From Negaprion brevirostris (Eukaryota): a stretch of 64,000 bases of DNA. Numbering within the stretch: the first letter of the stretch is position 1; the number at the start of each line of letters is the position of its first letter. The DNA is taken from NCBI GenBank assembly GCA_030324005.1, contig JARDVH010000084.1, positions 39,949,063 to 40,013,062 on the forward strand, read 5' to 3'. Positions 1-64,000 of this stretch are shown here, piece by piece. A model generated the notes under the pieces. The model searched no databases, was not told where the DNA came from, and worked only from the letters and a program-made list of their open reading frames with translations. A program made the position numbers and the translations under genes.

Positions 1-63
1 GGGAAGTGGGGGGAGAAAACCTGGGAGTGAAGGAGCGGGGGAACCTGGGAGTGAATGGGAGGG

Positions 64-150
64 CGGGTGACCTGGCTCGAAACATCAGCTTTGTTCTCTC
101 TCCATAGATGCTTTTAGACTGCTGAGATTTTTCAGCATTCCCCATTTCTG
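64..150 (+). repeat. Truncated arm of the Penelope-type repeat family
   Basis: ctcgaaacatcagct...ctctctccatagatgc...gctgagatttttcagcatt matches the arms at 9080-9210 and 47757-47855. Confidence 0.6.
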
Positions 151-671
151 TAACAGGCTAATCTATACCTGATAATGCTCAATGAGACAGAATTAATCAA
201 TATATTAATCACAATGGAGCCTGTAGGTATCAGCAATCACAACATGATAGAATTTCACATTCAATTTGAGGGTGAGGTGAGAAGTGTAGGTCTAAGACAA
301 TGTTTTAAATCTAAATAAAATTAATAACGATGTGTAGACAGAGTTGGCAAGTGAAATGGGAAACTAGGTTAAATAGGGAAGAAAGTAATGTTGAAGTGCT
401 ATTAGCTTATTAAATAAAATAATGTAAACTCAATATGCTGTTTTAATTTTGTTTATTCAATTGCAGAAAATGCTTTAATGGCAGAGTGCAATGTGTTATG
501 TTTGCATAGTATTTATATAGTATGTTATAAATGCACAAAATGTAAGTTTTGTGGGTGCACATAAAATAATTACTATTTTTAAACTAATGACCATATGATT
601 TTATGTTTTACTAGAGGTGAACCAGAGACAAATTTCCACTCTTGCATGAACAATTAAATGCTTCCTCTCTA

Positions 672-1100
672 TTTTTCAGGTTGGCACCTGTAACTAGTGA
701 AATGCTAGGGCCTGAACTATTGACAATCTATGTCAACGAATTGGATGAAGGAACTAGCCTCATAATAGTTAAATTTGCTGATGGCAGATTATTTTCCTAC
801 CTCCTTTGCTGTCAACAGGAGGGAAAGAGTCTACAAAGGAATTTAGATAGGTTAAGTGAATGGGCAAACATTTGGCAGATGGAATACAAAGTGGGAAAAT
901 GTGAATTTGTCCACCCTGACAGCAAGAATAGAAAAGTAGGATTCTATTTAAATTGAGAGATTGCAAAACCCAGTATAGTGGGATCCTGGTACATAAATCA
1001 TGAAAACTTAATATGCAAGTAGAACAAATAATTAGAAGGCAAATGGAATGTTGGCATTCATTGCAAGGGGAGTGGAATATAAAAGCAGGGATGGTTTACT
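672..1100 (+). mobile_element. Degenerate CR1/HER1-type LINE reverse-transcriptase fragment
   Basis: ORF 642-956 contains LGPELLTIYVNELDEG...KFADG...LQRNLDRLSEWANIWQMEYKVGKC, typical of CR1 RT (GPxLFxIYINDLDEG, KFADD, LQxDLDRLxEWA). Confidence 0.85.
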
Positions 1101-1104
1101 GCAG

Positions 1105-1535
1105 CTGGGACCATTTTAATTGCCTGGAGCTGGCCTCCCAGAGGCAGACTGGTGAACTAGCATTTTCAGAAAGCTTAGGAGGCCTATGCCTGCCTACCTG
1201 GGTGCCGCAGCAGCCACAGGCTGCCCTGTGGAGGGGCTATCCCCAACCCATTATAATGTTTGCCTGCCTGCAAAAGCCAATTTTTAATTTAAACTTCAAA
1301 AGCATTGGAGAGACGATGCCTCCATTTCGAAGCACCTCTCCCTTATTTGCCTTTCAAAATGGGAGGTTTCTGATTGGTCATTCAGCTTCAACAGCCCATC
1401 TGCCATCCTTAATTGGACTGAAAGCCCATATTCAACCATTAACTATGTTTTTTTTCCTGTGGTAGCCAATGAGTGACCATTTTCCACAAAGTGTGATGGT
1501 AGGGTTCAAAAGACTGCAGGGAAAATCCAGTCCTG
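1105..1535. mobile_element. GC-richer insertion, probable non-autonomous DNA element remnant
   Basis: Abrupt composition shift. It ends in gggaaaatccagtcc, similar to the termini of the elements at 53.2, 55.3-56.1 and 63-64 kb. TIR pair not verified. Confidence 0.35.
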
Positions 1536-2489
1536 GAATCTGCACATGCACAGTTAAACAGGGAAATCAGAAATGGCTGTCTATGTTTCACCATAGGGTG
1601 TGCTGTTTAACCCCTACAGACTGCAGTCAAGTAGAAATCAATGAACTACTGAGGCCTTACACTTTTATGCCATTACATTCACTGTAAAAAAAAAACGTGG
1701 TTACAGTTATATCTTTTGATCGAAATACAACTAAGTCTTTAACAGTGTATCATGTTCATAAAAGAATGACCTCTTCAGCCCGGAATTTTTTTTTTTTATT
1801 TGTGGAATGTCAAATTTATTCATTATGATTATATTTCCACATATTTTTAAAATTCATGCTTGTTTATCATACATCATGTACATACTCCAATCTTTAAATT
1901 TTGCTGTCCATAAAATGGTATTAAAAAGTGAAGGATCATCAGTACGTTTTACTTGCTGGTTTGCTTTCTGTGAAAGAACTAACTACTTACCCTGCCTGAT
2001 GACATACTTTTTGATAGATGTCTGGAAATCCCCTTGGCTTTGTATCCAATGAAAATTAACACTGCAAAGGTGAAATCCTAATCAAAGAGATCACCACAAG
2101 ATCTTTAAGGGCAAGAAGCAATTACCATCTGTTGACTGGAAAATCAGGGCCACTACAAAGCATTTCCAAAACACGAAGCTATATGGATGAAACTGCTGTA
2201 AGAATATATATTTCATACTTACCAGACTTCTGAGCCTCTGGGAAAGTGCATAGTGCCTTGTACAGTAGATGGAATTGCTTGGTGATCAAGTACTTAGATT
2301 AAATAGGTACGTTGCACAATCTATTCTACTTTCTCCTTTGGCAGACATTTGATGTTGTTGCTCAATTTTAATAAATTTTGTGGCATCCAACCTTTCTTTT
2401 CAAAATGAAATATCATTCTTACATCATTTATTATCACCAGCATGCTCTACATGACACTCATAAGAATATATTAGCAAACATAAAAGAAA

Positions 2490-2890
2490 TAATTTGAACT
2501 TGTGCAATGCCCTTCACACTCTCAGAATGTCCCGAAGTATGTCGGTCAACAAAATGTTTTGAGAATTGTTGTAATTTAGGAAATGCAACAGCCAATTTCC
2601 ACACAGCAAGTTCCCACAAAATACAATGAGACATCGACCAGATAATGTATTTCCAGTGACATTAATTGAAGGATTTATGTTGGCCACGACATCAGAAAAA
2701 TTGTGGCTGAAAAGAAAAAATGCTGGAAATATCTTTCACAGAAGTAATTCACCTGAAACGTTAACTTTATTTCTTTCTTCACAGATGCTGCCTGACGTAC
2801 TGAGTATTTTCTGTATTTTCTATTCGTTCAGAATTCCTACATCTGTGATATTTTGCTTTTGTACCAGGAAAAACTCCGCTGTTCTTCACT
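2490..2890 (-). mobile_element. Degenerate Deu-domain SINE (SacSINE1-like), interrupted by a Penelope-type palindromic remnant at ~2705-2862
   Basis: gttgtaatttaggaaatgcaacagccaattt...cacagcaagttcccacaaa...gaccagataat...ttggcca resembles the reverse strand of shark Deu-SINEs as I recall them. The insert reads aaatgctggaaat...cctgaaacgttaact...cacagatgctgcctga...attttgctttt. Confidence 0.55.
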
Positions 2891-3334
2891 TTTTGCTCAT
2901 TGAGTCTGATTGTCTGCTTTAATTCGCCCCATAAAATAGGGTACTTACTGCTCCATTACTCTCTATTGTGTCTCAACACTCATTACAACAACCCTGAGCC
3001 AAATTGTCCATTGACGCTCCTGTACAAGGTTTCCTGGATAAAATTCATGAAATGTGTGGTCCCGTTACATTTTCTTTGAGTTGTCCCTTGTTATACAATC
3101 TGATATCCAAAGAGAGGGGAAGAATAAGGAGGAACATGTCATTAGCTCAGGAAAGAAGCTATATATACTTTTGCTCATAACTAAATTAATTCAGCACTTA
3201 AGAGTTGAATGATATACTGTAGTTGGCCAGTTTTTCATTAGCTTAATCCTATTCTCCTGGCAAAGCTGCCTGTCTCTTTGCTTTCACCAACTAAGTCAAA
3301 TATCCCATCTCTAGACACCCAGCATGCTAGTCAG

Positions 3335-4295
3335 AATTGAGCACAGAGGGAAGAGAATAACAAACCAAAGCAGGAGTAAGCGAGTCTTCTATTTGAGCCT
3401 GCTCTGCCATTCAATAAAAGCATGATTACATTTCTACTACAACTCCATCTTCCTGCATTATTCTCATATCCAGTAACTCCCTTGGTACCTAAAAACGTAT
3501 CAATTTCTGTCTTGAATATACTCAAAGACTGAGCATTGGCAATTCTGTGTGCTAAAGAATTCCAAAGATTCACAACACTGAGTAAGTAAGTTTCTCTTCA
3601 TCTCAGTCCTAAATGACCAATGCCTTATTCTGAGATTGTGACTCCATGTTCTAGACATCTCATCAGGGAAACAGCCTCTCAGCCCCCATCCTATCTAGTC
3701 CTTTAAGAATTTTATGTTTCAATGAGATAACCTACCATTCTTCTAAATTTGAGGAATTACAGGTTTAGTCTACACCATCTCTTTACATGGGACAATGTTT
3801 TCAGTCCGGGAATTATTCTGGTGAACTTCTGTTGTAATCACTCCAAGGAAAGTATATTCCACACTCTAAGCCAAGGAGAAAAAGGAGACCAAAACCGTAC
3901 ATAGTACCATATGTAAAGCCTCATCAAGACCCCTCTATAATTGTAAAACTACATCTTTACGCTTAAATTCCAATCCTTTTGAAATAAAAGTTAATATACC
4001 CATTCGCCTTCCTAAATGCTTGCTATGCCTACATGTTAACTTTTGCGATTTTTGTACAACGGCTCCAAGGTCCCTCTGAATACCAACATTTTCCAGTTCT
4101 CACCCCATTTTAAAAATATTCTGCATTTTTATTTTCTCAAACAAAGTGGGGAACTTCATACTTGCCTACATTATATTTCATCTTCCAATCTGCAGTCCAC
4201 TCTCTACCAGCCTAAATTCTTTTGCAGCCCTTTTGCATCCTCCTTTCACAAAATTAGGCAAAAAAGGTATCATCAGCAGACGTGTCTGTGCCCCC
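3335..4295 (-). mobile_element. CR1/HER1-type LINE 3' fragment
   Basis: Minus ORF NLWNSLAHRIANAQSLSIFKTEIDTFL is the CR1 ORF2 C-terminal motif. The 3' UTR (gcaggagta...gagcctgctctgccattcaataa) is shared with the copies at 48.2 and 50.8 kb. Confidence 0.85.
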
Positions 4296-7200
4296 TGCCC
4301 CCGACACTTCTAATTAAAGGTCAGGAAGTTGCCATTAGATATTATGCAGAATATGAGAAAATCAATGTGCTGCACTACTGAAAGCACTCCAAACTCTTCC
4401 GAGAAAGCCCAAATCAGTATACAGTATAGCGTAGAAAGAGTTAATGCTGATAATGGACCCAAGTCTCAAGCATGCAGTCCACTGCAAATCTGTAAAGCGA
4501 TCCTTAATTCTGAAGTCTTTTGGAGTGCATGAAACACAATGTACCAATGCTCTCTTCCCAACTGCCAGCAGCTGCGGGCACTCCGTTGCATTATGGGATG
4601 CCAAGGCAGTTTTTCAAGCCCAAGTCTCAGAGTGCTGTGCATTACAGACCAAGTAGAGGCTCGATTTCTTCTGTTGATTGAGTTTTACAGTGTATTGATT
4701 GTTCTGACTGCAACCATCAAGTTGTATATGCAGCAGTATCTGCCCAGCTCTAAATGAAAGGACAAGGCATTTAGCAGCTCCATCTGCCAGAGTGCTTCTT
4801 TTTAAACATGTACAATACTGAATAAATCAGGACTGGGGCTTCATCATGAACCTGTTTTAGTTTGCTGGTAGAAGTTAAAAAGCAGCTTGCAGTCACTGTT
4901 GCTACTGACTAAACAGATGGAGTGACTAAATGCTTTACTGTTTCATGCTTTGATTTAAAGTTAGGTAGGGCATTTAGTAGTATCATGATGCTGACAGTTC
5001 TAGATAAATCCCTTTAATTTGAGCACAAAGAAACTATTTTGATATAAATCAGATAACTTGGGAAAAAGTACATTACTTAAAAATGCTTCCAGGACATGTG
5101 CTCTTACACCAATAATTTAATTAATAAAATAATTTTCTATACATGCTTTTAAAATATTTTCAAGTTATTTTACTATGTAGAGTATTTACAAACACACATT
5201 TTGCATATATATAACGCAATCTTTAATTCTTACTTCATCTGTTAAATGTTCAGCATGATTGTCCTTACAACGAAGCCTTGAACTACTTCAAAAGACTGAC
5301 AGGTAAAATGCTATTTTATTCTATTTTGGAACAGAATACTCACTAAAATGGAGACATTCTCAATAACCAGGATGATATCAAGCAATTGGACAATTTATGC
5401 TCAAATTCAAAACAATGTTAATAGAAAATGTACTGTGACTACCGCAGGAAACCTGCACCCAATGACGACTGAAACTGTACTTTCATTTGAAAGTACAGTC
5501 ATCAAATTAAGGTAAAGCTTTCTTATTTAAAACTGGAAGTATTATAGTTGCACTTCAAAAGACTTAAGGGATTGGCAGCAGTAGTTTACTTAACAAGTAC
5601 AAAAGATCCTAATTCATGAACATCAGAGGCATGAGTGAATTAACAGGGCTTCTCACACATAAAACATAGCCTCCAATTGTTGCCTTTCCTCACCTGCACA
5701 CCCCATCCCTCACACAAGCAGTGTCCCCGAGTATCACAGAAGAATGCAGGACAATGAATGGCACTTCCATTGCAACTGATGCTCTTGTGACATGACTCGG
5801 TGTTGCATACTATCGTTGATACTTAAAACATAATGTAGACTGGTGGAGAAGGTGGTAAGAACAAATGTTTTAAAAATCTTATATAAAAGTAGCCTATTTG
5901 TTTTTGAATGCGGGGTTCAGGAAGTTTATCAATTCAGCAAAAGATATCGAAAATGTTCAGATTTTAATAAAGGAAAACAGACTTAAAGTCAGTAAAATAA
6001 TCTAATTCTGTCATTAGTGGTTTTGTTATGATGGTAAAATAATGATAGGTCAATTAACATACATTCCATAAACATAAAACATATCACCATCCTAGAATGC
6101 ATGATTCTGATCAGAACTGCTACAAGTCAAGAAGTTCCCATGGCAATACAAACATTCACATTGTTTGACACACCATACAGTAAACTTCAATTAATTCTCC
6201 CTCCCCCCACCCCATCTTATCCAAAGAGGTAATTAGATGAACACGGCAGTTTCTGGCTAGTTCTCAGCCCTTGCAAAACTACAGATGAACTGTCTGACTA
6301 CAATTCAAATGCAGTCCTCATCAAGTTCAAGTACAATCAAAGTCTGCACAATAAAGGCAGTGCAGTGGCTCGCGTTCTCCTGGCAGGGGCTTAAGACAAT
6401 GAACGTCTTGTTAGAAGGCATCTGAATACAAAGAGTCTATTCTCAGCTGTTAGCTGAAGCTGCTATTAAGGAATGAGGAAAAAAAATCTCAACCTATTAA
6501 GGTCTGACTAGCTTCAGCCTTTATGCATGCCTCCCTGAAAAATTTTAATAGAAATATAACCCTTGCTATACCAGAAGAAGTAATGTGAAATTAATCCAGA
6601 AAATATAATGTCTCTCCCTCCTGAATCGAAATTCCACATCCCATTTGAAAAAAAACAGAAAATTGCAAATTAAAATCAGAAAAGGTAACTCAATCTAATT
6701 TAACTTTTAACTGAGTTTGGCTTTGGATCTGCTTTTAGAATTTAGTAAACTGAAGTGGTCAGCGAGTTTAGAGAATTAAATTTACTAGACACCAATACAA
6801 AATATTAAAAAGTTTACTTTATAGGCACCAGTCATACATTCACAGACAAAGATGTGAATGCAAAATGACAGCAATTAATTAGTTATCCTTTAACCACCTG
6901 CATCACGATACAAATTCCAAAGTACATCCTGACAGGAAAACACTAGATTCATGGGAAAATATATCAGTCATTGGTAAGGAAAATTTGCAGCATTGAGGTT
7001 CCATGAAGGAATATCCATAAGATAATATCGCTGCTTCAATACCTGATAAATATGGCCAGGAATATATACATATATATACTTACTAACTACCAAATGAGTT
7101 TGCTTAAAGCATAAAAATATCGGCATCAATACAATATAAACTACAAATAAACGTGCCAATTGAGTAAAATTAAGCATCCAATTTTCTATTCTGTCTGAAA

Positions 7201-7489
7201 GCAGAACCATATAAATAAAGTTCTGGCAGGAGATGATGACTGTACAAACGATTAAATTTCTATGCCCAAATTATCACCAAAAAACATTCCAGTACTCGAT
7301 AACCTGAGGTTAGGATGGAATTAATTTAAATATATCATGAAGTCAGAGAGATGCAGTTAGCACATCTCAAAACTGAAGCGCACAAACACAAATTTTGAAT
7401 TTTTTTAGATATTCAAAGATACTTATGAGATTCGTGTACCTTTTTACTGTGGTACTTGAAGGGCAATTTTATGCTTTTGGAGTCGACAC

Positions 7490-8826
7490 TGGTGCTCTAT
7501 CCTTGGCCTTCTCTTATTTGTCATCTACATGCCGTCCCTCAACAACATCATCTAAAAAAAAAGCAGCAGTTTCCACATGTAAGCTGATGGCACCCAGCTC
7601 TACCTCTAACATTGTTGACTATTCCAATGTACATTCTCTTGATACTCTGTTGTCTCAAAAGTGTCAAATGGCAGAGTGGTTAGCACTGCTGCCTCTCAGC
7701 GCCAGGAATATCGGTCCAATTCCAGCCTTAGGTGACTGTGTGAAGTTTGCATGTTCTCCCCATGTCTATGTGCATTTTGTCCAGATGCTCTAGTTTACTC
7801 TCACAACCCAAAGATGTGCAGGTTAAGTGGACTGGCCATGTTAAATTGCCCTTTAGTGTAAGGGGGATTAGTAAGGTAAATACATGGGGTTACGGGGATA
7901 AATCCTTGGTGGGATTGTCATCAGTGCAGGCTCAAAGGGCCAAATGGTCTTCTTCTGCACGGTAGGGATTCTATAATTCTATTGCTTGCGTCATATCTGA
8001 CTCAAGTTGAACTTCAGGCTGCATATCTATACCATCATCAAGGCTGCCTGCTTCCACTTTTCTAATCTCTGGCCTGCCCCAGCTCATTTGCTGTGGAAAC
8101 ACTCATCTATGCCTTTGTCAATTCTAAACTTGACTATTCAAACACTTTCCCAGCTAGCCTCCCACATTCTACTCCACATATATATATTGGAGGTCACCTA
8201 ATGCCCTGCTGCCTCATTCCTAATCAACTTAGCTTCTCATTCTTTAATACAGCACTCAAGTGATTTATCCAATTGCAAGGACCCTTCAAATTTCTTTGCA
8301 TGTCTGTCTATGCACGTTAATTCAAAGGGGTCAACTTCTGTCCAACTAATGCAGCCCTGCAGCTTACAAGAAACATCGGTCCTAAACTACAACATGTCCT
8401 GTTCACTCCTGTGCTCACTGATCTGCATTGACTCCTGGGTAAGCAACACCTCAATTTCAAAATTCTCTTTCTTATTTTCAAAGCCCTCCAAAGCCTCACC
8501 CCTCCTTACTTCTGTATTCTCTTCCAGCCCTACAACCCTCAAGAGTTTTCTGCACTCCTGCAACTCTGGTCTCCAACATTCCCGATTTCAATCACTTCAC
8601 CACTAGCTGCTGTCTCTTCAATTGCTTGGCACTAAACTCTAGAAATCCCTCCTTATAACTCTACTTCTCTTTTAAGACACTATTTAAAACTGACCTTCGT
8701 TTTGATCGCTTGCCCCACTATCTCCTTATGTGGCTGAGTTTGAGTTTTGTTTGATTGTGCTGCTGTGAAGTGGTTGGGATGCTTTGCCACATTAAGAGTG
8801 TTATCCAAATAAAAGTTGTTGTTGTC
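7490..8826 (+). mobile_element. Degenerate L2-clade LINE 3' fragment (hosts a SINE)
   Basis: Remnants of YADDTQLYL (gctgatggcacccagctctacctc, ~7582) and ETLIHAFVxSRLDYSN (gaaacactcatctatgcctttgtc...cttgactattc, ~8096); L2-like tail ending aagttgttgttg. Confidence 0.75.
7668..7981 (+). mobile_element. tRNA-derived V-SINE, HE1-like
   Basis: A-box head tggcagagtggttagcactgctgcctc, V-domain (tttgcatgttctcccc...caaagatgtgcaggtt...ggccatg..aaattgccc), CR1-like tail gggccaaatgg...gattctataattcta. Confidence 0.85.
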
Positions 8827-8971
8827 ATTGTTTGAAGCAATTAGTTAGTGCAGATTAAGGAATTGGTCACTAAGTCTCATCTGACTAAAAGAATCCATCT
8901 GAATGTGGCAACATAGCCAACTCACTCCTACCGCAGAACTGCTGAGTTGAACCTGGAACTAATAGTGGAGG

Positions 8972-9210
8972 AAAAACAGAAAATGCTGGAAAATCCTAGT
9001 AGGTCTGACAGCATCTGTGGGGAGAGAATAGAGCCAACACTTCAAGTCTAAGTTATTCTTCGTCAGAGTTGACGAAGCTCTGATGAAGGGTCATCTAGAC
9101 TCAAAACGTTGGATTTGGTCTCTCCCCACAGGTGCTGTCAGGCCTGCTGAGATTTTCCAGCATTTTCTGTTTTTGTTTCAGATTGTTTCATCCGCAATAT
9201 TTTGCTTTTA
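8972..9210. mobile_element. Palindromic Penelope-type repeat (inverted arms) with hammerhead-like cores
   Basis: The left arm aaaacagaaaatgctggaaaat...ctgacagcatctgtggggagag is the reverse complement of the right arm ctctccccacag.tgctgtcag...attttccagcattttctgtttt. CTGAYGA motifs diverge from the centre. Confidence 0.7.
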
Positions 9211-12200
9211 TACTAATTGTGGAGGGGTTACTTGGGTGTTTGTGCTTTCACCTAATTCTGGCAATTGTTATACAATTTGTAGAATATTTCACGTACAAAA
9301 TTTAATTATGATGCAATGTAACTGTTGGATTTATAAATGACATTGGCATTTATACCTCATATACATAATATGTGTACATAATTAGCAAGGACTGGGATGC
9401 TTCTGAACAATTCACTTTTAACTTTGTATATTTACAATAATTCACCAAGGGGAAAAATATCTATTTCATAGCGCCTGGATCTGTAACCTCATTGTGTTGT
9501 CTTCTGCTCCTCATTTGTGGCTTTCAGGGCCTTGCCAAACACATTTATATAATTTGCTATAATGACAAACTATAACTGTTTTATTCAAATTCTTAATTAT
9601 TACAAGGAGAATGAAGTTAATTTCATGAACTACCTGTAGCAATGAGTCAGCTCATTAAATGTTCTGAGTGTAAGCTTCAACTTTTGCATCTTTTCCTCTC
9701 CAATCACTTTTCACTTAGAATATATGTGGGAAAAAGGATTAGTTTCTGCATGATGGAATAATCAAAAAAAAAACCCCCCACCCCAACTGTTCTCTATTTT
9801 TTGTATACCCTTCCTGACCCAAACATAATGTTAATGCTTGGAGAAGAGCAGTTACCATAGAAACAATCCAAAGCTGTTCCAGAGGGTCGTCTTGTGGGTA
9901 GATTTGAAGTCATTCAATCGATGCCAATCAATGAGAACATTCTTTCCCGTGCCAAGTAATTCCAACTGTATTTAAATCAGTACTGTACACGAGTTTTCTT
10001 AACCTTTAACTGGCCAACGATTTATTTTAATACACAGTCCAAATCTCCTTGCAGCATTTTTAGGGTTAATGAAGACAACTAGTAAATCACAAAAAGTAGA
10101 CTGCCAACACACTTTTCTTTTTTGGATCCAAGAAATTGTGATTTCTCCAACAGACTGAAGTTCCGAAACATTTATTCATATTTCAATATGAACTGAGTCA
10201 TTCCAATGCTAAATAATAGCTTGTCTGTTGGCTACCTTTACAACTGGTTCCACAAATCTGATCAAACACATGCTTTCACCTGATTGACAGGTGAGGAGTC
10301 AATAGGAATTCACCAAAGACACAGGACAAAACCTACTGTATGCTGAAGGTTAACACTGGTACGGTACGCACAGGCTTCAAGGATGTAATTTTACCGGGTA
10401 ACAATTATGGTCTGATGCTAAACAGTGGTTGAGTGACATTTTTGATCTAAATGATGGTAAAGTGCTATTTCAGTTCAACTAAATTTTCTGAGTATAAGCT
10501 TCTTTCAATTAATTTATCTATTCCTCCAGTTATTGTACTCGATGACAATTCACTTCATTGGAAGATATTCCTTGAGTCAACATTATGAAGGCAAAGTGCC
10601 AGTTAATTGCATCACACGTTAACTAACTTACAAATACTATTTGACAAATCTTAAGCAGCCATGATGACATACACAAATGAAAAAGACTTAATGCTCACAA
10701 CTGTGTGTCCAAATTCATAGACCACGTCTCTTCACAGTTACTTCCTCCTTTCTCCAAAACTACAACAACTCCCAAAGCATTGGTTTGATCGCAGTTTTGC
10801 AAAACACAACCACATTTTTCTAATGACATTAAAGAGTGTTTGGTAAATTATTATAGCAGCCAGATATAGCAGATATTATAGACCCTTTGTGTCTGCTGTG
10901 AAATCAATCTGATATTTTTTAAATCAGCATTCAAGATTTTAGTCAATGGTTTCTCATTTTTCTTTTCAATGTTTTGGGAGAGCAGGGCTACTTAGCTGTT
11001 CTTGGGAATATTGCTCTCTGTATATTTAAGGCTGAAAGTACTGTGCCAGAATAAAACAAGTAATAACAAGTGAGAAAATAACAATTTAATTTCAGATGTA
11101 GATTAATGCGATACATGTGGTTCAGTGATTGTAAAACGTAGGCTCAAAGCATTTGTTTCAAATTACCACAAGCAACACTTAAATTTACTGAGGCAGTAAC
11201 AAAAATTAAAGTTAGTTGGTCAGAGAAATCCAAGCGGTCACCCTGGCAAAATGTATTCTTAGCAATCGCTAGGTGGTCAAACCACATTGCTGTGTTTATA
11301 ATGTTGACTCATACCCACTCGGGCCTTTTCTCAAGTAACCAGCTAATCTGTTGTGTACAGTTACACATTCCACTACTCCCGACTCAATTTTCTTCTGAAG
11401 CCAGTGTTGCTAGTGAGCAGTTTCATTTTCGAGGGCAAAGATACATTTGATTTATACTTTAACATTATGATAGATTTATTTTAAAAGCAAGTATTTTACT
11501 TTTCATAGAAGTTTCCAGCATTTTATCTTAATAGGTACCAATGACTCAATTTTCAACCATTTGTCAATCTCTTGCGTGGAAATCCTCAACACATGTAGCT
11601 CTGTGACCTGCACTCCAAACTTTAATTATTTTCTTAAATTTTCTGTATTTTAAATCATAATACAGAGCTGAGCATCATGAAATAACTTTCATGTACCACA
11701 GGTGATGAGAATAGAAGGCAAAGTCTTTACAATCATTAAAAATTCACTTTGCAACATTTAATCCCCAGGAAATGTTATTATTAAAAAGGCAGATTCTGGA
11801 AAAAAAATCAATTTTATTGAGAAATAAAATGGAGAGAATAGCAGCAAACAACCCAGTTGTTAAAATGATTAGTTCAAGGAACTGTTGAAGTTAAATTACT
11901 AAAACTTACAGACATGTTAAAAGTGGTCTGTCCTATTTGTATGTGCTCCCACTTAAATCCCAATGCCTGTTGGAGGTGCATGTCAAATTTTGACGCAAGC
12001 TCTTGCGTAATGGCTCCTTCAGTTATAAATGGAAAGGGACAAATTAATCACAGCTTTACATATCTACCTCACCTATTTTGTACAACACATCAATTTTAAG
12101 ATCAGCGGTATTTTTATATTTGAATTCAGAATACATAGTTGTTGACATAACAAATATTTGTTTCTTTCTTTAGAAATATTTTTATATATAAATAGAACTG

Positions 12201-15200
12201 CTAGTTAAGTATATTTTTTCCTTGGACATATTATTCACAAAATATACACTCAGTAATATTAACATTATTATTGAATTACTAAACCAGTTGCTACAATGGA
12301 TTTATTTAATTGGACAAGAAGAATTTAGCTCGAGTATTACCAAATTGACAATATTTCCCAAGTTGCACCACTCAATTTATGTTTTGAAAAAATTAAGTTT
12401 AGTCTAACCCTGATTTTTGGCCAAGATTACACTACGTGGCCCACCAGAAGAAGATATTATATCCTTGCATTATTTGAGAAAGTATGAAAGGGAATTGTTT
12501 CCTAATGAAAGGGGCGTTATGTTTATTACATGCAAAAATACCACTGCCCAGTCAATAATTAAATAAAAGGTTAAATTGATTTGGATTGAGGGAGGAAAGA
12601 ACTTGTTAAGCATCCAAAACTTCTCATCGTCTTCTGTAAAAGAGCTAACTGCTAAATTTGATGAAGTCCTAGATGGCTGAAAAAGTGGCCTAGTTGAAAA
12701 AGTTGAAGGTGAGGATCCAATCCAGACTAAACACCAATAAGTTAGAGGTATTAAAATAAATAAGTCTCTTAGTAAACACATAAATCTTCATTTGTTTTTC
12801 TATAGACATCAAATAGCAATAACTTTCATTGGAATCAAGACTAATTGTGCAAGACTTTGGCCCCAATTTTACCAACACGGGCTGCCCTGAAATCAGGGCG
12901 GACGAGGCTCACAGATTGGCATTCCTCGTTGGCCTTGAGCACCTCCTTTCGAGCCCTGGGCGGCAATGCCAGTAAAATCAAAGCCTTTGTCTCCCTTCTG
13001 AGAAATCTTTTGAAGTTATGTTATCTAAATTTAATTTTTTGAAGTAATCATTCAAAATACAAGAACTATCACGGTTGTGAACTGTGACAGCAGCCATATT
13101 GAACGCAGCCTGGAACAATCTGTTCATCCATTTAATAGTACTAAGTTACAATTACCCTAAATCACTCAAAAACAATCACTCCATGGCCCAACTTGTGATA
13201 GTACAATGAAGTATTTAGGAAGAATATGCAAAATATCAACAAAGTAAAACTTTGTTACATTAACTGTAAAATCAAAGCACTAGTTTTCTGAATTAAAAGA
13301 ACCAATATTAAATTGTCAGTACTGTCATCAGCAACGCCAATCTGTTTACACATTAACCAGAAAGTTCAGAGACATCCGTTTCCAAGGATGCATTTTGTGG
13401 CACTAACTACAGCTCGTTGAAACTTACATCCTTTACAACAGAGCTTATGAGAAAGTACTAAGATTCAAAAAGATGTTGGGGTAAAGAGCTAATCTGGATA
13501 CAGAAGTGAAATTAAAACCAGTTTCACAAATTGGGGTCTTTTTTTTTCTCTTTAAAACATCGTGCTTGAAGGCTGTTTAAGATGTTAATAACTCTTCCTC
13601 TAATAACACTGAGTGACTGCCACAGTTCAAAGTTTTTCTTTTCAGTTCTTTGTGCACTGCTGCTATTTGGCTTGGTCATTAACATATTTGGCAAAAATGT
13701 TAAATTAACAAACCAATGCCAAATTCTAGCATGGTCTGGATGCAGCGTCCTGACAAATATTCTACAACTTAATGTTTTTGTCCATTTTATCTTCCAGTTA
13801 TTGCTCCATTGGAGTTTGCAATCTGCTTGAGCACAGAACTGATTTTTTTTCTATAGTAAGTTCCTGTATTGCTCTATCGGTCTCTATTGGAAATGTGTCA
13901 GGTGAATATGATGAACATCAGCAAGGACAGCAATGATATTTACAATATACGTACTTCACCTGTCTGATTTACATCTGCATCTTTAGTCAAAGAAAGGAAT
14001 TTAAAATATTTTCTATTCCATGTGGCAGACAATCAAGTGTTAGCTCTGAGATCAAACACACGCGGTTTTAATTCAACACTGTATTTGGAACCAAAAAATA
14101 TATTAAAAAAATACTTCAGATCTTTACTGCCATTTGTGAAAATGTCAAAGTTATTTTAATGGATAACTCTAAAGCTAACCACTATGAAACACCAAAAGCC
14201 ACGGGAGCAGGCCTGCATACTTCAAAAGCCTAGATTTAACCACAGAAGACAATGGCTAACAAAAAGTATTACTTTCATCCTACCCACATCTTTCTGACTA
14301 CAAAGAGCACTCCCAATGACTATACTCTATTGGCTTTTGCAATGCAGGAATAATCAGCTACAGTAACATTTAGCAGCTGAACACTGGAAGCACTCCTGGT
14401 GTTGAGGGACATAGAAAAAAAACAGGCACAATCACGCAGCTGTTCAATAAAGCTCTTGCGGTTTCACTGGACTAATTCTTTTTATCATTTGCATAAAGTT
14501 GGTCATAAATCTGTGTTCCTCATATTGGGAATTGAGCATGTTCAGGAGAGCTGGTGCTCTGCTAAGTCGAAACCTTCAAACTTCATTTTTTTGCTGAAGA
14601 ACGCTGTCTGTGGTTCAGAACTATACTTGCTCGTGAAACATTTTACTCCGACGCAATAGTTTTGTGTTTTTGTTTTAGAAGAGAAAATTAAATGATGAGT
14701 TTAAAAAGTAGCGCCCATTGTTTAATCCACAATTATTGAGTGTTAATTCCCTTGATGTCGTCCGTACGAGTAGCCCAAGGACGCAAGCAAGAGTAATGCT
14801 TGTGATTTTTCTGTTCCACAATGCAAGAAGGATTCTTTTCTACAGCATTCCCCCTGGGACCGGGTTGAATTATTTTGAAGCGATGACCCTTGTCAGACAT
14901 CAGCAAAGGAGTGATTTCCATTCCCAATCGCTTGGGGGTGGGATTCGAACACCACTGTCCGTGCCAACAGCTTGGCCTTAGTACACCAACATACTCCTGG
15001 AACAGCACTACAGATTCAATGGACATTGCCAAGTTTAACTGTATCTTTCGCCACAGTCCCACCTCCCACCCATAACCAACAGCTACCCTACCTCCACTTC
15101 CCACTGGCCTAGTCTGAAAACTTGCTTTTTTTTAAACTTAAAGATTTCCTATTGCTTAATCTTTACCAGGAGTAATCCAGTGGTTTCAAAGCACTCAGTG

Positions 15201-18200
15201 TGGCTTGTTTTTGTGAACTAATGGAGTGAATCGTTAATTAAGTTATTTTAACAACATCTGATATGGCCTCAATGTTTGAAAGCATTAATGAAAATGCCAC
15301 GATTTCTGCATTTGTCACAACCTTGGAAAATAGTGCAATTTCTGATCTTAAGCAAATGGTGAATGATGGACCAAGGACATGATTATGATATTAAGAGAAG
15401 AAAAACATATTAAACTTTCTGTAATCCTCGTTGGGAGTATATTAATTGCTAATTCTTGGTTAGACCACAAGATGGAGCAACTAACAGATATGGCTCCCCC
15501 ATGTAATAAAGGGTGGATGGGGTGTGGGGAGCTGGTGATGTAGGGCGGGGAAAAGCAGTAGTCATTTCCCATCAGCTGATTGTACATTTTCATTTTCAAC
15601 GACCATAGGGGATTCCAGTCCCCTATATGCTGAAGAAAGCATGATAGAAGAGGATTACAGCAATCAGGAATGATGGAAAAATCAAAAGACAAGTGAAGAC
15701 AGCACGAAAGAGAATGGTAATTGGAGCAGTGATAATATGTCCCAGTTTAATAAATACTCAATTTGGTGCATGTAAGAACACTAATGATATAAGGAAACTC
15801 AAAAGTTGATATATCAATCCTTGATCTACTGTGACAAAGTGAGTTAGTAAAAATGAGGTCCATTTGGACGGCTGATGCAGAAATTATCCTGACCTTCCAT
15901 GCTATCTGCTATTTAATTGCAGGGTACACGTTACACTGACTGATTCTGAATGCCAATTATTGCTGTATTTTTTTCCTCCTCTGGCGTGTCAACATTTAGC
16001 AAATCCAAAAGCTTCAAGCCATATTGTTGTCACCAGCATTTACAGCATGACTACCTAGAACTTCTGTTTGTCAGGAAAGGATCGAGAGAGTTTTAAAAAA
16101 GATGGCAGTGCATTTGGTCACACAAAAGCATAAAGTCAGGATTGCCAATGCAAGAACACATCACTGCAACCAACTCATTTAAAGAGAACAAAAATGCGTT
16201 CCCATTACAAAAATCTTTGTTTTAAATACTGCCTTCATAACAAAAAAAAGTAACCTTTCAGCATTTAGCATTATATTTATGACCTTTAACCAGCAAAGGG
16301 TTGCCTACTTTTTTTGTTAAACTATTTGAATGGGCGTCATGAAGATTGTCAGATGTTAATAGTAGGCCCGTTAACAGTATTGAAATTTATTAATATCCAT
16401 TTGTACCAACATGTAGCTGTGCAAAATTTGATTAAAAAATCCACATTTCTTCACAGCACAAAATGAGATATTTAATAAGCTGACGTCAATGAAAAGAAAT
16501 TATGAGAACATTTGTAATCATAATTTTTTCCCTATTTATTATTGCTGTACCTTTCTTTAAAACAAGTAAAACTATGATTCCTGGAGAGATCATTAAGAGA
16601 ACTGGTGACGAGGAGTTACTGATTGAGAAAATTGACGTTATCTAATCCTATAGCCATTCACTCAGTGTACTGCACTCATTGTTTCAGCTTAGTTGTGTAG
16701 ATTAATACAATTCCAACCTTCGCACATTGCAACAACTTACTTGAGAAGCTCATCAAGCAACTACTGCTTACCTAAAATAACAGAACTATGTAAAAGAAAA
16801 TAAATAATCAAAAAAGGATGTTAGACATTTAATTATTTTCAACAATACAACCTTTCAGAAGGGCGGTAAGGGGGAGACAATTCTTTGAAAATATCCCATC
16901 TCCAAGGGAACCCTACACTAAGATTTTGATCTTTTTAAATTAAGAAAGTCAAAGCTTTCTTTTAAAAGGTGCTCAAGGTCCATGAGAGACCAAAGAGCGG
17001 AGATTTTAACTCTATAAAAAGAAACAGTATCCATTTTGCAGTCTTACAAGGAATACATTTAATACCAGTCAGCCATCATGTAGACACACTTTAGAGTTCT
17101 CGAGACTTCTAATAAAAGTCAATCAAAGCAGATAATGGCAAAACTGTATTTTACTGCCCCATAACAATATACTTGAAAAAACATTAAAAGATGATTTTGT
17201 TAAGGAATTGTTGTTTAGTTTTTTTTGAAAGAGCTTGTTTAGTTTGATCTTTATTAGTTTTGAATAACAATTGCCAACAGCAAAGCAAAAGAGATACGGT
17301 CGAAAAGAAAGTCTACAAAGCAATTTCTCACTTTGTTCTCCTTATTTCACTCTTTTGTTCATTCCAGTAGGTTTTTTTAATCCAGCAAGAGAATTTCCAA
17401 ATTAGCTGCCATGCGTGGGTGTACAGGCTAACCAGACATAATCTTCAGAAAGTGGGTCAGCCTGAAGCAGCAGAAGGCGTGTCAGGTGAATAAAGTTTCA
17501 ACATGTTGGACATAGGACAGTTTGGCACAGGCTACCTTTCAGGACAGAGTTCAAAGCCAAGGAATTTAGTTATACTGAAAGAAGCATCTGCACCATTTGT
17601 TCAATTACCACCTATGCGCCCACAACCATCACACTGCCGGGGGGGGGGGGGGGGGGGGGGNNNNNNNNNNTGACACAAATCCATGCATGCAAACTCTGAC
17701 AATAAAAGAAGAAACAAAAATAAATTAAACTGGTCCATTAAGCAAGACAAATTGTATCTTATATTGTTGGACTAAACTGGTGGAACTTTATAAACAAATT
17801 AATTAAACATGTTCCATTTCATGTATATCATCCGCTCCCAAAGGACCAATACATCCATAGTAGATTTAGTCATACAGGTTGATACATTATATTACAAAAC
17901 TGCATTCACTTAAAGACCATTTTGTAAAACATTGTATATAAAGTGAAATTGAAATACAACAAAAAAAGTTTGCAATGCAACAACTGGTTTTAAAAAAACT
18001 ACTGCTAAAGTTTGAAGAGTTAATGAACGGTCTTCAGTTAAAAAAATTAAAACTGATAGCTTCCAAATACTGACAATGACACCCAGTCATTAGCTGGGCC
18101 TGTAACAAGCAGCTGAAGCAGACTACAGCCGATGTCAAAATATGCACCAATCCAAATCACTGGGGTCTCCCAGCAGTGAAGCCAAGGTTCTAACCAAGTG

Positions 18201-21200
18201 AAATGTTCAGCCCTGCTGTGTGCTGCACTGACCACAACAAAGATTGTGGTTTCTACCACACTCACCCTAAATAGCTGAAAATTATTGTTATTCATCATGG
18301 CATGGGAAGAAAGGGAAATCTAAAACTGCTGCCATACAAAAGTGGTGGAAATTGCCCTTGTGATATTTAAAGCTTTGTTACCACTAGATAAAACCAGTGG
18401 CTGGTGATGGCTTACACACGAAAGATCTTTACAAGTCTAGCAATTTGCATTTGTGGATATTTTTTAAATCAAATGTTCTTCTTCATTGCAATTTCCTGGA
18501 ATTATATCAGGAGTTTGAGATTAACTGTAAATAATGATATTAAAGTTCTGTAGTTCAGAAATTTTAAAGTTTAAAAAGTTTATTCCAGCATATACAGTTT
18601 TTTTAAATGAATTACTGGATTACTTAAATATTAATTATATCTCATCTAAAAAGGGATAAATTGATGTGAAATTTGCACAGTATTTTCTTATAAATAACAC
18701 AATGGTATCACTGTCACTTTAAGTGAGATGATTTATAAATCACGCATAAGGGATCACAAAAAAAAAGCACTGGAAAAGACTTGATAGTATATCTAACTTG
18801 TCCTATGCCTCACTCACTACCTCCCTCAAATTTTTAACCATTCCACATTCTCTGTGTCAATACGTTAAACCTAAACTGTTGGTACTCCTTTTAAACCTGA
18901 GCCTGCACATCACAAGGCCCCTGGATTTACAGTTTGTAGTAACATCTAACATATTCAGTATAGATTTATATGTATTTATACATAAGGATCGTGTGAATAG
19001 TTGAGCAGAGGTTTCTCTGTCTACTTAATTTTCACTGTCCCTAATAACTCAAGACAGCTTATTTTGGTAGCCCAGACAGCAGTATCTTCAGTCCTGAGGC
19101 CCTTCAATGTAATCAATGTTTATGGACTATCAGAATGCTACTTTAAATGTGATAAGATGGGGCAGATCTACCTAGAAATACTTCCATCTGAACATAATAA
19201 TCTAGCTTTTCGGATCTGCATATTTTAACACAGTGGTAATGCATAAAATAGCACTGATCAGAAATTCTATGTTAATGTCCTTTTTAAAAATAACTGATAC
19301 AATGAGCAACACATTCACGTTCTGCAAAAAGTTCAGCAACAGGATGGTTAATAGACTCAGTAAAAAAAAACGTTGTTACTTAATTAAAAGAATAGCTTGT
19401 TAATCTTTGTTCCAGTTTGCAGATCTTACTAGTGGTCTTCTTGGGAAAGAACTTGATGAGGTCTATGGGCTATATCAGAGCAACATTTTGTCAAATTCGT
19501 ACCAAACACTCCACTAAACTGAATTATAGCGAAAGTAATTGTCCACATTTATTGATCAAATCTTTTTTTAAAATGTTCCACAAGCATTGGAGTTCAAACT
19601 ACACCTTTCTTTTGGATTACTTTATTCCACTTGTTGGGGGAAAAAAAAGGGGAAAAGTGGGGAGGTAAGGAGTTTCTAAAGGAATTTCTAAATGAAAACC
19701 AGCCAATGTTTGCATCTAAATTCTCATTCCACTTAAACTTGACTGTGAAGGATTCCCTTAACTCNNNNNNNNNNNNNNNNNNNNNNNNNNNNNNNNNNNN
19801 NNNNNNNNNNNNNNNNNNNNNNNNNNNNNNNNNNNNNNNNNNNNNNNNNNNNNNNNNNNNNNNNNNNNNNNNNNNNNNNNNNNNNNNNNNNNNNNNNNNN
19901 NNNNNNNNNNNNNNNNNNNNNNNNNNNNNNNNNNNNNNNNNNNNNNNNNNNNNNNNNNNNNNNNNNNNNNNNNNNNNNNTGACTTGGGTCAGTTGCTAAT
20001 CATACACGCTATAAATTAGATCGTGCCTCACACTTCTTCAAAAGAATGTTTGCCTTCCTCCAATGCAGTATCATTCTAGGTTGTCACTTGATGGCTGTGT
20101 GGGGCATTGGACTGACAAAGCGAATCAATGGGTACAAAGAGCTTGTCTATTAACTAGCAAACTAAATGAAAAGATAGCTGGATCATTTAGGACTGTTCAA
20201 TCTACTTCATTAATGCATTTTAATTCTCTAGTTTTGCCAAAAGGGCATTTCAAAAACTACTCAGTCATGTTAAGAACATAGTGAGCACTATCTTACATTT
20301 TGTCATTTCAAACTTTTAAAATCAGAATTATTTTCATCTTGGTAAAATGGATTTGATGGTTATGTTTTCAGCTATCAATGGCCCTGCATGATCACAATGC
20401 CCTGTTTTATCTAAACACTAATTGCTAACATTGCTGATAATTTTCAACTATTACCCCTCATAACCTTACCAAGTACCACAATTTTGAGATAATCTGAATT
20501 ACATAAAAAATGTAAAACGTTTATTCCCTAGCTCTTGTGCTGTGATCATTATTTCATTTCCACACTTCTTCCACAAAGGGGGTTCTGTAGAAAATGTTCT
20601 GAAAGTTGGCCTGTTGGTCAATAACTAATCATCTAACATGCTAAACAAATAGAAACTCAGGACAGGTGGCTCAACATTCATCATTGGTGCTTACCACGTT
20701 ACGGATCTTTGGAACAATCCTAACTTAAATCGACTAAAAACAAACAAGCCCTGCATTCAGATTCTAACAAATTGTGAAGTAAAAATTGTAACAGTGCAAG
20801 TCAATGGCCAAACAATAAAATCAAAATGCATTATTGATCAGGGTTTCACATATTTGTTAAAAAATACTCCCAATGCAGAAATGCCATGTGTGTTTCCAAC
20901 AACCACTCAGTTTGAACAACTACAATATGTCTATTAATAATATTCAGAGTAAAATATTTCCACACTTGACACTGTTGCTTATTGTCAGTAATTAGCTGCC
21001 TTGGTTTTTTGCAGCTTTGTGTTATTTTCAAAAAGGCTGAAGCATTGCTGAACGGTTATTTAAATTTATTTAGACAAAAGATTTAGAGAGATTATTTAAC
21101 CACTGTTGAGCACTTGTTGAGAAGTTCAATTATTTACACCAAGTATCATAACTGAAAGCATCCCTTTTCAATTTTAGAAGAAAACTGTTTGATTTAGTGA

Positions 21201-22878
21201 AAGAAACCTAGCAACATTATATTCGGTGCTCCCTAAAACATGGCGCTTCAGATCAGACTACAGGAAAGAGTCGAGCGTCAGCGAAAAAAAAAGTGGCCAC
21301 GTATTCCCATGTTGGCTTTGGCATGTTGGACAAAGCACTTTTTAGAGTTCATGCTTTCTGCCAACACTGGCAGCTGCTCAGTCCATTGAAAACTCCTGAA
21401 CCTTCCAAGCAGGCCAAAAATGGATCCAGTAGATTTTCTGCACAAAACTTTCAGTAAGCATCCAATTTAAAAATACGTATTTTTTAAAGCACTGCGTACA
21501 TTTCGTTCCACTTATTTCAATGAACATGCGAGTACACTATATTTACGGGATTATACATTTTTGTGCTTTGTGTTTAACCCTGGTCCGTCCGTCCCTCTTC
21601 GCTTCATAGTTTCAATAAAAAGTAGCATGCAATATGGGGAGCGTAATAGAATTTACTTTCCAACATATTTTGACTGCTTTGGCATGTCAACCTTTAGTGG
21701 TTATCGCTTGTGTTATTTCCAGAGCCAATGGTCACAAAGCTGACTCAAGTTTCTAATCTGCTAAAGCACTGAAGGCTTAGGATAAACAAAACTACCAAAG
21801 ATGGCAGTAACAATCACAAAAAAAAATTCCAAAACACAAATTGTTTCAGAAAAAAATACAAGTAGTTAACTGTAAAGGATTTTTTTTTAAAAAGTGACAA
21901 GAACAAAACTCGCTTGGTACTTTTTCCAAAAGTTTGATATTGTGAAGATCAGCGATTTGCAGTGATAGGTTTGCAACAGGAGTAAAGTGCAAGGCTTTGG
22001 CATTGTATAACACCAGTTCATGTTAAAAGTGACAAAGAAAAGCACTTAAGCTCTAAATGAATCAGGCGGCTGAATCATTTCCTGCATTTATTTTATTCAT
22101 GACCTGTATTCTCACGATGTACCTGTAAATATAAGAATTTCTAAAAAGGATCTTTATCAATGAAGCTGACATAGAAAGATAACATGCTGGATTACTTTGC
22201 CACTGTAACAGTGTGTGGATTCCAGAGTTTGACACTTTACTTGGGCAGCAGACAATTTGCAGCACAAGTCTCCCTTAAATTCTTAGTTGCAGATTGCCAC
22301 AGTTACACTCAAGCTGGCACAAATCTTGCGCCAACACCTTGGGGCACCAGTTGACCCCAATTTTCAAACCAATGGTCGGTCTTTTTCAGTTGTATGTACT
22401 TTGCTTTGTATATTACACAGCCCCACCTAAATTGATTGCAGTGATATTTTTAAACCATAAACAAAATATACTTCCTGTAGGAATTTTCATCTTCCATTGT
22501 AGGCTGTGAAGGATGGGAGAGGGAAAGAAAGAGAGAATACTGATTTGATCCTAAAGAAAAATTCTATCATGAAGGGCATGAGAAACACAGCTGGAAAGTT
22601 AACCACAGTTTTCAGATCAAGCCTGTTATGACCATTTGTCCTTCTTTTACAAGAAAAAGCAAATTCTTGTTTAAAATGGCAGATTGTTTTACCAACTTTA
22701 GGCTGCTCTTTGCAACGGGAAAGTTGCTAGATTAGCTATAGGAGCATGCAGTAGAAATTTACCTTTACAGAAAAGTATACACACAAGACAACCATCGCAC
22801 AAGGTTAAATTTAAGCTGAGGACACATGCAACATAACTGTTTCACAAGAACTAAGATCAAGTTTATTTTTCAAAACTA

Positions 22879-29204
<6,326 letters not shown>

Positions 29205-29231
29205 CTGGGTGAGACAGAGCGGAGAGTACAT
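29205..29231 (-). CDS. NFIA: NFIA coding exon 1 (MYSPLCLTQ)
   Basis: ATG TAC TCT CCG CTC TGT CTC ACC CAG|GTAGGA; phase 0, joins in frame to DEFHPF. MYSPLCLTQ is the NFIA-type N-terminus (NFIB MMYSPICLTQ, NFIC MYSSPLCLTQ, NFIX MYSPYCLTQ). Confidence 0.95.
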
Positions 29232-32200
29232 TATTGTGGCGGTGCTGGTGGTGGTGAGAGGAAAAGCCGGCTTTCACATTTCAGTCTCGAACTGAAGCCA
29301 GCTCGCTTCTCCATCCTGAACTTTAACCCCGCCTATAGTTAGTATATAGTCTACATCCCAACTCTCCGTGGCTCACTCTGACAGTCCAGGCGCTGTTCCT
29401 CACACACACACACAACACACACACCTTCCCCACCCTCTTTTTTTAATTTTTTTTCCCCTCCTAAACCTCTCTCTGTCTCAAGCCCTGCTTTCTACCCGCT
29501 GCGATCTCTCTCTGGATAATGTGAGGGAGAATATGAGGGGAAAAGTCAACACTTTTGCCGGGCTGTCAGGGAAGCGAAGCCCGCGCTCACTCACTCTCAC
29601 TCTCTCTCCTTTCCCCCCGCGATGTTGGACTGCTCTCCCTCCCCTCACAGCCAGCCCTCCCCGCAGCTCTCACAGCCAAGCCGGCCCGAAGCTGGATCGA
29701 GCCGTCCTGTCCCTGCCCTCACACACACACTCTCTCTCTCTGCGTCAATACACCAATGCAGCAGCAGCAGCGAGAGGGGGAAAAAAAAAGTCTGGCTGGA
29801 AGCGGCGCCTCAAAATGTGGATGCCCACACTCAAAAAAAACTTGGACTTGAACGTGAGAAAGAGCCCAGTGTCTCTCATCGCCCTTTCACCAAAAGAAAT
29901 CAGTCACCACCAATGTTGCTTCCCAACCCCCTCCCCACAAAAAAAGTTGAAGTCAGCCCGCAAGTTTGTGGTATGAATTATGAAGTGTCTTCCTGCCTTC
30001 GAGCAAAATATGTTTCCCCTGCACCAAAAGTTAGTTGGGAATGTGGGATTTTTTTTCTTATTGGGTCCGTATTTTTATAAGATTGTGAGGCTTTGGCGCC
30101 TTTTTTTAACAACATTAAATTGCAATACATAACTAAGGATCATGTGGCTGTGTATTTGGGCTTTTTCTACCCCCCCCCCCTCTCATCGCGTCACCTAGAC
30201 CGAATGTCACGTCCACGACTCCTCCGCCCGCCCGCCTGCTGCTCATTGTTTGACATTCTCTCTGCCTGCGCTAGTGACCCAGATGTAACACACTGAATGG
30301 TGAAGGATCGGCCGGCCAACGCGCATGTACCTTTCCTGCAACGCACCCTGGGCCTTGTAGTCTTAGGCCCCCTCCTGTCCACTGCGCAACTTCACCTAAC
30401 AGCAGTAAATGAGCTAGTGGCTGGCTTGATCGCACACAATTTGGNNNNNNNNNNNNNNNNNNNNNNNNNNNNNNNNNNNNNNNNNNNNNNNNNNNNNNNN
30501 NNNNNNNNNNNNNNNNNNNNNNNNNNNNNNNNNNNNNNNNNNNNCGCACACAATTTGGAGCAAGGGGTGCACACTAGTGTCACACCTTGTGAGATTTTCT
30601 GTTCACGTGCATATTGAAATATCTCTAGAGAAATATGCATGTCTTGTGAGATGTCTCCCCCGCCCCCCCCCCCCATCCACTGGTCATAAATACTCAAAAA
30701 GTATTGGATTTGGGGGCCGTGGCATCTTGATGGAATGTCACGTCTAGAATGTGTGTTGGAATGAATGCAGCCCTCTCGAGCTGAAAAGTCACAAATCGAA
30801 AGCAGGATGGGAAGACAGGAGGAATGAAAACATATGGCACAAAGTTAGGAGCCCTTCGCAATACTGCACAAAATATTCCAACATGTTGCAACCATAACCA
30901 GACTTGTTATCTCTTAAGACTTTTCACTGCGTCAGCGACTTAGCAATAACTTGAAAACACAGAACGGGCCCTTCTCATCAGCACGTGTTTGTTCAACTGT
31001 CCCTAAATTTAAAAGTACATTCACATCTCCTCGTTGTCCGAGAGGTTAAGGCATCCGATTTCGTCTATCCCAGCTAGTTGTGGCATAGCACCATTATATT
31101 TTATTGTCCAATACTGCTCTCAGCAGGTAAGTTAATTTTATAGTGAGGTTCCAAGATTCTCCATTCAGAAGTCATTTTTGAATTTGACAGGCCAATACGG
31201 GTATTGTATCTTCAGAGAGTCTGGTTAGGGTGCCCACACCCAATTCTAAAAATCTATTCTAGTGATATTTATCAATATAATACTCAGCCTATATATTATG
31301 AACTGAAAAATACTATGTTCCCGGAATGTTAAGAAGATAACGTGAGAGAGAGACATGGTTTGAGATGGTGAGCAGAATGGAATGTGGCCGCTCTACAACA
31401 ACGGAGGAAGGGGCATATGCAAAGTGCTTCATTTCAGTGAAGGCATGCCCCTTCCCTTACACAGAGCATGTCATAATACATCTCATGTATGTACGTTTGT
31501 TTAGTCAATAATGTATACACAAGTCAATGTAAAATAGATGCATCATTCTTTCACACTATAGATTACAAAGTGCAACAAGGAGCAATCATTCTGAGGGTTA
31601 CATTTCCACTCCCTGAGTTCACATGCTACAGAAATCCCTGTGGCTATTGTCGCATAATTGATCGTCATAACTCATTCAGAACCTTTTAAATTGATTTATC
31701 TAAACCAAAAAAAAAATTGCAGCAGCAATCTTCGGCCACTTTCAAAGGTTTCCACTGCCCCTATTATGACAGAACCTTCTCTCCTGACAGGACCCTTCCT
31801 CCAATCGCAGAGAAAGATATCTACAGTCTTGTTGCGCTAGCCCTACAAATTACTAGTCTTTTAAAGTCTGGCATGTCAACACTTAATGTATGGGCAACAT
31901 TCACGCGAGATTATTACTAGGGATACTGCCAAATAGTTTAATTGCATGCATATTATGTATAATTGCAAACGTTACATATAATTAAATGAAAATGTCAGCT
32001 TTTGTCAAAGTTCCATTACACGTCAAGAAACGTTTAAATAAATACGCGATTCTTCGAAATCTATTCAGTATATCCCGGGATTTAGATAATATCCAGACTT
32101 AAAAGAAACAGTAGCATGGTTAGTGGTCTAACGAACACAGTGCAACTTATTTACTCCGTGGATAAACCTCACCTCATTTAGCACAATTACAATTATAAGA

Positions 32201-32439
32201 CAGAAAATACATAACTTTTGCAAAGATGAGCCCTATAAAGGCATTGGTGTGTTTTTGGTCACACAATATATATTTGGAAACATATTGTAATATATTTCAT
32301 AAAAGCAGAAAATGGTATGCAGGTAACATACAATCTGCTGCTATTAATCCTTGGTAATACTCACTGATCCAGCTATACTGTACATATCTGAACTACAGTT
32401 CCCAAGATACCCTTCCAAAGTCTCCCATTCCACCTACAT

Positions 32440-33520
32440 CCAATTTGACAGCGGAAGCCTCGCCTTTCTACGCATTGATTGGCGCAATGCAGCGTGAGGA
32501 TGTCAATGAAAGTTTCGATTGGTAGCAACTGCTGTCTATCATGTCGGGTCAAGTTCATGTCTCGAGTTCGCCTAACCGTTAGGAGAAAAGGGTTTTTTTA
32601 GAGACCGAGTCACACGTCTCGACAGAGCGAGCGCGCAACCTTATTTTTTTTGCCTCTCTTGGATCAGGTAAGCGACGGAGGAAATTTGCCAAGCTCAGCG
32701 CTTTCCAAGCTCACAGCAGCAGCCCAGTCTTGGCGCAATAATTGACATATTCCACATGGACACAAACTGGAACAGGCGTGACTTAAAAAAAAGACATCCT
32801 CTCATCAATTACCAGGCTGAAACATTTTTAAATATGCTTTAGATACAACATATCCCTGCTAAATCTTATTTTGCATTCAAGTTTAGAATATCTCTATTAA
32901 AATCATAATTTAAAAAAAGTTCATTATGTATCACGTACCATTGCCATGTAAAGAGTAAGTGAGAAACTTTAAATTGTTCAGACGTTTAGCTTCATTTGTT
33001 GTCGCCCCTTTTGTTGCTATTTTTTTGGTTTTAATATATAAACTGGGAGCCGTTGCAAACCGGAAGCGAAACCATGCAAAAGCCGCTGCGGAAAAAAAAG
33101 TCGGCGAGAGATGCCGGAGATTTTTTTTTGTTTGTTTCCAGAGAAGAAGCCCCTTTGAAAGCGTTCCAAGATTGCTCCCAGCTCCCTGGCTCTGTGCTGA
33201 TGGCGAAAGAGCACTTTTTGCGGAGCGCCCTGAGAAGTTGCAATCGATTTGCAGCCCTTACTGTTTATTTCCGCATCGGTATTTGCATAGAAACCACGCA
33301 TGGAGGCACGTCCGACCAATCGGCTTCCAGAATCCCGGGAGACGCCAGTCGCGCGAGCGTCTGGCCTGGGATTCCATTCCCGGGCTCGTGTTCCATTCCA
33401 GCAGCGATACAGTCCGCACCGTCTGCAGCTTCTTTCACCTTATAGCACACACAGAGAAGACATTTGTAATCGGTTGTGATTTTTTTTCCCCAATAGCAAG
33501 CGTAGGTAAGCAATTGTGAA
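32440..33520. promoter_or_regulatory. Second CpG-rich island, probable upstream alternative NFIA promoter
   Basis: Dense CpGs, CCAAT boxes (33316-33320, 33490-33494; ATTGG near 32478 and 32518), CGGAAG ETS-like sites, and a minus-strand ATG|GTACGT donor at 32941-32933. Confidence 0.55.
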
Positions 33521-36500
33521 AGGCGATTGTTTTCTCTGTGAAGGGAAGGATCTGCATGTACTCCATCCACAGTCATTTGCCCAGACCGTTTGGCAGATTT
33601 TTTTTGCTCTCTTATTTAATTTTAAGCCTACAGCAAAAACGATCACACTTGTATTAAACATATGCGTCAAGGAGTTGTTTAACTCGTGTATATTCTTGCA
33701 AATAAAAATAAGCAACCTGCTAACCTTGGTGTGAGCCAAGTAATAATACTGATTGCATGATTTATGCAGGAGCTTTTATTGATTTTTTTAACCAAAACTA
33801 TTGTAATCAAATGGCAACAGTTGCTGCAGAACAAGGAAATAATCACTATAAATTTATTTTTTACTCGAGAATTAAAGTTTTCTTAATTTGGAATAAACTG
33901 TTTTCTCTCTACTTTGGCCCGTTTTATGTGTGAACACAGTTGCTTGAGAACATAATTATTCAACAACATTTTGACCTTGGTTGAGTGATCTATTAAATTA
34001 TTCAATAAAGATCGTGTTTTCAAATAATGTTGTATCTATTTATATTAGCTAGCAAACACTCAACAGCTTGTTATCTGAAACAGGCCTCCTGTTATCCATG
34101 TGAATATTCATAACGATACTTTTTTTTGTGAATATACCTTGTTTTGAATGTTTCTTGGTAAAAACCAGTAAAAATCAACGCTGTTTTAAAACTTTATATA
34201 ATAGGTTAGATAAATTAGAAAAAAAATCTTGATTTGGTGATCACTATATTTACATATATTTTAATAATGCGATTGTACAACAACTTACTGCTATAGACAC
34301 TGTCCTAACCTGTATTATAAGTTGTCATTTCTGTTCTGATTAAACCATTGATCAAAATCGTGGTAGTGCAGACATAAGTTCATTTTACGTGTTGTCACAA
34401 CCTTGAGATTCTGTTTTCGTTAGACACAATCATAGGTTTGCTGAGATAGGTGTGAAAAGATAATTATACACAGTATTTCAAGTCTTTTCGGGAATTCGCC
34501 TACTTATATTGATCGTCATTTTCTTGTAAATATGCTACCCGCCTGGATGTATGTCTACAGATCATATGGCTATGTTGTTCGACCAATAAAATGCTCGCGC
34601 TTATGGTATAAGGCGTATGGGAAGCGAAGGCACCGTGCGACTGAACACATTTTCGGCCACGACGCAAGTAATAAATATGGAAATACACAGCCGCAAAAGG
34701 GCGCTCATGGACGTCTGTAAGATTTAAAACATTTTAACCATGGGCGTGCGAGCTTTTTGTAATTTACATTGTGTGTTTTAATATAAATGGAGACATTCAA
34801 TATGTTTACATACAGTGTTAGAATGTACAAATAATCGGCATGGAAATTAAACTTAATGTACTGCATTAGGCTGCAAATCAAGTAGTGTATATATACATGC
34901 TGTACAACCCAATTGCACCGAGCTGTAACCAAAGTCAGTTGTGCACTGATTAAATGCAGTAAGACACCAACTTTTTTGCGTACCGTGTGGATATACCACA
35001 CAAAAAGTGCAGACAAATGCAGTGTTATATTTGTCACAGTTGCTTTCGTCGCTGCACTTGTTAAGTAGTCGCTGATAAACGTTATTGACTTTTCCATTTT
35101 TATTTACATTGTACAGCAGTTTGTCAAAAGTGTAAAAATGAAAGGTATACTTGTTTCCCCCTCTCGCCGGTTACAAGTTAATCCAGTCACAATTGCGGCA
35201 CTCAGGAATACATTTGATCCGTAGTCTAGCTTCTTTTAAAAGATTTCCACTGCAGATACACTGCAGTCTCGGTCAACAACAGCAGCAGCCAGCCAGCCAG
35301 CCTGCAAGCACCCAGAGGAACTTCGGAAAATACAGTATATCGACCACCGTCATTATGCTGATTTATGAAGACCAGGCATTCAGGGATTTCGCTGCACCTT
35401 ATTTCAGCAGTGTCATATTAATCAGATATGCTTCTTTAAATAAAAAACAAAAAATTCTGACGCCGAAGCGATTTCTGTGAATAAGGAAACTATTCGACTC
35501 TAAATAAACAAGGCAAGTGGAAAATAAAGTCTCAACAAAACTAGACACTGCGACAGCACGTACAAAGCGAGCTGACGTTTACTAAAAGATCACAATGCAA
35601 AATCTGCCCGGGTATTAAAAAAAACAAACACAGCATTGAATCATCCTAATGCACGGAATCAACATTTTTCCCCCCAACACATGAATACATGTCACTTGCG
35701 GAAGTGTCCGTGTAAATTTGACGCTGGAGATACTGATCTGAAGACATTCCAGAACAGAGAACGAAAAAGACAGAAGTCTTTTTGTCTTTTTTACCCCCCG
35801 CAAAACCATCATGCTAAGATCCCAGATCTGGTGTTAACGCCGTGCAATATCACAACTAGAGGGCTCTAATAGCAACAACAAAAAACAAGTGATTTAGTGA
35901 TTTTGGAAAATGTTGCGAGTGTTACATGCCCTCCCCCAGTTACGATGGTGCACTCCAGCGCGTCGCGAGTTTTTTTCAGTCTTTATACTATTGCAGCATT
36001 TTGCTTTCCTCGCGAAATATTGCCCCTAAAAGTAGAATCGTTGCTTTTCTGATGCAATGTTTGAAAAAGGGGCGACAGTAAAACAAAGTTGTTTATTGTG
36101 TCCTTCCTCCTTTTTCACTCTTTCGGCGCCCATACGGAGGCGCATTCGGGAGATTTCTGACTAAAATGGAGTCGAGAGTCGAATAAAGTCACAAATTCCT
36201 ATTCACTCGCATTTAGATTTTGAAATATGTCATCGTAGTAATGAGTGAAATGAAGCTGTTTACAATCATTAGGTGATTTAATGACTCAAGTAAGGGGATA
36301 TGAAAATTCTTTAAAGAAGGGGATTGGGCCGCCAATGTTAACCACCAAGTTCAATATTTTCACACTGGTTTGCAAATAAGAATTCGGCACCAGTTACCGA
36401 CAAAACACAGGATTATTAAAGTTCAGTACGATACCAGAAGACATTTGTCTTTTTAAAAAAAATCTGGCTCCAAAACAGGTATACAATCTGCTAATAAAAT

Positions 36501-38811
36501 AAAACTTTTTCTTTCACTTTTAAGTTCAAGTCGCAGTTTATAAAGTTTTAAAGTTGCGTTTCGTGCAAAGACCCCACAGCTCTAATTTATCACTGCCCAG
36601 TAATTGGCGACCTTGTAGAGGATTTTAGACTCCGATAATTCGCTTGTTACCTAGCACGAAATGTTGCGAATTCATTCGAACTTCCTCACATTCACGAATC
36701 AATCTATCTCACCGATCTGCAGTATCTGCATTATTTAAAGATGTTTTGTAGAGCGTTGTTTAGGCAGCTTCGCAGTTTCAACTGTTAATTTCACTTGTAA
36801 TGTTACACATTTTAACTTTCACTGAACGAGGCAACAGCGCGTCATAAAAGTTTTAATCGCCGCTCGACTGCAATAACTGCCTGAAACATATTCTGCCATT
36901 ATTTGTCACGTGCAAAATTGAACAGGTTCGATTTCAAAATGATATATTTCTATTGTATCCAAATTTGAGCCCAGATTACAGCTCAGGGCTTTATTTGCTA
37001 CAGTCGAGCACCTGCGCTGTTATATCCCCTTAAAATAAATTATTTATGACAGGAGTTCGAACAATGTTTTAATTGCTTGCGCAATTTTACCGTTTGAAGA
37101 GTTGATACAGTTTCTTCTAAGAATGCCTCTAGTTCCTCCACTTTCGATATAAGTAATTAAAAATTGACATTTAAACAATTCAGTTCTTTCAAAGTGCAGG
37201 CAAATTGTGAAATTATTTGTGTAAACAAAAAGTTAACCATTTCTGCACACGCACAATTCCACGAAGGACTGCTATATCAGGACACGCTATGAAGAAGCCA
37301 ACTATCTTGGAATTTCTTTCTCCATTAATTAAAAAATAGGCACCAACTTGACAAGGGAATCCTGGACTAAACGGAGGCCAAATATATCCGCATTATTATT
37401 TGCAGCTTCCGGAGCTGCCGAAACACGGAATGCATCATTTTAGTTTTGTTTTTATACGGGACAATTCTTAAAAATAAGGGAAAACGCGTTTTTGCTAATT
37501 ATGTATCAAACACAAAGAATTCAATTATAAATCATTCGCAAATTATATCTCAGATAGATTGGATTCCACTTATTTCATGCCTAACTTTAACATACGTGGT
37601 ATTATTGACATTTCCAGCAACTACTTCCCCAAAATGAAATATCTTCGTCTCTTTCAGGACATTGTAGCACTCGCAAAATTAACTAGTGATTCCCCTGTCG
37701 ATATGGTGGGGTTTGTCAATGAGTTAAATACCACAAATAAATGTAAATTACATTTTTAAAAATCACCAGTTTTTTTGAGACTGTATATTCAACACTTTTA
37801 ACACAGGGACAATATGATCGATTGGAAATATATTACAAGCGAATGTTTCTCCTTTATTATTCTAATTTGGAAATTAATAATGTAGCAAATGTAACAATCC
37901 AGAAAGCAAGTTAAGTTATTGATCAATTTTTGCTAATTAACTATTAACGATATGAAACATACTTTAAATTAAATCGATAAGATATGTCCATTTTTTGTTT
38001 ATATTTTGTGGGGAGTGACAGTTTGAACATTGGATAATTAGATCTGAATTCATTATATATACGAATACGTTGAATATTTTTTAAAAACTAACTCATATTA
38101 AATCTGTAATGTCATCTACCGTGACTTGTTTATTTAGAAAATTGATTAAGTAATCACTGCTCACCAGTAGCGATACATGATTACAGGGTACATCGACACT
38201 GGCTATATTTACATCTGTTTCACAATGAATAATACTCGGAACTGGCACTTTTATCACACCTTTATCGATAATACCTCCTTTTAATTTCACTAGTTAAAAA
38301 AACAAACGCACACTTTTAAAACTCTGGGTATAATTCGTGACTTGGTGTGCTATATGAATTCCAATATTTATTTATTTGATAGTTTACGCAGTTTCTCCGT
38401 GTTACATGCTTGAAAGTTTTCATGACAGCACAGTCATTTCTAGTTCTGTTTGTCTTTTCAGAATGAACTCGTGCTTAAAAAATAACAGTTTCAGAAGTGG
38501 ACGACGAAACGACGGTTGAATATTAATCACCCAATTCAAAATACGATCAAGTTGTCATTACTTTTTGTGTGTAACTAATCAAGAAGGCATTACATGACAA
38601 CAGATAACATAAAAACAGAGGTATAGTTTAAAAGATAATTAAGATATTTATTCATATACAATACATGATACAATATCGATTATAAGTATCAGGGCCGCAT
38701 AATAAGCTGGATGAACGCATTTTAAATAAGCAAACATTATCCTAACGTGATTATGCAGATTTACATAATATTCCAAAATTGGGATGAGCGACTGAAAAAT
38801 CCTACCTATGG

Positions 38812-38891
38812 CATGAATACTTTGAGTAAAAAGTCTGACAACACCAGGTTTTAGTCCAACCGATTTATATCCACATCATGAATACTTTGAG
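38812..38891. mobile_element. 50-bp mini-insertion flanked by a 15-bp direct repeat
   Basis: catgaatactttgag at 38812-38826 and 38877-38891. The insert (aagtctgacaacaccaggttttagtccaac...tccacat) resembles the ends of the element at 53696-53830. Confidence 0.7.
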
Positions 38892-41800
38892 CCAGGTTCG
38901 TTATGACAAACTGGGAGACAATGAACAATTGAGAAACCACCTCAAAAAGTGCAATAGCAAAAAGATTTAAGGTGTATGTTTTTGATTGTAAAACGTACCC
39001 CTTTCAGAAATATGCAAAAACATGTTGTTTAAACATCTGTTTATTCAGAAATATGTGTGAAATAAATTAGTTTATATTTGCTGTGAGCAATTTGAAGGTT
39101 GCAGCTTCGGGACAAGGCGCAACTTTGGAGCTTTTGGGAAAAGTTGGTGTTCAATATATATGCCCACATATATCTTAACTTTGGCAAGTTTGTAATGATA
39201 TTTCTAAAAGATACGCAAAAAAGGCAGGTCAAATATTATGATGCTCAAAGATGCTCGTTTTGTAAAAAGACACAGTAATCTCTCATTGGTAGTCTAAAAT
39301 ATGCAGCCTCGCACTCAATTCAAATATTTACTTAAAGTAAGTACAAATAATAATAGGTACCGAAGTTAACCAGGAAATCAACAACTGAGTTGAAGTTTTT
39401 GATACTTGTTTGACTCGTTATATTTTTGTAACACTATCAGAATGAAAATTAACTCAATTTGGACTACACGTTTTAATTCATTGATTAAGAGGGATGAGAG
39501 GATTCTCCGGGCAATGTTTTTGTCCGCAGTACTATTGGCATCGCATTTTTCATTACTGGCATTATTATTGATGAATTATTCATTATCCATTTTGGCGCTG
39601 TGTCCTCTATTCATTTTCTCTATTTTCTTGGAACATGAATTATTAAAAATAAGACTATCAAATCGAACGTATTAATCTCTAAATCCATGTTTACAATTAA
39701 GTTAAACGAGAAACTCGATGCTTCCAAGTTAAGTTAGATTACTGAATTCCTTCGTAATTCTTGTTCATGATTTCTTTATTTGAATGTTAGTCATGTACTT
39801 GAAGGTGAAAAGTTCCCAAACTGCAGATTAGCTCGTGATTGCCGTTAAATTGATCATTTTAATGCCATTATTCCCTTTTTCCTCCGCGCTACACAGCTAA
39901 CATTGGAAAAGTGTTAACTATTACAGTCCAACTGACTGTACCGTAATTAGGTACTAAGTAACTCTTTCATTGCGGGAACAAGATTTTTTTTTGGTTTCTT
40001 TTATGCACGAAACGAAATGCAAACTAATGTAGCCGATAAACTGAAATCAGAAGCTAAGGTAGTATTGGAAACAAATTAGATAGGATTTAATTGACGACGG
40101 ATTTTATGTATTTCTCGAAGTAAGTTGCAGAATAGGACGACAGAAGAACGTACCGGGCAAATTGGCAGGAAGTCGTTAAACGCTATATTCCTTTTTTTCT
40201 ATAAATAGTCAGATAACAGACAAATGACATCGAATATTTTAAACAAATATCATTAAATATAAATAAGATTTTGCATTGTGAGAGCAGATCCCTAGAGTAA
40301 ACACGTTTCCGATATAATCATTTATTGTTGAATGTTTTCATTAAACGCATTCCGATGACTGATACAGCCAGCTCCACAATTGGATACCGTCGAATTAAAT
40401 CGCAGGTTGAGACGAATTTTTCACCGGTTGGTGGAAATAAATATTTCCCCATGTTTACAGCAAAAACAATGCCACGAAACGAATACAAAATAAACAACGA
40501 AAACATCAAGTTAACACGCAGAATAATGAACAGATAACAACAAACGAAATGGTTAAAACCATGAAATATCATATCCATTTTGACTTTGCTCTTTTCAGGC
40601 TATGATGCTTATATATAATTTGTCTTTAAAAATTAGGCAAAAATTATTGTAGCATAATATAGTTTGTAAGTTATTTTGTTAAAGTACGTCGTTCAAATTT
40701 TTGCCAAACCGTGTAATGTTATACATGTCTGCAGGAAATATTGTTGACAAATCGAAATATTTAATTATCTATCAATGAAATATTGATATTTGCTTTGGGA
40801 AACCAGTTGCTTTGGGGAAAATAAAGGAGCACCAATTGCAATACAAGTCATCATAACCGAAAGGTTTGCTTTGCAAAACTTGCATTTTAGAAAATATTAA
40901 ATTAAATCAAATTGCATCATGTAACTAAAACGGCAAGCACGAAATATTATGATATAAAGCGTCATAATGCTTTAAATAAGTGAGTTGTGTGCTAATTTGA
41001 AGATTAAACAGAATTTTTAAATGGGTTGATAATATGCATGCTATCTACTCAAATATATCCGGCCACGTTAATCAAACTCTATTGGAACTGGACCAAATAT
41101 GTTCAATAATAAAATACAGTACCCTCGATATTTGTTTTAAGCCTACGATATTTGGAATTGTCTCCTATTTTATGTGATTACGATTACGTTGATGTTAAAA
41201 CTGAGGTCATCTTTGCATGTTGTTTCTTAATATTCCCTTTTTAAAATATCCAACACACATATGTGCATTTGTAAAACTTCTGTCAAAACAGAAATCCAAG
41301 TAATGGAGGAATATTTCAGACCACTAGACAACGGCTACTTTACTGGAATTTATTTGTGTAACTCGCAGTTTGTGCTATCTGTTGACTTGCTACTAATGAC
41401 CCGAATTCATCGGCTTCTTTATGAGATTTAAATGTCACCCTTCTCACGTTTGACAGAAGAAATGCCCACGTTAAAAATGTGGCTCTGCCATGTTGTGTCC
41501 ACAAAATGCAAGCCTGCGATTTTAACTTGCTTAACACCGTCAGCATCAATAATTAACATTTCAGCGACACCCCTTAATAAGTAATCTAGTAAAATAACTC
41601 CCTGAACACTAGGTGTACCTATTGATAAATTTATCCACACCTGAGATTTTCTTGGGTAATTTATTTCAGCCTGATATAACATTGTTTCGGTCATCGATTT
41701 AAAGGCGACTTTACAAAAATAAATCAACAGTCGGATTTCATTAGCAACATGGCCAGAGATTGAAATTAAAATACACTTATAAATGTTGATTGTATCCCTT

Positions 41801-42695
41801 AGGTAAGTAAAGAAATAATATATGCTAAAAGATATCGAATAGGATAGAAATGACAAACTGGTTTTAAGGTGACCTATCTGGAATAATGGATGGAAACAGG
41901 TTGTATGTGGCAAATAGTCTGAATTAACGGTATATTTTAAACAGAGCGTATGGTCAACACACATTGTAAACTATTCTCAATATTAAATATAGGGCATATC
42001 CTAAAATACCTTAAATTGTAGATACACATGTGCTACATGCAAAATATCACTCATTGGCTGCAATTAATGGTACACAAATCTTTGAAATTATGAATATAGA
42101 CTGCTTGATAATAAAATCACTTTATATCGATTCATTATAAATGCCCCAATTTCTCAGTTTTCTGTTTCTTCCGCTGCAGAGAATAAATAACTTAATTTAT
42201 TTATATTTGAGTATCTGACTTCACACTTTATTATGTTTCTGTTTGCGTTTGTGATAGAATGATACCCTGTAAGTTTTGTGGGTGGTTGATCGGAGATTAT
42301 CTATCATGTTGGATATTTATTGATAAAAATGAGAAATTATGCGTTTTCTTGAAAGTTTTAATTGTTTTATTTCCAGTCAATGAAGATTACTCTGTAGGCA
42401 AAGATAGCATGCCTGTGACAATTGCTATTTTAACTTCGGGTAGTGGCAGTAAGTGGGATCAGTAAAATTGTTCGAAGACTTGTCAGAGCGCCACGAAGAG
42501 GCAGAGACAACTCGCGCTACAGGTACAGGATCTTGGTATTTTATGCATGCATTGGAGTGCATGGTGGGAGGTGTGTGGTGAGGGGGGGGGGGTGGGGAAG
42601 GAAGAATGAGCGTACCTCGGTTTCTGAGCACGTTTATGTCTGCAACAGTGAGTGAGTGTACGTGGGAGGAATAATGTACTCATGTGTGCGAGGCA

Positions 42696-42716
42696 GTGTG
42701 TGTGTGTGTGTGTGTG
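42696..42716. repeat. (GT)n microsatellite in a GT-rich low-complexity tract
   Basis: About 10 GT units seen directly. Confidence 0.85.
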
Positions 42717-43319
42717 AATGCAAGAATATGCCTGTGTCAGGAGTGCATACATGTTTGCTTCTGTGTCTTGGAGGAAGGGCTTGCAGTGTGTGTATGTGTA
42801 TGAGATAAATGTAAACGATTGAAAATCTTGTCAGTGTTAGCAGTATTCGTGTTGTGAGTCCTGCCCTCGTGTTCACGGGAGAATGCATTTTTAGGAATGT
42901 TTGATTGTAGGAGAGTGAAATAATTCCTACAGGTTTGACAAGTTAAATGAAAGTGACAACGCGCATATCAGCAAGAGCCACTTGAATGGATAAGTATTAT
43001 TGAAGTGTGCATTGTAGTGCGAATGTGTGTACTTGAATATGAATGAGTGGATCTCCATCTGCATGAATGAATATCCGAGAAGCGTGTGAGTTTAAATTGG
43101 CGAGTGATACTGTGGCTATCTTTGAAAGTTTAACGCAGTTGCAGGTTCCGGAGCAGTGTCTGAGTGGCGATGTGCGCGCTTCAATGCACAAGCACACCCC
43201 TATCTTCTCTCTCTTTAATATTAAGAAAATAGGGGCGAGAGTGTCACTATCTCACATCCATATAAAACATATTCACTTCAAGCTTCTCAAATGATCTCAG
43301 ATAGTTTCATTAATCAAAG

Positions 43320-43618
43320 AATCAGTGCAGAGGGAGACCATTCGGCCTATCGAATCGGCACCGACTCACCAACAGAACATCTTACCCAAGCCCAACCTCG
43401 CATATTTACCCCACTAATCCCCAAACATCTTGGGACACTAAGGGGCAATTGAGCATGGCCAGTGCACCTAACCTGCACATCTTTGATCTGTGGGAGGAAA
43501 CGGAACACGCAGAGTAAACTCACGCACGGGGAGAACGTGCAAACTCTTCACAGTCTCCCAAGGCCGGAATTGAACCCGGGTCCCTGGTGCTGTGAGACAA
43601 CAGTGTGCCACCATGCTG
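43320..43618 (-). mobile_element. tRNA-derived V-SINE, HE1-like
   Basis: Reverse strand reads catggtggcaca...cagcaccagggacccgggttcaattccggcc...tttgcacgttctcccc...ttcctcccaca...caaagatgtgcaggttagg, ending in a CR1-like tail. Confidence 0.85.
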
Positions 43619-44227
43619 AAATCTGATTCGGAATTGAGTTATACTGCCAGTTGTCTGCGACTGGACATCTTGGCAGAACAATGCGAGAGTTCTGTGTGTG
43701 TGTGAGGTGCACGTCAGTGTATTTGCCCAAGGAAGTCCCATTATTGTGGGAGAAAGGCATTTATCATTGCATGGAAACCAAGTTTTGTGACAGCTTCTCC
43801 AGAAAGTCCTCTTCACAAATGCTCCTTTATTAGTATAACTCCTGCCCAATAACAGAGCCCTGTTTTAAGATGTCTATCCAATGTTCATACACTTCTTCTC
43901 AATGTTTGTTTTAAAGTTAGGAGAAATTGAGAGCTCCTGGCGACTCCTGACAACAAAATGAACGAATGTTCAACCTTCCTTTATTATCACCTCAACCACT
44001 CACAGATGTCTATCGAATTGCAAGATGCCCACTTCACAGGACACCTGTTAGCTGCAGATGCATAAGTATTTCTGAACGTGGATGTGACTAAGTGTTAGTA
44101 CTCATGAGTCAACGCTGGTGTAAGCCTTCCATTCACGTCATTCCAGAACAATACATCTAGTTACTGTCAGCATGACTGTATTCAGAACACAATTCTTTTG
44201 ATGGTAGGGAGCATTTTAACACTGTAT

Positions 44228-44335
44228 TTTGATGATGGGCCTACATTATAACAACCACTACACTTCAAAAGTACTGTAAATCGCCTGGAGACGTGACAAG
44301 GCCTTGAAAGGCCTTATATAAGTGCGAGTTTTCTT
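44228..44335 (+). repeat. 3' tail fragment of a Deu-SINE/L2-related repeat
   Basis: cctacattataacaa..actacacttcaaaagta.tgtaaa..gc...gaaagg...tatataagtgc; related fragments at ~47290-47362 and 53615-53850. Confidence 0.5.
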
Positions 44336-44519
44336 TTTGTTTTGGTTATCGACAAAGTAAACTTTCGCTCCGTTGTTACTGATAACAGTACAATGCACAG
44401 ATAAGCGTCATGTTGACCTGGCCTGATTGCACCGGACTAGATAGACCATGCCATTTCCTGCTTGTATGTTGGTGAATTGTTAGTTAACAGACACACTCCA
44501 GAAGCTATCAAGGCATTTC

Positions 44520-44785
44520 TCGGCAACCTCTCTAATAGCACATTTTATTCTAAAATGGTACATTTAATTCAGAAATAAATGTGGAACCAATTGCCTGAAA
44601 GGATGATGGAAGCAGAAACCCTCACATTAGAAAAACAACTACTTAGATGTGCAGTTTAAGTGCTGGGTTATAGATCAAGGATTTGATAGTGGGATTAAGC
44701 TGGGTAACTCTTTTCCCGCCAAAAAAAAGGGAAGAATGGAATGAGCTCCTTTTGTGCCGTAAATTTTCTACGATTCTACGATTTT
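44520..44785 (+). mobile_element. CR1-type LINE 3' end fragment
   Basis: atgtggaac..attgcctgaaagg.tg.tggaagcaga (WNxLPxxVVEA) followed by a 3' UTR ending in ttctacgattctacgatt. Confidence 0.7.
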
Positions 44786-47756
44786 TAGTAAATTGAGGAA
44801 TCAACCCTCCCTCCAACTGCACCTCCGAACCACGCCGCCGCCCGGAAAAAGACATCAATTGCCTACATGTCCGCACCAAAACCGTCCTCCTTGCAAAGAG
44901 GAATATCCGACCTCTTCTGATGGATACAGTTCAGCTTTCCCAGGGNNNNNNNNNNNNNNNNNNNNNNNNNNNNNNNNNNNNNNNNNNNNNNNNNNNNNNN
45001 NNNNNNNNNNNNNNNNNNNNNNNNNNNNNNNNNNNNNNNNNNNNNCCCAGGGCTGCCTAGTGTCTTAGGAGGAGAACTAAAATACTAAACAGACCTAGAC
45101 ACCAATACAGAAGAATGCCAAAATAAGCAACACAGTCTTGCCAAAACTAGCAAAAAGAATGCCATCAACTAAACCATGACCTTATTATCAGTGAGATAAA
45201 CCACGCTAACTTCTGCCTCTGGCCACACGTAATCTCACGGGCATTGGAAAGCTCGGGATCATACTGAAACATTTAACTTTCCTCAATGAATTCTGCAGTT
45301 CTTGAAGTGAAACGGCCAACTTGCAGCGCTCGGCGATCGTTCCAAGATTAGTAGGTTCTCCTTTATTATTTTATTAAAATAATATGTTTTGATAACACAA
45401 TGGAGTTGGCAAAACCCGGTGACACTGCTAGCACATTAATTCTGGGCAACCAAAAGCGTTAAGTAAATATTCGATACAACAATATTTACATCAATAAACA
45501 CAGAACACACACGAATTTATATAAATAGGCATGGGACTTGGCCGAAAAATTAGCCTAATAAATATACAAATGCTCTGAACCAAATAAAGCAGAATGTAAG
45601 CAAAGTATATTAAATCGAGTTCACCCAGAATGAACTTGTCGCAAATTAGATTTAGATGGCTGTTGTTCTATCCTGCAAGATACTAACTACATCGATATCT
45701 AATCATGCTTATGTAAATCATGCCATAACTAATACAATGATCACAGCTCTAAGCAAATAGTTTGTTTTCAATAATTAAACGTGTATTTTGCAATTATCCA
45801 GGCCAAGCTGTATTCTGAGTTTTGGAACTTTTCCCTACTTGTCCGACACACTATTCTCTTACTCGTTTCAAAAAGACAACTCTTCGGTAATGAAACGAGT
45901 GAACACGAATATTTTCTAGGTAGATTTGATGTGTCACTTCTTACTCGTTACAATACAGAGAAGCAAAATATCATTTGCACTCTCACTAGGAACCTGTCTG
46001 AAGCCTCCATCGTTTCTCCAGCAAATTAATGTAAAAACATAATTTTCTACTATGTTGCATTAAGTCGTCCTGTCAATTAGACAACGTTGCGAAAGATAAG
46101 TTTTGCAGACTGTCCCCATGCTTTTAAATACAACGAAATCCCTAATGCATCACAATTTCGCCTTTGATACTAATACCATTGTGCAAAATTGCTTACCGCA
46201 ATGTATAAATAATGCTTAGAACCATTAATGCAAATGTGTTTTATTTGATCGGAATCCTTACTTTTTTAAATAATGGAACTCATCCCTTCCAACACTTTGA
46301 ATATTGAGATAAGTTGCATGGACTAAACTCTGCCTCCTCTTTAATCATATTCGTGCATCAGGAAAAAATATGCGCATTAGCTGGTTAGGTACAAAGCTGA
46401 AGATATGCTAAGGTATTATATTAACCTGCACTTTCTTTCCCTGAACAATTTGAAACTCGGAAATTCCCACTGTCACAATGCCACCCACTTCAAATGTGTT
46501 TCAAACGGAGTTTGCATAATAAGATGGAGAAAGAGGAAGCAATGTAAGATTGCTGTGTGTTGTCAGACAGACAGTAGAGAGCGCTCTATCAACACTACTG
46601 TGAACTAGCTCTGCTACAGTGAATTCGCCATCTGGAAAACAGGCAGGCTCATGGGACATATGGTTTGGGATCAATGCAAACAACAAAAAAGAAATATATC
46701 CTGGCCTTTGTGACAGATTTAAAAAAACTGACGTTTTGTTTAACTTATTCATCATCAGCTGTTTAACTTAAGTTGTTGATTTTGCAAAAAAAAATAGCCA
46801 TGGCAAACAAATTGAATAATTTTCTCCGCCAAATTAAGCACGTGCATTCTAGCAATCAAACAGAACCTTGTTTTGAGAAAATTATTGATGGAAAGGAATT
46901 GCCCAGTAGCAGAGCAGTTGAGTCATTCAGTTCAAGCCTCTATGCTTATGATCAGAGGTAAAGAATGTGATATGTATACAGTACACTCACATGACTTATA
47001 ATGGAGATACAAGAGCTGGAGAACAAGGACTGTGAGTTTGACATCATAAGCACAGAAAACTCAGCAGTTTTTGGCCATCTAAGTCTTCAGGCATTGAAGG
47101 TAGACTTCAGGAAACAAAAATGGGAAAATAGAGAATTGAATATATTGATGTTGGATTGGTGCTGTTTCAATTATGAGGCCTGTTGTAAACCTATTTATCA
47201 AAACACATTTTTCAAAGTATGTTTGCAAATTCTTTATTTAAACATTTTAAAAGGGATTTGTTTAAACTTTAATTAAAATCAATGTAGCTTTATACATAAC
47301 AACAACGACTACATTTCAAAGGTATGTTATTCGTTATAAAGTGCTTTGGGGTACCCTGAGCTCATGCATCCTGCCTGGTGCTTTGACACAGTTACATGAC
47401 AAAAGGGTTACTTCTCAACCACAAACACAAATGTCAGCAATTGGTGACAGTGGTCCCATTATGAGTCTAAGAGTATACCTTCAATCATTTACTCCATTAT
47501 TGGTTCAGTCTACTTATAATTAGGGGTGTGATATGTATGTATTCATAACTTTGCATTTTGCCAGAAGGTACTAGTCACCATAATTGGTGTATCTTAAACT
47601 TGAGAATGAGCTAAATTGAGCTAAACTGAGAATTAAGAATTGGGTTAAAATTCTACACTTAAATTTTTAATGTAGCTCCATTTTGGATTTTTGAAAAAAT
47701 TAAATGTCTCCCAGAATAGCATGGTGCCTAGAAACAAATTTTATACAAAACTTGAC

Positions 47757-47855
47757 CAAAAACTGGAAATATTGAAAAATCTCAGCAGGTCTGGCAACAT
47801 CTGTGGAGAAAGAACAAAGCTAACATTTCGAGTCTGGATGACCCTTCATCAGAGC
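47757..47855 (-). mobile_element. Single arm of the Penelope-type repeat with the best-preserved hammerhead-like core
   Basis: Minus strand gctCTGATGAagggtcatccagactcGAAAtgttagct...tctccacagatgttgccagacctgctgagatttt. Confidence 0.7.
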
Positions 47856-48236
47856 ATAAGACTTGTTTCTTTCCAGTTTGAAAGGGTGAAGTGACACCAT
47901 CTCAAATCCAATAGCAACGTCAATAATTTATTTCAGTACAATGCAAAGATTATTACTTTTATAAATCTATATTGTGATGGTAAATATCTACACAACGGAA
48001 ATATAACTCTGGACAAATGTTCTGAGTGCAAATAATGTCCATTCTCCCTCCACCATTTCTTTCAGTTTATTATATAATCACCAAAATACTGACATTAAAA
48101 TTTGTTTTCCTGTGAATAATAGAAATCACTCATACATATTGGTATATGTTTTGTCAACCGTGATGTACTATTTATAAAATTAAATAACAGGGGTTGGAAT
48201 TGTCCCATTTTGAGACTAGGTCCTCTGGCAGGACTT

Positions 48237-48482
48237 ACATAAGAACATAAGAAATAGGAGCAGGAGTAGGCCATCTAGCCCTTCGAGCCTGCCCCGCCAT
48301 TCAATAAGNNNNNNNNNNNNNNNNNNNNNNNNNNNNNNNNNNNNNNNNNNNNNNNNNNNNNNNNNNNNNNNNNNNNNNNNNNNNNNNNNNNNNNNNNNNN
48401 NNNNNNNNACACTCGGTTCCCTCCTCCAGATCATCTATATAAATGGTAAATAGCTGAGGCCCCAGCACCGACCCCTGGGGCA
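48237..48482 (-). mobile_element. Relatively young CR1-type LINE (mostly collapsed in an assembly gap)
   Basis: Minus ORF PQGSVLGPQLFTIYIDDLEEGTEC; 3' tail (acataaga)n aataggagcaggagtaggccatc. Confidence 0.9.
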
Positions 48483-49449
48483 CTTGTACAATGTGTCATG
48501 CTGTCGACAGGAAAACATAGCAAATCTTCGAGCGCAAACTCATTAATTATGAACCCAGGTGCTTTTTACCATATTTCATGTGAGGCAGAAGGGATCACAT
48601 GTAGTCTACGATCCTACCTGGGCGCCATTATGAAAAGGCACCCAACATCACTGATCCGCTATTGAAGAAAAAAATTGGATCTGAAAATGAAGATAGATCT
48701 TCAGGTGTACTCTGCGGCTAGAAGATGGACCACCTGAGAGAAAAGATAAATCTCCAGGAATATTCCGAATCTGGAAGTTGGGCCCCCTGCAAGACACCTA
48801 ATCTGGAAGGTCCACATGAAGACGCTTCTCTGATCTACTGAGCTGGTGTTCTGGAATCTATGGTTGCTGTCGGCCTCCATCTGGAACTCCAGAGGCAACC
48901 TCTTACATTGTTCGGATGAGTCCCTATATTGTTCCAGATGTGTTTCATGTCAGTGTGTTTTCCCAGCAACATTGTGCAGAATCAGGCAGATGGTGTTGGG
49001 TCTTCATCTGCATCCCATTAATGGAATGCAAGTTGGTTTCACATCAGTCTCTGGCGACTTTTGGGAACCAGCGGAACATCCTGCTGTAAATTCATGCGGT
49101 GTAAAAATGATTTTTGGGTCTCACACCATATTCTCCCTCAGCTCTTGCTATCAAACTCGCCGGTGGGGGTGTGGGAGAATTCCATCCAGTGTCTCAGTAC
49201 TCAACCAAGTCTAAATCTGAATTTAGCAGTGAAACCTTTTCAATACTGTTTGGAGTTTGGGAATTGAAACTTTCTTATTTTGCAAGCAGTCTTGATTTCT
49301 CTCTGTCTGCTGTTGGTTCCAAGTCTATTGATTATCAACTTATTGTACTCCTTTCAACTTCCTAAACTTATCCCTATTTATGCCTTTTCAATTCCTAATG
49401 GGTCTTTTCATCATTTATACTCCATTCTGCCTATTTGCATGTTCNNNNN

Positions 49450-51430
49450 NNNNNCTGCCTTTCAGGTCTTAAACCTCCTCTCTTGTTGAATCCATCCTCA
49501 CCCACAATGAGCTTATGGTTTTCCTTCCAGCTGAAATTGTGATCATCCACTTTACAGTTTCTTCTGCACTATACTTCTCCTAAAGTTCCCCTGTGCTGAG
49601 CCTTAAATATGCATCTCTTTCTGTAGTTCCTCTTCTATCACCCCTCATGCACTCTCTAAACTCATCCACTTGTGACTTTCACAATGCTATTCCCACAAAA
49701 CTCCTAACCACTCACATCCCTCTGAGGCCCTTATGTTAGTCGATATTGCTATAGCAAATTGTTCTATCTCCCACAGGTCCTGTCATCTTCACTCTTTAAC
49801 CCCCACCCACCCCCTGACCCTCAAAAAAATCTACCCTTGAATCCTCTGACTTAAGAACCTATCATCAAACCTCCACTCACTTTTTCCTCCCCAATGATAT
49901 TGAATGTATCTTCCAAACTGGTACTCATCTTACATGTAACTCCATGCTTTAACCCCTCTAATCATTTTTCTGCTCTAAAACTGCATTGAAACAGTTCCAT
50001 TCAAAGTCATCAATGGCACCATCTGTAACCTCTGGATTGCTATGATGTACCCCTTCTGCAAACCTCTATGCAGTTTTGTCACACATCCTTCTACAACACC
50101 TTACTGTTTTTAGCTGACTGGGACTGCCATGTGTCTTCTCATTTTTACCTATCCAAGTGCATCAAAGTAATCTTTTCCAGTTTTTTCTCTTCCTGTCCCC
50201 AGAGTGTTATTTCTGAAAGTTTCCAAAAATCAATCCTTGATCCCTTCTATTTCTTATTGACAATCTGCCCCTTGACACTAACAGCCTCACGTACCTTATG
50301 ACATCTAGCTCTAACTCATAGATATCTATCTAAGTTCTTTCTTTGCCTTTGTATTGTCAGACTACTTGCCTATCATCCAGTTCTTAATGGGATAAAATTT
50401 TCCCCAATTAAATACTGGGATGACCAAAACTGTTGTATTAATTCCCAGTTAGAAACTGTATTCTCTTGCTACTATTTCATTTCCTTCCCAGGCCTCAGTA
50501 TTAGACTGTTTGAAATCATTTTTGATCCTGAACTGAGCTTCCAGCTGAGCTTAACATAACCATATCCTACCATCACAAAGACTGCTGACATCCACCTCCA
50601 TAATATTCCCTGTCCCTACCCCTGCCTTAGCTTATCTGCTGTTGAAAATCTCATCTGTACTTTGTCATCAGTAGACTCAAGTAATCAATATCTTTTCTGT
50701 CCTGCCGTCTATTTTCCACATATTTGAAATAACCCAAAATGATGCTGTCCATATCCTAATCTCATAAGAACATAAGAACATAAGAAATAGGAGCAGGAGT
50801 AGGCCATCTAGCCCTTTGAGCCTGCCCCGCCATTCAANNNNNNNNNNNNNNNNNNNNNNNNNNNNNNNNNNNNNNNNNNNNNNNNNNNNNNNNNNNNNNN
50901 NNNNNNNNNNNNNNNNNNNNNNNNNNNNNNNNNNNNNTATTCAGCCTCTCCTCATAGCTCAACCCCCTCAACTCCGGTATCAGCCTAGTAAACCTCCTCT
51001 GCACTCCCTCCAAGTCCCTATGCTTGCTGACCTGCAATGGTACTCAGTCCATTAATGCTTTGATTTTAAAACGTTCATCCTTGCGTTGAATTCCATCCTT
51101 AACTCTGCATAGTTGTCCAGCCCTGCCACCATCCAAGAGCTCTGCATTTCTCTAACTCTAGTTTCTTGTTTATCCTCCAATCCCTTTGCCTCCCCACATG
51201 GCTGGATGTGCCTTCAGCCATCTGTGGCTTAATTTCTGGAATTACTTTCTTAAGGCTTTACTATTCTCTTGTCCTTTAAGATTTATTTTAGAATTATCTC
51301 TTCAGTCAGTCTTTCATCCACCAGCCCTAGTATTTCCTTCTTTCGTTCGGTGTCAACTGTTGTTATATTACACTCCTGTGCAGCAACTTGGGATATTTAA
51401 CCTATTAAAGCTAGTATATGAATGTGAGTT
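49450..51430 (+). mobile_element. Highly degenerate L2-clade LINE (RT region to 3' end)
   Basis: Eroded motifs LDPSDLKNY.. (~49836), ETxLxKVxND (~49988), GTALxxFxSYLS (~50120), SILxPLLF (~50230) and an L2 C-terminal region similar to 8.0-8.8 kb. Confidence 0.7.
50764..51012 (-). mobile_element. CR1-type LINE 3' end nested in the L2 copy
   Basis: Minus ORF LEGVQRRFTRLIPELRGLSYEERL; the tail is nearly identical to 48237-48308. Confidence 0.9.
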
Positions 51431-53167
51431 CCAGTGATCCATTTTTGTCTTTTCCTTTGAGTAAATACATCTCCCACTTTATTTGTTTGATAAGGCATGC
51501 TGATGGTCTTCAGCATTCCCTAGTCTTTAAAGTGCTATTTTTCCCACAACGAGAACAACTACACAATTCTGGCTTTCTCATTAGCAAATTGCCACTCATT
51601 TTGCAATTTTTGCTTACATGCACTGAGTTTTACTTTCAGTTTGCATATGATTTGACTGTGGGCCCACACCTCAATATCATCTACTAGGATTTGTAGCTTT
51701 TTCCCAAACCTTGTTTGCTGTTCTGCTGCCAATCACCTTTGGATCTCAGTATCATTTTTAGCATAAAGTACATCCTTTTTGCAGGGTGTGGAACTGGACA
51801 AAATGATAATCAGCTTACTGTCTCTGAATTTTCTTTCTGTTAGGGTCATATTTCTTTGAGCTATTTTTTCCAGCTATCATATTCATAGCATTCATATGTC
51901 CATGGGTGAAATTATATGATGTTTTGGAGGATTGTTACTGTGTCATGTCTGGTGTGATATACATTGTAGGTGTTAACATAATATTGTCATATTTGCATAT
52001 TAGATGTTAGCTCTCACAGTGCGAAGTCTCACAGGCTGCATTCCATTCTCTGATTGTTTTCTGCAGTTGGTATTGAAGCAAAACCATCCATTGTCGATTG
52101 TTTCTGCCGAATGCAAAGCTTAATTGTATAATTATTTACTTGTGGCTAGTTTATTTTTCTTATATCAAAGATGGTAGCTGTTTTCATTTTTATAAGACAC
52201 AAGTATTTCTGCATGTGATTTAAAAGTCACATATTGTATCTTTGTTTTTATATCGTATTTTAACATGACTTTATTTATAGCCAAAAAGCAAAAGTTAAAA
52301 GGAGAGAAGTAAAGTTGATTGGAGTACACAGCTTCTGATAAGCTGGAGATGTCAACTGGGGGCACTGGAGTATCACCACTGGTGGTAGAGTGTAACTACA
52401 GTACGGCGTGCTTTCATGGGCAATCTCAATTAAAATGTGGTCATAGGAATTTATGTAATGGGAAAATATAACATGAGCCATATGTCAGTGTAGAATTTGA
52501 ATATATCAAATATTGATGGTCTGTGGTTGCACCCAATAAATCAGACAATGTGACCTCGCTTAGCTGACTGCTTTACATTGCCTTTTTTGTGTTCTTTTCC
52601 CCTTTTTTCTCTTCTCTGGTTCTGACAATTTTTCTTTTCTTTCCTGCTTTTCTTTGTTTAGCTCTTCATTTTGGTTTTCTCTCTGTCTTTTCCTTTTATT
52701 TGGGATGGGAGATGATGGATAATTTAAAACAGTGCGATAAGGAACAATTCACCAAGAGCTTCTGGCTACATTTAGGGTGCGGGTTGTGGAGGGGAATGGA
52801 GTTCCATTCTCATTTCTTTCTCCATGTTTTCTGTCACTGCTACCATCCCCAGTCACTTGCTCCACTCTTCCTCACTCTCCACAAGGGCAGCTGCCAAATT
52901 TCTAAAGGACCCCTTTCACCCTCAACAAAGTTCTTTCTCCATTTCCACTGCTCATTCTACTCTTCCTTCCTATATGCTTTTCTCAGAGGCTTTGTTTACC
53001 TTCAAAATCCAACAACTTTAAAAAAAAACAAATCTGAATGGGTGAGGGCAGAAACTGCCCACTTTGTTTTTGACTTGGGTCCTTCCCTTTCTATCCATTC
53101 CTCTCTATCCGTCCAGCTGTTAGACATTAAAATCTCTGTCTCAAAAGTGCAGTTATCACTGACCTCT

Positions 53168-53462
53168 GTAGAATCATAGGGGTGAATTTTACCATCCCAC
53201 CTGCCATGGGAATCAGGGCAGGCAAGGGGTGGACTATGGAAAGGCTTGATGACCTTAGGCGGGTTATCCGGTTTTGGGGAGAGCGAGGCCAGAAAATCCC
53301 ACCCATAGAGTTACCATAGAACTCCTACAATACAGAAAGACAGTCAGCCCATCAGTTTGCACTGACTCTCCATCAGAGCATCTTACCCAGGCTCACCCTC
53401 CCCACAGTCACCCAAAGTCAGAATTGAACTGGGTACCCTCTGTGCTAATCACTGTGCCACCA
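53168..53462 (-). mobile_element. Internally deleted HE1-like SINE with a ~126-bp MITE (53179-53304) inserted in its tail
   Basis: SINE head (gtggcacagtgattagcaca...cccagttcaattc) and tail (catagaa..cctaca..acagaa). The insert is bounded by ggggtgaatttt / aaaatcccaccc with ATA on both sides. Confidence 0.6.
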
Positions 53463-53614
53463 CTGTCAACAACAACGATACAACAGGTAATGAGGAAAAC
53501 ACACCAGCACATTTTATTAACTTGCAGGAACCTCATTTGAAGAAAAATGTATTTACGTAGCCCCCCTTAAACCATCCCGTTCTTTTGTTTCATTTTCTAA
53601 AGTTTAATGGAAAG

Positions 53615-53850
53615 AAGACTTGCATTATTTTAGGACATCCTAAAGCTCTTCACAGGCAGTTAGCACTTCTGAAATGCCATCCCCATTATGATGTACAGTA
53701 AGAAGCCTCACAGTACGAGGTTAAATTCCAAAAGGTTGGACTTTAACTTAGTCCAGCTGATTGGACTTTAACCTGGTGTTGTGATACTTCTAATGGTGCC
53801 CACCCCAGTCCAATGCTGGCATCTGCACCTAATTTTAATGTAGGAATGAA
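53615..53850. mobile_element. Deu-SINE/L2-type tail fragment interrupted by a palindromic repeat (53696-53830)
   Basis: Inverted arms agtaagaag.ctcaca...aggttaaa.tccaa / ttggactttaacctggtgttgtgatacttcta, ending ccccagtccaatgctggcatc. Confidence 0.55.
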
Positions 53851-54381
53851 AATCATAGACTCAAAAGGAAAAGCAACAACAGGTTTGCAACTAGATTCCT
53901 GTCATTTTTACCCCTCTCATATGCACACATAGCCTCTCTGTGAATTTTTGCTAAAAGTTTTACTTGAATTTTATCACAGTGAAGCTTTTGATATTTTTCT
54001 ATAGGATTTCTCCAAACAAAGAAATTCTTCAGTATGACTGGCTGAAGGGTACTCCAGGGAAATTATGTGCACTGCATATGCTCAGACTGCGCAATCCAAA
54101 TTCACCTCACACAGCCACAGCCCTGGGCAAAAATACCAACTGCAGGCCCTGAGTTTTGGAAGAGGCTGAGACCATCAAGTCAAAAGTTTCATCAATGTTT
54201 AATGAACACAAATGACAACTCAGTGGTATGGTTTGCAAAATATGCATTTAAAATATTTTGGTTTGGTTAAACACTTATTTTGGGATTAATAATTTCTACT
54301 TTGAGGAAAAAAAACAGTGAAAAGTTATATTTTCATAAAAAAGGCTGAGGGAATTCTTGGACCTGAGGAACTGGATTGAGC

Positions 54382-54450
54382 AATTAATATGAGGTGATTA
54401 GATTAGTAATTTACATTATAAATTACTAACCTAATCACCTCACATTAATT
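54382..54450. repeat. Near-perfect inverted repeat (32-bp arms, 5-nt loop)
   Basis: 54382-54413 versus 54419-54450; 30 of 32 positions complementary. Confidence 0.95.
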
Positions 54451-54617
54451 ATATCATAAATGTAGATACAGGAATATATGAGGGAAATAGTTGACAGTAA
54501 ATGTGACACAAAAATTGGAAGGCAAAAGGTGATGATAGGAAGTCTGCGTAACCTAACAGATTAAATATATCATTTTCAACCTCTGGTGGCTCTGCTAAAA
54601 CAGGAATTAAGAATGTG

Positions 54618-54905
54618 GGTTGCATGGTGGCTAGCATTGCTGCCTCACAGCACGAGAGACCTGGGTTCAATTCCTGTCTTGGGTCACTGTCTGTGTGTTT
54701 GATGTTTTCCCTGTGTCTGTGAGGGTTTCCTTCGGGTGCTCTGGTTTTCTCCCACAGTCTGAAAGACGTGGTTGAGTGCAATGGCCATGCTAAATTCTCC
54801 TTCAGTGTACCTGGCCAGCCGCTACAGTGTGCTGACTAGAGGATTTTCACAGTAACTCCATCGCAGTGTTAATGTAAACCTACTTGTGACACTAATAAAT
54901 AAACT
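54618..54905 (+). mobile_element. tRNA-derived V-SINE with a non-CR1 3' tail
   Basis: Head tagcattgctgcctcacagc...ctgggttcaattcc, V-domain gggtttcc.tcgggtgctc.ggttt.ctcccaca, tail cagtgttaatgtaaacctacttgtgacactaataaataaac. Confidence 0.8.
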
Positions 54906-54929
54906 CAAACTTAACCTTCAGGTGAAGCA

Positions 54930-54980
54930 GGATTAGAGAATGGGGATAATTGGGATTAGAGACTGGGGATAATTGGGATT
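54930..54980. repeat. 23-bp tandem duplication
   Basis: ggattagaga(a/c)tggggataattg repeated about 2.2 times. Confidence 0.85.
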
Positions 54981-55264
54981 TGATTCTCATTTTGAAGTAA
55001 TATATCCTTTCCTGCCTTATATATTTCTATGTTGATTTTCTATGCCCATATCTGTAATTGAAAGTGCATACTTTAAGTTATCATGCTCCTTCCACAGCTA
55101 ATCTTGCTCCACCCTGGGAATTATACCTGTGAGAGGCCAAAGATAAATTAAAAAAAGCTAGGAAAACAAAAAAAATAGAAAATTATTCTCCAAGCTCTAT
55201 AAATCCTTGTCACTGTTAACCCACTTAGCTTTAGACAATGAGGTGTAGTACATTACTGATATAT

Positions 55265-56098
55265 TGGGTGGAATTTTGTCTCCCCTGCTGTGAGAGGTAT
55301 AAAAGCGGGTGGCATGTTTGGGGGCATTATGCTTGTTGCCTACCCACTGTTGCTGGTATTTTAGCAGAGGTTGAGGTACATCAGGTGGTCCATCCACCCT
55401 TTGGCTAATTGAGCCCCTTAAGTGGTCAGTTAATGGTCAGTTAGTGGCGGGGACGTGTGGGAGGGGAAGAACCATATGGCAAGGCAGAAAGCTGAAATCA
55501 GGCAACATTGTTGTGAGCTGGGGGGCTCCACCTGTTCAGGCACCCTGTGTCCAATGGAGGGATGGTCCTCGCAGCAAGTACTGCCACTGCTTATCCATGC
55601 CCCTTTTCTTCTTGATTGCCATGCCTTCTTATTCCAACTCCCCCCACCCCTCACCCCTGACCCCTTGCCGGGATCCATCTAACTGTCCCAGTGGAACTGG
55701 CCCATCTGATTATCCAACCCACATCACTGTTTTTCTTTTCAGAGACTGACAGCAGTCCAGCAGTGAGTATCACNNNNNNNNNNAGTTGGTATTTTACCCT
55801 TCTGTGTGTCCCCTCACTCCGCCCTCCTGTACCCAGGCCTGACTTGTCTGGATGCTCAAACCCAGTGATGGTTTTCATTGGGGACTGGATGGAGTGCTAA
55901 GAGTAGCCTCCATTGCCAGAGCTGGAGCTAGCGAATTTGATTAACCCATTTGCTTTGTCAACAATTCTTGGTTTGGGGCTCCTGCCCAGGTGGGAGTAGA
56001 AGTGCAGCCCTGGGCCAATTAACAGCCTGAGGGCCCTGGAATTGGCTTGGGTTTTTATCCTCACATGGGACTACCATATCTGCATAAAATTCCACCCA
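55265..56098. mobile_element. Non-autonomous DNA transposon (MITE), ~830 bp
   Basis: Perfect 13-bp TIRs tgggtggaatttt (55265-55277) and aaaattccaccca (56086-56098) around a GC-richer non-coding interior. Confidence 0.75.
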
Positions 56099-58389
56099 TA
56101 GTTAGAAAATGGATCAACTAACCGTTCATTTCTTGATGAGAGTCAACAGTATGAACTGAAGAAACTTTCCGTATACAAATCTTGTTAGATGTATAATTGA
56201 GAATACATCCAATTCAGTTTTTCAGGCTTCACAATTGCAAACATATACCGCTTCAAACAAAATATCAGTAACATTCATGACCTTTTAGCAAGAAACCTTA
56301 CTCTATCAATATTTTCAAATAGAATCATGATATATTGAAAGCAAGATACAGAGATTCAAAATTATCAGCATATATGTATAGAGAAGGAGATATCAAGTCA
56401 ACATATATTAATTTTAAAAACTCAATGTAAGATTCTATTTTCAAATAATACAGGCACTGTCGGGATCTATTGATTTCGGTTTTGACGTCTCTTTAAGGGC
56501 GTTTCAGTGCAAATGTCTAAATGTAAGACAGGCCTAGATGAGATGATTTTTCATACTCCATAACAGATTGCAATCAGTTTTATATTAACTACTATCAGAA
56601 TGCATCTCAATGGCATTTGTAATGATTATTGTAACTTTACATAAAGAATCAATCTAACTACATTTTGGAAATTGTATGCAAGGTCAAGTCCTATTTCTTC
56701 AAAGAGACTTTGATAAGTGGTTGAAAGAGCTACATAAGCGAAAACAAACTGATTAAACGAGGAACCATAGATTTGGTCCTAAAAGTTGTGAGAGGTATAA
56801 AAGGTAGGGGGCGTGATCTTATCTGCTGCTCCTGCTACGCTCCTGCTGCAGCGAGTTTGGAGAATTTGGCTGCTAGTCAAATCTCTGTTCACTGCAGCAG
56901 TATGCGAAAATCCCACTGGCATGTATGGTGATATGTTTCTGGCCAGGATGTAAATATGTTATTCAACTTGAACTGCACAGTAACACTAAGTAAGATTAAC
57001 ACAAAACTTAGATGTTGCAAAGTTGTAATTTAGAAGCATTTCACTTGTACAGAGTAGTGGATCGGTAGTGTAGAGCTCAATCAAAACTGCTGTAGAAATG
57101 CGCTAGATGAATGATAACTAAATATTTGTTCAAAAGAGACCTGAAAATCAGAAGGACAGATATAAAGTGTTACAGTTATGAGGTTTATAAGATTGTTATG
57201 TTTTCTAGTTCTGCCTTTAAATTTAAGGAAAAATATAGAAAGTCATGTGATCTGTTTTGAAGTCAGCCGAACAGTAAGCCTGGGTGGTTCAATTGTTAGA
57301 GATCAAAGGAAGTTACAGACTGTTTGCTGGAAAGGTATTTATACTGGTGGTAATGGCAGCAACCTATGTATTAACAGTGGAGACTGTAAGCCTCCAGAAT
57401 ATCTAAAAATGTTAAGATGTTAGGTAAATATTCTGCTTTAAACTATCCCATTGATTTCAAAATAAAAAAAATTGAGTACTCAAAAATAGTTAATTCTCAT
57501 TTCTACATAGATACAAGGCCTGTGTGATTCATATTGTAATAGGGAAGGATTTAGAGGAAGCTATTATAAAAATCAGGTTATAATTCTTTCTGGAATATCA
57601 CTGAACATCACAGACAACTTTGCCTGGACCTGGGTAGGGGAAGAAGCTAGCAACTAAAATATTTCGATGGTTTGTCATGTAGGAATGTGGGTGGTGCTCA
57701 GATAGGAAAGGTCAAATTTGTCCTATGTTAAAACTGGGCTAAAATAATGGACTGGAGAAAAAAAACTTTGTTGTGAAAGACAGTCCTAAGATTGCTAGTT
57801 ACCAGGCTGAGACAAGAAAAGAACAGGAACAAACCCTTTGGAGCTAAGAATCAATTGGGAGTGAATGTGAGAAATTTGAATGTCCACATAAAGGACAGTG
57901 TAATATATAGCTGTGAAGCATATTTTCTCAGTTGAGCTAAGAATAAGGAGGTATTCTACTCTCTGGTTTAAAGTACAAATTACCAACAAAGGTGTTATTT
58001 AGCTTTCAGCCATTTGTTACAGTAAATCATGAAATTTTGTCATGTCATTCTGTCATAAGAAGTTGGAGTTTATTTTTGTAAGTTATTTGTCCCCACAGGA
58101 ATTGTAGCATGTTTAAACTTGGAGAATACACTATTTCCTATACAGTGTGATCTGTAATTCAATGCTGTGACATTATTGGGATCTTCAAAATATGGACTAT
58201 AAATTGGAATTAATAAACAGGATGGTTCAAAATTGTGCATAGTTTTATTGTAGGTGAGCTGTGTTGCTCAGCAGATTGAAGTAGTTGAGTGCCTCCATAA
58301 AAGTGCAATCAGTCATTGTGAGGGACTGTATTTGATTTACCTAATGGCTGTTCCCATTCTCTGTTAATGCTTTTGTGTTTCCATACACA

Positions 58390-60225
58390 TAAACATAGAA
58401 TTTTAGATTGTTTACTGCACAGAAGGAAGCAATTCAGCCTGTCATGTCAGTACAAGCTCTCTGCGAGAGAAATTCAGCTAGTCACACTCCACCACTCATT
58501 CCCTGGAGTGCAGTGACTTCATCTCTTCAAATAATCATCCAATTCCCTTTTGGGCCATGATTGTATCTGCATCCAGCAACAGCCATGCATTCAAGATGCT
58601 AGACATACGCTGCATACAAAAGTTTTTTCGCATGTTGCCTATGGTGTGTTGGTCATTCATATTAAATCAATGCCAATGTTCTCAACTGTTACACAAATGG
58701 AAACAGTTTCTCTTTATCTGCTCTGTCTCAACCCCTCATAATCTTGGACACCTCTATCAAATATCCTATCAACCTTTCTCTTCTATAGGGACAACAACCT
58801 CAGTTTCTCCAATCTATTCCTTGGGATCATTCTAATAAATCTTTTCCGCACTCTTGCCTTCAGATTCTTCCTGAAGTGTGATACTCAGAATTGGACAAAA
58901 TAATTAAGTTGAAGCAATGTTCAATAAAGATTCACCATAACATCCTTGTTTTTGCACTATATGTTACTAGTTATGAAGCACAGGATTCCTTATTAACCAA
59001 GTTCTCAACTTGTCCTGCCACCTTCAATGATTTGTGCATATATCTCTGCTCCTGCATCCTCTTTAGAATTGTATTGTTTATTTTGTTTTGCCTCCCCTCA
59101 CTCTTTCTATCAAAAAATATATTTCACATTTCTGTGCATTAAATTTCATCTGCCACAAATTCACCCATTCTACAAGCCTGCCTGTGTCATCTGAATTCTA
59201 TCACTGCCTTTCTCATGGTTCACAATGCCCCCCAGGTTTTGTGTCAGCTGCAAACTTCGAAATTGTCCTCTGCATCCTCGGGTGTAGGTCATTAATATAA
59301 TCAAGAAAAGCAGTGATTCCAGTACCCACTGCTGGGAATCCACCTCCCTCCAGACCAAAAAACAACCTCTCATCATTTATCTCTGCTTCCTGTCACTCAT
59401 CAATTTTATATCCATATTGCTATTATCCATTTTATTCCATGGGCTTTAACATTGTTGACAAGCTTGCTACGTGGCATTTAATCAAATCACTTTTGGAAGT
59501 ACATTTACATCACATAGCTGCATTGCCCTCATAAATGCTGTCTGTTACCTCATCAAAAAAAATCAATCAAGTTGATTTGTGTTTGACATATCTGAGATTG
59601 GTCTTCCTTAATTAATCCATACTTGTCCAAGTACTGGTTAACTTTCTCCTAAAAGCTTTCCCACCACCAAGGTTAAACTGTTTGGGCTTTCAGGTACTGG
59701 GCTCATCCACACCCTAATTTGAACAAAGGTATAACATTTGTAATTCTGCCATCCCCTGGCGTGGCCTCTGTATCTGAGAAGGATTTGAAAATTATGGCTA
59801 GTGTCTCTGCAATTTCCATCATTACTTTCTTCGATATCTTCAGAGATATGAATCTCATGTGATCCTGGTGTTTTATCAACTTTGATACAATCACCTTTCA
59901 AAAACTTCCTCCTTTTCAATTTTTTGTCCATCCAGTGCCTCATCTACCTTGTCTTTCTCTATGACTTTGACATATGTTCCTTGGAAAAGGAGGCAGCGAA
60001 GTGTTCAGTTATTACCATAGCTATATTTTTTGCCTCCTTGTAATAATCCTCCTTTTGGTCTCTAATCAGCTCCATCCCTTCTTTTATAACCCGTCACAGA
60101 ATTATATACCTGCAGAAGACTTATTGATTCTGTTTAATGCTCATTGCTGTTCTCTTCTCATACCCTCTCATTGCTTCTCTTTTTTTTTCACTTTCTCTCT
60201 GAACTTCTACATTCAGCCTAGTTCA
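58390..60225 (-). mobile_element. Degenerate CR1/HER1-type LINE, ~1.8 kb (RT to 3' UTR)
   Basis: Minus ORF pieces KTPGSHEIH and LAIIFKSFSDTEATPGDGRITNVIPLFK (CR1 IFQSSLDTGxVPEDWRxANVTPLFKKG), an SKFAADT-like site at ~59250, and a tail at ~58390. Confidence 0.85.
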
Positions 60226-61694
60226 CCAAGAAATGGATCCCACATTTTAAAAGTTGAATCTCCCATTGAAAAAGCTTTGGTTTCAATGCTTAATCACTAT
60301 TTACCTTTTCTCTCCTCCTAATCTGCTTAATACTGATGGTGCCCCACACTATGGGCATTGACATTTCTTCTAGTGTTCAAAGCAAGAAAAAACTAACATA
60401 ATCATTTGTCTATTTCAACTGACAATGTAGTACAATAAAAATGGTATATTTATAGTTCAAAATGTTGACAGTGAAATGTCAAAGAAAAGCATATTTTTGA
60501 CATATTTCAAAGTTGGACTTACATATAATTATATTTGGGAGTGTTGATCATTACTCTGACAAAGGATTCCAAAATAGGAGGTGATTGAATAGCATAGGAA
60601 GGAAAGATAGTGAAAGAATTGGGAAAATATAACAAGTAGAGAAAACAGACAAAATACATCACAAATTTAAAAGAAAGAGGTAAAAAGAAGCTCCCAAGAA
60701 GATTATAAAGATTTGTTTACTATAAGGATTCACACGGTGCATACCAGTAGTATTAGAATGGGATCTTAGTATTGTACTAGATACAAGAGAAAAGCTTCTG
60801 GAAGCCTGAATTTGCAAAGAAAACAATCAAAGCAGTATGTACACAGGAAACTTGGCAATGAACTGGATGGTGAACCACATACTTTTGCATCATTTAGATG
60901 GTTATCACTTGTGGTGATATGGTTCTAAGACTTTAGCACCTGCGTTCAATCCACATCCAACTGAAGTGTGATTAGCAAAGCGCTGCATGTCACGACCTGG
61001 GAACAAGAGTGCCTTTTACTAATTTGAGCACAAATTCTGTTAATATGATATAGGTTGAAAAACCCAACCAAAATAAGCCTTAATAAAAAAAATTACTGAA
61101 ACGCACACCTGTTACTCAGATAGGGACAATGCTTGAGTATAATCTCCCACGACGGTCTGAGAAAAGAGCTTTTCTATACTACTAGGTAATTACAATATCC
61201 CATTCTGTAACAGATTGTTACTGGGCCAGGAATAGCAACCTCCAGAACTAATGAATAAACAACAAATGCTAGCATATCCCCTTTCTGAAATGTTATCGTC
61301 CTCTCTAATGGCATGAAATATAGGCCTCGCTGTAAGCACAAGGAATAAAATGGAATTAGATTTGTTCAGTACTTCTTCATTTGAATGATATTCAGGTTCT
61401 CAAAGGACCAAAATTAAATGATATAAAAAGCCTTCTACATGTCTTTGCAATATGCTTGACTTCTCCTTTATAAGCATCAAATTCTTTTCATGATATTTTA
61501 CTTAAGAAGTATTTGTGTCCTGGGTTTTGTATTGCCTATTGTATCTCTGGAATTTAACTTGGAGTTTATGATTGTCAAAGGCATTTCTGTTTTCAGCAGC
61601 TTAGTTAAGTTTAACAATTACAATGAGATGAATGAATGTAAAAGGTGAAGGAAAGTTGGGTGTGTTGCAGTTATGGAAATAACTCACTTATACA

Positions 61695-62165
61695 CAAAGA
61701 AGGTTCACTTGTTTGATTCCTGAGATGAGGGTTTTATCTTTCGAGAAATAGTTGGATAGGTTGGGCCTATATCCATTGGAGTTTAGAAGAATGAGATTAT
61801 TGAAAAATATAAAATCCTCTGGGGGGGGGTGTTGACAGTCAATGCTGAAAGGATGTTTCCCCTTGTGGGTGAGGCCAGAAATAGGGAATACAATTTAAAA
61901 ATAAGGGGTCTGTTACTTAAGGTAGCAATGAAGACAAATGTTTTCTTTCAGAACATGTGGAACTCTCAAAGATGTTCAGTGACCCGAGAGGCAGGGTCAC
62001 AGAATATTTTTGAGGTAGAGGTACATAGATTCTTGACTAACGTGGCAATCAAAGATTATTGGGGGTAGGCAGGATAATGGTGTTGAGGCCACAATCAGAT
62101 CATCCAGGAACTTACTGAATGGAAGACCAGGCTTGAAAGGCCAAATGGCTTATATTCCTATGTTT
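61695..62165 (+). mobile_element. CR1-type LINE 3' fragment
   Basis: ORF ERMFPLVGEARNREYNLKIRG...FFQNMWNS...IFEVEVHRFL, followed by a CR1 3' UTR (gaatgga...caggcttgaaaggccaaatggc). Confidence 0.85.
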
Positions 62166-63009
62166 TCAATGCTTCAAGGCATATAATTTGTTCATCTACA
62201 TTATTTGCATTCAGATTAGTGGTGTATTTGAATACAAATAGAAAGGAAATTTTGGGACATTCTGTTTTTCCGCAGTGATCCACTTGTTCTTTTTGGGTTA
62301 GTTTCAATGACTCCTAATCAGTCTTAAAATTAAATACAGGAAGAGATAGTGGTGACTGAAAATGAAATGATCAAACAGGTTACANNNNNNNNNNNNNNNN
62401 NNNNNNNNNNNNNNNNNNNNNNNNNNNNNNNNNNNNNNNNNNNNNNNNNNNNNNNNNNNNNNNNNNNNNNNNNNNNNNNNNNNNTAAAAAATAAACTTTA
62501 TTTTTCTTATAGTAATGTCATGGTCATTCAAAACACATTAGACAATGCACATTACAAAATGATACAGCAACAAAAGTGTTTGTGACATGGGATGTGAGGG
62601 CACAAGTCAAATGACTGATACAATTGTTTTATTAGGATCTCTGACAGAAATTAACCAGGATTATAGCTCTTAATTATTAGTTAGTGGGAAGGCATAATGA
62701 TATTTTATAGAAGAAAGTCTTGCTGCATTGTGCCAAATGTTTTGACTCCTCTGTGCTGCATCGCACATTTTGGTTTCTTTTGATTCTGTAACACAGGACT
62801 GGGCTGGTGTACATTAAAATTTAAACCAGTCAACTTGCTTCTGTAAAAAGGCATCCTGCAACGCTGTGACAAGCATACGCCAATTCTGTGCCCACATTTT
62901 ACATTTTCTTCAGTCAAGAAGCACACAATACACTGGAGTCATTGAGGCAATGCAAACAAATGGTCAGTTGTCAGCAACTCAAAGTCACACTCAACAAAGA
63001 TTATTGGAG

Positions 63010-63995
63010 CCATTCTCTGGCCCTGCATGTTCCAGCACAAGTCATGTTACAGTCGGAGAATCACACCAGATGGGCCAAATGCAATTTGCATTGAGAAGAA
63101 CCTCTTTTGGGATTCTCCCAACCCCTCCGCCTCCACAGAGATGCCCTGGCTAGGCGTGACCCAAATTAACATACTTAAATCTGTATTTAAATATGCAACC
63201 CCGGGTTGTACCCAGATTCACCAGGCTCCCAGTATTCACCAGGAACGAGAAGGTGGCAGAAATTACTACTGGTCTCCATGAATGGTGTAAGCAGGCGTGA
63301 TGGTCACATCGGGTGATCTTGGAGTCCATGGCAGCCCCTGGGTGATCAGAGACAGAGCTGGGCAGTGCCCCCTGGCAGTTGGCACTGCCAGTGTGGCATT
63401 TAACGGGGTGTGTGAAATAGGTGGGGCCCAAAAGGTCTCCCTGAAGGAGGCGAGGCCCAAAAGGGGTCCCTGACGGGCCTGTGACTTCATGACAGGAGAT
63501 TGCTCACTTGGGGCAAGTGAGGTGGGGGGGAGCACTGGTGGGGTCACCTTCATGCCTGTGTGGTGTTGGGGGGTGGTGTTGATCTTGACACTGAGCGATG
63601 GAGGTATGGTTATTCCTCCGGGGGTAAATGGTTGGCGATGTCCTCCATGTCAGTAGGGTGGTGGAAGGGGTTGCAATAACAGGGAATCTCAATCTCTGAG
63701 GAGACAGCCTCGCCAACGTCTTTCAGTCCCACACTCCTGTTTGTTGGCTGATAACTTCCCAAGCTCCAAAACAAAACTAAATGTGGGTGAGTTGCGATCC
63801 GGAATGCGCTGACCCACCAGGTGGAATTCTCACCGCTTTTCCCACCAGTGATAACTCTTGTGCCGGCCTTCTCCAATCTTAGTCGCCCCGCCACTGCTGC
63901 CAGTGAGAATGGAAAATTGGGCGCTAGGCCAAATCGCCACCCCACTGCAGCAGGACCGGAGAATCCTCGCTGCTGGTGAGGTTGGAGATTCCAGC
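63010..63995. mobile_element. GC-rich cluster of probable non-autonomous DNA element remnants
   Basis: Composition shift plus repeated terminus-like motifs (cattctctgg, ggagaatc, gggattctcc, ggtggaattctc, ggagattccagc). No transposase ORF recognised. Confidence 0.45.
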
Positions 63996-64000
63996 TCTGT

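Follow-up and report, generated by a model that had tools for sequence, protein, structure and literature searches.

The window (the whole stretch of DNA analysed, 64,000 nt of a contig from Negaprion brevirostris) carries NFIA on its minus strand. The main ATG (29231) opens a short coding sequence, MYSPLCLTQ, that is closed by a GT donor at 29204, and the translated exon 2 (23445-22914) is 100% identical to the NFIA of four shark genera. The DNA that precedes the MYSPLCLTQ exon is thus the proximal leader of NFIA, as the preliminary description had proposed.

29205 to 29231, minus strand: MYSPLCLTQ, the coding portion of the proximal first exon of NFIA
22914 to 23445, minus strand: NFIA exon 2 (DNA-binding domain)

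The leader that extends from 29231 onward governs just one among several NFIA first exons: annotations of chondrichthyan NFIA include alternative starts of the MKVADS-, MAM-, MSCGWRK- and MIGRILY-types, the last two of which map within the window.

All three upstream AUG elements of the preliminary description were recovered before the MYSPLCLTQ exon at the coordinates given there, and a rereading of each – the 27-codon uORF, its TAATG overlap, the ATG-TAG and the in-frame ATG-TGA 48 nt upstream – found it in place.

29351 to 29356, minus strand: start-stop 1 (ATG-TAG); its ATG is AUG1
29231 to 29314, minus strand: 27-codon uORF opened by AUG2, MEKRAGFSSRLKCESRLFLSPPPAPPQ
29274 to 29279, minus strand: start-stop 2 (ATG-TGA)
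29237 to 29267, minus strand: pyrimidine/CAC-CCA tract, which encodes PPPAPP in the uORF frame

Both 29356-29351 and 29279-29274 fit the definition of a start-stop: an AUG followed at once by a stop codon. AUG2 (29314) stands in strong context (A at -3, G at +4) and the stop of its frame, TAA at 29233-29231, shares its final A with the main ATG at 29231, giving TAATG. Start-stop 2 is in frame with the main ATG, with 42 nt remaining between its stop and that ATG, and the context of its AUG is moderate (G at -3, U at +4). Further upstream the minus strand holds no ATG between 29879 and 29356, that is, for 520 nt before AUG1.

The arrangement was compared with 20,000 dinucleotide shuffles of leaders, four lengths being used (130-500 nt). 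At least three ATGs are ordinary in such leaders (P = 0.18-0.99), a uORF that ends on the main A is less so (P = 0.02-0.05), and at least two start-stops occur with P = 0.0004-0.03 (0.011 by a Poisson estimate from the window's own rate); the overlap and two start-stops together were met with P = 0 to 0.001. Because the tests were chosen after the pattern had been seen, we rate the three-element arrangement as somewhat unusual, not extraordinary. Our literature search found no paper on the shark NFIA leader or on a TAATG overlap in NFIA, and no NFIA leader data in the supplements of PMC11057154, PMC10032668, PMC6303322 and PMC10690280.

Between AUG1 and AUG2 lies a conserved block, which anchors a comparison with mammalian transcription starts.

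29316 to 29335, minus strand: conserved block that includes a GC box and a TTAAAG (29326-29321)
29264 to 29338, minus strand: projected main transcription-start zone, placed by homology (human cluster on 29338-29264, mouse cluster on 29313-29270)

The GC box and TTAAAG occupy the positions expected in a core promoter. The mouse promoter primer aligns to 29325-29301 and a human guide RNA ends on the block's first T; the conserved 20-mer has no exact match in metagenome, prokaryote-genome and viral collections, and exon 1 was found at none of 80 NFI loci in metagenomes. The primary CAGE cluster of NFIA spans hg19 61548225-61548299 in human and mm10 97777780-97777823 in mouse, each species having a secondary cluster upstream (PMC5094855 supplement). 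We tied these clusters to the leader through three guides: one across the exon 1 donor, one ending on the block's first T and one identical in human and mouse. The coordinate convention applied to the guides is consistent between two that overlap, with an error of a few bases to be expected. Relative to the block's first T, and assuming no indels, the human cluster occupies positions -3 to +71 and that of mouse +22 to +65; the shark values are -21 for AUG1, +21 for AUG2 and +56 for start-stop 2. AUG1 would therefore fall upstream of both main clusters. AUG2 coincides with the 5′ boundary of the mouse cluster and lies one third of the way into the human cluster, which starts 26 nt before AUG2; some of the main human transcripts include AUG2. 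The shorter spacing in the shark brings start-stop 2 close to the 3′ limit of the projected zone. By this projection the AUG at 29279 would be contained in most shark transcripts, with the one at 29356 upstream of the main cluster.

Since the mammalian clusters project onto the block and the bases after it, the block is likely to be the core promoter or transcription-start region, and many mRNAs would begin after AUG2. The preliminary description depended on transcription starting upstream of 29314; by homology this holds in part only, the mammalian clusters projecting onto or past AUG2. Reporter evidence points the same way. The orthologous mouse fragment, which ends just past AUG2, has been used as a cloned Nfia promoter and showed a response to NFIA (bioRxiv 10.64898/2025.12.27.696675). 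In the accessible text of that paper, the reverse primers of both the mouse and the human fragment end on the orthologue of 29325-29301, and the fragments are treated as a promoter or CRE under NFIA autoregulation; that text differs from the present account in discussing no upstream AUG, the word 'UTR' occurring 0 times in its main text. Overlap with CAGE signal and the capacity to drive a reporter are thus both found for the human and mouse sequences, and would extend to the shark by homology. No NFI palindrome lies near the shark leader; the window holds two matches where 2.3 are expected.

At the place of AUG1, a human guide RNA (PMC9829409 supplements) shows an ATG whose distance to the conserved block is 26 nt; a sense codon comes next, and the frame, continued through a second overlapping guide, closes after five codons. 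Human and shark AUG1 are probably homologous, and on its guide sequence human AUG1 is no start-stop. This speaks against counting the first start-stop as part of an ancient switch. AUG1 also likely lies upstream of the main transcription start, which would confine it to longer mRNAs.

Longer mRNAs may nonetheless be frequent. Part of the stretch occurs in 21 of 23 listed sequencing runs, none of them listed as RNA. Four of the 23 runs were examined for contigs; one yielded nothing and no contig reaches 29114-29308, a gap that carries no weight since records are lost to a filter. Within 29309-29931, partial coverage came from contigs of three organisms, at a depth of 2.4-4.6, with an RNA origin that is guessed and a DNA origin that is possible. 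If these contigs are RNA, long leaders may be common in sharks. One contig, from another organism, spans 29309-29496 and shows no listed difference at AUG1 (one of its five differences is unlisted); its RNA origin, too, is guessed, and AUG2 lies too close to its end to be judged. Such observations give some weight to an arrangement in which ribosomes read every one of the three AUGs, most shark mRNAs having their start beyond 29356 on the upstream side, and the 27-codon uORF is the dominant repressor. NFIA would then be made only through leaky scanning; the layered control would be real, the form of the uORF specific to sharks, and restart would play no part. The ATG-free 520 nt, the secondary CAGE cluster upstream in both human and mouse, the contig across AUG1 and the presence in human of counterparts to AUG1 and AUG2 in the same order speak for such an arrangement; against it, the projected primary clusters of mammals fall at or beyond AUG2, the shallow contigs could derive from DNA, and the mouse lacks AUG2. 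We regard it, all told, as unlikely.

The second start-stop fares differently. A start-stop in the leader of human NFIA, which by its position is likely the orthologue of 29279-29274, brings the shark element within reach of existing data. As given in the accessible portions of two start-stop studies, the human element has been ribosome-profiled and is highly occupied: it ranks fifth among the six most-occupied elements named and is the only detectable element of its 5′ UTR (bioRxiv 10.1101/2021.07.26.453809; PMC13338717), and NFIA is listed among the start-stop genes (PMC13338717). The same portions report that start-stops occur in 1,417 human 5′ UTRs against 1,837 for control hexamers, that is, in fewer; that occupied start-stops are more conserved than controls (bioRxiv 10.1101/2021.07.26.453809; PMC13338717); and that reinitiation declines as a start-stop approaches the main AUG (PMC13338717). 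That human NFIA carries a ribosome-occupied start-stop is therefore upheld by this literature. The AUG-UGA at 29279 is likely its orthologue, judging by position, and so likely an older case, lying in the promoter and transcription-start region, of a class already reported for human NFIA. The two share a gene, which encodes a dosage-sensitive transcription factor, and a form, an AUG in the leader with an immediate stop. They differ in that the human element has been ribosome-profiled, whereas the shark elements are read from sequence; the block lies 236 nt from the ATG in human and 104 nt in the shark; and the shark leader has two start-stops and a 27-codon uORF where the human start-stop is called the sole detectable element. 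For human NFIA the data are of occupancy, the gene being absent from the reporter-tested genes in the accessible parts of these papers. We also weighed, and rejected, readthrough of the TGA by ribosomes that begin at 29279, in frame with the main ATG: among 393 proteins examined, no chondrichthyan protein has such an extension.

The leader also offers splice signals. An AG ending at 29245 (minus strand), 13 nt before the main ATG, is a candidate 3′ acceptor; the tract before it is 77% pyrimidine, compared with 82% at the exon 2 acceptor. Mammalian and frog isoforms join the MYSP exon at points 10 and about three codons before Met, respectively, and we saw no shark protein that uses the 29245 acceptor. 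An intron in the shark from the GT within ATGTGA to the AG at 29245 was rejected, as it would be only 33 nt, too short.

Conservation of this region might be purely transcriptional or splicing-related (a core promoter, factor sites, an internal acceptor), the AUGs having no useful translational effect in the shark. The promoter activity of the region in mouse and human reporters would agree with this, as would the ease with which three ATGs arise in shuffled leaders, the shortfall of start-stops in human 5′ UTRs relative to control hexamers, the isoforms that enter the exon just before the ATG and the several other first exons that bypass the leader. It accords poorly with the place of the human NFIA start-stop among the most ribosome-occupied and with the greater conservation of occupied start-stops over controls, and we consider it quite unlikely.

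Whether the 27-codon uORF is itself old could be addressed from two directions. Promoter primers for mouse and human NFIA are printed in bioRxiv 10.64898/2025.12.27.696675, in its accessible part. The mouse reverse primer has GTG in place of the shark ATG at AUG2; the human primer has an ATG and three sense codons and then a stop (MERQ, 4 codons). The human primer was positioned through its likeness to the mouse primer, its own best match in the window falling elsewhere. In human, then, the conserved block, AUG1 and AUG2 all have counterparts, but the AUG2 found there opens only four codons.

The second direction was provided by annotated proteins. In the set of 393, MYSPLCLTQDEF is present in 255 and preceded by a longer N-terminus in 25, one NFIC paralogue having been dropped; these extensions are annotated and were taken to be colinear with the leader. 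A triple proline in the uORF frame is excluded in 20/20 mammalian N-termini over the ten residues before Met, which allow at most PP. The mammalian residue before Met is Val, which permits an overlapping stop in two of its four codons. In all four non-mammalian extended N-termini (duck, two isoforms of one frog, and an unnamed protein of uncertain paralogy) an overlapping stop is impossible because the last residue is Asp or Gly; the proline run is permitted by those of duck and frog. Searched against 1.84 billion proteins, the stop-to-stop frame of the uORF returned a single chance match to an unrelated repeat protein and no homologue, nor did the uORF peptide align to the frog N-terminal extension. 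In the sequences compared, among them human, mouse, duck and frog, the length, the overlap and the proline run of the uORF are thus not conserved. On these comparisons the AUG2 uORF does not belong with the conserved-peptide (arrest) uORFs, neither its length nor its peptide being kept across taxa.

The two most conspicuous features of the uORF have simpler origins. Its proline codons are due to a CAC/CCA repeat, of which intron 1 has further copies; in six frames, 20 of the window's 54 PPP runs fall within 28200-30500, including a run of 8 Pro in intron 1. The TAATG overlap requires only an NTA or NTG triplet before Met, which is ATA in this shark. Among 304 motif-bearing NFI proteins, 66 (mostly named NFIB or NFIC) start with ATG-ATG, from which ATA differs by a single base, so that the overlap may have descended from a double Met. 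Overlap and PPPAPP alike are likely to be lineage-specific by-products, the one of the ATA codon before Met, the other of the CAC/CCA repeat.

TURBS elements contain an 18S-complementary motif, UGGGA. None lies within the shark uORF, the only TGGGA being at 29360, outside that frame and 129 nt ahead of the main ATG; the leader yields no RNA folding signal (z = -0.17), and its three Rfam matches are all far below the gathering score. Restart on UAAUG is known in caliciviruses and influenza B (BM2) and depends on TURBS (PMC10275272). The shark leader shares the UAAUG stop-start overlap, its TAA at 29233-29231 overlapping the ATG at 29231 and hence lying within the spacing of about 20 nt described for such sites in the accessible text of PMC10275272; TURBS systems, however, need a structured 18S-complementary element after a long ORF, whereas the shark ORF has 27 codons and neither motif nor structure. 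With no motif in the uORF and no structure signal, the leader is, as far as sequence can tell, not a member of this class. According to the same text overlapping uORFs are typically repressive (PMC10275272), and the shark uORF resembles those of the ATF4 uORF2 type in having a strong out-of-frame AUG whose frame reaches the main start, the main ORF being reached by leaky scanning (PMC10275272, PMC13338717; accessible parts). Unlike in that type, the overlap is one base only, no stress-regulated reinitiation architecture is seen and the frame is not conserved.

These results bear heavily on the ancient switch of the preliminary description, in which ribosomes held back by polyproline as they finish the uORF restart on TAATG, and the dose of NFIA is tuned. 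Its geometry is real and uncommon in shuffles, and UAAUG restart does exist in caliciviruses and influenza B. Against it stand the four codons in human, the GUG in mouse, the overlap excluded in duck and frog, PPP excluded in the 20 mammalian sequences, a UGGGA found only at 29360 outside the uORF, the flat fold score and the lack of a peptide homologue. As something ancient it is largely refuted, and we hold the switch as a whole to be very improbable.

The explanation that we favour, with a confidence a little better than even, is that short mRNAs carry one start-stop brake and that longer mRNAs add two variable uORFs and are repressed further. The front of the MYSPLCLTQ exon would serve as both core promoter and mRNA leader, with transcription starts that the GC box/TTAAAG block would drive, spread over ∼29338-29264. 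Short mRNAs would contain only the AUG-UGA at 29279, near the cap, where it would hold some scanning ribosomes and lower NFIA output; NFIA would be made through leaky scanning past this element or through limited reinitiation over the 42 nt that follow it. Longer mRNAs would include AUG1 and the strong AUG2, with further repression. A ribosome that finishes the 27-codon uORF would stop atop the main AUG and so have no stretch of leader left over which to take up a new initiator tRNA; given this, and the lack of a TURBS motif or structure, the uORF would repress and not relay. The AUG2 frame in this shark may accordingly be pictured as an ordinary repressive uORF of the overlapping type, not as a restart device.

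NFIA is dose-sensitive, with haploinsufficiency listed for it in the accessible sources. A wider reading, which we think unlikely, is that the three upstream AUG positions have been kept in order, around the start-site cluster, since the shark-human ancestor, that shifts of the transcription start switch between mild and strong braking, and that AUG2 is tuned by species. Were it true, moves of the start site by a few tens of bases would convert a start-stop-only mRNA into a strongly braked one, and AUG2 would have been retuned in each species (27 codons in the shark, 4 in human, GUG in mouse). Human NFIA reporter output has been found weaker than that of mouse and linked to slower human cortical development (bioRxiv 10.64898/2025.12.27.696675, accessible text); on the same reading, part of that weakness would be translational and not transcriptional. 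A start-stop kept from shark to human would give the known human element an age reaching to the first jawed vertebrates, and its AUG would mark a site for the interpretation of 5′ UTR variants.

The human reporter fragment in that paper, in the part accessible, ends in a complete 4-codon uORF where the mouse fragment has GTG. This uORF may confound the reported weaker human autoregulation, and the human AUG against mouse GUG at AUG2 offers a cheap control for the published species difference in NFIA reporters.

A frog may provide a curious case of splicing through the leader, in the counterpart of 29314-29231. Of two annotated NFIA isoforms of Leptobrachium (P0123, P0321), one starts MEQ like AUG2 and reads to a Trp-Lys matching the bases before ATGTGA; it then joins the same three pre-MYSP residues as the other. 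This suggests a leader intron whose donor GT belongs to the start-stop; its removal would take the start-stop out of the mRNA and leave AUG2 fused to NFIA. The reading rests on a single annotation, and the best 120 matches contain no second fusion of this kind.

Elsewhere in the window, the MSCGWRK alternative first coding exon lies in intron 1 at 25014-24994 (minus strand) and is identical to catshark and sawshark isoforms. The sequence at 32524-32368 (minus strand) matches a catshark first exon of NFIA, that of the MIGRILY type, except that the frame changes near 32418, and is therefore likely to be conserved non-coding DNA or an alternative 5′ exon. A second CpG-rich island at 33000-33500, ∼4 kb upstream of the leader, is possibly a further NFIA promoter or an enhancer.
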